NCBI GenBank assembly: GCA_028023455.1
Contig: JAQFVV010000003.1
Coordinates: forward strand, 28,582,001-28,646,000
Source: Epiperipatus broadwayi
Taxonomy: Eukaryota > Animalia > Onychophora
Direction of reading: 5' to 3'
DNA length: 64,000 bases
How positions within the stretch are numbered: position 1 is the stretch's first letter; the number at the start of each line of letters is the position of its first letter. This document shows positions 1 to 64,000 of this stretch, piece after piece. The notes beneath the pieces were generated by a model that saw only the letters and a list, made by a program, of their open reading frames with translations, was not told the origin of the DNA and did no database searches. Made by a program: the position numbers and the translations under genes.

Positions 1-699
1 TTTAAAAAATTAATGTGTCTTATCACTTTCATAGGCATTTTAAACAAAACAGGCAAAACTCTCTATACATATTGATCATGTGACATTTTAAACAAATATA
101 TATTTCAACAAGTTATATTAGTTAATAAATAAACAAGCAGATTTTTTAACTTCAATAAAAGCATTTAAAAACAAAATGTAAAACAAATTCTTTTAAATTA
201 CAATTAATCCTTTTTATTTTCCATCAATATATGGAAAAGATTTTGGTGTTTACTTTTTAGATCATTACAGGTTTTCACAAATTATTTAGTTTGTATTATT
301 TTTATTTGATGCTGCAATTTCTCCTTACCATTAATGATTTGATTTTTTTTTAAAATATTTTATTCAGTTATTTATTTTAATGTGTCTGTATTTATTTTAA
401 AAAAAAAGAAATTTTTCAGAAATGTATTTATTGTGATTATTTGTTAATAATTATATAATATCAATAATTCTGCGCTAACATGCTTGTTAGAGGTTTAATT
501 TTGTAAAAATTATATGTTTATCTGCGCTTTCATAGCCGAGTGCAGTCAATAGTAATGAGGAGGCATATTCAGAAAATAAAGAATTGTATATTACAATATC
601 CTTTTTAAAAAAAAAAATTCATCTTTATTTAAATAAATATAATAAATAATTTTAGAATTGTTTTTATGACTCAGTAATTTATCAAAAGGTATTTATATT

Positions 700-812
700 A
701 TTGGAATTGAAGAGCTGGGCAATGAAGAAAATGGAGAGGAAAAATGGATAAATTAATAATGTGCTTACAGTCTGGACCTGCCTATGATATAGAATACTAT
801 TGATGATTCTTG
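700..812 (+). mobile_element. 3' tail of an RTE-clade LINE
   Basis: Ends in GACCTGCCTATGATATAGAATACTATTGATGAT, the same kind of terminal motif as the RTE fragment at 14290-14735 (ACCTGTCCATGGGACAGAATACTATTGATTGAT on the minus strand). Confidence 0.45.
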
Positions 813-1141
813 CTTGAGGCAGATTCACCTCAAAATATTAATTTTTTAAAAGTGAAAAAAAAAATTATTACAAATACTATATAGCAGTTAGAGTAGAAAT
901 AAATACACCTGGGTCTCGTTTTATGCGGATTATTTTAATGGGTTCATATTTCTTCTTAATATATTTCATATTTCACTATATTTATTAGATATCAAGAAAT
1001 TTAAATTATTAATAACTTATTTTGACTTGAAATACTTTTTTTTTTTTAAATATAACGTTATATTAGTAGCTAACATGAATATGGCCTGAAGCTGTATTTA
1101 GAATCTTAGTTTCTATGTAAATAACCTACTTATACTAATGA

Positions 1142-1486
1142 AAAACAGGCTAAACTCACTATACGTATTGCCACACACAGCAAGCTAGAGTAATCAATGG
1201 ATGTCAGAAGGCTTGTGCATAAAATCCCCATCTAGTGCCTACTCATCCAATATTCCCAGACTAGTTTCTGGCTTGTGCCTTTCGTCAGTGAGGAGCCTTG
1301 GATCTGAGAGCACTGTACCTAGATCTTAGGATGAGTAGGCACTAGATGGGGATTTTATGCACAAGCCTTCTGGCATCCATTGATTACTGTAGCTTGCTGT
1401 GTGTGGCAATATGTATATGAGTTTTGTCTGTTTTAACAACAGTTAAACACAAGCATAAGAAGTGGTGGTCATGTGATGTTTATTGG
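1142..1486 (-). mobile_element. 345-bp hairpin element carrying a hammerhead-like motif (retrozyme-like)
   Basis: 13-bp TSD CTTATACTAATGA at 1129-1141 and 1487-1499; the empty site is seen in the sibling MITEs at about 57551 and 60450. Inverted arms are about 1142-1248 and 1329-1434. A second copy lies at about 34158-34430. Confidence 0.75.
1245..1303 (-). ncRNA. Type I hammerhead ribozyme-like motif
   Basis: Minus strand reads ATCCAA-GGCTC-CTCA CTGACGA AA GGC-ACAA-GCC A GAAA CTAG TC TGGG-AATA-TTGGAT: CUGANGA and GAAA core, palindromic ACUAGU stem III, GUC triplet, bulged stem I. The base of stem II is an A.A mismatch rather than the canonical G-C. Confidence 0.65.
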
Positions 1487-3356
1487 CTTATACTAATGAG
1501 TAAATAATAATACATTATACTTACATATAAAAATATCGCAATAAATATTCAAAAATTTTAAACTTTTAAAACGTATTTTGTTAGATATAACAGAAATATT
1601 TTTTTTAGATTGTTAAAATAAATAATGAAGATTTTATTGATTTTTTTAAACTGAAAATAATCTTTTTAATGATAATGTATAATCTTTTTGTTTTGATTGC
1701 GATCTCATTTTTTTAACATAGAAACAGAAAACCATTAACACAGCACAAGACTGAAAGTGGCGCTAGTTGTACATTACGTCACGAATCTGATTTCTTGCTA
1801 GTTCACAAAAGAACGCATATATATTGTCAAATAGCAGTAATGATTAAAATATGTATGAAAAAATATAAAATTAAATACTGTAGTTAATAAAAAAAATTTG
1901 TCTTGTATTAATTTTTTTCAAATATTTGAAATTTTTTATTAGTCGTACTTTATTTCTTTATTTTTTTTAATGCGAATTTTAAAATAATTTTTCCTTGTTG
2001 CTTTGCTTTTATATGAATTCTGAAAATTACTCGAACATATCCCCCATTTTTCAAGGTAAGTTAAGTCTATTTTTGTGCGATTTCTTTTGTGCGCATTTTC
2101 TGAGGAACCTATCTACCACATAAAACGAGAACCAGGTGTATAGAGGATATCAAAAAAGAGAGACATCAATAACTAGCAAATAGTAGCTCTTTCCTATAAG
2201 TATGGCCACTGTGACTTTTAAAGGTAGATTAGGGATGTACACAGGTGCTTAAAAATTATTTTTTATATTGTAAGCTTTTGGATGTACTAGATAATTAATC
2301 TATATATATTGTTTATAATTTTATTTCAACTGTGCTTCAGTATATTTATAATTTAATATCTATGCACTATATTTTAAAATATAGTTATTAGAAAAATTTT
2401 CCATTTTAATCAGAAATCATTATATTGTGCCTAAAATTTAATGTTTGAATTCACACAGAATTATCATTATGTGTAATTCCAGATAATCCTTATAAAAGCA
2501 ATGGATCAGACACATTTTAAAAAAAATACAATTTGAAGCATATATTTATATACAAATGCAAAGATTCTGTACCCCAAAGCAATATAATTCTGTAAACAAA
2601 AGATGAAAATTTGCCATTGAATGGTATCCCACATAATATAATTTATTCTAATACCTCAATATTTAGAGTTAGTTCACAAACTTTACTGAATTCTTTTCCT
2701 TCATATCATATACAACTGTATACATACATAATCTTAAATCATGCTTTATCTGCATTTTCATTTATATAATAATAAATTATAATTTTACCCAAAAAGATCA
2801 ACAAATTCTAATGTAATATATGCCTAGACACATTCAATAATTGAAAAAGAAATTGTTCATCAAGAAAAAAAAAACTATTTGGTTAACTCAGTGAATAAAC
2901 TTAATTCACCATTTGCAGAAATGCTAGAAAAATTTGTCTTGCAACAGGCAATTTAAGGGCCATTTTTATTAAATGCAATTTTCAATTTTAATAAATAAGT
3001 ATACAGGATATTTATTCAATAAAGTAATTATACTGTAATTGCTAACTTTAAAAAAAAAAATTGATTGTAAAATCCAAAGAAAGATAAAAAAAGTCTAATC
3101 ATATAAAAGATTGGGTTAAGCTCTTTTCAAGAAGTTGTAAACAAGTCAGATAGATATAAAATTATTTCAATGTTCAATTATGGACATTATTTGCTTCATA
3201 TCATATTATTTATTTTGCTGAATTATAGATAAAAAAGCAAATAAAATTAATAATTGTAAAAAATATGCTCTGCTTTTAAAACTGGAATAAAACATTAATA
3301 TTATAGATTTAAAAATAATTGAATTAAATCATAGATAAATTTAGAAATAAATTTAC

Positions 3357-3482
3357 CTATCTCTGTCTGCTTCTCGATCTCGAAAAATATCTCTGTCAGT
3401 GTCTCTATCTCGAAAAATATCACCAAATCCCATACGTGAACCAAACATAGGACTACTGGTATTAAAGCTAGATGTCATATTT
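3357..3482 (-). CDS. 126-nt coding exon (phase 2-2) of an unidentified gene, encoding NMTSSFNTSSPMFGSRMGFGDIFRDRDTDRDIFRDREADRD
   Basis: Acceptor TATCTTTTTTAG and donor AG|GTAAAT. The frame is open, GC is raised against the flanks, a 30-nt internal duplication encodes DIFRDRDTDR/DIFRDREADR, and the phase is compatible with the exon at 7378-7388. Confidence 0.7.
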
Positions 3483-6400
3483 CTAAAAAAGATATGTCCA
3501 AAGCATTATATTTTTTGTATATTTACACACACACATTATTAACTAAAGTTTACAACAAAAGATATAGTAATTAGTCATTTGATATTATTTATTTACCTAA
3601 AAACAAATGAATTACAAATCATTCCATACTACTTTCTTCCTACCTTCTTTAAAATTCTTTTCAAATTTTACAAATACATTTAACTTAATTCTCAGTGATA
3701 TTAATTTCTGCAAATCTGAATTTCTAAACTTAGAACTTTTCTGGTACTTAAATATTTTCATTTTCTTCTAGAAAAAATTAATTAAATCAATCTTCCAGTA
3801 AGCTGATTTTAAATTTTCTTTTATTATATTATGACTATAAATTCTCATCTATTTTCTAATTTCTAACATAAATTTTTCTCTTAACATCTTTAATTGATAA
3901 GTATCTCATTTCTTCCTTACTTTATTTTCTTTAAAATTAATTGGAATTCTTTAACAATACAACTAAGATCAAAGCCAATTTAGCTCCATGTTTGTATGCC
4001 TTTCCCTTGTCTATAGATTTTTTCCCCCTATTATGTGAAGCTCCTATTATAAATTTTCCTTTTAAGATTTTATAACTGCAATATATTATTTTTCTATAAA
4101 TGCTCATTAATTTTATATCTGTTTCATTCCATCAAGTTCCTACAATTTTATTTCTCACTACAGCATTTCAACCTATCTTTACCATAATGCAATTTTTTAA
4201 TTACTTTTTCAATTTCCTTATGATCACTATATTTGTTCTCATACAAACATGAATCTATTCACTTTACAGTTTTTACAAAAATAGAAATTAATATCAAAAC
4301 CATTTATTGCATATAAATAACTAAGCTTTTAATTACTATTTTAAAGATTTTCAAAAAATTTTAATTTTATTGTTTCACATTTGGTATATTTAGGAAATAA
4401 AACATTCATAATATTTACCTTCTATTATTTCCATTATTTAATCCTTTTTTTTAAATACTTAAATGACTTTTTATTTCTATAAATCTTACATCAGATTTCA
4501 TAAACTTTTATTCCAAATTATCACACTAAGAAAAATATATAAAACAATTTATCTAACAATATTCATTGACATTTTAAATATACATTAAATGAAACACGCT
4601 TAAGTTATATTAACCAAATTAATGAAGTTATTAATCTCAATAAACTAAAAATTCATACATTAATATGTAAAACAACAATATTGGACAAAAACTTCAAACA
4701 TACCTCATTAGTTTTTATTATTAGTAATAGAAATATTAAGATTAATTAGTTTCAATTCATAAAAAAAAAAAAATGGAAACAATACCTATATATCAAGTAT
4801 ATGCATCATAAATAAATACAACAAACATGTAATTATTATATACAAATGAACCAATACAAAAGTTTTAAAAAAAATATGATGGAAGATTCTATATATATGA
4901 AATCTGTACGTTGTGTGTTATAAGAGTTATGCCTATAATTAACACAACTTTTCAATACTGGTTTGTTCCAATACTACTACTAATATTTTTATGACTACAT
5001 TCTTTTATAATGTCTGAATAGATATCTAGTTGATTTTATCTTAATGTAAATCCAAGGACAAATTGATAAATGAGAATTATAAAAATATAAAATATGCTAC
5101 AACCATCACTGAATTCATGGTTTATTTTTATTATTAAAAAAGATAAAATTATTCTTTATACGTATATAGAATTTGTATTAAACGCAGACAATTAAATGAT
5201 AAGATACACATAATTAAGCAAATAATATACAGTATAAACATACACATTATGTATATATTTAATACACTATTTACATAATTATGCAATCACAGTGCATATA
5301 TAAAGAGGTGCCAAATATTTCAGCATTATATTTTTGATATCAGCCAGCAGAAAAGTGCAAGCACTTACCTGACAGAACCGAGTCAGTTTGCTAAATTTGT
5401 GGAAAATGTCAAAATTATTACTGCTATTAGATGGAGTTCCTTATCAAAAACTACTCTACTGATTAATGTTTCAAGATCAAGACTCAAAAGTGAAGATTGC
5501 ATTTACTAAAAGTAGAATAAAACCTGCTAAAACCAATTATAGGTGAAAAAGTTTATCTAGAGAAATTCTACATATTCTATGAATGGATGTAGCCAAAAAT
5601 GCACAATTCTAACAATATAAATCATGGTAAAATTCAATCCACATGTGTATATATTATTATTTAACAAAACCTCTTTAAGCTATTGTTTCTGAAGTTATTG
5701 TTACATGTAATATTGCAAATGTAAAAATTAGACAAAAAACAATTTAAAGCATGTGATACGGTTGGATGAACCATTTCCACTTTTTCCAATATGAAAAAGT
5801 CATTAAAAAAACATCCTGCCATTTAGTCTGGTCTTTCCCAACTATGAAACATGCTATTGCAAGTTATTTCAACTTTATCCCATGGTATAATTTCTAAACA
5901 TTATAAACTTCCAAGAACATATTACATAAATCTTATTACTTGACCATTATTTGATTTATATGTTATTGAACCTCTGCAAAACTATCTTAAGTGATGAATG
6001 ATGAATACCAGACATTTCTCAAGAGAATTTAAGCTTTTCCCCCAAAGAATTGGCATATTTAACATAATGTACTTATAGTGTTCAAATAGTATTCCATGTA
6101 ATTTTAACTCACACAGAAAGACATTATCACTTCAAGTCATTTGAAAATTATAAATCAACTTAAAAATAATTAGATAAAAAAATTTCTTCTAGATTTTAAT
6201 ACAAAGCTAGTAATTGTATTTATTTAAAAATTTACATTTTATTTGTAATTATATATTGAACTATTTCTATCATCTACAATTAATAATCGTAAAATGTCTT
6301 TAGAAAAATTCAAACTGTTAAAAATTGCAGAGATTTCGCTAGATTCTGAACTACCTTCTTTTGCTGTCCCATAATGATAATGTAGCTTACTTTTTGTGTT

Positions 6401-7281
6401 TCTGTCATGACTGCATATATATGCCAATTATTTTCCTGTGCGAGTGTTTTTTTTTTTTGGAACCTATAGTTTTGATTTTATCAAAAGGTATATTATTACA
6501 AGAACATTTAGGAACGCCTCTTTTGTTATTGTTCTATTATGAATTTAATTGAAGGAATGTTATTGATGTGTCCAGAATGTTTGCGGTAGCTTTTCACCAT
6601 GTGGCCAAACAAATGCATCAATATAGCAAAGCCAGACTAGATGAAGGAGTATTTATAGCTTCTGCATCAAGTATAACCCCAAACCATTATTTGTATTATA
6701 TTTCAAATAGTCTGTAATAAAATAAATGTATTACCTAACGCTATGTTCGTAGTTCAAAAAAGGGTGGAAATAACGACAAAATATTTAGACTATTATGACT
6801 ATCAGTGGTTTAATATTAATGTCACCTTCTCAGCACAATCTTACTAACTCAAGTCAAAAATATGCTTTATACTTAGTTTCAAATAAGATCAAATATATTA
6901 TCTAACGCACACCAAATCTTAAAATTTTGTCTAATTTTCAGTAATTTGTTGAGTGAACGACGCTTGCATGGTCAAATAAGAAATTCACTACATTTACCAT
7001 GGAATTGCAGTAAAAGGACACAAAATCAATAAAGACAATGATTATATAAAATAAAAAAAATGCAGACAATTTTCTTTTTTTTTTTTTTTTGGCGGGCTAT
7101 TTATTTTTTAAAAAACTATGATCTTACAAAACCGACAACAATCTTCAGGTAAATTAAAAGTCCATCAAATTAAAAAAAAAAAAGAACAAAATCAAAGACT
7201 TTAAATCCTAAGAATAAATAATATTATAACAACACTAAAATGTATATATTTATTTTCAATAGTCAAAAACAAATACCTTAC

Positions 7282-7290
7282 CTCACGTTA
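7282..7290 (-). CDS. Candidate 9-nt microexon (TAACGTGAG; adds SNV)
   Basis: GTTTTAATAG|TAACGTGAG|GTAAGG; phase 2-2; leaves an 87-nt intron to the donor at 7377. Confidence 0.4.
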
Positions 7291-7377
7291 CTATTAAAAC
7301 ATAACTGGAAACTTTAAAAAATATTAAAAACATTTTTATTATATCTCCATATTATCAATATAAATTAATCTACTAAC

Positions 7378-7388
7378 CTGAAATCCAT
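7378..7388 (-). CDS. Candidate first coding segment ATG GAT TTC AG (MDF-) of the RD-repeat gene
   Basis: AAACATGGATTTCAG|GTTAGT with a good donor. Phase 2 joins in frame to both 7290 and 3482. The upstream 7390-7500 is relatively GC/CpG-rich and resembles a 5' UTR or promoter. Confidence 0.5.
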
Positions 7389-8431
7389 GTTTTACAATAA
7401 AATAATGGCCAAGATAAAACGATTGACAAGCAATTTAAGTTATCCGAAGAATAACTAATATGGCGCCTTAGCTATACAAAAACCAAACGCATGTCCCGAT
7501 CACTTCGTTCTTCATGTTTCTTCTAATGTAATTGGAAATAATGTAATCATGTGATATTTTTTTGAGATCCATTTAATATAAAATTAAATAATTTATCTAT
7601 TTATGTTGAATATTTTTTGAAACAGAAATAATTATTTCTTGTACATTTTTTTTTTCTCCTCAATATTAATTAACTAACCAATAAGAAATTGCTTTGCAAT
7701 TTTCAGTTTCAAAAAAAAATGAGTTATTGTTTTCTGTTCAGTAAATCTAATTTTATAATTTTAAATTCTATCTCGAATTCAAAAGTGAAATCTTAACCCT
7801 CAAAATTTTTTTTTACCCAGTTTCCATCCGCATTCAAAGATTATTAATTTACTGCAAACGAAATTTCTACTACCTTTTAGCATTTTAATCATAACTTCTT
7901 TACCGTTCTGTTGATATCTAATTTCTCTTTCTGATTTAGTAAATAAGTATATGATCCGTTCCATATTGCTAATATTAATTTTCTCTAAATTTGTAACTCA
8001 AAAGACGTCTTCTCTTATTTTGTTATTGCCCTAGTGTTTTTAAAAAAGAATATCAATATGAAAAATTTATGTATTATTTTGAATATTTTTTAAAGCAAAA
8101 ATATTCAAAAAAAAACGAAAGGACATCATATGCTCATATTGCACTCAGCAAATTAAACCAGATTAACTTGGAATATTTACCCTCTGGTTAAATGCCCATA
8201 TCAGGATTAATTATTGATCATTTGTCCGAATACCAATAAATTTTCAAACTTCACCTGGCCTGGAATTAAATTAGTTTATTATTATGCAGACATAAATTAA
8301 CGACTGCTGTATACTCGATAGACAAGTTCATTTACTAACAAAGAAATAATTGGGTATAATTACAGATAGAATTCATTTCACTTTTGTAAATTATTAATAT
8401 ACATTGTCGTTTAATAATAATATAGTCCACA

Positions 8432-8968
8432 CAGGGTCTTTCAGAGAAAATATGAGCCCTTATTTGAGAGGCCCTTCAAAATTTAAAATAAGAACGTGAG
8501 GAGAAAGAGAAGAAATGAGAATTTTTATTTACAGGGCCGAAAACAGGACTCCGGGAGCAGTTAGTCAGGAGTCGCAGAAACGAGCAAGCAGATTAAATCC
8601 AGGTAGCACTTGGATAGGGTAGATTCACGCTTAGTACTGTTAGTATCATAAAACACGGTTTGCTGAAACTTAATTCTGACGGTCACCGAGTGCTGCAATC
8701 ACATTCGTCGCAGAGTTGTCAAATTGGCACCTCATCCGTAAACTTGCTTATGGTTTCGACTCGTGGTATGCCTGCTTGGAAAAGTTTTTCTCAAATATTT
8801 TTTGAGAGAATTTAATTGTAAAATTAAGGCTATTCTACAAGCTATGACATCGCTTTGCCTTCTATATTTTTTTTTAACGTATTGAGTTGCCAAATTGAGG
8901 CCCCTAATACTGCAAGGCCTGGGGCAGGTGCCCCTCCTGTTTTCTCTCCCCCCCCCTGATTGCCCATG
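8432..8968. mobile_element. hAT-type MITE
   Basis: Ends CAGGGTC... and ...TGCCCATG with GC-rich GGCCC/GCCCC subterminal motifs; flanked by an 8-bp near-perfect TSD, AGTCCACA / AGTTCACA. Confidence 0.7.
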
Positions 8969-9869
8969 AGTTCACATATTTAAATTTCTAGGATTAAAGT
9001 TCTCCGCACACAAATGTAATAAACTTTAACGTGACAGCTTTACATTCAATTTAATCAGTATTCATTGGTGCATTGGTAAGTTTTCACGTTTTTTTCTATA
9101 TCTCTCATAGCTCGCTGGCTCTCTTGATGTCTTCATTTGCATAATAATAGCTTATTAGCACAATAATAAATTCATTACTATTCAATATAGCAGTAACTTA
9201 TGCTGATTTTATAAAGGGTAAATTATAATAGGGGTAATGTACAGACTGCAAGCAACTACAAAATTCTACAAGTAATCTAACTACAGTTTCTATTATATGT
9301 ATGCTCCAGACATAATATAAATAAGTCTATTTATTATGTATAACAATCTGATCATCTCATTAAAAATAAATAATTGTTGCATATTGATTAATGTTATATT
9401 TAATTATTCCCTATTTTAAAGCAAAGTAGTTTACACTTTTATTTCTGTGCAATTATGATTGAATCTTTGGCCATTGCTTATAATCCCTGATTTATGGTGT
9501 ATATATTTTCATTCTAAACCTTTTACAAAATTTTATTAATTCTACTTAACATCTTGTTATGTTTATTCTTAATATGAACCCATATTATCATATAAGCAAA
9601 ACTGATGCAATGGATTGTCCTATCCCCACTGCTAATTACATCTTCATGAAGACACCATTTATTAACCATTATGAAAATAAATATTAATAAAATAGAAGAC
9701 ATTCTTATAAAAGAATATTTTTAAAAAATATATTTTTATTCATATTAAGTAATAATCTTCCAATCAATATCTTTGTTTCTCAGAATCAATCAAATAAATG
9801 TTAGCTTTTTCTATTTTCCTTTCAATATTAGTTCTCAAAGTACCAAATTACTTGTTAAACTTGTTATAA

Positions 9870-11292
9870 ATGTGTTGCATTAAATTGGCAATGAGAGGGA
9901 GAAAGTATAAGCACATTCTTGGTAGACCTCTGACATCTGATGGGGTGTTGTGAATTTGGTCTTTCACTACAGAGTGTCTTTGGGACCAATTCATCTGTGG
10001 ACTTTGCAGTGAGGTAACACAACATAAACTATTAACAGAAGAAAGCTTAACCATGGAAATGGCTGTTCAGCATAGCTTGGCCATGGAGTCAGCATCAATA
10101 CAAGTGTGCGAAATTCATACCATTAGCTCATTCATGCCAACTGTAGACTTTATTCAATGGAGCAGGTCAACAGTTCACTGTAATAACCTTCCGGGGTCAC
10201 TACCACCCCCTTAAACACCAGGGTACAAAAAAACAATGATACCCCTTGGTCAGGAACCACTCCTTGTGACGGACACGGTGGTCAGCACAACCAAGCAGAA
10301 TGTCCTTTTAAAAGAACCAAATGCTATTTCTGTCAGAGAGTGGGACACCTACAGCATTTTTGCTGAGCAAAGCAATGAAATATTCCGAGGATGTCTAACT
10401 GGCATATGACAGAGACTGAATTGGAAAAAGTCATGGATCACATCCATGAAGTGCGCCAGAATGGTTTGACACATAAGGTTACCGCACAAATATGCATATA
10501 TGGCAAAGAATGCAAAATGGAGGTCAACTCAGTCACAATATTCTATAATGTCATATGATACATTCACAGATGTATGTAAGGAACCTATACCTAAATTACA
10601 ACCAGTCGAAATCTTACTAAGAGACCCTCAACATCATGCAATAGCATTTAAAGGACAATGCTAGTACCTATACAATATGGGAAGGACACATGCTGCTTAT
10701 GATTGTTGGTAGCAGAGAGCCCATGCACAAGTCTATTGGGACATGAATGGTTCAGACCTCTGGGTATTACACTATCAGGAGTTCATAGTATCACTGAACC
10801 ATCCATCCAAGATGTCATTAGCAAGTATCTGCAGGTATTTAACTCATTGATAGGAATTTATAAAGGGCCGGCTGTTTCACTGACCAATCCAGCTCAACTC
10901 TGGTAGAGGAACTGACTGATGCTCCAAAAACACACCTGAAGCAGCAGTGGAAACCACAGACAATGCCAACCCAACACCTCTCTGCCAACCATCTCCAAAA
11001 CCATGCAAGGAGCACCTTTCATGTTAACATCAATGTCCGGTATATTTTGAGGACTACGAAGTCTCATTCTAAGGGGGAAGGGGTGTTATGTATTGGGTTT
11101 ACGATGAACATTTTTCAGTCACCATTTTACAATAATGGCATTAACGCATTGTTGAACTCACTTATATAAACCACTGTAACAAAGGTACATACAGCCACAT
11201 ATTGTAATAATGATTAAGTATTGTACTAATAAAATGCTATAGTGTAAAACAACTGAATAGTAATTGTAATTTGAATTGATGTAGACATCACA
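9870..11292 (+). mobile_element. Degenerate, internally deleted Gypsy LTR retrotransposon (gag, protease, end of integrase, PPT, 3' LTR)
   Basis: Broken frames give gag LWDQFICGLCSEVTQHKLLTEESLTMEMA, zinc knuckle CPFKRTKCYFCQRVGHLQHFC, protease-region SLLGHEWFRPLGITLSGVH...KYLQVF...GIYKG and an integrase-like end PVYFEDYEV. The PPT AAGGGGGAAGGG (about 11071-11083) is followed by a TG...CA LTR at about 11084-11292. Confidence 0.85.
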
Positions 11293-12510
11293 TTTATAAA
11301 GTAAAATACTTAAATTTTCCAACATAACAAATAGCTGCAAAATGCAATATAACCACAAAAAGGTTTATGAGTCTATATATATATGAATGTGCTTGAAATA
11401 TTTCATTATAATATAATGTAATATTATTTTTGCATAAGATTCTATTATTTTTTTAAATTAAATTTCCAACAAAGTCCTTTTTAGGATTTTAATGTACATA
11501 TATATTGAAATTATATGCCTGCTTTGTTTAAAGCTTAATATTACTGATTATTTATCACAAAATGCATGCAAAAAAATAATAGTTTTTTGTTTTTTTTTTG
11601 TAAATAATAATGCTTTATTTTATTTATAGTTAAGCCTATTCTTTACTGCTGTTAATTTTTAATGTTTATTTATTTAATATTTTGACTGCTTTTCAGATAA
11701 TCCTTGTTCACAAAGAAAATGAAGTACTCTCTGGTTTTTCTGAAGACATGTAGTATAAAAATATTAATTTCTAGATAGAATTTTGCAATGTCAATAATAA
11801 TTTTGATAAGGTGTTATAGTGATTATTTTCTAATGCAATGATCTGAACTGTCGGTCAAAAATTCAAAATATAAAGCAATTTCTTTAGGTTTATTAAATTG
11901 ATAAGGTTGACTTGAAAAGATTGAAGATTTTCTATAGTTTTATTTAAGAAGAACTTGTCTGATTTGAATTGAATTGTGTTATTTGGAAAATGATATAATT
12001 TTTTTTTTTTATTTCTTCCTCACACAGAAAAGGAATCAACTGTCATAACTTGTATTCAAATCTAATATTTATCTTATGGTTTCATCTGCAATTTAGTATA
12101 GTTCTTGAAAAGCACTAAAGCTACTTTTTATTTCAAAATTTACTAAGCTATGTTTTATCCCAAAATTTACTAGGTGATACCACAGGCAAAAGTTATTTTA
12201 TATATTTGTCCATTCCTATTCATGTTGATGATGGTTATTAGACTCATTTGCAAAATGCAGAGTTGATTGTGATGTAAGAAAAAACTGGGGGTTTTTTTTT
12301 CATCTTTAATAAACTTAATAATTATTTGTTCTTTTAGTTTATAAAATAAATAAAAAAAAACTAAATTCTTATTCAAATTGAAAAACATAAGATTAGTTCT
12401 GAGAAAAGGAAAACTTAAATCTGAGAATTAAAAGCATTTGCAGGGTGTCAATCCACAGACAATTTTTTAAGATCTGAAAACAAAAAGAAATTAGTTTTCA
12501 ATTTTGTTAG

Positions 12511-12579
12511 TGATAATAATAGTTATGACATTGAAGTCCAAACAAAAAATCAGTATTATATGAATTCACAAGCTCCGAG
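12511..12579 (+). CDS. Candidate 69-nt coding exon (phase 2-2), encoding DNNSYDIEVQTKNQYYMNSQAP
   Basis: TTTTCAATTTTGTTAG| ... CCGAG|GTAAAA with an open frame. No recognised homology. Confidence 0.3.
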
Positions 12580-13012
12580 GTAAAATTTTTAATAAAAAAT
12601 TCTCTCACACGCTATTACCAGTGAAACTCATTATAAAGTCGAAATTAGCATATATTTCAAGTAAGGGTATTCCCTGGTGTTTATAGCACTGATGCATAAG
12701 AATTGTAAAATAAACTGAATGATTATTAAGTCATGCTAAATAGTGTAATGCATAAATTTTCACACTAAAATTTTAAAAATCTATCTATTTCTAATATAAA
12801 ATTTTCAAATTTATTTTTGTGACTCTCCTTGACAAAACCTGTAGTACCTTTGGGACAGGGTTTACAGTTTAAGAAGTTCTGCTATATAGCATCATGTTGT
12901 CTTTAATCTTAATGCTAGGTTGAGGGGACTTAGTAAAAAAATCTCAGTTCTTGCTATAGAATGTGGAGGTCATGTATATGCATTCATTTTTTACAAGTGT
13001 CTTTATTCATAG

Positions 13013-13039
13013 GTTTCAAGAATGTGTGATAGAAGACAA
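13013..13039 (+). CDS. Candidate 27-nt exon (phase 2-2), encoding FQECVIED
   Basis: CTTTATTCATAG| ... CAA|GTATAT; in phase with the 12511 candidate, but the donor is weak. Confidence 0.2.
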
Positions 13040-14289
13040 GTATATCTTAAAAAAATAACCATTTCAAATATTCTACAATTATTTTTACTTATCCACTCAT
13101 TCTAATTACTTTCTTTTGTTTGCATTGTTAAGACTTTCTCTAACTGGTCAAGAGAAAGAGAGAATAAAATATATCATGTAAGAAAAGGTATTAATCATTA
13201 CATCCATCTTTTTAGCACAATTCTAGTTTTAAAATATCACATAGAATACAATGACTATATTAACAATTTGCATAATTGTAATATTTTACATATAAATATA
13301 AAGCAAATATTAATTCATATTAATTACATATTTGAAAATTAAATATTTTTTCCAAGGGAGGAATCCTCAGTTTAAAAATTCAGTCATGTAATTACAGCAG
13401 TGCTAGTAATGAGATCAGGCTCCAAATGGACATGGATATGTCCAGGCATGCCAAAACTTGGTGCAAGGTTTTTATTTTGTTAAACTTATTTAAAAACAGT
13501 AATCAAAGTTTTTACAATTAAAAACGAAATGACATCTCAGAGACCAGAGGATGAAAAAGTTGAAGGTAGTCATTTCTAATATTTGAGAATATCTCCCTAC
13601 AAATGTTATTAATTAGTTTTTAATATGATTACAAGGACACTCAAATGTGAAATCTTCTAGTTTTTTCTTCTACACCCCCCCCCCAAAAGCACGTTTGCAC
13701 CAATCACAGTAGAACTCTAATATTTATTTTTAAGAAATACAAATATTTCAGTTCTAAATATCAGTGCTTGAATTTCCTTATAATACTATATAATGATTAG
13801 TGAAAGTAAGAATGGATTCACTTATTAAAGGATTGTTAATTAATACATCTCTTAATATTTCATTTGTTTGAAAAACAGTCATAGAATTGGAATTGCATGT
13901 TGGAGATAAAACTGAGTAGATCTTCTAAGTTTTATTTTTAATTTGAATGGAGTATCAGCATGTATAACAAGAATGGAAGTTTGTATTTTGTAGATGGTCA
14001 TCATTGTTTTCTCTAAATATAATAAAGAAATGCAATGTAATGAAAAAAAATCATAATTTCTTTTTTTTTTAAGTTGGTTCTATTGTTGTTGTTTTTTTGT
14101 CCCATATAAATTTACTATGTATGGCTTTGCTTTTTAGTAAAAGAGTTTGTATATTTAATTATAAGAGTGTAATAGGTGATTTTGGAAAACAGCAGGAAGA
14201 CTTTTGCATGAATAGAGAAGGTATACTTTTGAAAAAGAGTTTATGACATTATCATCTGAAAATAAAAGCTGTTTTTTGTCTTGTTCTAG

Positions 14290-14735
14290 AATATTATCAA
14301 TCAATAGTATTCTGTCCCATGGACAGGTACAGAGAATAGTCACATCATCAATTCATCTATTTTTTTCAACTATATTGTCTTAATTCCCAAAGTCTTTATT
14401 TCTACATAACTCTTCCCATCTCTTATATCATCCAACAAAGTCAATCTCTTATATCATCCAACAAAGTCAATCTTTTCTGCCCTTTCTTCTTGCTTCTACT
14501 CATCATTCCCTCCAAAACATCTTTCATTAAACTATACTTTCTTCTTAATATGTGTCTAATCCAGTTTCTCTTTCTAATTTCCTCAATCAATCTTCTTTTT
14601 TCATTTACTCGTTTCAAAACTTCATTTATTTTATTTATCTAATAGCTTTTTCCATTCTTCTCCATGTCCACATCTCAAAGGCTTCCAATCTGTTCCAAAT
14701 TTTATTACTCATTGTCCACATTTCACAACCATCCT
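14290..14735 (-). mobile_element. 3' fragment of an RTE-clade LINE
   Basis: Minus-strand translation GCEMWTMSNKIWNRLEAFEMWTWRRMEK...NEVLKRVNEKRRLIEEIRKRNWIRHILRR...DVLEGMMSRSKKKGQKRLTLLDDIRD matches the RTE ORF C-terminus, followed by the typical 3' tail. A short internal tandem duplication (about 26 bp) lies near 14421-14470. Confidence 0.85.
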
Positions 14736-17501
14736 GTAACGATATATAAATATGCCATTACATTAAATTGAAATAAAAACTTTTAAAGTTCGCAAATAAA
14801 AATAAAATCTATTAAAAAACTAAAAGCTAAAATGTTTGTTAAACGTATATATATTCACACAGATGCAAAACTTTAAAAATATTTTTTTTATATAAATAAA
14901 GTATTTGAACGTATTTTTTTTGATAAAAAAATACAAGATTTAAATATAAAAATATTTTAATAAAGAAATAACGTAAGTTAAAATAAAAACAGGTATTTAT
15001 TAATTCCTGTAATCTGTAAATGGAAATGATTGTTTATTAATTGAAAAGCAAGCTAGCCTTGGGGCTCTTGTGTAATTCAAAAGTCAGATGAAAATTAGAT
15101 AAGAGAATAAAGAATTAGCTTGTCCAATATAGAAGCAGCAAATAAAGGCCCGGACCATAACGAAAAAATGGAACAGTGATGTTTTTGTTCGTGGAATCTA
15201 TAGGAGGATTATAAAAAGAAATATTCAGTTTCCTGACAGTTTTGAGCTTGATTTGGTGAGATGAATGATAAGACGCACTTGTCGTTCTCTCTCACTTATT
15301 TTAAAAATGAAAAGACTGTGATACCCGAATTGAAACAGCTAATGCTACCTCCAAACTATCAGACCGGTCTTCCCTGAAAGTCTTCGTGGGAATTGCCAAC
15401 AGGAACCTGGATTCTACTGTAAGCTATATGAACTAAACAATTTTTAAAATCATAAAAAAAAAGAATAATTAAGAACTTTCATCCGGGTTTGACAAATTTA
15501 ATAAACAAGCCAACTTAAATGTTAAAATGGACTCTTATCTGACTTTTGTAAGTTTTTAGATCAATTAATAATGTTTAATTTTATATGTTTTGCGTTTGAT
15601 AAACATCATTTCCATTTTTTTTCTTATTGTATAAATTATTTAAATGCATGAAATTTAAGTTGGGTATAGATGTTGCATGGATTCATTAGTGGTTAATTAT
15701 GTTGTGGTTTTCATATTCGATTAGAATATATAGGTCATCGATGTCGATGCGGTATCTTATGATGAATACCATTGGGTTTCTTGTATTCCCTCTGCAATTG
15801 ACATTATCGATGACTTTGTATTTTGATCAGTTATGTCTATTTTGGAATGTTTTTAACCGTGGAATCTATGCAGCCGATCTATACTCAACAGTATAAAACA
15901 AATTGTATAAAATTCATCTGCGTGAACATATCTAAATGTTAAATTTAAGTCGGGCAGAATGGTTATATAGATTTGTAAAGTTATATATATATATATAGTT
16001 TAAGGGAGGGAAATCTTAGGTTATTTGTTTCGTAGTTAAATTGGGTCAATGGATTAGATGTATTGATGTAATTAGTAAATGTAGCAGGAGATCCGCTACG
16101 GGTAGGATTGCATATATACGCCACACACCTTCTGTTTGCCTCTGGATGGGATTGTAAGTCAGCAAAAAGGACCGCAGTCCATTCCTATGGAGTTTTTTGT
16201 TTATTGTTCTACTCGCCAACAGATGTAGCATTCCTGTTGGTTGAGAGACAATGTCTTCTCTAACTCTACTTACTGTTCAGATGTACATTCCTGACAGTAT
16301 AGTATTTTGTGTTGTTGTATTCATGCTGCATTGAATACATCAATATATCTGATGGATTGACGTTGGTTTGGCTGCGAACTTTTGGCCTAAGGTTAAATAA
16401 GGGATAGAACATTTTCTTTTCAAATACAATCTATGTGGTCTATTCATACTCGATTCACTAAATAAATATTAAACTCATTATTGCAATCTATTTAAATGTA
16501 AAATTAAAAGTTAATATAAAAATCTAAAATGTTAAATTTATTCCTCAAAATTTAAAATGATTCAAAATTTATATGTGTGTAAATAAATATTTGTTTGTTA
16601 TTTACTGGCAGTGGCTTTTATTTTTTTATATATATTTAAGATGCAATTAAACAAGTTATTTATTATCTCTGCATCTCCATGAGCTAGTGACAATGGGAAA
16701 ACGATCTGAATATTTAAATAAAGTGGAATCTTAGCAGCGCGTATCTGCCTACTTTATAAATTTTTATAGGTTCAAATGCCTAGATGGCGCCCCTGTAGTG
16801 CAGATTGCGGTTAGATTCGATCTTCACTTTCATTGGATCATTATAATACATTAGTACATTCCACACATAGTAATTAATTAATCTTTTTTTTATTTTATTT
16901 TTTCTAAAGGTCCACAAAATATTTTCTTTCTCTTAATAAATGCATCTTTTGCCAATGCTATTCTTCTAGAATATTATATGGCAAATGAATAAGAAAGCTC
17001 AATTAATTTGAACAACTCAGAATTTACAACTATATCATTAGGATTACTTTTATTATTTTTATGTGTGTGTGCATGTATGAATGAAGAGATAACTTTAAAT
17101 AATCATAAACTTTCAACAGTGTATTTCACTTTGATGTCTCCTTATCATTCCTATATCTTTATCATGTAGACATTATATTGCTTTTTCACTAAGAGTCCAA
17201 GGCTCAGATTAATGTATAAACACTAGAGATAGGGTCATGTGATCTATGAATTGATATATGACTCTTATTTTGACTATTTACTAGATGTACTAGTCTTACT
17301 GTGTGCAGTATTCTCTGACCTTCTGTACTGATTAATGGTGGTTGTATATTATCAGTTCTGTGGATTATATTACTCTTGCAGTTGATGTTAAACAGACTAT
17401 GTCTTTATGCAATCATGGTCATGTATTGTAATGATGAGCTGTTGATGATATAATTGGTTATTTATTAAACAAATCAATAAAATTATTTTGTTGATTCACA
17501 G

Positions 17502-17521
17502 AATGCAGCACAAGTGATAGG
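17502..17521 (+). other. Candidate 20-nt exon
   Basis: Strong acceptor TTTTGTTGATTCACAG and donor GG|GTGAGT; coding status unknown. Confidence 0.3.
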
Positions 17522-19399
17522 GTGAGTTTATTTTATTTAAATAACATGGGTAAATTCTTTTATTTATTTTAGATAAACTATTCATTACATTCCTTGCTTT
17601 CTAAAAAAAAAAAAATTGATAGCAGATGTTCTGATGTTTATTGATTTTTCCAATACATTTCCCCCTAATGTTTTGAACTTTTTTGTACCTCTCTGCTAGT
17701 GGTCTTTTTGGTTGTATTATTTCTTCGCTAGAAGCATCTGGATAGATGTAGTATATGGTTAATTGCCCTCAATGACACCAGTGTTTTTGACCCTCTAACG
17801 TTTTCATCACCATGGAATGATGATCACTTCTGATAAATATTTAGTATAATAATATAATAACTATAATTTTCTGCCATGTTTTCTATAATGTACACTTTAA
17901 GGCTGAGGTTAGATAACTTAAATTCTCAGTGTTTTATTAATGTTTCAATTGGTGATTTGCTGCGAGCTGTAGGAGTTGTGAGCAATGCTAGCATTTTGGC
18001 TGAGCACTCTTTCCAATCACCTGCTGTTTCCTTTTAGTTTTTTTTTTATCTCACACAAAATCCACTATTGCTTTCTGTATGTAACAATAATGTTAAAATA
18101 TGTAGAATTTCATTTTTTAAACAAAAATGTCTAAGCTGATTAGATGCAAAAACTGTTCTGTTAATCAAAAACAATAGCTATAAAGAGACTATTCTTGGCA
18201 AATTTTCCCAGTTCACCAATAGTGACAGGCATGGAAAATAGATCAATTATCTGTAACTCTTTGGGTAAGGCATTCTTGACAATAAGGAATGAGGGTTGAT
18301 TATTGTCTTAGATAACAATTTTTTTTTTATTTATTCACTCTATATTCAAATCTATAACTAAGTTACCAAACTCAATAGCTGATCACTTTGGTTATAATTC
18401 TAATGACTATTATCTACTATATAATGCATTTATTTTCAATGGACTTTTGCTTTTTCATTCACAGAGGTTTGTGCGAGTTTTGTGGCATTTTAGATGCTCT
18501 TTCATGCACATCTATTTGTTCAATTGCTATATCAATGATTATTTGTTGGCCACTTAAATATTGCTAGCTGTTAATTTGATTACCATTTTGTAAATTGGTC
18601 ATATTAATCATTTATTTTTCTCCCTCATTCAGATTCAGTCATATCTGGCAACTACTAAATGCATAAATTGACTTTTTTTTTTCTGTACATGTTGCATTGT
18701 AAAATTGTAAGCATTCAGAAGGTTGAACCATCTTAGCATACATGATGAAATACAATTGGGAGCTCATTTTCAGTAAAAAACATGATTACTTTTTTCTTTA
18801 CACATTTCAAAGAAAACTTCAAAAGCTTTCAAACCCACATCTAAGCACTTTATAATATCAGATGAACAAGATAGCTCCAAACCATGAAATTTTTTGCAAA
18901 GCTCAGAAAAAATGCTGGACTCATGCTATCCAGGACCTCCAGACATGCCTAAATTTCTGTTTTCCTATCTCAGTCAATTCACAACAGATTTATTTTATCA
19001 AACATGGCTGATTGCTTATCGAAGGAGCTATATTCAATTTTATTTGTCCCATTTTGCAATAATTCATTATCACCATCAATGTTACAAAATATCAGACCTA
19101 TATCTATGAGTTATTAAGGAGAGAATAGAACCATAATATATTATCTATATTGTCTCTCAATTTGCAAATAAAGGCTCATCAATAGGTCAAGCAGTGCTAC
19201 TCTTTAAAACAGTTTTAGATATATTGAGTAATGCAAAAATTATAGCCCAATAGCAATACAACTGTGCACAAAAATGACTTGATTCATTATCAGTTGATAT
19301 TATAGAAACATTAACAAAAACAATAGCTAAGCCTATGTTACATCTAATCACAAAACTTAATAAATAAAGCTCATATAACATTAAATACATAGCATTCTT

Positions 19400-19790
19400 A
19401 GATTTTATTTCTATTTAAGTTACATGGCAATGAGACAGATTGACAAATATAATAGAAAACATAGGAATCATTGCTTTCAAAAGCATACCTGTCTCTTTAT
19501 TCAAAAGTAGCACTTATAAACATTATTTATGACCCAAATCACATATTGCATTCTTATAATAATCTTTACAGAATTTTTTAGATCAAGAATCTATTCATTA
19601 TGTAGGAGACTGCAGTAGAAAAAGAAAACAGCTGCAAATTCACTTGAAAGATTACAAGCACATACCCATCTCAGCGGTCTAGGATTGCATTCAATACATT
19701 TATTTAGAGTACAAAAAGCAATCGACCTGATATCCATGATTAAAACTTTCCAAACATTGAATCAAAGATCATAATCACACTAACAGAAAA
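19400..19790 (+). mobile_element. Penelope-like element remnant (RT thumb and GIY-YIG endonuclease)
   Basis: DRLTNIIENIGIIAFK followed by IHYVGDCSRKRKQLQIHLKDYKHIPISAV, resembling the PLE motifs ..I.TAFK and YVGET.R.L..RL.EH...SAV. Confidence 0.55.
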
Positions 19791-19959
19791 CTACTGCCTT
19801 ACTCAAAACATTGGGCAATAATCTTAGAAACAATTATAATAATAACAAGTTTTAATAAATTCATACAGGACAAATGCTAATATTGGCAAGTCTTTTATAG
19901 CATAGTACCGAAATATGGGAAAAGACAAAATCTTACCAATGCTGGGTCTAAATAACAAA

Positions 19960-20150
19960 CAACTTTTACAAAGATTAAGGCATTGGTCATTTGAATCTCT
20001 TAAATTGAACATGGTCAATACCAACTTTAAAGTTCTTCAAATATCAAAGAAACCATAACACTGATGTATATGCGAAGCATGCCACAAAGAAGAAGAGGAT
20101 TGAAAGCATTTTCTCCAAAAATGTATTAGTATAAACTCTATCAGAACCTA
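19960..20150 (+). mobile_element. LINE ORF2 C-terminal CCHC fragment
   Basis: ICEACHKEEED*KHFLQKCISINSIR fits the C-x2-C-x8-H-x4-C motif of non-LTR retrotransposons; preceded by LQRLRHW. Confidence 0.6.
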
Positions 20151-20199
20151 CATCAAGTCGATTTACAAAAAAAAAGAATAATATTCATACAATCTTAGA

Positions 20200-20400
20200 A
20201 TCTTTTTCAATGGGGTGTTATGCAGAATTTTTTCACAGAACTATTTTTATATGTCTTGTAGTATACAAGATGCATTTACAATTATAACGCTAGAAGGCAT
20301 CCTAAGACATTTAGAAAACAAAGTTGGTCAAATAAGAATAAGAGACAAAAAAATCATTCTACCAGAAGTGTTTGCAGATACTTGGTCTCTCATACCTCAT
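20200..20400 (+). mobile_element. LINE reverse transcriptase fragment (motifs 4-5)
   Basis: LEGILRHLENKVGQIRIRDKKIILPEVFADTWSLI resembles the RT segment ending in FADD. Confidence 0.6.
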
Positions 20401-20559
20401 TATTCCAACTTATAATGAGATTTTCTTTTTTTGTTTAGTTATGATTACAGAACCAATGTAATTAACAACTATTTATCACTGTAATTAACATTCATTTACA
20501 ATGTAATCAAATATATTTTAGTATTGTTTGTATTTTTTTTTAATAAAACCCTCTTTTGA

Positions 20560-21500
20560 AATAAGTTTAAAAAAATTTCCCGTGAATGTATTGATAGGAT
20601 TTTTAGATGCCTATAACCAAGGTTTCTCTGTCCTCTTGAAATTAACTTTTCAGCCCAAAATCTAAGATAATTAATTCAATGAATCAGTCCCATTTTTGAT
20701 ATTGTGTGATAGATTGCTCCCATTTCAACTAGTGAGGTATCAAGAGTAGTAGTTCCTCCATAGAATAGAATGGATTAGCTCTTTTGCATTAGTTATTATT
20801 TTTTAAAATGATATCTCACAATCATGTGACTTTTTTGTTTAGTAATCTATATAATAGTTTGACTATTTTTATTTTTTGCTGAATAAAGCCTTTACAGAAA
20901 TTAATGAATCTTGGAGATCTTTTTTTGTTTTTGAAAATTTGATCTTTCAGTATAGCTTATATCTATAAATTTCTAATTCAACTTTCAATACACAATTATT
21001 AGGACTTATTTTAATTACTGTTTTCTTGAATTTATATAAAATCAACCCTTGATGAATACCAAAATTTGTTTGATTTTTTACTACTAGTAGGAAATAAAAT
21101 AAGGGATGGCTCTAACATTCTAGTTGCAAGCTCTTTGTATGTAATGATAGCTATTTCAAGCTCTTTGTATGCAGTGATAGCTATTGCCTTGAATGCTTTG
21201 TTATCAATCTCTCAGCTAAAATAGAGAATTTCTGTTTTATTAATGAAGATCAGGGGAAGATTAATTATTAAGTGATAGTGCTTATTTTATACTGTAGTGC
21301 GATAATAATCCCCACAAATGTATTTTTCTTTATGCTTGATAATAGCTAGTATTGATCTATCCATTCTGAACGAGATATTGGTTTAATGATTTCCTCAGCA
21401 ACTAGATTACCCAACTTCTCAAAACAAAAAGTATTGGCTGACAATTTTAAGTGATTAGTTTTAGTAAATTATTTTATGTAAAGAGATATTCGTTTATTAT
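20560..21500 (-). mobile_element. Highly decayed LINE RT region
   Basis: Scattered minus-strand peptides (ILFYGGTT, GIIIALQYKIS, QIKISPN) occur in the order expected for RTE-like ORF2, with many stops. Confidence 0.35.
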
Positions 21501-22368
21501 TAACATTCATAAAAAAGTGCATGTACATTAGCTTGAAATGCTGATCTTTAGTTTATTATAAATTATTTTAGATAAATGGATGGGTATATCTTGTTAATAC
21601 CTAGTGCTGAGTCAAAAACTTCATAGCATATTTTCTTTTTAAAACTGCTGTGCATGCCAGTCATGATTTAGTTCACATTGATTGATGAATAGTCTAGGGA
21701 TCTGAATTAATTACAGCCATTAAATTGATACCAATTTTCCACAATACTAGCAAAGGCAATTGGGTAATTAAAACTCTGAAGTTTAACCAGTGCCTTTTTC
21801 AGCATTGCTCTGGTAATCGCAGGTACATTTTAAAGTTTACTAGTGATCCTCTGGATTTCAATCAGTTTTTTCAAATAATGAAAACTTTGAGTAAGTGTCA
21901 ATTTCCATGTTGTGAAAGTGCCATTAATGAATTCTAAACACTATTATTTCATTTTGGTCTTTAATAGTATTTATTTTTAATTTCTTACTAAACAATTGTT
22001 GACCTGATTTTTTATAATATGGTTTATTGACCTAATTTTGGGGGGCTTATTTTTTTGATATTTAGCTGCTACAAATCCTATGTAATTGCAAAAACAAATC
22101 ATATTTATGAAGGAACACTAAGTGCCCCTATTGATTTATTTGCAATGATAATTTTTTTTTTTTTTAGTTTATATGACTGCAGTTGCTTTGCACACTGTTT
22201 AATGTTACTACTCTGCTATTTGATCTTTGGCATCTTTTCTAACAATTTTAAGTTCTGATTTTTAAAAACTTTATGTAGTCTTCTTATCCATGAATTCTAT
22301 TAAAGATGTCTAGAAAAGTACCAATTCAAATATTGTATAGAAACCATTAATAACTTGATTCTAAGCCA

Positions 22369-22415
22369 CAAGGGTGAGCAATAGCTGGTCTGCGGGCAAC
22401 ATCCAGCCTGTGGTG
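22369..22415 (+). mobile_element. hAT left-end fragment
   Basis: CAAGGGTGAGCAATAGCTGGTCTGCGGGCAACATCCAGCCTGTGG resembles a CAGGGGTGGGCAA...GGCCCGCGGGCCACATCCGGCCCG hAT terminus. No matching right end or TSD was found. Confidence 0.5.
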
Positions 22416-25400
22416 ATGTTGAATACAATCAGATCTATAATCGCCTAAATATAGAAAATCCATACCTGAATACATATGCTGTAAATGGCCTATTACTTAC
22501 ACATTCATATAATGTTAACTTTATCTTAATGCCATGAAAAATATTAATTATAAAAATTAAAAATTTCATCATAACTTGCATAAATTTAATCATAAGTTCT
22601 AAAATACCAATTTTATATTACAAAATATAAAAATGTGGGAGAAATCACTTAGCAAATAATGTTAATTTCTGTTTTTAAAGAATATTATTCCTATGACTTT
22701 TACTTTTTTTGCATTTCTTCATATATATATTGTAACCATTCGCTCGCCCTATCAACTACCCATCATGCCGAACCCATTGCGGCACTAAAAATTGTAACCG
22801 TAAATTGTGTGGTCCCAACTACAGAAACGCAAATGCACTAAGAATCATAACTTCTATCACTGATCAATTTACGTTGCACATTGTCAGCTATTAAGAGCTG
22901 TATCCAAGAGCATATCATGCTATCTATCTTACGCACCAAAGACCACAATCAACATCTGGAGCAACTTACCACAGACCAAACTAATGATCTAACCTAAACT
23001 TTTTATGTTTTAATTTGATCGCAGCCAGGGTGTACCGCGAAGAACTACCATAGTAGTATGATAAAATACATTAAACAAATTATAAGTGCAATGTTATTAT
23101 TTTTTAAACCTTAATTTGCGATTTTTATTGTATGAGACCCGATGGCCGACCATGTACAAGATGGCATAATTTGTGGAACTACATAAAATTATGAAATTTT
23201 AAACCATCTATATGATTTCTAATACAAATGCTAGTCCAGGTAAAGCTTTGCAATAAATAAACATAATTACTTGGGTTCTTTTATAGTTTACTATATCATT
23301 GAGACTCTTATTATACTGACGAATGACAATTTAAAAACGTTAAGTAAATATATTTAATCGTGTCATTATTTGGTAAATCTGTTTACAAGTTTAATAATCA
23401 ATTTGTATGGTATACTAGAATCAACTACGCAAAGCCAAAATGATGGAAAAGGTAAATGGGATTTTATTGTACCTTACACATCATAAATTACCAAAGACGA
23501 AAGCATCTAAATGATTTCTCAAAAATATCAATAAACTCTTATATCATGTTGACAATAGTATGTATTTCAATGTATGCTCTATCCAAGGTTTATGATTTCT
23601 GATTTTACGAATGACACATAGCAACGGCACAGTAAGTTTAATTATAAATCAACTTTTATTTACAAAATTATGAATAATAAGTAATTAATTCCAATGTTAT
23701 AATTAAAGACATAAATAAACAAATAAAATAAATAAATTATAATTCCATCGACTTTCTTCAATAACATCTCATAGGTACAGTTTTTAAGAACCTAATCATA
23801 CCTTATATTTCAATTTGATACAATGAATATTGAGAAAATTATACTAAATTCAGCATCAACTCATGAAATATTTAACGTCATTTCCAGATTCAATAAATCC
23901 ATACCGTAAACTTATAATAATATAATAAATAATATTATGTCTGTAGGATTTAGCTACAATGCAATCATTAAATAAAGTGATAATTTAAACTTACACTCCG
24001 GTAAATAATAATCAACCAACAGTTAATTATTATGAAGTAACTTGAATAGAATGTCCTGCTACAAGTTGATGATCTAACTTATAAATTATGCTTACAAATG
24101 AAAGAAGATGATTTAGCAGATTAACGAAAATACTTTGCCCAACTTATATCTATGAAGTAAAACATATTCCTGTGGATGTATTCATCTACATGGAGGAATT
24201 AAACAACACTAACGTTTTGTGGATTTATACACCATCATAAAGCAATAAGTACAAGTACACCATTCCACGGATTAACCACCAGCGCAGGAATGAGTGTAAA
24301 ATACAAAAATGGCAATAAAGTAATCTGCGGATTAACCACCAGCACAGATTAATGCCCTTTACATTCTAAAACAACATTACTATTTACTTCACATTAAAGT
24401 GCAAAATCATCCCCCTCAGTTATTCTGACCATTTAGAATACACTAACACTTTAGCAAATGTGGGTTCTTGCATAATAAATGTTACGCTAATCAGGACAAC
24501 TAATGTACTAACTTATCTTGCTTAAAATAAAACATATGTAATATAGTATAAGTAATAGTATAGGAATATAAATCTGGAAAGACTCACAAAATACCTCATA
24601 AAGATTAATACATCTCATGAATTCATTTAGTACTTTTCAAGCTTTTTCGCAAGCGCTATTCTCTTGAATAAATATTTTATTCAACCCCTATTAATTTAAA
24701 CTTAATAAAATATAACTTATGAACTTCATATGCAAGTTCATATAACGATAAAATTAAAGTAATGCATTATTCATCAAATACATAAAATTTAACAGGTGTG
24801 TGTATGATATAAATTAAACGTATCGCATTTTATAGTTCAACACATGAATTAGAGCAGGTGTGTGTATCACAAATTGGATTATATAGCATTTTATAACTCC
24901 AAATATGATCCGTGGAATCCATGTACGATGTGTCAAACAACAAATACATGAAGCAATAGCTATAATTATAGTTAAATTCCATACATGCAATTTTATCCAT
25001 TTGTATTAGTTATTATAATCACTATTAGAGTGACGATTTTACGTGGCTCCATAAACATGAAACAATTTCAAAACATGACACGCAGAATTTAAATGAAAAT
25101 GTTTCTCATAAGTTATTAATTTCTACATTTCTCTATTAAAATGTTCCAAGTTTATCACATCCATGCTAATATTTATTTATCCACGCTTAAATCTAGGAAT
25201 ACTAATTATAAAAATTAATTTAATCATTTCAAACTGACGTTAAAATTAGAAAATAGCTTTGATTAACTATTTTGAAGACGGTTTATTATCCAAATGTTAA
25301 ACAAATTAACTAGCAAATATATGATTGGCATTGTAAAGTTAAATATCAATTAATACTATATTTTATTAGAATTAGAAACGGAAATATTAAACTATATTGA

Positions 25401-26285
25401 TAACTTTAACATTTTACTTTAATTTAAACTTCTTTTTTAAAAAGCAAATTTTCATTTTCATAAAACTTCTGTAATTAAAATACTTACTTAATTTTTCCAA
25501 ATTGTAGAATAATAAACATTTTAAAACATACCAAACTCTTGCAATTAATTCTTTTAAACTGGGAAGCTCCGACATTTTAAAAATGTAATATTGGAAAATT
25601 TTTACCGGTGATTTGATCCACTTGGCCAGCCGACTTGAACAGACTTTTTAAATTTAGCAATTCATCTTAATTAAATACCACTAGGTTATTTTTATGTTTA
25701 TAGCAAATTTTATGGTAATCTGTTTACTTATTAACTATTTTAAAATAAGCTTATCAAATTTACACCATTTGCCTTTACCATTTTCTTTTCTTTCTCCCTC
25801 CAAAAGCAAACTAACAGACGATCTCCTCTTAAATTCGCGCTCTTTTCTTTTATTACATTGAGACGCATACGTAATTACTGTATTTATTTTTAATAATTAA
25901 TTTTAATTGAACAAATGGTTTTTTAATTCAATGGAAATAATAATTTAAGATCATTTTAAACAAATAAAAATAAAATATTATTCTTAATAATATTTTACCA
26001 AATTTAAATGTGTTGTCAAATTTTTAAAAAGTTAAACATTTTGATATAAGTTAGCATATGGAAAGAAGCAAATTTAAATTTATTAAAATAATATAAGAGA
26101 GTAATCTGTTCAAAGTGCAAATCAAGCCAATCAAATCACCAAAAGAAGAAAGAGAAATTTTTATACCAGTTACATCAATTAATATATTTTATACTAAAAT
26201 ATATGGTTACAATATATATATTACTTTTTGATAAATCTCATATATGCTCTAATGCAAATTTTTATACAATTCCTCCTTTATTTTT

Positions 26286-26323
26286 CTAACAGTTTTCAAC
26301 TAGCCTGCAGTCTTCATCAGAGC
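26286..26323 (-). ncRNA. Degenerate hammerhead-like motif (left arm)
   Basis: Minus strand GCT CTGATGA AGACTGCAGGCTAGTT GAAA ACTGTTAG; homologous to 30136-30178 with stem II partly lost. Confidence 0.4.
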
Positions 26324-26718
26324 TACATTTAAACATATAACCATTATTTTATATACATATTTTACATTATCATAATCAAATTTTATTTTTAACTCTATAC
26401 CTTTACTTCTCTTATTTCATAATTATTTTATTTCTTTATTTCTACTTATTTTTTATTTCTTCTATCCTATCATTCTATATTATTCTTTAATACATCTCTA
26501 TCACCTTTCTATTTTATTTTAATACCTCTTAATCTAATTTCTTTCTATTATTTATCTATACTTATTCTTTTATTAATAATTTTTATTTATTCCTATGTCT
26601 ATCTTTAGTAATTATTCTCATTTTTAATTTACTTATTCATTTTACTCACCTTTGTATAACCTCATTTCTTTTTACATTTATAACATTCTTTAGCTTCTTT
26701 TTCATATACTCCTTTAAT

Positions 26719-27377
26719 ACATTAAAGATCAGCCTTCTCAAGCTATTGTGGATGCGCTTTTTACAAGTGTTAATAATAAATGAATACTTTCATTCCCAAC
26801 ACGATATAGTATTTAAGAAAGAATAAAATGAATCCACTTATTCTTTCCAACCTAAATGCTTATATATGGGCAAGTCTTAAGTACTGGAAATGAAAGTGTG
26901 AGGATAGACCACTCACTTTAAATTACTGTTTACGACGTCTGAATGAATTAACACTCGTAAAAAGCTTATGCACAATAGCTTGAGAAGGCTGATCTTTAAT
27001 GTATTACAATTTAAAACAGCACTATAAAAATAAATGCTTGTTTACATATGTTTAAGTTTCATTTGAGAGTGACATTTAGTAAATTCTAGATAATGTCGCC
27101 GACTTCATTCATTTAGACATCGTAAACAGTAATTTAAAGTGAGTGGTCTATCCTCATGCTTTCATTTCCAGTACTTAAGATTTTCCCATATATAAGCATT
27201 TGGGTTGGAAAGAATAAGTGGATTCATTTTATTCTTTCTTAAATACTATATCTTGTGTTGGGAATGAAAGTATTCATTTATTATTAACACTCATAAAAAG
27301 CACATGCACAATAGCTTGAGAAGGCTGATCTTTAATGTATTACAATTTAAAACATAGCACTATAAAAATAAATGCTT
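26719..27377. mobile_element. 659-bp insertion with an inverted plus tandem internal structure and a 15-bp TSD
   Basis: TSD ATATACTCCTTTAAT at 26704-26718 and 27378-27392; the empty site is visible in the opposite arm near 28005-28025. Inverted repeat 26719-26947 vs 27108-27338; direct repeat 26948-27039 vs 27284-27377. Confidence 0.8.
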
Positions 27378-27679
27378 ATATACTCCTTTAATGTAATTCC
27401 CTCTATTATCAATTTCTTTAACTTTTTATCCTATTCTTTAAACTTTTTATTTCTAAAAATTTTATATACAGTATATGTATTTATTTTTCTGTTATTACTA
27501 ATAAATATTTCTACAAAAATAATGTATTTACCTCCCCCTCCCATCTCTATTTAGATTTGGTTTTATCTTCTTAATTAGTATAGCTTCTTTATTTTTCTAT
27601 CTCTTCTTTTATAGTAAATTAAAAAAAAGAAGAAATATAATGAATATATTAGATTAAAAATATATTAAAGGAATAGAAA

Positions 27680-27890
27680 AACATAAATGGAGTGCATGAG
27701 ATAGAATGTAGATCATATAAGAATAATAGGATAACTAACTATGTAGAAGAAACAAAAAATTCAATGTATACAAGATTGATTCAACATAGGTACAATAAAA
27801 AAAAACAATTTATATGCATTCTATAGAAACAGGACATATTCTATATTAATTAAGAAAATAAAACAAAATCTAAATAGAGATGGGGGGGGG
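27680..27890 (+). pseudogene. GIY-YIG endonuclease remnant of a Penelope-like element
   Basis: NINGVHEIECRSYKNNRITNYVEETKNSMYTRLIQHRY, then after frameshifts IETGH and IKQNLNRDGG, matching the PLE pattern G.Y.I.C...Y.GET.R.L..RL..H...GH...LNRD.G. Confidence 0.7.
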
Positions 27891-30135
27891 ATAAAGACAT
27901 TTTTTAAAAAATTATTAGTAATAATAGAAAAATTAATATAAATTTTTTGTAGAAATAAAAAGTTTAAAGAATAGAGTAAAAAGTTAAAGAAATTGATAAT
28001 AGAATTACATTAAAGGAGTATATGAAAAAGAGGCTAAAGAATCAGTTATAAATGTAAAAAAGAAGGTTATACAAAGATGAGTAAAATGAATAAGTAAATT
28101 AAAAATAATGAATAAAGATAGGAATAAATAAAAATTATTAATAAAAGAATAAGTATAGATAAATAATAGAAAGAAATTAGATTAATAGGTATTAAAATAA
28201 AATAGAAAAGTGATAGAGATGTATTAAAGAATAATGTAGAATGATAGAAGAAATAAAAAATAAGTAGAAATAATAAAATAATAATTAGGAAAAAAGAGAA
28301 GTAAAGATATAGTTAAAAATAAAATATGATTACGAATAATGTCAAATATGTATTTTTATATTGTACCGCTATTTAAGTGTTACAAATTTCATAATAAAAG
28401 TTTTAAGAGGGAAAAATAATTAGTGCTAGAAGTCCGATGTCAATAGTAAAGGTTTAAAAAGTTTTGTTTAATTTTGTTGAAAAGACGTACCGCAAATTAT
28501 TAGTATAAGTTTTACTAGTTTAAAAAATAATAAAAAAATGTGAGGGGGGAGAAATTTAACTAAATAAAAATTATATTTCTCTCTTTTCATTTATTTAAAA
28601 GAAAATGCATATGCTGATTTTAAAAAATACATTAAAATGTGTATATATGTGTGCATATAAAAAAGAAAGTTGAGTTTAACAAAAAACAGAAAAATAAACT
28701 TTGTAGTACAAAAAATTATGTCAAACTTAAAAATTGTTCGACTAATAAACCAAAATGGAATGGGAATAATTAAGTAGCAATTACAATGGGAATAATTAAA
28801 AAAGTTATATCTTATCCTAAATAGATTAATCTGGAAGGAATGTGAACAAATAAATAATGGGAATTTAATTAATAATTTTAATTAATTTAAATGTTAATCA
28901 AATTCAGTAGGAGAGCCACATATAAATAGGCCTTCAAAAAAATTTGTCATCATCAGATCTTTTAGCAGTGTTATTCGAGTTTGTGTGAATAAAAACATTT
29001 TTATGAGTGCCAAGAAAACCATGTGTTGCTAATCAGAAGTCAAGGTATGCTGCTGTACTCCAATCTCTGACCGGCCTAGAATATCTGATCTCTAATTAGC
29101 TGCAATGAATATCTAACAACCTGAGCCATTCGAACATTTGTCTGCCAGACTAAAATGCAGCAAGGAACCATATTTGTCAACAATCCATATTCCAAACAGT
29201 TGGTACAACATGCATCACAAGGAGAAAGAAGCAGCCATCTATCTAGAGTAATGCATATCTAAAAACCTATAGGTAATATTAATTATTCCCATTCCTATTA
29301 TGTCAGTAATTTACTATTGTAGCCATTGCAATCTTTGAGATATCCAGAGTCAAAGAAATGAACTCTATAACCAGCATAAAATGAACTAGTTATGTGCAGG
29401 TTAATATAATAAACCGATAGTCCTAGAACTTGTTGAATCATACAAACCAACAGCTTATATGACAGAATGTATATGTGGTATGTTTTAATGCTTGTTTATT
29501 TAATGTTTAAAACAATGTGCGTGCCTGGAACATTACATAATTATTATTTTATTCAAGAAAGGGCTTAGTTCTCTAATTAATTTTAAAAGTATTTAAATTA
29601 TTTTTGGAAATAAGTATTTGTTGGTCAATTCTTTTGTGAATACCACTAATTAAAGCAGTTTATATTTTTTTGATTGAGCTAGTTGGGATATTCAGGCGCT
29701 GAACTAGTGGCTGTCATCCAGAGTATGTTAGTTACTTCTCGTAATTAACTCGCACCTTAAGTTTACTTCAAAACAAATAGTGCTTTGAATGACAGGGTTT
29801 GAATTCAGCAGTGGGAGTTCTGTAGCTTGGAAATGTGGCTGTAGATTATATCTTGTATAATCTCAGTCTAACTATAGGTACCCTCTGGGTATTATGCTTC
29901 TCTACCTGCCGGTGTGATGCAAATACTAAATTGCAGAAGTAGATTGAATTTATAATAAATAATTTTGTTATATTTGTATATATAAAAAGAAGTCAACAAC
30001 GTTTTTCACAATTCTATTTTATTAAAGAGTAAAAAAAATTTATTCTATTTTTTTTTTTTAAATTTCGATCATAATTCCCATCCGGTTCAATATGTATAAA
30101 ATAATGGTTATATGATTTTATGTTTAAATGTTGTA

Positions 30136-30178
30136 GCTCTGATGAAGACTGCAAGACAAGACAGTCGAAACTGTTAGA
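30136..30178 (+). ncRNA. Hammerhead-like motif (right arm)
   Basis: GCT CTGATGA A GACTG-CAAGACAAGA-CAGTC GAAA CTGTT AG: intact core and a perfect 5-bp stem II, but stems I and III are abnormally short. Confidence 0.55.
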
Positions 30179-30439
30179 AAAATAAAGGAAAGAATTATAT
30201 AAAAATTTGCATTAGTGTATATAAGATTTATAAAAAAGTAATATATATTTTAAAGAATACTGTATGTATATTCTATGCAGCATCAGAGTATTATTTCTGA
30301 ATTATTATTATAGCATCAATCGAATGAAGTTCCTTTGGTTTTAACTTCTTATTGAAAAAAATAATATTGGTGCATGATATTTTATAAGTAAGTTTATGTC
30401 TTTTCTAATTATTACAATTTTTAATTTAAAGCCTATAAA

Positions 30440-32479
30440 ATGAGCCAATTAAAAAAAAAACTGATGCAGAATGCCACATTTTCAATGATAATTGGACATT
30501 CAGATACTGTATTTATTTGCAAATATAGACGATAAAGCTATTTGTTTGGTTTGTAATGAAACTATTTCTGTTTTTAAAGAATATAATCTAAAAAGGCATT
30601 TTCAACAAAACATTGCTTAAAATATAAACTATTTTAACTAAAAGGAAAATTGAAGCAGAAAAATTAAAATGTGGTTTGCATAAGAAACAAAATATTCTGA
30701 AAATTTGGTCATATACAGATAGAGCAGTGACAAAATCTAATTCCATTGTTGCACATAAGGTTGCAAAACAATGTAAATCATTTTCTGATGGGGAATTTAT
30801 TAAAAAATGTTTGATAGATTTTGCTGAATTATTATGTCCTGATAAAAAAACTGATGTTTGAAAAAATTTCTCTATCATGAACTCTTGTGAGACAAATTGA
30901 TAATATTTCAAGTAATTTATGTGATCAATTAAAATTGTACTTACCGTGCACTGGCTTTAAATGAGTCATGTGACATTACTGATACAAGCCAACTTTTAAT
31001 TTTTATTTGAGGTATAAATCATAGATTTGAAATTATGGAATTATTTTCTGCATATCCAATGAAAGACACAACAACTGGTGAAGATTTTTTTTTATAGATT
31101 TTCAAGAAACTTTACAAAAACATAATATAAAGTGAGACAAAATTATCAATTTCACAACTGATGGGTAAGTTTAACAGGAAAAAACATTGAATTATTAAAA
31201 AGAATAAGCAACGAAATAAAGCGTATTCTAGGAAAATAAATAATTTTCTTACATTGTATAATTCATCATGAAACCCTTTGCAAAAGTTCTAAAACTAAAA
31301 CATGTTATATCGGTTGTAAGAAAGTAGTCACTTTTATCTATGGAAGAGCGTTAAAACACTGGCAATTCCTAACATTTTTTAAAGAAATTGAATGTGATTT
31401 TACTAATATCTCTTACCATATGAACATAAGATGACTTAGTTTTGCAAAAGTGTTAAAACAATTTCATGATTTGTTAGATGAAATTGTTAGCTTCATAAAT
31501 GTTAAGGACAAATTAAAATGAATTTTGTGAATTAAAAGATGAACAATGGCTGAACGACTTCTCCTTTTTCGTTGATATGTTTTCACAGCAAAATGAATTA
31601 AATTTATTATTATAAGACAAATGACTATTTATTTTTGATATGTACACAAATGTCACATTATTTATGAGAAAACTCAAGTTATTTTCGTAACAATTCCAAA
31701 ATAAATGGTTAACTCACTTTCCAATCTTACAAAAAAGAGAAAAAACATTTCAATGTGCTGATTTTAAGTATGAGACTATAACAAATAACTTATTTAATGA
31801 ATTTACAAGAAGATTTGATGATTTTCAAAAAATTTCTAAAGATCTAACTTGAGTAAGCCTACCATTTAATTTTAATGTCAATGATACATCATCTTGTATC
31901 CAGTTGGAAGTGATAAATTTACAATCAAATTTAATATTATAGAATCAATTTGCTGGGGGGGGGGGGACTTTTATGCCTCATTAAATCCAGAAATGTTGAA
32001 TATTTTCGATAATGCACAGAAATATTTGACAGTCTTTGGATCGACATACCTATGCGAAACTACATTTGCTTTATTGAAAAATGCAAAGAGCAAAATTAGA
32101 TTACGAATAACAGATGAAAATTTAGCACTTCTACGAATAGCCACTAGTGAATTGAATCCCAATTTTGATGAAATCATAAATCAGGAACATTACAAATTTA
32201 ATCCCTCACATTAAAGTTTTTGTTTTCTACATTTACTTTATCATGACAATAAAAAGGTTTTAAATTGTAGTTTTTATCTGTACCTATCTGTAATCGATTT
32301 CCATTTAAATCCTTAAATATTGTATTTACTTTTTTAAAAAACACATTGATAATTTGGTAATTCATATAACACTTTTTAGGTTCTGATTTTTTTTGTTAAA
32401 TCATTCAATCTATTCCGGCCTGCGTTATGATACAAAAATTTTATTCAGCCCATTAATGAAAAAAAGTTGCCCATCCTTG
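30440..32479 (+). pseudogene. hAT transposase pseudogene (SPIN/GTF2IRD2-like) with right TIR
   Basis: Broken ORF 30440-32214: DKAICLVCNETISVFKEYNLKRHF (BED finger), KSFSDGEFIKKCL, SCDITDTSQLLIF, TTDG, HCIIHHETLC, WLNDFSFFVD, FGSTYLCETTFALLKNAKSKIRLRITDENL. Right end AAGTTGCCCATCCTTG at about 32464-32479. Many stops and frameshifts. Confidence 0.92.
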
Positions 32480-32846
32480 CTCTAAAATGTCTTTTAAGTT
32501 ATCTCTCTAAATGCCTTGAAAAGCTATCTTCTGGAGCTCAGATTCACAGTCAACTACTTTATCATCCAATTGATGGCAAAGGTTTAGAAATTTTGTGTTG
32601 AAATAAATGTTTAACAGTTTCAAATAGTAAAACTTGATGTTGCTAACTCATACACACTTAGCAGAATAGCTCATTCTGATCCAGGTTTTCTCTCTTATAG
32701 TCCATAATCTGTCTATTAAATGCTTGATCCAATGTTTCAATTGATACTATTCAAATTACTATTAGTCGCTTGGGAGTCCTAATTGACTTGAATTTCATAT
32801 ATGCTAGAGTATTCTCAAACTTTGTACTTTGGTTGATCCTCTAAAC

Positions 32847-32915
32847 CAGTGTTTCCCAATTTGTGTTCCGCGGAGCACTGGTGTCCTGCAATTCAAAAAT
32901 GTTCCACGATAAGGC
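32847..32915 (+). mobile_element. hAT Charlie/Buster-type left end
   Basis: CAGTGTTTCCCAATTTGTGTTCCGCGGAGCACTGGTGTCC preceded by the hAT-like target CTCTAAAC; right end not found. Confidence 0.55.
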
Positions 32916-34157
32916 CAGAATACTATTATATCAAACTATTTCATAATATTTAACTTTAAATCAATACAATTATGTTTATAGTTTAATACTTAAAATCTCA
33001 ATTTGATTAAATTACAGAATATTTTGATTATTTTATATATATATTAGCACTGGCAGCATGTTGAATGTAAGCATGACACCAATCTGGATGGCTCAGATCA
33101 GCATCACATCTGAAGAGAATTTGCGCATCACATAGGACAAGTGTGTTTCTGGCCTAATTGCTGCACTTTTACTCTAAATTCTACTGCTGTCTGCTACTCC
33201 TCACTACTAACAGAAAAACAAAGGTCATATATTTAGCTATCACTAGTTTGTTTTTGTCTGTTTTCAAACGAAAGTGATACTTGTGTAACAGTATGTACAA
33301 TAATCATCAACATTTGACAGTTGGTTAAATGAGAGATAATACATAGTAATATCTTTGTACAAATCCAGATTATATATTGTAGCAATTATTACCAAAAGCA
33401 TGTGGACTGACCATTGACTATTATAATTGGTAGTATATAACTGGGTGTTTATTTACTGAACAAATATATGGATATATCCTTAATCCAAAGATCTCAACAT
33501 AAGAAAACAAATTTATTTGGATAATTTGGGTGAGTTCACTTACCAACTAGATTAATAGGGTATTTTATTAGTTATATTTCCATTGGCATTGTTAATCTGA
33601 CCAAAGTACTTATAGCATGACTGCAATAAGGTTTTCATTGACTCTAGATATTCTCATTTCACTTCCCAAAAGGCATCATTTCAAAATTTTCTCTATGAAC
33701 TTCTGTAATATTTTTTACATACTTATTCTGAATGTCCATTGTCATATTACACACTTGTTTTGTAATTATTACAATTATTGTAGCTGGATAATTATCAAAA
33801 GTCAATCACATATAACAAGTGTGATTACTAAAAGATGTTTTCAAGAATTATTGCTTAAAAAAAATTCTATTTTCAAGTTTTTTATTTATAATTTTTTTTC
33901 TGAATGAAAATATAAAATAACTATTTTGCAATTCTGTTTTCATTCCCATTTCCTATAAAATTTCTTGTTTATCCTCTTTTACTAGATTATATCTAAATAT
34001 TTGGTAACTGGATTAGGTAGCCTCATTTCTTATTTGAAAAAAAATAGTTATAAGTAGTGAAAAGAGATCTGAAAAAGACTTTGAATATTTGAAACTCGGC
34101 TATTTTGAGAAATCTTGGATATCCAGTAGCAGTTGTCTCTATACAATTATGCCATTT

Positions 34158-34430
34158 AGTGCAAGTCACAGTAATCAATGAATGCTAGAAGGTTTGTGCA
34201 TCAAAATTCCTACCTAGTACCTACTCAACCAATATCCCCAGAACTAGTTTATGGCTTTTATCAGTGAGGAGCTAGAAAAAAATCTGGGATATTGGCTGAA
34301 CAAGCACTAGATAGGAATTTTGATGCACAAACCTTCTAGCATCCATTAATTACTATGACTTGCACTTAGGACAAATGTATGGAGTTATTACTGTTTTAAC
34401 AGGTAAATATGCAAAATGGAGATCATGTGA
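34158..34430 (-). mobile_element. Second, more degenerate copy of the hammerhead-in-hairpin element
   Basis: Arms 34158-34242 and 34283-34366 are homologous to 1142-1434. The loop on the minus strand reads CTCCTCA CTGATAA AAGCCA TAAA CTAGTT CTGGGG. It shares the downstream CTGTTTTAACA...TCATGTGA tail. Confidence 0.7.
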
Positions 34431-34683
34431 GTTTCGATATAATAAAATATTTACACTGTGTATAAAAGTGTATTAGTATAAACTTTTTATTGAAAGAAAT
34501 ATCAGAGTAAATCGTGTTGGTGATAATTAAAGTTCAAATTTTCAATAACTTATTTTAGAAAATAGGTCCCAACATTATATGCCATATTTTATTTGTTTAA
34601 ACTTTCATTTTTTTTAATTTATGTGCTACCATTAATTCAGAGAATAGAAAAATATATAGTTTCAAAGTTTTATTTTTTATTGG

Positions 34684-35842
34684 TTTTTTTTTTATATATC
34701 ATAGCATCGGCCGGAGGCGAACTCACAACCATCTGCAACCAACTACACCTAGGTCTCATTTTATGCGGTAGATAGGTTCCACAGAAAACCCGCATTAAAA
34801 AAAATCGCACAAAAATAGACTTAACTTACCTTAAAAAATGGGGGATAGTGTCTGTAATTTTCAGAATTCGCATAAAAGCAGAGCAACAATGAAAAATTAC
34901 TTTAAAATTCGCATTAAAAAAAATAAGGAAATAAAGTATGACTAATAAAAAATATCAAATATTTGAAAAAAATTAGTACAAGACAAACTTTTTTTTATTA
35001 ACTACAGTATTTAATTTGACATTTTTTCATACATATTTTAATCATTATCACTATTTTCGAATGTGTGGTTCGTTTGTAAACTGGTAAGAAATCAGATTCG
35101 TCGATGTGATTCTTCTTGAACAAAGTCAAGAATCTCTCAGCAATTATGCCCAGAGAAACTTATTAGCTACTTTATTTTCCATTCCCCACTCTAATTTTTA
35201 CTATATTCTGCTCCATCCCATTTACACAACTAGTGCCAATTTCAGTCTTGTGCTGTGTTAATGGTTTTCTGTTGACAACTGATTTTTACTACTGAAATAA
35301 ATTTTAAATGTTCACATTTTGTTTCTATATTAAAAAAATGAGGATCGCAATCAAAACAAAAAGATTATACATTATCATTAAAAATACTATTTTCAGTTTA
35401 TAAAATCAATAAAATCTTGGTTATTTATTTAAAAAATCTACATTATTTCTGTTATAAATAACAAAATACTTTTTAAAAGTTTAAAATTTTTGAATATTTA
35501 TTGCGATATTTTTACATGTTAAGTATAAATCTATTATTATTATTTACTCATTAGTATAAATAGGTTATTTACATAGAAGCTAAAATTCTAAATACAGCTT
35601 CAGGCCATATTCACATTAGCTGCTAATATAACATTTTTGAAAGAAAAAAAAGTATTTCAAGTCAAAATGTTATTAATAATTTAAATTTCTTGATATCTAA
35701 TAAATATAGTGAAATATGAAAGATATTAAGAAGAAACATGAATCGCATAACTTCAAAATCGCATTAAAATAATTCGCATAAAACGAGACCCAGGTGTACT
35801 TGCTTGCAGGGCGGCTGCTATGACCTCTCAGCTAACAACGCC
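34684..35842 (-). mobile_element. Short tRNA-derived SINE (about 105 bp) split by a Tigger MITE
   Basis: The reconstituted minus strand reads GGCGTTGTTAGCTGAGAGGTCATAGCAGCCGCCCTGCAAGCAAGTAGTTGGTTGCAGATGGTTGTGAGTTCGCCTCCGGCCGATGCTATGATATATA(n), with A-box, B-box and poly(A). A second copy lies at 36480. Confidence 0.6.
34746..35796 (-). mobile_element. Tigger/pogo-like MITE, copy 2
   Basis: Same TIRs with TA on both sides; inserted into the SINE at CAAC-TA-CTTG. Confidence 0.85.
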
Positions 35843-36479
35843 TATTTTTTACTATTGTTTCTTAATTTTTAATATTATTGTCCATCTATCTGAGTGAAAG
35901 ATTCATCTTAAGTTTGATTATTCTTATTCTGGAAAAATGGTGTAGATTGCTTTTCCATCAATATAATGCTTTAACCCAGCTGTATGTGTACTACCATGAT
36001 TTAAATAAGTTATATATATATTGAAGCAGTCGATGTCTAATCATCGAGCTTCATGCTTCACCATCTACACTAACCTCCTGCAGAGCCTGCAATTCAGACC
36101 TCGCCGTATATATATGTGCCATTCACCCCCACACACGGCATAATTATCCAAGGAGTAAATAAAATTAAAAATATTTAATAAAGTAAAACAGTAGTGTACG
36201 TGATGCATATATATATATATGAACAAAGCAATAATTCTATTACTATTTATTGCTGAAAATTAGATGTTTTTGTTATATAAATCTTTTTATATATGTGTAT
36301 TTAATTAAAGTATTGGAATGTAAAAACAAAGAAAAATGGGGAGAGCTCGAAATACTGAAATAATCTTTATCTAGATTCAGCTAGTTTTCATTAATTAAAA
36401 TTATAAATCTTAATTAAAATCATAAGCAATTCTTTTGTTAGTTGTTTTCAAATCTTTAAAATATATCAAATGGTATTTC

Positions 36480-36569
36480 GAGCCATCGCAGCTGCCTTGC
36501 AAGCAAGTAGTTGGTTGCAGACGGTTGTGCGTTCGCGTCCCGGCTGATTCTATGACATATAAAAAAAAA
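36480..36569 (+). mobile_element. Second copy of the short SINE (5'-eroded)
   Basis: GCAGCTGCCTTGCAAGCAAGTAGTTGGTTGCAGACGGTTGTGCGTTCGCGTCCCGGCTGATTCTATGACATATA(n). Confidence 0.6.
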
Positions 36570-36589
36570 TTTTGCTAATTAAATGTTTT

Positions 36590-37250
36590 TTATTTAATCA
36601 AGAGATTACAGAGATAGCTGTGGTCACCTGAAATTGCATTCTTGGGGGGATTAAAGGGTGTATAAAAAGGGCCCATAGAACAAAAGAAGTCAGTTTAGTT
36701 TAGTTACTTTTTCAGTTAGTTACTCTCAGTTACTTACGTTCAGTTTACTTTGAGTTACTAATTAAACTTTGAATTAGTTAGTAATTTATTTCAGAACATT
36801 TGAGTTAGTAATTTTCCAGAAAAATTGATTCATCATTCCACTTTAAGTCAGGAAAAGTCAAGCGCTATGAAGTTTGAGTAGAGGAATCATTCAACTTTCT
36901 CTTCTCTCAGCCATGTCCCATCCGACCGGCTGTACAAGATGACCGCTGTTCCAACTTTTGACTTCTTATTCTACATCTACTTGCTATGCGGAGGTAACCT
37001 CACTTAATGTAGAACTGCCTTAATAAGTAAACCATTTTGTAATGTGTAGTTCAACCTTTGTATTTTAATTCATATATTAATTTATAAGTTTCTATTAATT
37101 ATTCTCTTGGACTCTCTCTGTAATCCCTTGCTAATATAATGTATTTTTAACTTACCTTTCACGCTTGAACTCATATATATATATATATATAACTTTGTGC
37201 GGCTCCATTAGATATTTCTAACTTATTCATGTCATATATGTAAACAATTT
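36590..37250 (+). mobile_element. Possible solo LTR
   Basis: TATAAAAAGGGCC followed by reiterated CAGTT/AGTTAC initiator-like motifs, as seen in insect LTRs. Termini and TSD not established. Confidence 0.35.
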
Positions 37251-37649
37251 ACGCTCTTGAATTAATGTGCCAATATCCAACCTCACGAGTCTAATAAGGA
37301 TTTATTTTCTTTGTTTAATGGGGAAAGAAGCAGGAACTTCATTTAAATTTATTAGTAAAGTTTTATCCATTTTTAATAGAAATCGCTTGCTAGGGTGATT
37401 TTATAGTTAAATCTGTTATTCACGTTTTTTTAATCTAAAATATTTTATTGTGGATGCATATTTCACTTTATTATTTAAATTTGTCTTTAAATTTTCATTT
37501 TAAAAGATTGTGAACCTTAATATTAGTCCATCCTTTCTTGCTGTTGCCTGGAGGGCTAATTTTATCAGTAATACGTATATGGGAATCTAAGTTAAATATA
37601 AATTTTATTTTAATGTTATAGTTAAAAGAGTTATTCACCGTTATAATTT

Positions 37650-38050
37650 GCTGAATGATTTATTTAAATATATCATTGTGCAGGAGCCAAACCATTTACA
37701 GGCTTCAGAATATAATATATTAAGTTTATCGTACAGGTATAATGCTGCGGACCTACCTTTCCTTTCTCTTATGGTACTTCCACATACATTTTCTTTATTG
37801 CTTTGTCATTGGGGCTTTGGAAATCCGAATCTCCCATTCTACTTTCTCAAAACCATTCGTAATCAAGGTTATACGCTACTCCCTGTGGAACGTGAGGTTT
37901 ATAGGGTTTTGATTGTGCTGCCGAAGTTCCATACAACTGGCTCTGGGCATTCAAACCAAACTTCTCCATTCGATACCGTATCGTCAAAATGGCAGACGTA
38001 TCACCCCTCATTCATTATCAAATGTCTTAAAATGATGAAGCATTCCAACT
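37650..38050 (-). mobile_element. Decayed LINE ORF2 C-terminal region
   Basis: Minus-strand pieces VIR..ILTYGIEW (via frameshift) and IRERKGRSAALYLYDKLNILYSEACKWFG resemble RTE-like ILTYG.E.W...LKWFGH. The listed + strand ORF is antisense to this. Confidence 0.35.
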
Positions 38051-39435
38051 ACTGTAAGATCCGTATTTCTTTATTTAAATGATTTATGCCTGTTTGACCT
38101 TTCATTAGGTGTTGGAAATAATGACTCATTCATGAAATGCGCCAACATGCTAATTAGTCAGTATGTTGATTTTAAAGCTGCTTTCTTTTAAAATACTTAT
38201 CGATTCCCATAGACATAAATCAATTTACATTAATGATTGTATCATGTATTCTCGTAAATATAGCGCATTGTTTGTTTCTTATTCATAAGTTCCAAAGACA
38301 TCTTTTTCAAACAATGCCAATAAAAGTGTATATAATGATTTTCATAAGATAGATAAATGATTAAAAGTGTATATTTTGCCTGTTTATCAAATCACTTAGT
38401 ACTAAACCTGTCATGATCTATTACATTTATTTTAGGCATCCGCAACGTTCTGTTAGTAAAATGTTATTAAATTGGTGTATTAACTCTGCACAAGTTACAA
38501 TACACTCCATAAAATTGTATTCAGTAAATGATTAATAAAGGGGATTTTATAAAAACAAATCCCAAGTTTTGTAAATAAACAATGTCATCCCTAAGCGTGA
38601 AACCTTTTGTAACATATATATGCATTTTCTCAATATTTTATTAAATATATATTTCATGTAAATCCTGGTTTGTTTTGAATTATTATTTTCTAATTAGTAT
38701 TTAGAATTATTTTCTTTAGCTAATAACTTAGCATTAATAAAGATAACTTTAATAAATGTAAATCCTGGGCTACTTTTATCTCAATCATCATCATCATTCT
38801 GATCTTATGCTCTACTGCTTTGCTTCTGGGCCCGGAATTAAAATAATTGTGCTGTATCATCAGGATTGTTGTTCATTGGGTCAGATTCAAAGAATAGGTA
38901 AATAGATTAGAATTCAGGATTGCTCCAGATCTGTGTATCTAGAGTATGATGGGATTCGAGGTACTTTTGCTTAGGATTTGAATCTTGTTAAGTGAGCAGA
39001 CTGTTTTGACCGGTACAATATATTCTTTTGCATATGTACATACTTAGCAAAAGAATTACATATAAAAGTGAAGGGAAAATTAATATATATATGCATGTAT
39101 ATTTAAGTTTATCATCATTATTGACAGGTCATTTGTGGGAAAATGTTACCTTTTTATCTCTAGAAGAAAAGCTAGTAGCAGGCTCTTTATATATTACATA
39201 TTGATAATACAAGCTATATAGGTCATGTGATATATGACTGATTTTTACTCTAGAAGAAAAGAAAATCAGGAAATATATATATATGGACAAACAATGGGAG
39301 ATTATAAACAGATTTTTTTTAAATGAGCAATCCTCCTCATCCTACTCCAAAATTATTTACTGTCAGTGTAAATACTTAAGATAACAATATTTTCTGGCTT
39401 TAAGTACATTATTTTCGCTTATGAATTCTAAGTCT

Positions 39436-39473
39436 TTCAGTGATGAAGACAAATGCCTGAAACCAGTCTGAGG
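39436..39473 (+). ncRNA. Degenerate type I hammerhead-like motif (third family)
   Basis: TTCA GTGATGA AGAC-AAAT-GCCT GAAA CCAG TC TGAG: stem I TTCA/TGAG and GUC are present, but the core carries a C3G change and stem II has a mismatch. Confidence 0.45.
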
Positions 39474-40288
39474 AAGTGGATATAAAATAACATCCATTGA
39501 TTGCTTAAGCTTATAATAAATGGCTCTGAAGTAGATGAAGAGAACTATATCAAAAGATTCAAACTAAAGATTGAGAATATTTTTATGATTTGAATTAGTT
39601 AGGATGATTCTTTCTGGAGTTGGCCCAAAATCTCCAGATTTTACTATTTATCTAATTGCACTAATTTTTCCACCATTCCCAAATAAAATTTTCTAAGTGG
39701 TGCACTATATTGCATGTTACTTACTACTTTCATTTTTTCTGCAACATGCCATATACAAATTGATATCATGTTATTTACTTATTTTCATTTCAAATTTCAT
39801 AAATTATAATTAAAACATTTTGAGAAAATAAATTTTAGGAAAATATTTATATATAGAATATTTTGGCTGTTTTTAAATAATTTAATCATTAATATAATAG
39901 TTTAAATAAATAATGAAAATGGCAGATTCAAGATGTAACTACATTGATTTCCATTGGAAGAAAGTAAGGCAAGAATAGTTCTATTTAATCAATTGTGTTC
40001 CATTACTCATTTTGGTGCTTGAACATCATTTAAACCCTCCAAGCAACTAAATATACAATTTACTTATTTAGTAATGCAAATTATATTTAACTCTATTCTG
40101 GGCTGTTTGATACAATAATAGTGGCCTGAAGAGTTAATGTTCCTGGATTGACTTTTGAGTCGCTGAAGATATTGAGCAGCAATTTATTTTTAAGAATTCA
40201 ATTTGGTCATGTTGCAAAGCCATTAATTTTATTAATCTTTATTTATTGTTAATATAGTAATTTTAACGAGGCAAATACATTACTCTGT

Positions 40289-40920
40289 GAAATATTTAAA
40301 TATATTGACAATTTTATTAAGATTCATAGAATAAGCTGGAAAAAATGTGTTGATGCATGTAGTTGTGGTATAATATCAATGACAGGACCTATGAAAGTAG
40401 TAAGAACATGAAATAATTTTTTTTTACTAAAACATATACAATTAATCATTCTTCTTTGCAGACATGCACTGGCTGTTCAAAATATCCCTTCAGTTTTAAT
40501 ATTTTAAATAAAAATTAATTTTGTGAAAATAAGATCCCTAAAAACAAATTGTTTTAGATTATATGTGAAGATATAGGCAGTCAATACATATCTTTTCTGA
40601 TACATACTCAATTAAATGATTACCATGTAATCCAAATTCTTATCAGACTATTTGAAATATGAAGACCCCATATTCTTATACAATGATAAATCTATATTAG
40701 CTGATCACTTCAGAAACTTTTCATGGTTGAATCAAATTGCTTATCTGCTAAATATATTCATAAAATTGAATGATGTTTCTTCCCTCTCAAAGAAAAAATG
40801 TAAATATTTTCAACACAAAAGAAATTATGATCATTTTTACAAAAATTACAATTCTGAAATAGGACTGTCAAAAAATAATATGGATCTATTTCCAACTTTT
40901 AAACATTTTTTTACAGGAAT
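40289..40920 (+). pseudogene. hAT Buster/ZBED5-like transposase fragment
   Basis: EIFKYIDNFIKIHRISWKKCVDACSCGIISMTG, CRHALAVQNIP, FVKIRSL, ICEDIGSQY, and FSWLNQIAYLLNIFIKLND. Confidence 0.8.
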
Positions 40921-41713
40921 CTAAAATTTACAAAATTAGAATTTTTTATTTTTCTTTACGTAAACACAATAATTAGGGAATTAAATAGATATTAACAAAT
41001 AACAAAGGAAAAAAAACTCCAAAATTTATCTAACTACTTTTGAAATGAATGAATTTTCAAATGACAAAGAATAAACAAATTTATATTTACTATCATTTCC
41101 ATATGTGAAAATGAATTTTCACTCTTACAACATTAGAATTCAAGATTTATAATTAAATTTTGAAAGAAAAAAAAAATCTTTTCATATTAATTACCCATTT
41201 AAATTAATATTTGTTTTTCCATTTATTTGTTTTTTGAATTTAAATAATTCATTTTTGATTATTTAATTTATAATCAGTAAAAATTCCCAGCATTCCATGA
41301 TTAAAATAAATTGGAAACTGCAGAATTAACTTACGTTTCTAAGTTAATCCATTCTAAAATTAAAATTCAAAAGTGCTTTCAAAGAAGTTACAACATATAC
41401 AACAGCAGAATAAATAACTCAAATGAAAAAGATTACCATTTGATAAATTTATGCAAGAACATTAGGCAAAAACAGCTGTTAAATTGCTCATTACAGTTAA
41501 CCCATTCCAACAATTTCTCATAAAGGAACAATGAAAACCATAATTATGAGGTTTTCTAAAAGCAGGTTAATGAAGTTTAAGCATTTTTATATTCTTGTTT
41601 CATCTTCTAAGGAGAGTTAGATACTCTTTCACCAACAAATATTGAAAGATAGTTGGATTGGCTACAGGCCAGTTATATAAAAAACTGAATGGAATTTGAA
41701 CATTTTATTTTTA

Positions 41714-41778
41714 CTTGGCTAGGGTTTAAATCCAAATCAGCCATGATATGTAAATGAGTTACCTCTGCACCACAAATT
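41714..41778 (-). mobile_element. tRNA-derived SINE head (different family)
   Basis: Minus strand GTGGTGCAGAGGTAAC...GGATTTAAACCCTAGCC shows A-box and B-box-like spacing but cannot form a full cloverleaf. Confidence 0.4.
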
Positions 41779-44700
41779 CCTTATTCAAAACATAATCTAG
41801 TGAATATATACTTAAGAATCATATTCACTCATTTTTCATTCAGATTCCAAAAGGTAGGGTTTAAATAAAAATTTAAAATATGGGCATATTTTGCATTATC
41901 TAAAATTAAATAGAAAATATAAATTAGAAACAAAAAAAGCAAGATAAAAATATCTTAAAAGCAATAAAAAAATGTTTTAATGATTACATAAAAAATATTT
42001 CATAATACCGAACATAAATACATCTACTATAAAATGTTTGTCAAAGAGAGAACAAATTAAAAGACTATCTTACTAAGTTTTATTAGCATCAAGGATCATT
42101 AAGAGAATAGAGATCTCAGTTCATGTAAGAAATGATTGTGTTTTAATCCCCTTCAACTATATTATATAGAATAAAAATTTAATAAAATTTAGGGACCTCA
42201 TAAAAAAAAAGCTTCTGATATCTATATAGTGAATCCATAGGCCATGAAGCTGTATAAGTATTTCTTCCATAATTCTAAATGGATGTGGACTCAAAATTTA
42301 AAATATGGCAAGCTACCAAAAAGAAGAAAAACTAAATAGTCTATTACAATCAAAGAATTTGGATATTTGAACAAACATTTTATTTCATTTAATTTACAAA
42401 GTACATTTTATTAGTTTAACTGTTTTAATTAAATATTAGAAATTATTTAAAAATCTTAATAGCAATAAATGCCTTTTTCCAAGTTAAATTTTTATTATGT
42501 AGCTGATTTATATAAATATGGAAGATGCACAAATATATACATTATAGTAAAATCTTATTTATGACTTCCATATCCATGGTTTCAGTTAAATGAGATTCAA
42601 AAAAATTATTATGTAAAAAATTAGAAAATTAATTAATTCTCTAAATTTTAATTTTTTAGTATACAATGCTTGTGATTTCCATATCTGGAGTTTCAATTAA
42701 CCATAATTCAAAAAAATCTTTAAATAAAAAAATTGATTTTTTGAATTTTAATTTACTATGTATGCATTGAACACTGCAAAAATGTCACAAACAAATGATT
42801 AATATTTTTAGTAAAGCTTTAATCTCTGAACTTATTATAAGTTTATTTATATTAAAGACATATATAAATTTATATCAAACATTTTTAATTCAATGTAAAA
42901 TTTACCATATAAATCCATTAGTAGCAAGTGAGTATTTTAGCATTAGAAAACATTTTTAAATTTGTGATTTCCACAGAAGCAAATTATATTGGTATCCCTT
43001 ATAAATAATACAATCATTTTTCCATTTCAGCACAAAAAGAATTTTATAGTTCTTATTACTTAAAAGAAAAAGTTAGGAACTAAAGATTCTTAGCCTTTAG
43101 TTAGTCCTATTTGTCCTTTTATCTTTAAAAAAAGAAAATAAAGAATTTCCACTTTTTAAAATATATATGATTTGCTAGTATCTACAAATTCTGGTATGTT
43201 CTGGACCACGTGGAAGGTCCTAAATTTTGGATAAAATAGAGTTGAGGCAGGGAAGCAACTTTTAATATTTAAACCAACCGTTAACTGAGTTTTAAAATTA
43301 CTTGTCGAGTTATTAATCATTACTATTAATAATCAGTCAGTCACCATAATTATTTGACCAGTTTAACATTGTTTATATATGTTATCAAACACAACTCTTG
43401 ATTATCATTTTTCAAATAACTGGAGAAAATAAACAACATACAGAAAATTCTATTACAAAATTGAAAATAAAAACAATGTAATGATTAATCACAGAAAAAT
43501 TATATGGGTGAAGTCTAACTTGACCATTAGCTTTAAAAGTACATATAATATACACACAATTTTAATAACACTGTAATTATATATGTATAAAAACTGATTT
43601 AATATTAATTATCATGATTAGATATAATTACCTTTTTAATAAATAATATGTAATCATTAATTTATTCCAAAAAATCAAGCAAACTTTATTAGCTTTGAAT
43701 AAATTAATGCTTTTATTTATAAGACTGTAAAAAAAAAAAAAAAAGTTGCAAATAAAATAGGAAAAAATTTTTTTTAAAGAATGATTAGCAGAATAAGAAA
43801 AACTGGAAGCAAATTTAATCATTTCTAATGTAAAAAAAAAAATTAAAGAGTTATCTCTAAATTTCTGTATAAGAATTAAATGAAAAAGAAAATATCTTAT
43901 TTTTTTAAAAATTGTTTCAAATTAAAAAAAAAAAAAAAACTGCAAATAGAAAAATATTGCAATAAGACTTATCAATGATAATGAAAAAAAGCAGTTCAAA
44001 AACAATAAACTTGCAAAAAAATATTTTTTATGGTGCTGATTTCAGCTTCAAAGAAAGATGATAGATGCAGATTTTTAAAAATATACGTCTATATGATGGA
44101 TTGATAGTTTTACAGTATTTTGATTTTGTAATGCATCTTAATACTTTTAAACAGAATATAATTCTATCAGTAAAAAATAATAAAATTTTATTCCTAAATT
44201 ATCATTCAACTATTTATAACTCATTCTTATTTACAAACTATCCATATATTAATTCCTCTCCGATAAATTCTAATTAAGTCTTTTATAAGTGCATTTTCCA
44301 AACACGATTTTAATGAAAAATAAAATGACTGAAAATCATGAGCTCATTAAAATTTAATAACTGAACAATTAAGAAAAAAAACAAGTGTTTGAATTAATGG
44401 TAAAAAAATAATAATAAAATTAATTGGAGAGGTGAAGCGTTTGTAAAAAAACAAAGTTATTATGTTTAACAAAAATATATTTTAATGTCAACTATTATAG
44501 ATAGAAATTAGATTTTAAAAGGATGGATTCATCAATCTTGAAAATAAAACCTGTAAAGATGAATAAAATTTATTGTATATATATTGCCTTTTTCAGGGTA
44601 ACATTTTTTAATGATGAAAAGATTTTATAAACCACTACACATTTAAATATATAAAAAAAAAAAAAATGTTTTTAAATTTACATGCAAAATATATATATCT

Positions 44701-46369
44701 GTTTTGTGAAAATATATGTAGTGATAAAAAAAAAAAGCCTATCATATATGGCAGAAGTCAAGGACTGAATTTGAGGTGTATGAAATAAATAAACATTTTC
44801 TGAAGTTTATCAAAATATATATATGAGAACTAATAAAACTTGTAATCTGCAAATAAGTTAAAATATTGCAGGGGAATGTTTCTAAACATTTTGTTTATTT
44901 AGGGAAAAAGTTGAATAATGAATATATATGCAGTTCTTTTATTGATTTCAAATATTTGCAAATAAAAATTAAGAAATTTAGATTTAATATAATAAAATAT
45001 TGTCTTTGAGTTCATAATTATTATTTAGGAAAAAAATGTTTATAAATATATAATATGTTCCAATATTATCAAAATCTTATTCATCATAAGCAAAAACAAT
45101 ATGAGTCAAAACATGATTTTTATATATAAAAATAATTCTATAAAATAAAAAAATTATAATTATTTTAAAAAAATGAGTTTGATGTCAGACTTAAATTATT
45201 ATTTCATAAAAAAATGGATTAAAATTGGAATTGTTTATGGATTTAATAAACAGGTTCCCAAAAAAATGTGAAGTAGACAATAAAATTTATTTACTTATAA
45301 ATAAAAACCCTTGCACTTAGTTAATTATTAGATATACTAATTAATTCATTTAATTAATTCAATAGGATTTGTAAATCAAAAAACAATTACAAAGTTAATA
45401 GTTCATCTAAGTTGAGAAACAACTTAAGACAAATTTTAACACTGGGGTGATTCAACATTTCTGAAATTAGTACCTGTATGCTAAAATCAGTCACAAATAA
45501 ATTCAGTGGCAAGGTACATTCAATCCAACAATTTATAATATCCATCAAATAAAAAGATCTTGATAATCATGCATCTGTATTATACCATAATAATATGAAG
45601 TTTCACTAAATTGCTTCAACCACTAAAATAAGATTCCTCAATTGTGTCTGTTGTAGTCAATCCTATTAAGATGAAGTCTGCCTGATTCTAAAGTGTTGTC
45701 TCTAGTTTTTGGACTTGCCTGAATCTCATATGATATGACCAGCTGAAAATAAAAGATGAAATCTCCATGTGTAATGGTAAAAATGTATTTGGCAATATAA
45801 GAATGACTTATTAGAAAACATGTAGTGGAAAGAATTTGGACAATCAGTAATGATGTATTCAAACTCTAAAAATCTAGCTAGATGAGAACATTTATATTTT
45901 TTATTTAATCTAATTATAATTTTTCTATTACTAACTCCAATTATATTTGAAAGTTTTTATTCTGTATTTCAATGTTTAACATTTAGATTGTATTAATATT
46001 CTTGAAATGTAATATTTTATTTTCTTCTTGTTATATTTGGTAGAAATAGGAGTCCTAATTTCATTTTCAAAAAAGGGAAAAATTTGATATGCACTTATAT
46101 CTAATTTATTATATTTAAAAATTGTATGACAATATAGATTATTAGAAAATGGATTGAACATGCTTTGAAAATTTTGCAATCTCAAGGTCTTCATGCCAAA
46201 AATAAATATAACTCTCATATGTTATATGTAAGTATTCTATTTTAACTTTTTTTATTATTTGATAAATGTATAATTTATTAATGTGTTTGTCTGATACTAG
46301 CATGTCTGTGTAGTATATAAATTATATTTGTATTCAAATATAATGAAAGCAGTGATTTTGATTGCATCT

Positions 46370-47060
46370 ATAAAATTAAGCAATTATATACAATGTAATT
46401 TTGGGGCTCTGATCCAAGTTTGAGGCATTCTTGTTTTACAGACATAATGATTCAAAAGGTTTAATAATTTATTAGCATGTCTGTATTTATATTACCATTT
46501 GTACTAGCATGTTTGTTTGCATAACAAGTAATGACTTTAACCGCATCTATAAAATTAGGCTATTATAGAGCAGCAAAATGTAAATTTTAAGGCTGATTAT
46601 CAGATACACAGAAATATTGCAGTTGATGAAGCAATCACAAAATTTATTGGCCCTAGTACCATGTGACAATATAAACTCTCAAAACCCATAGACATTTCAA
46701 GTGGTGGGTGCGTGTTGATAGCCACAATGGTTAGGTATACCACATGGAATTGTATGCAAGCAAAAAATCAAATCCAGATTCTTGCCTATGGCTTGATACT
46801 CATGCTGTGGAATCAGTAGTTTTGCCACATCCTGCATCATATTATTTTCAAGTCTACACTTAGCAAATGAGCTATATGCAAATAAATTATATCCCTGTGG
46901 GACAATAAAAATAACAGGATAGCATCAATGGTGTGCATAAAAGATATAAAATGAGTTATGAAGAGAGGAGACTCATTTTATTATTGATAAAGTCAGTGGT
47001 TTTTAATTTCTAGTTATGGATAGACAAGAAGCCAATTGCTATGTTATATCCATTTTGTGG
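46370..47060 (+). pseudogene. piggyBac (PGBD4-like) transposase remnant
   Basis: YQIHRNIAVDEAITKFIGPSTM*QYKLSKP/RHFKWWVRVDSHNG*VYHMELYASK, SSLHLANELYANKLYPCGTI and WIDKKPIAML, with stops and frameshifts. Confidence 0.85.
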
Positions 47061-47838
47061 AAATGATTTTGTATCTTTTATTAGGAAGAATCTTTTTTTT
47101 TTATATAGAAAAATTGAATTAAAGGTAATTGGAATGTAATTGAGAATTATAAAAAAGTATTTTATTATATATTTGTGTTTTGTTTGTACTTGAGACTTCT
47201 GTCTTGGTAATGAAAATAGTGACTGAAATTTTAACTTTGGCTAGTTTTTTATAATTTTGAATTTAATATAATTTATTTAACAGATACACTGAAACCGACC
47301 AAAATATTCAAGTCGAATAATTCAATATGAAAAATATGAGAAAGGAAGAACTTTTATTCTTTAGCAGAAAAGTAACCGTATTCCTTCCAAATTTGAAAAA
47401 CAATTCAACATAATGATACAAAATATTTTTAAAATTAATATTATTAATTATAAAATTGCTAATTAGAGCATTCATTATTTTTAAATTCTGTTGTTTTTTT
47501 TTTTAATTTAAAAAATAATGTACGCTGAATCAAAATGATTTTAATAAATAATGATTTGTAAATATGATTATTTGAAGAAACTGTATTTTAATACATAACT
47601 ACAATATAGGTTTTTTTTCATCATATGCACAAATCAAATTATATCAAATCTTGTACATGGGCTATTTATGTGAGATGGAACTGCCTATATATATTTAATT
47701 ATTACTAGTATTTTCATATAAAATTATCATAAATACAAATAAACAGTTTTTAAACAATTTATTTAAACAATAAGCAACTTCAACAAATTTATAAATATTA
47801 AATAAATGATAAATACTCAAAACCATAAGAAGTAAATA

Positions 47839-49067
47839 CCGTATTTCTCACCTTATAAAACATGTTGGCATATAAGATGCATCCACCATTTAACAAAAAT
47901 TATGTAAGTTCTTTGCCTGAAGACAAAGCCAGACATCAAGGTAATTCTAATCAAGTTAGTAATAGATTTGAGCATGACTGGCAGGAATTTTACCATTGCT
48001 TAATCATCATTTAAAACAAAAATTGGAAGAACTAAGATTCTACCAAACTATCTTCTGTTTCATTCAATTTTTTTAAGAAAATGTTTTATTGCATGAATTG
48101 TATTAATTTTTTTTTTTAAAGAAAAACATTATACTAAACATATATTCAATTTTTATAAATGGTATTAACTATCTTACCCCATGACACCAAAATTCATGGA
48201 AAAACATTATAACTTAATATAAGTTTTGACTATTCAAGTCCTCTAACCAAATGTCATTACCCAAATCACCTTCTTTTTCTATCCTATTCTTTATCATCAT
48301 AGTTTCAATATCAGACTTCTTATTATCAAGATATAATACAATACTTTTCTATATAAAAACTATTTAGACGAAAAACTTATCATTTTTAACTACAACTAAT
48401 AATTTAATTGATTATATCTTTTACATACTCTTACTTTCTTCTAAAACCTTTATAAAACTCTATTTCCTTCAAAGTATATGCCCATTACAGTCTTTTTCTT
48501 TTCTATTTATTTTTCAATTATCAAAAATGAATGATTAGAAAGAAATCTACTCTCTTATCTTTTTCAATATTTCATTACTTCTAATTTATCAGCTCTCTCG
48601 CCAAATGTCTAAAACTCTATATAAATTGCCAAATTTCAAAATAAATACTTTACTAGACATTTATTTTAAAAATTTGATTCACAAAATAAATTTCTTTGAC
48701 TGCAAATCTAGAGTTTCTTAAATATTCATACATCTATTCTTATTTTGAATAGTTCAATATAGACTGTAAGTTTTTTCTTTCAAAGTTAACATCATGATGC
48801 TTTTTCAAAAATATTTAATATCTCTTTATAAAATTTATCATTTCCAAAGAAGACCTTATCACTAGTTAGCCAAATGTATCGAAATTACTCTCCTGATTTA
48901 ATATTTTTCAACTAAATTATAATAATAATTTCATAGAACAGTAAGTAAAAGGAAGAATTTTTCATTTTTGCCATTGTCTTGTAAAATGCAATTACTTTTT
49001 TTTTTAAAAAAAAAGTACAGATTTTTGAAGCAGGAGGGGCATATGCTTTATTTGGAAAAAAATACGG
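47839..49067. mobile_element. Possible Tc2/Tigger-type element ends
   Basis: TA|CCGTATTTCTCACCTTATAA ... TTATTTGGAAAAAAATACGG|TG. The TIR match is short, so the two ends may not belong together. Confidence 0.3.
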
Positions 49068-49146
49068 TGTTTTTCAATAACAATTGTTTTTAATTATCAA
49101 AAATAAAGCTTTCAATATGTAAAATAAAAAAAGGATTTAAAATCAA

Positions 49147-49980
49147 TTAGGCTGAAGATGGAATACTTATTAAATGGAGTTGAGGAATAGGAAGAGGCTG
49201 AGTATAACCACTCGCACAAGTTGAATCTTCAAAAGCTATGCTGTAAAATCCATCTACTTCCTGAGGTTGTTTAATTACCATCCCTGGATAAAAACAAGTG
49301 GTTTGAGGATATATAGCATAAACCCTGGCACCACAAGGAAACAAAATGTCTGGATGGGTGTCAGGATTAACTTTAAATTTTGGTAGTGGAATAACTTTAC
49401 TTTTCTTAATTGTGTATTGTTCTCCACCATCAATATCTTCAACATTATATTTCCCAGTAGTTGGGTTATAATTTGTTACTTCTCCCAGAAGCCAATTTAT
49501 TTCACTGTCTTCATTCACTGTCTTAAATGCTACTTTGTCTCCTTCATATGCAATATAATTATCACTTTCTGATACAATTCCACAAAGATATGGCACTTTG
49601 TCAATAGAATCCTTCCAAACAGGTAACATTTGAGCTTCCTTTTGTAATCGCTGAATAAGAAGGCCTGCATGACGAACTAACTTATCAGTTTTTTGTGAAT
49701 CTTTATACTGACATTCAGGAGAATTATTTTTATACTTTTTCTTGTCTAGTTTAAGAATTCGTAATGTACATAATGCATGCTCCAAAGCCTTAATTTCTTT
49801 TTGTGTATTTTGAAGAATCTCTTCAGCTATCAATTTAATTTTAATTCTCCTTTCATTTTCACAAATTTTATTAAAACCTGAAGATGACAGAGTTTCTTCC
49901 ATCTGCTGGAGATTGATATTTATGTTATCTCTTATGGATTGAGTTTCACGCACAGTTTTATACAAATCACTTAGATTTTC
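49147..49980 (-). CDS. SGF29: SAGA-associated factor 29-like protein (coiled-coil plus tandem Tudor), main and terminal exon of 277 codons
   Basis: Acceptor CTTTTTATAG at 49981 opens phase 0 (ENLSDLYKTVRETQ). LPVW...PYLCG, GDKVA, WLLGEV, KYNVEDID, VIPLPKFKVNP, YAIYPQTTCFYP and IAFED...GY align with SGF29 family motifs. The frame is intact. Confidence 0.92.
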   Translation of the reverse strand, partial: ENLSDLYKTVRETQSIRDNININLQQMEETLSSSGFNKICENERRIKIKLIAEEILQNTQKEIKALEHALCTLRILKLDKKKYKNNSPECQYKDSQKTDKLVRHAGLLIQRLQKEAQMLPVWKDSIDKVPYLCGIVSESDNYIAYEGDKVAFKTVNEDSEINWLLGEVTNYNPTTGKYNVEDIDGGEQYTIKKSKVIPLPKFKVNPDTHPDILFPCGARVYAIYPQTTCFYPGMVIKQPQEVDGFYSIAFEDSTCASGYTQPLPIPQLHLISIPSSA

Positions 49981-51209
49981 CTATAAAAAGAAAATATACA
50001 TAGTTATTAATTCTAAAAAAAAATACAAATTTATCTACTGTTACTATAAAAATTTATTTATAAAATTTAAAAGAAAAGCAATTTATGAAAAGTATTATTA
50101 CAACTTTCACTAATTAGGAATCAAAAGCCTAACCTACATTTGATGTCTTTAATTTCCAATAATATTTATAAATAATATACATCAAGTGACAAAGAGTTCT
50201 CCGATTCAAAATAAAATTTATAATAATGGAAAATTGTAAATACTTAATGTTCGAAAAATATTAAGGCATTACCTACAATAGATTAAAAGATTTATTTTAT
50301 TATAATATATAAAAAATCCTATAGAGAACACATTAACATGCATACAAATTTAATGATAGCATTACTTCCTTTGATATATGGTATACTTATTAAATACTTG
50401 GCACTTGAAATAAGAGGTTAAATTTATAACCCTATTTAACAATTTTTCTTCTCCCTTCATATAAAAAACAAAAGAAAAAATTCAAACTTTCTTCGAAATG
50501 AAATTTATATAAGAAAAAAATATTGCATGAGTATATATTGTGAAACATTTTGTTAAGTTGTGGTAGGCCTTCTTTTACACACTATAAAGTGAAAAATAAT
50601 CAAGCTATGATGAAGAAAAATATATTGTTCCTATTTCCAAAAACATAGCTATATTTCCTGATTAACTGGCCTACTGATTATTATGACCTACACTGCCCGC
50701 GGAATCATTTTTATTTATTTTAATAAAGGCATCAGAATTCGCTGACCTGTCGCATTGCACCACACACTGTAATTTAAAAGGAAATTTATTACAAAGATCA
50801 GGGTCTAAATTTATTGTTATTTTAAGGATCTTTATGAATCTTTTCCGGGGTTAAACTATTAAATATAACGGCAAAGGTAATTTCTTCAATTAAATATTAA
50901 TAAACTAACATTAACATCTAATATTCAAATTAAGAATGTACAAAGAGAGTGCTAAATTAATACTAAATATTTTATTAAAATCTATTTAAAATATTTAAAC
51001 AAGAATTAGTAAAGAAAAAATTGGAAAAAACAACAACATACACTAATCCAAATATTATTAATCAGATGAAAAGTTCTTGTTACATTTAAATTCTTCTAGC
51101 TAGTTCCTTGAAACATTGAAAATCAGTATCTATCGGTATTATCATTCATGGCTAATGTTAATTGGCAACAATTAAAGTCACAAATTGGGAGTAAATAATC
51201 TTAACTTAC

Positions 51210-51486
51210 CGATAAGCTTGTATCAGTTCTTGTAATATACTTGTCTTCCTTTGGGATCCCGTGCTCCTTGAAATTTAATTGATCTCTCCTGCTCGCATCT
51301 TCACATTCCTGGTCCAATCCATATCTGGAGCAAGAAGCTCGGTTGCGATGACCTCTTCATTACAAAAGACGGTGTTCACAAGGTTTTGTTTCCATTCTTG
51401 CAGGACGACTTCGTTCAGCAAGTGAGTAGAGTTCCTGTGCAGACGCATTTCACTGCAACAGGTCACTCTCACGAAAACTTCCAACT
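51210..51486 (-). other. Candidate 277-nt upstream exon of the SGF29-like gene (non-coding or uORF-bearing)
   Basis: Acceptor TGTGTTTTTAG and donor TCG|GTAAGT, with raised GC. The frame continuous with SGF29 has TAA TGA mid-exon and no ATG after them. Confidence 0.5.
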
Positions 51487-52218
51487 CTAAAAACACATAA
51501 CTAGAAGATAAAAGAAAGAACTAGATCGAAGTTGTCCTCTTCTTTTTATACTTCGATCCAGTTTTGAAACATCTGTGCATGTTATTATTATCATGACCTT
51601 AGGTTTATAATCTTATACATTTATTTTCTTTTTCTAGTATAAAGTTCTTTTTTTAATAAATTATTTCTGCCATCTTTAATCAATATCCTAAAGGTTTTCT
51701 TGATCGTAATCTTTGTACTTTTGAAATTCTTTTTGCTTATTTGGATTAGTAATCTGCATGCCTTTTTCATTCTTTCCAATTTTAACTTTTATTAAATTAC
51801 AAATAAATAATTCGAAACAAAAAAATCAACTCTCATTGTACATTTAAAAAAAAAAAAAAAAATTCTACTTTTTTTTTTTTAGCTTTTAAGTATTTTCAAA
51901 TGCCAATATATTTGGACCATCTATTTGTAGACAGTACAATTGTAAGAAGTGATCCATACATCCCAACAAGAACCATTAAACACCCTTATTTATTTTAACA
52001 TCAACACCCACCATAACAACATTCCTGATATCTAATGTACCATAAGTTATATATATAAAGAGAATGTAATCCAATTAAAATGTATTCCCGAAAACAAAAA
52101 TGTTAACAAACATTTTAGATAAGAAAATACTTAATTGTTTATATAATTAAAAGGCAAACAAACGTGATAAAATCCATAACCCAAACTAAACATGTAAAAC
52201 TTAAATATTTATACTTAC

Positions 52219-52239
52219 CCTTAGTACAAAGCCTTTCAT
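52219..52239 (-). CDS. Candidate first coding segment MKGFVLR of the SGF29-like gene
   Basis: ATG AAA GGC TTT GTA CTA AGG|GTAAGTAT; a phase-0 donor matching the 49980 acceptor that supplies about the number of residues missing from the N-terminus. Confidence 0.4.
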
Positions 52240-52699
52240 GAACTATTGTTTGATATACTTACATTATAACAATATAAGAAAAAAGATGATCACATTTAGA
52301 TGCAAGCAATAAAATCGTAAAAAAAAAAACATAAAGGAAGAAAATAATAAATAAATTTTGCGATTACTAATCCATCAAAGATATATATAACCTGTAACAT
52401 ATGATGTAAATAAGCAAGTCCATGCTTGATATCAAAGTTACTATTTTAAAAGCATCAATTCAACACTTAAAAAGAATGACCTCATTTTGGTGATTGGCAG
52501 TATATATATACAAACGACTTTTCATTTCAAGGATTTGATAAAAAACTCTTGCTGACTTATCAACACATGTATTTTGGAAGTGGCAATCAAACCTGGCATT
52601 TGGGGACAAAGGTTGGCATTCACCAAAACAATACTTCAAGCTATAAAATTCCATTAAAGATGGATAAGAACTAAAATAAAAACCGATGGATTTGAATAA

Positions 52700-53030
52700 G
52701 GAATTTTAAATTAGAAATTCCAGAACTATAAATTTATTTGGCATTTCACAAATCTCTGGCCAGAGAGTTATACCAACCCTAACTTGAGATTTCAAGAGAA
52801 CATCTAACCGTTCAACAAACTCAAGGACTCTAATTAACTACTTAGGTAGATATACATACCATCATGCACAGTTATGTACAAAGTTACCTCATGAGAAGAG
52901 ATTTGTCAGCCATGAAACTGTAACCACCAAAATCGAATTCAACTCGAATTAGCATCTATCCACTTATGATGAAGGTGACACCAAACTTTACTACTTGGAT
53001 CTGAAGATGTGAATTTAACAATTCAAAATT
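52700..53030 (+). mobile_element. Possible Penelope-like 3' remnant with a decayed hammerhead
   Basis: Weak RFQEH-like and LELASIH peptides, followed by CTGAAGA TG TGAATT-TAAC-AATTCA AAA, which lacks the CG of CGAAA. Confidence 0.3.
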
Positions 53031-53419
53031 TACTACATGGGAAAAGAAATTTCGATTACCATTATGCACTCCAAGACATTTGAACCAAACTAATTGGATT
53101 TATCGGTAATCATCTGAAATCCGGGCACGGCCGCTTGGGGCGTTGATGCTATACAAAAATCAATCAAATATAACGTTAACGGGCCGCCACAACTTTTTTT
53201 TTATACATGTTTTTTTTTTTTGATTAAACAAATTTTTTATTTCATTTACAACATTTCTTTTTTATTAAACAAATTTTTATATTCATTTTCGTTGTTTTTT
53301 TTTTAACCTGATATTTTTCTTTATCCAACAAATTTTGGTCATTTAATTTTAATTAAAACTTTGCACTGTTTCACGACCAAAAAACTTGTTTTAACCACGC
53401 CAAAAAAATATAATGGGAT

Positions 53420-54110
53420 AAATTATTTGGGACTTGTTTCAACTTTGTTCTACCTTTTTTTTTTTTGCTTGACTAAATTGTTTTTCTTCTTCTTATTAAA
53501 TCAAAACTAACTTTTGTGTTGTTGGGGGTTCAAAAATTGTTTTGAAATCCCCCACCCTCGAATCAATAATTGTAACATAAAGTCAATAATTTTACTTTTT
53601 TTTAAACAACTTGTTTTCACTTTTTACTTTTATTTATATTTCGTTTGAATTAGCCTTTTTTTTTTTTTGCTTCTACAGTAAACAGTTTTTTTTTTTTTTG
53701 GGGGGGGGGGCTTTCGTACTGTTATTCTTAACAAAAAGTCAACAAAAATAGTCATTTATTTGAACCCCACTTGTTTTAACCCTAATGAAAAAATAGAATG
53801 CTATTATTTGGTATTATTTCGAATTTATTCAACCTTTTTTTTTGGCTTGACCAAATTGTTTTTCTTCTTATTAAATAAAAAGTAACTTTTGTGTTTTTTG
53901 GGGGATAAAAAATGGTTTTAAAACCCCAACCCTCACGCTCGGAAAAAGAATTGTAACAAAAAGTCAATAATTTACCTTTTTTTTTTTTTCAACAACTTTT
54001 TCGCACTTTTTACTTTAATTTATATTTCGTTTGAATTACCTTTTTATTTTTATTTTTTGCCATTCTACAATAAACTGCTTTGGGGGGGGGGGTTTCGTAC
54101 TTTGTTATTA
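53420..54110. repeat. Two-unit tandem repeat (unit about 380 bp) inside the CGGT-TIR element
   Basis: GCTTGAC-AAATTGTTTTTCTTCTT...CCCTC...TTGTAACA-AAAGTCAATAATTT...TTCGTTTGAATT...GGGG-TTTCGTACT occurs twice. The second unit resumes at 55211 after the MITE. Confidence 0.75.
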
Positions 54111-55210
54111 CACCTGGGTCTCTTTTTACGCGGACTTATTTAACACGATTTTGAAGTTACGCGATTCGTGTTTCACCGGAAGTGTGTTAAATAAGTCCGC
54201 GTAAAGAGACCCACGTGTATGAACTCCGATAATGCGCTATTACTTTAAATAATAAATTTTGCGCACTTATATTATATTGAAAGTAATAGCACATTATTGG
54301 AATTCGACTTTCATCTTAGTAATTTCAATATTTTCAGTGCTTAATAATAGTAAGATTTTATGCAATAATGAAATTAGAATCATAATTTCCACATTTTACG
54401 TATACACACATTAAATTTTACAAGATTATAATGTAAATTTGTTCAAACATTGTACGTGTTAATTTTGCATTTTAAATCACATTCTGTTTTTGCTTTTTAA
54501 AAAAGAACGTAATCAATTATTAATCATTTAGTGTCCACAAGTTTATTTTTAAAAGGTCAATAATAGCAGTGGGGATAATTAAATTTGACAATTAAAAATT
54601 AAAATCTGATTTTTAATTGTAATTAACAATTTAAAAATTACTTACTGCGACTTGAAATTAATGTGAAATTTGATTTTTAAACCGAATTGAAAATTAAAGA
54701 CAAAAATAAGAATTTAATTTTTAGTTGTTAGTTTCATAAACAATTAATAAAATCATCGTCTCAAAGATTAATTACTAATTACGTTGTCACCAGAAAACCA
54801 CTGTTACAACACGAGTGTGAAGTTGGCGCTAGTTGTTTGCAAACGAACGTGTCTTTCAGCAAATAGCTATAATAATTAAAACGTGTATAAAAAATGTCAA
54901 TTACTGTACTGTAAATTATGCATAAAAATATATTATTTTGAATAAAATTAAATATTATAGTTAAAAAAAGTTTGTCTTGTATCATTTTTTTTTAAATTTG
55001 AAATTTTTTATTAGTCATATTTTATTTCCTTATATTTTTTTTGCGCGAATTTTAAAGTAATTTTACGTTGGTGCTTTGCTTTTACGCGAATTTTGAAAAA
55101 TCACAGACCGCATCCCCCCTTTTTCAATGTAAGTTACATCTATTTTTGCGCGATTTCGTTTGCGCGTGTTTTCTGAGGAACCTATATATCGCGTAAAACG
55201 AGACCAGGTG
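54111..55210 (+). mobile_element. Tigger/pogo-like MITE, related subfamily, with an internal inverted copy of its left end
   Basis: TA|CACCTGGGTCTC ... GAGACCAGGTG|TA; boundaries confirmed by comparison with the uninterrupted first repeat unit. The extra inverted TIR ends at 54217. Confidence 0.8.
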
Positions 55211-57308
55211 TATTAACAAAAAGTCAACAAAAATAGTCATTTATTTTAACCCTGCTGCAAAAAATAGAATCCGAATACTTGTCAATTTCTAATGAAATGA
55301 AAAAAAAAAAAAGGACACAAACTTTGGACTTTTTGTAAATTATTTATTATTTTATTGCTGTAATAAAAAGTGGACATTATGTGGCTGAAAAAAAGGACAC
55401 AATCTCACACACTTTCTGTACTCGGCAATTCTAAAGAAAAGTTTAAAAAGTGCATGTTCTTCTCAGACCTTTTAGTGATCTCGTATATTTTCCACACTTA
55501 AACGTGACTTAGTGCATGAACTTTGTCGAAGCGTGTTCGAACATACACTTTGCCAATTTTTTACATATTAACCTTTTTTTAGGGAAGGGTGGGGACCATA
55601 TAACAATTATTAGTAATTAACATTATTTAAATAGAAATGACATTACTCTATTACGGGGATTTGAAAAGTTGTACAGACTTGAAATTCAACTACCCTCAAA
55701 CGTATCCAGTAATCAACTATAAATAGTACAAATACACATAGTTTCGAAGCACAAAACGGGCCGTAATATTTTTGTGCAATGTCATGTAAAGCGGCCTGCC
55801 ATAATGGGTTAATACAATATTAAATGTTGTATTAGCCCGTAAGACCGGCCGTAGAAACGGCATTTTTATGTGTTATGTACACATAAACAATGCCCCAAGT
55901 GGCCGTGCCCGGATTTCAGATGATTACCGATTTATCAACAACAGAAATAAGGACACACATAACCTTTAGATTATTTTCTTTTATGGACTCTTGATTTTCC
56001 TTCGGTTGACATCATATGATTAAATTTATGTATATGTTGTTTTTATTTATTTATTTCCCTTACCATAGATTAATGGGATATATATTCTTGATATATTAAA
56101 AAAAAAGAGGGAGGGATTACTAGCTTAATTGTAAGTTGAAATAAAATATAGGGTCAGACATGAGCTTGATAAGGATGAATTTAATCATCACCAGGGTTAG
56201 AGGTAAGACTTTATATTGTCCAACATTAAACACCAATACTTGTACAATTACACTGTTATTTATTAATACTAATTATTTTATTATATACTTGTTTTTCAGT
56301 ATAAATGATTCAAAACTTTTAACATGAATGGTCTTTGCTATCATAATATACGGGGGGGGGGTGTCACCATCACGCTATTTAATATAAATCAAACAGCAAA
56401 TATGTTGGAAATAAAGAATTATGATTTTACTAAATTTTAAATTAGCAAGCAAGTATGTATATAAATAGTAATAAGTTTTAAAATTTTTTACTATAAAAAA
56501 AATATTGAATGATTACTCTTTGAGGGGAACAGAAGGGTTGGATTAATGAATATTGACTGTACTGATCAAAGAATAGTCATAAATGTCTAAATGCATTAAT
56601 TGCTATTGTTTATAGTTCATGTTGAAAAATTTGTAATTGTGAATAAATTTAAAAAAAAAAAAGGTTTACAAATTAATGACGGTTGTTTACATTTTCTTTA
56701 TTCCTTTATTAATTTATCTCACCCTAGATACAATAAAGATTATAATATAACTATTCCTTGAAGTAGAATATTGTGGGTATTCCCCTTGAGCTCGAATTCT
56801 AAATAAATGGAATTTAGGGATGAGAAGAAGGACGAGTGCAAGTGAAAGTACCTGATGTATGTTCATATGCAAAAATGCTGCCTCTAAAAATTGAGATCAA
56901 GGTCATTAGGAGTTTAGAAATCCTATCAAGTATAATAATATGCAAAGCCAGGACCCGATCTGTTACAATATGTTATAATAATATTTATACCAATCTAATG
57001 AAACTTTATTTATTATAAATAATATTTATAATATATTTATAACTTATGATTATAATATTTATTAGATCATTTACATTAACTATTTTTTTCTAAATTTACT
57101 TTTTAGGGTTTCAGAAAATAATTTCATATCTTGATGCATTCAAATCAATGAAATTTCTTGTGAAACAAATATTTACATGTGTGCATATTACACAATCCAA
57201 TTGCAGAAAAACAGCAGGAAAACTAAAAATTCACAATGAACAAGTGACAAAATTCCTAAAAAAAATGATGCACAGAAATATTGCACAATAAAATCACATA
57301 TGTAATTA

Positions 57309-58141
57309 CACTCGGGTCTCGTTTTATGTGGATTATTTTAATACGATTTTGAAGTTATGTGATTCATGTTTCTTCTTAATATCCTTCAGATTTCACTATA
57401 TTTATTAGATATTAAAAAATTTAAATTATTAATAACTTATTGTGACTTCAAATACTTTTTTTCCCCAAAAAATATAACATTATATTAGCAGCATACATGA
57501 ATATGGCTTGAAGCTGTATTTAGAATCTTAGCTTCAATGTAAATAACCTACTTATACTAATGAGTAAATAATAATAGATTTATACGTATGTATAAAAATA
57601 TCGCAATAAATATTCAAAAATTTTAAACTTTTAAAACCTATTTTGTTAGATATTAACAGAAATAAATATTTTTTTAGAATTTTAAAATAAATAATAACGA
57701 AGATTTTATTGATTTTATAAACTGAAAATAATCTTTCTAATAATAATATATAATCTTTTTGTTTTGATGACGATCTTATTTTTTAATATAGAAACAGAAA
57801 ACCATTAACACAGCACAAGACTGGAAGTGGCGCTAGTTGTACAACACGTCATCAATCTGATTTCTTACTAGTTCACAAACGAATGCATATGTATGAAAAA
57901 ATGAAAAATTAAATACTGTAGTTAATAAAAAATAAAGTTTGTCTTATATTAATTTTTTTCATATATTTGAAATTTTTTATTAGTCATACTTTTTCCTTGT
58001 TGCTTTGCTTTTATGCCAATTTCTGAATATTATGGGAACATATCTCCCATTTTTCAAGGTAAGTTACGTTTATTTTTGTGCGATTTCTTTTGTGCGTGTT
58101 TTCTGAGGAACCTATCTACCGCATAAAATGAGACCCAGGTA
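57309..58141 (+). mobile_element. Tigger/pogo-like MITE, further copy
   Basis: Same TIRs and interior as 906-2138, uninterrupted; TA flanks. Confidence 0.85.
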
Positions 58142-58252
58142 TATATATATTGACACATATACAAAAATCTTGGGATGAAATGACTAATACAACTGCCTGC
58201 CATATGAAATTGGAGTTTGAATATAAATTAAATGAATTTAAAATTTTTTGGA

Positions 58253-58379
58253 CACAAAGAAATTAAGTTTTTTTTTATCCCAGAGAGTTAATGGCAACGA
58301 TCCCAGTTAATTTGAACACAAAGAAATTAAGTTTTTTTTTATCCCTGAGAGTTAATGGCAACGATCCCAGTTAATTTGA
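58253..58379. repeat. Tandem duplication, unit about 64 bp
   Basis: ACACAAAGAAATTAAGTTTTTTTTATCCC-GAGAGTTAATGGCAACGATCCCAGTTAATTTGAA occurs twice. Confidence 0.9.
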
Positions 58380-60203
58380 ATTAATCAACTGAGTGTCCAT
58401 GCACTGACTATATAAAAAAAAATATTATTGTAAAATGATGCAACCTTCAATATTGGTGGAAAAGCTGTTTATTCCTAAGAACATTGCTATATTTTGCAGA
58501 AAATATATATAGGCTTTAGTAACTCGATAGTTATAAAGCTAAGTTTACTCCAGAGAAAAATAGTAATGAAAGATAAATACATATCTAAGTTTTAAAAGCA
58601 AATAAAAAGATTGCTAATAAGTTTAAAAAGAAATGGAAAATAGATTCGGTAAAAAAAATAAAGAAACTTTACTTAAGTTTAATAGCAACAAAGAAATATA
58701 GTTAGCAGTTAAATTAAACTTAAACAGACAAAGATCGTAGGTTAAAAATATTCTACAAAAGATTGCTGAAAGATAAATCAAATTCTTAATTACAAAGCCA
58801 GATATAATTAATGGTTTTAAGAGACAGAAACCTGTCTATTGTTTAAAATCAAACATTAAACTAATTTTAGAAGCAAACAAATGGATAAAATATTTGAAGC
58901 TAATTATTAAGAAATGTGAATGGACATAATTAAAAGCTGGATCGTAATCATCATTGTAAAGATGCATTAGCCAAATGGAAATAGAACTATATTAGAATGT
59001 TAGAAATTTATTAATATCAAGCAAGGAAAAAAAGAGTATAAATAGTGCGCACTAAAAAGAGAAAGTTGGAGTGTCAGCTTTTCTCTACTCATCATAAGCT
59101 GTTGTTGTTGCTGTGTCATGGATGTCATAATGATCTTGAGAAAAGCTGAGGGAAAAGTGCACTGACTTTTCTGCAACAATGGACGTGTCCCAGAGCCGGT
59201 GCCTCAGAAGATTAAAGGTAGCCATCTAGGAAAAGTGTTAATAGACCGCACCGGTCTTTTATTATTTACATACACCTGAGAAGGCCCAAATAGGATTGTG
59301 TTTTGTAAAATAACTGAGTATAAACTTTAGTATTAACTTAATGTTACACTTGTTATATGTGCAAATAAAGTAAATATGATTGCTACTCAGTTAAACCTTA
59401 ATTTACGTGTATGTATAATATATAAATAAATATATTTAATCGTTATTAATAATGTTTCAGTAATTTATAAATTTTGTGGTAATTGTTGGTAGTCTGCTTC
59501 ATAGCTGAATACACAACAGGCATTATATCTAATGTTACTTTTACTTTACATATATAAAACATCTTTCAATTTTATTCTTATATAACACACAAATTTTTTT
59601 TTTTACATTAAAAAAAAATAATAAAATGGTTTTAGATTTATAAGTTAATTAAAATCATTTATGTTTTTAATCTGTTTTTGGTGGATTAAAAAAAAAACAA
59701 TAACTAGTATTAACAATATATGTATAAGAATAAAACTTTATTCATTTCAAAAATAAAATAAAAATTGTCTTTCAATGATAGGTAAAAAAAAAATCTGGTT
59801 AATTTTGAAATTTATATCCTTGTAGTACAATAATTACACTTTATTATAGAACAACTAACAATAAACTTAAAATATAGTTTATACTGCACTCTCAAAGACA
59901 TAATTATTACTGCATTCTTATGTTGCATTATATAGTAATACTGTTGTAATAACAACTAGTTTCCATTGGCATCCCTAAAGATAAAAAATGACTACTGTAT
60001 TTTTAGATTTAAAGTTTTTTTTTTGTGGGCTTGAATATTAATAATACCTGTGAATAGTTATCATACAAAGTGAAATGAATAAATTAAGATTTTTGTACTG
60101 AAGCAGTCAATCTGCTTCGCAGATTGAGCTTCATGCTTTATCCAACTAATCAACCAAATTTTATACTAATGTATTTAAAAATCACTCGTGTGTGTGTAAT
60201 ATA

Positions 60204-61185
60204 CACCTGGGTCTCGTTTTATGCGGATTATTTTAATGCGATTTTGAAGTTATGCGATTCATGTTTCTTCTTAACATCTTTCATATTTCAATATATTTAT
60301 TAGATATCAAGAAATTTAAATTATTAATAACTTATTTTGACTTTAAATTTTTTTTTTCTTCAAAAATATAGTTACATTAGCAGCTAACAGCTAACGTGAA
60401 TATGGCCTGAAGCTGTATTTAGAACTTAGCTTCTATGTAAATAACCTATTTATACTAATGAGTAAATAATAAAAATAGATTTATACTTACACATAAAAAT
60501 ATTGCAATAAATATTCAAAAAATTTAAACTTTTAAAATGTATTTTGTTATATATAACAGAAATAAATAATCTTTTAGATTTTTAAAATAAAAAACAAAGA
60601 TTTTATAAACTGAAAATAATCTTTCTAATGATAATGTATAATCTTTTTGTTTTGATTGCGGTCTCATTTTTTAAATATAGAAACAGAAAACCATTAACAC
60701 AGCACAAGACTGAAAATGGTACTAGTTGTACATCACATCATGAATAAAAATAAAGTGGCTAACAGGTTTCTCTGGGCATAATTGCTGAGAAATTCTTGAC
60801 TTCGTTTAAGGAGAAGCCACAATAAATCACATCACATCGAATCTCATTTCTTACCAGTTTACAAACGAACGCTAGCGGTAATGATTAAAATATGTATGAA
60901 AAATGTAAAATTAAATACTGTAGTAATCAAAAAAGTAAAAAAAGTTTATCTTGTATTAATTTTTTTCAAATATTTGAAATTTATTATTAGTCATACTTTA
61001 TTTGCTTATTTTTTTAATGAGAATTTTAAAGTAATTTTTTCTTGTTGCTTTGCTTTTATGCGAATTCTGAAAATTACAGCACCTATCCCCCATTTTTCAA
61101 GGTAAATTAAGTCTATTTTTGTGCGATTTTTTTTAGTGCGGGTTTTCTGTGGAGCCTATCTACCATATAAAACGAGACCCAGGTG
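60204..61185 (+). mobile_element. Tigger/pogo-like MITE, further copy
   Basis: TA|CACCTGGGTCTCGTTTTATGCG ... AAAACGAGACCCAGGTG; retains an internal segment of about 100 bp shared only with copy 2. Confidence 0.85.
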
Positions 61186-62575
61186 TGTACATATTTATGA
61201 AAATAGGGGGTGTTGTTTTATTATATGAAATAAATATTGTAGATTTGTATGTATTGTTTATTTCAATATATATACTTTATTTTTATATAAAAATATACCA
61301 AAATGGAGGAGAGGAAAATGCAATTGTCACAAAGGTTCTGGAAATAGTTCACTATTGAATTATACAAAAATGTGGATGCTACCCATTCTAATTATAAAGA
61401 TTTTACTTTACTTAAAATTACTTGAAACTTTTATTAGTAACCTCTAATGGAAATTTTATATTGTTTAAGAGAAAGTTCTAGAAATAGATTGCCATACCTT
61501 ATCAACATTTGCATCTTCTCGAAATGTAACATAAATGTATATCGTTGCTAAAAGACAATGAGGTTAAGAAATTCTGTTGGACATCGCCTTATGGAGTTAA
61601 CAAAAAGCATTCTTGAAATATTTCTGAATTAATATAAATGGGGCTGAATTTAGTTATGAAGAAAAAAGAAAGTATTGTTCTGTAGTGTTGCCAACATACT
61701 CCACATCAGTTTGAATTTTGAAATGTTGTTCGAGTAGAGGGGCCCAAGCCACCTTTCCTCAATCTCTGAGACCATCTCCTTGCCATGCCGCAATTTAGCT
61801 CCTACCATTCAAAAGGGCCCGAGCTGTTAAAGTACAGGTCATGAAGAAACATTTTCCGTCTAAATTGTCTGCCCCGAAATCAAAGAATGCCACATCAAGA
61901 CAGGATCCGTCCATATCGTCGCCCCCAGAGGATCATGAATAGCTCCAAGAGTTGTCTTAACCACCTTTCACTGATATATAAATTAATTAACTAATCATAA
62001 ATTTAAGGCCTTCTTTCTTTAATGTTTTATCTATTTTAACTTGCTGACCGGTGAGTACTTTAATATAACTTTATAACTTCTATATGTCGATTCTCTATAA
62101 CCCTAATTAATCATTCTGTAAACTTACTCATCCAATTCAGGCTCCTTATTATATATGTATTTAAGTGCGGTAGTAATTTATAGTTAATATTTTTTATTTT
62201 TCTTGATTTATAAAATGTATAATGCCTGTCAAATCCAATCTCACAAGCTTCGTGTCTGTTTTAATTCTGCTATGGAAAGGGGAGAGGGGTAATTAGTTAT
62301 TTGATTTATATTATTTTCAAAATAGCTCATGAGGTTGAATTCTCTTTCTAATAAATATATTGTGAGGGTAGCATAAGATCGCACCCACAATCAACCTTAG
62401 CCACCTGAAATAGTAGATTGTTTTTCTTTACTTAGTATGTAAAGATCAAATTAATAATAAATTTTGCTAGAACACTTTTAGAAAAATATAAATGTTTTAA
62501 AGTTATAACAGTGTACTAATTACATATTAAGTACTGGGAATGATGGGTAAGTTACTGTAAAAAAAAAAACGGTAC

Positions 62576-62754
62576 TTGGGTATTTATTCCTGCAACCAAG
62601 AAAAAATAGGAGGACTTTTCACATTTGTATCAATACACTGCTAACTTTTTAATGTTATGATTTTGGCAACATCACACATTACAAAGTTAGCAATGCTTTG
62701 ATAGGAATGTGAAAAGTCCTCCTTTCTTTCCTTGGTTGCAGGAATAATACCAAA
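62576..62754. mobile_element. Hairpin MITE-like palindrome
   Basis: Arms of about 75 bp (TATTCCTGCAACCAAG...GGAGGACTTTTCACATT...TGCTAACTTT and its reverse complement) around a spacer of about 20 bp. Confidence 0.65.
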
Positions 62755-63299
62755 TAGTTTTAGAAAAATACACAAAAATTAATTTTATAGGAAATATACA
62801 CGTACTTCTATGCAATGTAGACGGACGCAAACAATCAAATTTGATGGATGCAAAGAACCAAATTTTGTAATTTTTTTCTATCAGTTTAAAAAAAATTGTA
62901 GTAATGAAGGCATACTGGATCCATTTTTCTGTACGAAATTAACACAACACAAATATATCTTTTTAAAAGTAAATTTTAAAAAATCTATGAAAGAAACATA
63001 AGCAGACAATGCTTGAACACTAAATTTAATCGAATGATTTTAAACCAAGAAAAATACCGAAATTTGTACAAATAGTTTTTAAAATCACATTACAAAACAT
63101 TCAACAAGAGGCTACTTACGGTCTGAAATAGAGTATTGTAGTTTAAAAAATAATTCTTACATAAAAAATGCGATTATCAGCCTCCTCCCCCGCCATTCCT
63201 ACTTCCCCGAAATGTTTATAGAGCACGTGATTGTGCAGTACATGCTAAAAAATGGAATCTTACCAATCAATGTAAACCAACGGCAATCTATTTTTTGAA

Positions 63300-63960
63300 A
63301 CTAATGTTGTCCAAAAAATAATAACAAAGTCAACGTATTTATTCAATTAGTAAATGAAAAAAAAACCCAGTAAATTCCTGCAACTCTTTGAGTAGAAAAG
63401 TCAATGTATTAATTGAATACGAAAAATAAAATAAGAACTCTAAATTGCAATACTACAATCGTTAATTTTTTGACTGGAAAAATAACTTGAAATTGCAGCA
63501 GTTAGGGAGTTGTTTTATAACAGAATTAAAAATGTTTTTGATCTCAAAGCAAGTAAAAAAAAAAACAAAAACAACAGTAATACTAATATCTACATATTAA
63601 TTCAAATAGTAATTAGAAAAAATGGGTAATTGTAAATTGCAACACTTTGAGTATATGCTTTTTAGACTGGAAAAGTAACTGGAAATTGTAAAAGCAGCAG
63701 CACTTTGAGCAAATAATCAAAAAGTAACAACAGCAGTAATAATAATCTAGTCACAGCAGTAAATATAAAGTGAATGTATTAATTCCATTAGTAATTCGAG
63801 AAATAACTGTACATTGTAGCACTCTGATCAGATAGTTGTTAGACTGGCGAAATAACTATAAATTAAAGCACTTTGAACAGATCAAAGGAAACAACAGTAT
63901 TAATAAAGTCAACGTTTTAATTCAGTTACTAAATAAAAAAATAAGTATTAATTTAAGCAA
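63300..63960. repeat. Degenerate satellite-like tandem array (period about 180-190 bp)
   Basis: GACTGG-AAA-TAACT recurs at about 63473, 63666 and 63842, and AAAGTCAA-GTATT-ATT recurs several times. Confidence 0.55.
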
Positions 63961-64000
63961 TTGGATCAGATGGTTTTTAGACAGGATGAAAAACGTTCCT

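What the first reader, a model, noticed from the sequence alone, without database searches (positions are those of the whole stretch)
49147..49980. Divergent, nearly intronless SGF29-like gene with the H3K4me3-reader residues intact
Seen: 277 uninterrupted codons in a window where TE ORFs are all broken. The N-terminal half is far from the SGF29 sequences I recall and the basic C-terminal tail is replaced by ISIPSSA. Yet the acidic motif for H3 Ala1 (EDID; human D194/D196) and the K4me3 cage (YPQTTCFY and FED; human Y238, Y245, F264, D266) are retained. Inference: a retroposed or duplicated paralog under purifying selection on the Tudor pockets, possibly forming an alternative SAGA/ATAC module (for example in germline) or acting as a competing reader. 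It could also be the sole, fast-evolving ortholog.
Basis: partly seen in the sequence, partly recalled or inferred. Interest (0 to 1): 0.7.

Follow-up and report, generated by a model that had tools for sequence, protein, structure and literature searches.

The report
Expressed SGF29 retrogene beside canonical gene
This arthropod-type genome carries, besides its normal nine-exon SGF29 gene, an old, fast-evolved, RNA-derived extra copy that is transcribed, spliced and still keeps the pocket that reads the histone mark H3K4me3: an ordinary kind of new gene, though not reported before for this protein in the literature I could search.

Summary
A 277-codon open frame lies on the minus strand at 49147-49980. 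It is the longest in the window (next 163 codons; chance about 3e-11). It is a clear SGF29: Pfam 1.8e-28, human SGF29 structure 7.8e-42, model TM 0.93.

It is not the sole ortholog. A canonical nine-exon SGF29 spans 76 kb on contig C20 and is about 75% identical to tick and vertebrate SGF29. The window copy is 31-43% identical to any SGF29. All eight canonical intron positions fall inside its single coding exon, so it is a retrocopy.

An RNA contig from a sister species splices a 1,229-nt GT-AG intron from 51209 to 49981. The upstream exon lies in a repeat with more than 900 candidate copies.

Constraint is indicated by several results:
- 33 of 39 family-conserved columns are kept.
- The three visible differences from another species are all synonymous.
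- The coding region has higher GC than its flanks.
- A decayed daughter pseudogene on C21 has lost conserved residues that the window copy keeps.

Open points: the start codon (no in-frame ATG in exon 1; first ATG is codon 27), tissue, binding partners and age. The find is a lineage-specific retrogene of moderate interest.

The parts
49147..49980 (-). Coding part of exon 2. It holds 277 sense codons plus the TAA stop at 49149-49147. It encodes three N-terminal helices (aa 2-117) and the SGF29 tandem Tudor domain (aa about 118-272).
49900..49902 (-). First in-frame ATG, at codon 27 of the open frame. It is the most likely start if exon 1 is non-coding, giving a 251-aa product.
   Evidence: Sequence. 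There is no in-frame ATG in exon 1.
49981..51209 (-). 5' intron of 1,229 nt, with donor GTAAGT at 51209-51204 and a polypyrimidine tract plus AG at 49982-49981. It does not sit at any canonical SGF29 intron position.
   Evidence: The spliced contig of run X6 joins 49979/80 to 51209/10, skipping 1229 nt. The ends read CT..AC on the plus strand, which is GT..AG on the minus strand. Sequence.
51210..51399 (-). Exon 1. Its 3' end at 51210 is firm. Its 5' end is unknown: at least 30 nt are seen in the spliced contig, and it may reach about 51399. In the frame of exon 2 it is open for 49 codons but has no ATG. Several out-of-frame ATGs lie further upstream.
50545..51944 (-). Interspersed repeat of about 1.4 kb. 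It supplies exon 1, the splice donor and the first 665 nt or so of the intron. The genome search gave 922 or more first-look candidates, and the 40 that were scored are 86-91% identical.
47742..49146 (-). 3' UTR of about 1.4 kb, with AATAAA at 47763-47758 and the mRNA end near 47742. A possible proximal signal (AATAAA at 49052-47) and a T9A10 run at 49014-48996 could be a remnant of the original retrocopy tail. That reading is inconclusive.
   Evidence: The daughter retrocopy on C21 is colinear from 49419 to 47742 and then continues as A7. Sequence.

Best explanation
This is a functional retrogene, a lineage-specific second SGF29.

Shown or strongly indicated:
- A processed mRNA of the canonical nine-exon SGF29 gene, now on contig C20, was reverse-transcribed and inserted here long ago.
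- The copy lost the parental start and the first 23 or so codons.
- It gained a new 5' exon, a splice donor and probably its promoter from a 1.4-kb interspersed repeat upstream, which created one new 1,229-nt intron.
- It is transcribed and spliced in several related species.

Inferred:
- The product is 251 aa if translation starts at Met27, or longer if an unseen upstream coding exon exists.
- It has a rewired helical N-terminal half and a well-preserved tandem Tudor domain.
- Through D182/D184 (H3 Ala1 pocket) and Y224/Y231/F250/D252 (K4me2/3 cage) it should bind the H3K4me2/3 tail as canonical SGF29 does.

Not known:
- Whether it still enters GCN5 acetyltransferase modules through ADA3 or acts alone as a competitor or adaptor.
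For: Parent and retroposition:
- The own-genome search finds one full-length copy, the window, plus a multi-exon gene on C20.
- C20 has nine exons with an ATG, GT-AG borders and consistent phases.
- Its exon peptides are about 75% identical to tick and vertebrate SGF29.
- All eight parental intron positions map to window aa 14, 38, 63, 85-94, 128, 188, 217 and 242, inside one exon.

Age and rate:
- The UTRs show no similarity to C20.
- The best of 1.84 billion representatives is 36-49% identical.
- The terminal branch is 1.47, against 0.17-0.24 for canonical sequences.

Expression:
- The X6 contig (depth 84) crosses a GT..AG joint. X5 gives 601 nt with no differences, and X11 gives 630 nt at 97% identity.
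- A 5'-truncated daughter retrocopy with an A-tail on C21 shows germline transcription and marks the mRNA 3' end.

Constraint:
- P(open frame by chance) is about 3e-11.
- 33 of 39 columns conserved at 80% or more are kept.
- The 3 visible coding differences from organism D are all synonymous.
- GC is 33% in the coding region and 23.5% in the intron and UTR.
- The C21 pseudogene has a stop at P200 and has lost P225, C229, P239 and Y259. The window keeps all of them.

Fold:
- pLDDT is 91, with TM 0.92-0.94 and rmsd 1.4-1.9 A to human SGF29 bound to H3K4me3.
Against: - No in-frame ATG precedes codon 27 in exon 1, so the N-terminus is unresolved. Upstream out-of-frame ATGs could hamper translation.
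- There is no protein-level evidence.
- RNA coverage is uneven. In X5 and X6 the 5' part of the exon is deep and the Tudor part nearly uncovered. In X11 the pattern is reversed.
- The runs are only guessed to be RNA. The spliced joint is one contig with a 30-nt side.
- Selection rests on three visible substitutions and a pseudogene comparison, not on a codon-model test.
- Coding-region divergence from C21 (6.7%) is only a little lower than UTR divergence (8.1%).
- No clear poly(A) tail or target-site duplication of the original insertion survives.
Confidence: 0.8

Rival explanations
1. It is a functional retrogene that no longer belongs to SAGA/ATAC. With its N-terminal helices diverged, and perhaps truncated at Met27, and its basic tail lost, it would act as a free H3K4me3 reader that competes with canonical SGF29 or recruits other partners.
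For: - The N-terminal half shares little with other SGF29 sequences. Only the Tudor columns are conserved.
- The parental start is lost.
- The tail ISIPSSA replaces ACKDNRKK.
- The terminal branch is very long.
Against: - AlphaFold still predicts three long helices with high confidence, as in canonical SGF29.
- SGF29 N-termini are poorly conserved across species anyway (PMC8053100), so divergence alone does not show loss of ADA3 binding.
- Nothing was tested directly.
Confidence: 0.3
2. It is a transcribed processed pseudogene, or a non-coding RNA, whose frame is open by chance or because it is young.
For: - There is no start codon at the head of the frame.
- Exon 1 is repeat-derived and carries upstream ATGs.
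- RNA coverage is uneven.
Against: - The copy is old: the UTRs are unalignable and it is about 35-50% identical to its parent. A neutral frame of 277 codons has P about 3e-11.
- Conserved residues and a raised GC content are retained.
- Its own daughter copy on C21 decayed over about 8% divergence while the window copy kept the conserved residues.
Confidence: 0.06
3. It is a DNA-level duplicate, segmental or from a whole-genome event, that later lost all its introns.
For: - No poly(A) tail or target-site duplication of the founding insertion is recognisable.
- The placement in the tree is unresolved, so an old duplication cannot be excluded.
Against: - Eight introns are missing at once, precisely. 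The only intron present is at a non-parental position and is built from a repeat.
- Retroposition is demonstrably active on this very gene, as the C21 copy shows.
Confidence: 0.05
4. It is the only, fast-evolving SGF29 ortholog of this animal.
For: None after testing.
Against: An intact-looking canonical nine-exon SGF29 lies at C20:2709261-2785720.
Confidence: 0.01

Closest known systems
Canonical animal SGF29 (human SGF29/CCDC101; PDB 3ME9, 3MEA, 3MET)
   Same: - It has a tandem Tudor domain with the same fold: TM 0.93 and 42% identity.
- The H3A1 acidic pair and the Y/Y/F/D K4me3 half-cage are present.
- The N-terminal half is helical.
   Different: - It has a single coding exon where the canonical gene has nine.
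- It is 31-43% identical overall to any SGF29, whereas this genome's own canonical copy is about 75% identical to tick and vertebrate SGF29.
- The parental start and first 23 or so codons are lost.
- The basic C-terminal tail is replaced.
- Two near-invariant positions have changed: A152F and L223I.
Retrogenes that gained 5' exons and promoters (Carelli et al. 2016, PMC4772013)
   Same: - The coding body is intronless and derives from a spliced parental mRNA.
- A new upstream exon and intron were recruited from nearby sequence.
- The copy has been selectively preserved (for the general pattern).
   Different: - The exon and donor here come from an interspersed repeat in an arthropod-type genome.
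- Tissue specificity is unknown, so the 'out of testis' pattern could not be checked.
The two plant SGF29 paralogs, SGF29a and SGF29b in Arabidopsis (from my own knowledge, not checked here)
   Same: Two SGF29 genes are present in one genome.
   Different: To my knowledge the plant pair are ordinary multi-exon duplicates and are not a retrogene pair.

Membership tests
SGF29 (Pfam PF07039, SGF29_Tudor) | Profile match above the curated threshold | tested here: met
   99.7 bits against a cut-off of 23.8, E 1.8e-28, aa 147-258.
SGF29 (Pfam PF07039, SGF29_Tudor) | Tandem Tudor fold as in solved SGF29 structures | tested here: met
   AlphaFold2 model with pLDDT 91. Foldseek against 3me9, 3mev and 3met gives E about 1e-20, TM(target) 0.92-0.94 and rmsd 1.4-1.9 A.
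SGF29 (Pfam PF07039, SGF29_Tudor) | K4me2/3 half-cage Y238, Y245, F264, D266 (human numbering; PMC4589357) | tested here: met
   Y224, Y231, F250 and D252 align to them.
SGF29 (Pfam PF07039, SGF29_Tudor) | Acidic H3 Ala1 pocket (human D194, D196). The residue numbers come from my recollection of Bian et al. 2011, which is not held. PMC4589357 confirms only that the pocket exists. | tested here: met
   D182 and D184 align to chain positions 81 and 83, which are 194 and 196. D182 is conserved in 98% of homologs.
SGF29 (Pfam PF07039, SGF29_Tudor) | Helical N-terminal half that anchors the protein in the GCN5-ADA2-ADA3 module | tested here: inconclusive
   Helices are predicted at aa 2-32, 41-86 and 92-117. 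The sequence is diverged, the start is uncertain and no binding test was possible.
SGF29 (Pfam PF07039, SGF29_Tudor) | Binding of H3K4me2/3 and membership of SAGA/ATAC | not testable with these tools
   Needs peptide binding assays and affinity purification.
Processed retrogene | Lacks the parent's introns, and an intron-bearing parent exists elsewhere | tested here: met
   The nine-exon parent lies on C20. Eight intron positions map inside the single window exon.
Processed retrogene | Poly(A) remnant and target-site duplication of the founding insertion | tested here: inconclusive
   There is only a T9A10 run 42 nt after an AATAAA at 49052-47, and no duplication was seen. The UTR cannot be aligned to the parent's.
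Processed retrogene | Transcribed | tested here: met
   A spliced GT..AG joint, plus contigs in the three runs that cover the exon, from three organisms. A daughter retrocopy of its mRNA lies on C21.
Processed retrogene | Purifying selection on the coding sequence | tested here: inconclusive
   The evidence points towards selection. No codon-model dN/dS could be computed, because orthologous sequences were not retrievable.

The most novel reading that the evidence does not exclude
A lineage-specific second SGF29 has uncoupled H3K4me3 reading from the canonical acetyltransferase module. With a rebuilt or truncated N-terminus and no basic tail, it would compete with SAGA/ATAC for H3K4me3 promoters or deliver a different partner there, perhaps in a restricted tissue such as the germline.
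Probability: 0.25. Interest if true: 0.55.

Novelty: new member of a known kind. Interest (0 to 1): 0.35.

Why it matters
SGF29 is normally a single-copy bridge between the H3K4me3 mark and GCN5 acetylation in animal SAGA and ATAC. A second, strongly diverged copy keeps only the histone-reading pocket under visible constraint. That makes it a natural separation-of-function experiment: it shows which parts of SGF29 are needed for reading and which for joining the complex.

It is also a clean arthropod-type example of the retrogene life history. The steps are loss of the parental start, capture of a repeat-derived exon and donor, a long 3' UTR, and a further daughter pseudogene. As a class, though, functional retrogenes of chromatin proteins are well known.

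Tried and rejected
- Sole-ortholog reading: rejected, because the canonical gene is on C20.
- Apparent alternative isoform in run X6. It showed as a loose end at 49740 with an in-frame ATG. The loose letters are an RPL28 exon on contig C12749, and a low-complexity stretch was mis-laid. It is not an isoform.
- Naming the organism. COX1 nuclear copies show the invertebrate mitochondrial code. A search with a stop-free COX1 piece returned only unnamed metagenomic fragments. The atlas and cluster look-ups gave no taxon.
- Dating by tree. The window protein sits on a long branch with no supported neighbours.
- Search for close orthologues. Neither the word-based search nor the exhaustive one found any. 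The sister-species transcripts seen are not in those protein libraries, so no dN/dS could be computed.
- Remnant of the parental 5' coding part inside the intron: none found.
- Similarity of the 3' UTR to the parent's: none found.
- Rfam on the window: no hit.
- Literature: no paper on an SGF29 retrogene was found. Bian et al. 2011 is not held.
- Joined protein model. Exons were compared one at a time, and only exon 6 went into the tree.
- Complex prediction with ADA3 was not attempted, because ADA3 would need a joined multi-exon model.

Full report
**Observation.** On the minus strand, window 49980-49150 reads as 277 sense codons, followed by TAA at 49149-49147. The plus strand is broken by stops. 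This is the longest stop-free stretch in any frame of the 64-kb window; the next is 163 codons. At the window's base composition (73% A+T, stop probability 0.083 per codon) a frame of 277 open codons has a chance of about 3e-11.

The protein matches Pfam SGF29_Tudor at 99.7 bits (cut-off 23.8). It matches human SGF29 chains 3me9 and 3mea at E 7.8e-42. In that alignment the chain numbering is offset by 113 from the human protein. This reproduces the published cage Y238/Y245/F264/D266 (PMC4589357). The window residues at those places are Y224, Y231, F250 and D252. The acidic pair at human 194/196 is D182/D184, within EDID. The C-terminus is ISIPSSA, not a basic tail.

**Gene structure.** The frame has no ATG at its head. 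It begins directly after ttttctttttatAG, a textbook acceptor. Laying contigs of four small runs on window 48500-54499 gave several results:
- Run X6 (a sister organism) has a 474-nt contig, depth 84, that covers 49536-49979 and then jumps 1,229 nt to 51209/10. The skipped ends read CT..AC on the plus strand, which is GT..AG on the gene's strand.
- Run X5 (the same organism code as the DNA runs) has a 601-nt piece with no differences.
- Run X11 (another organism) has 630 nt at 97% identity across the Tudor-coding part and the start of the 3' UTR.

The donor is GTAAGT at 51209-51204. The gene therefore has at least two exons and is transcribed in several related species. The runs are only guessed to be RNA, but a GT-AG joint is hard to explain otherwise.

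**Start codon.** In the frame of exon 2, exon 1 stays open for 49 codons but holds no ATG. Other frames hold ATGs followed by stops. The first in-frame ATG is codon 27 (49902-49900), which would give 251 aa. The 26 codons before it still resemble the parental N-terminus: LSDLYKTVRETQ against LQELYQLIQQTQ. An unseen upstream coding exon therefore cannot be excluded. The X5 contig carries 59 letters that did not lie on the 6-kb stretch and could be such an exon. This point stays open.

**Origin of exon 1.** Exon 1, the donor and the first 665 nt or so of the intron lie inside a 1.4-kb interspersed repeat at about 51944-50545. The own-genome search returned 922 first-look candidates, and the 40 that were scored are 86-91% identical. 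The retrocopy thus borrowed its 5' exon, and probably its promoter, from a mobile element. Exon gain of this kind is a frequent step in retrogene evolution (Carelli et al. 2016, PMC4772013).

**The parent gene.** Searching the window's own 5.6-Gb assembly with the protein, with an outside SGF29 and with the Pfam model found one full-length copy (the window). It also found a series of short matches in order on contig C20. Exon-by-exon comparison resolves nine coding exons from 2709261 to 2785720 (76 kb). They begin with MRRAKS...QQTQ and end with ...VVACKDNRKK-stop. Inspection of the printed borders shows GT-AG boundaries and consistent phases. These exon peptides are about 75% identical to SGF29 of a tick and of vertebrates. 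The window protein is only 31-43% identical to any SGF29.

Mapping the parental exon borders through the family alignment puts all eight introns inside the window's single coding exon, at aa 14, 38, 63, 85-94, 128, 188, 217 and 242. The window's only intron lies upstream of all of them, at a non-parental place. Precise loss of eight introns at once is the signature of retroposition.

**Age and rate.**
- No similarity remains between the 3' UTRs.
- Nucleotide similarity survives only in parts of the Tudor exons.
- No remnant of the parental first 23 codons lies upstream of the acceptor.
- An exhaustive search of 1.84 billion cluster representatives found 554 SGF29 relatives, none more than 49% identical.
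- In a tree of 58 rows the window protein has a terminal branch of 1.47 substitutions per site, against 0.17-0.24 for the tick protein and exon 6 of C20. It has no supported neighbours.

The copy is therefore old, fast-evolved or both. Its age cannot be fixed here.

**Evidence for constraint.**
1. An old copy with an open frame of P about 3e-11.
2. Of 39 alignment columns conserved in at least 80% of 56 homologs, 33 are unchanged. These include the whole YPQTTCFY motif, the PLP motif and both pockets.
3. The three coding differences from organism D that the reads tool listed, at 49213, 49249 and 49300, are all synonymous third-position changes. The contig has 15 differences in 535 coding bases and 4 in 95 UTR bases.
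4. The coding region has 33% G+C, while its intron and 3' UTR have 23.5%.
5. There is an internal control. Contig C21 holds a 5'-truncated copy colinear with window 49419-47742. It runs from mid-CDS through 1.4 kb of 3' UTR and ends 16 nt after an AATAAA, where it continues as AAAAAAA. That is a processed pseudogene made from this gene's own mRNA. It shows germline transcription and marks the mRNA 3' end near 47742. Over the shared 270 coding bases the two differ at 18 sites. The C21 copy has a stop at P200 and has lost P225, C229, P239 and Y259, residues present in 30-56 of the roughly 52-56 homologs. The window copy keeps every one.

This is good qualitative evidence, but it is not a dN/dS test.

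**Structure.** With the 57-row alignment AlphaFold2 gives mean pLDDT 91. It predicts three long helices at aa 2-32, 41-86 and 92-117, followed by the two Tudor barrels. Foldseek places the model on human SGF29 bound to H3K4me3 with TM 0.92-0.94 and rmsd 1.4-1.9 A.

**Mechanism.** The following are shown:
- SGF29 family membership
- the fold
- the binding residues
- the retrocopy origin
- transcription and splicing
- the repeat-derived exon

The following are inferred:
- translation from Met27 or upstream
- binding of H3K4me2/3 through the conserved pockets

Still unknown is whether the diverged N-terminal helices bind ADA3. If they do, the protein would make an alternative SAGA/ATAC acetyltransferase module. 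If not, it would be a free reader. Tissue of expression could not be learned, because the run records are coded.

**Oddities.** In X5 and X6 the 5' part of the exon is much deeper than the Tudor part, and in X11 the reverse holds. I have no explanation beyond contig fragmentation. A suspected alternative 5' exon in X6 proved to be an RPL28 mRNA mis-laid on a low-complexity stretch.

**Novelty.** Full-text searches found no report of an SGF29 retrogene. The SAGA review lists paralogs for ADA2, several TAFs and ATXN7 but none for SGF29 (PMC7528701). Retrogenes of transcription factors may therefore be common here. Overall this is a new member of a well-known kind and of moderate interest.

Noticed in passing
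G000:C21:1484885-1486771 (L011:4885-6771): A 5'-truncated processed pseudogene made from the window gene's own mRNA. It is about 90% identical, has a TAA at the P200 codon, carries a 210-bp insertion and ends in A7 just after the AATAAA.
   Followed up: yes
G000:C430:35643-35877 (L012:5644-5877): An older fragment of the same retrogene lineage. It is about 80% identical in nucleotides over 241 nt, covers window 49343-49103 and has frameshifts and a TGA.
   Followed up: partly
window 53100-54500: RNA contig depth runs into the thousands in runs X5 and X6, with many small joints around 54176-54257. This looks like a very highly expressed repeat or small RNA-like element. Rfam finds nothing at gathering threshold.
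   Followed up: no
window 50545-51944: An interspersed repeat of about 1.4 kb with at least 900 candidate copies in the genome at 86-91% identity. It holds a 73-codon ORF (51496-51275, minus strand). Its family was not identified.
   Followed up: partly
G000, many contigs (for example C2:8155834-8157171, L020): At least 62 nuclear fragments of mitochondrial COX1, several of them near full length. TGA sits at Trp positions and AGA/AGG at Ser positions, which indicates the invertebrate mitochondrial code.
   Followed up: partly
window 49381-49981, run X5 contig of 660 nt: This contig carries 59 letters that did not lie anywhere on window 48500-54499. They may be an alternative first exon outside the stretch that was laid.
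   Followed up: no
G000:C12749:787010-787039 (L027): An RPL28 exon ending ...GAVMVFKTKK. Its A-rich end resembles window 49740-49710 closely enough to be mis-laid there by the reads tool.
   Followed up: yes
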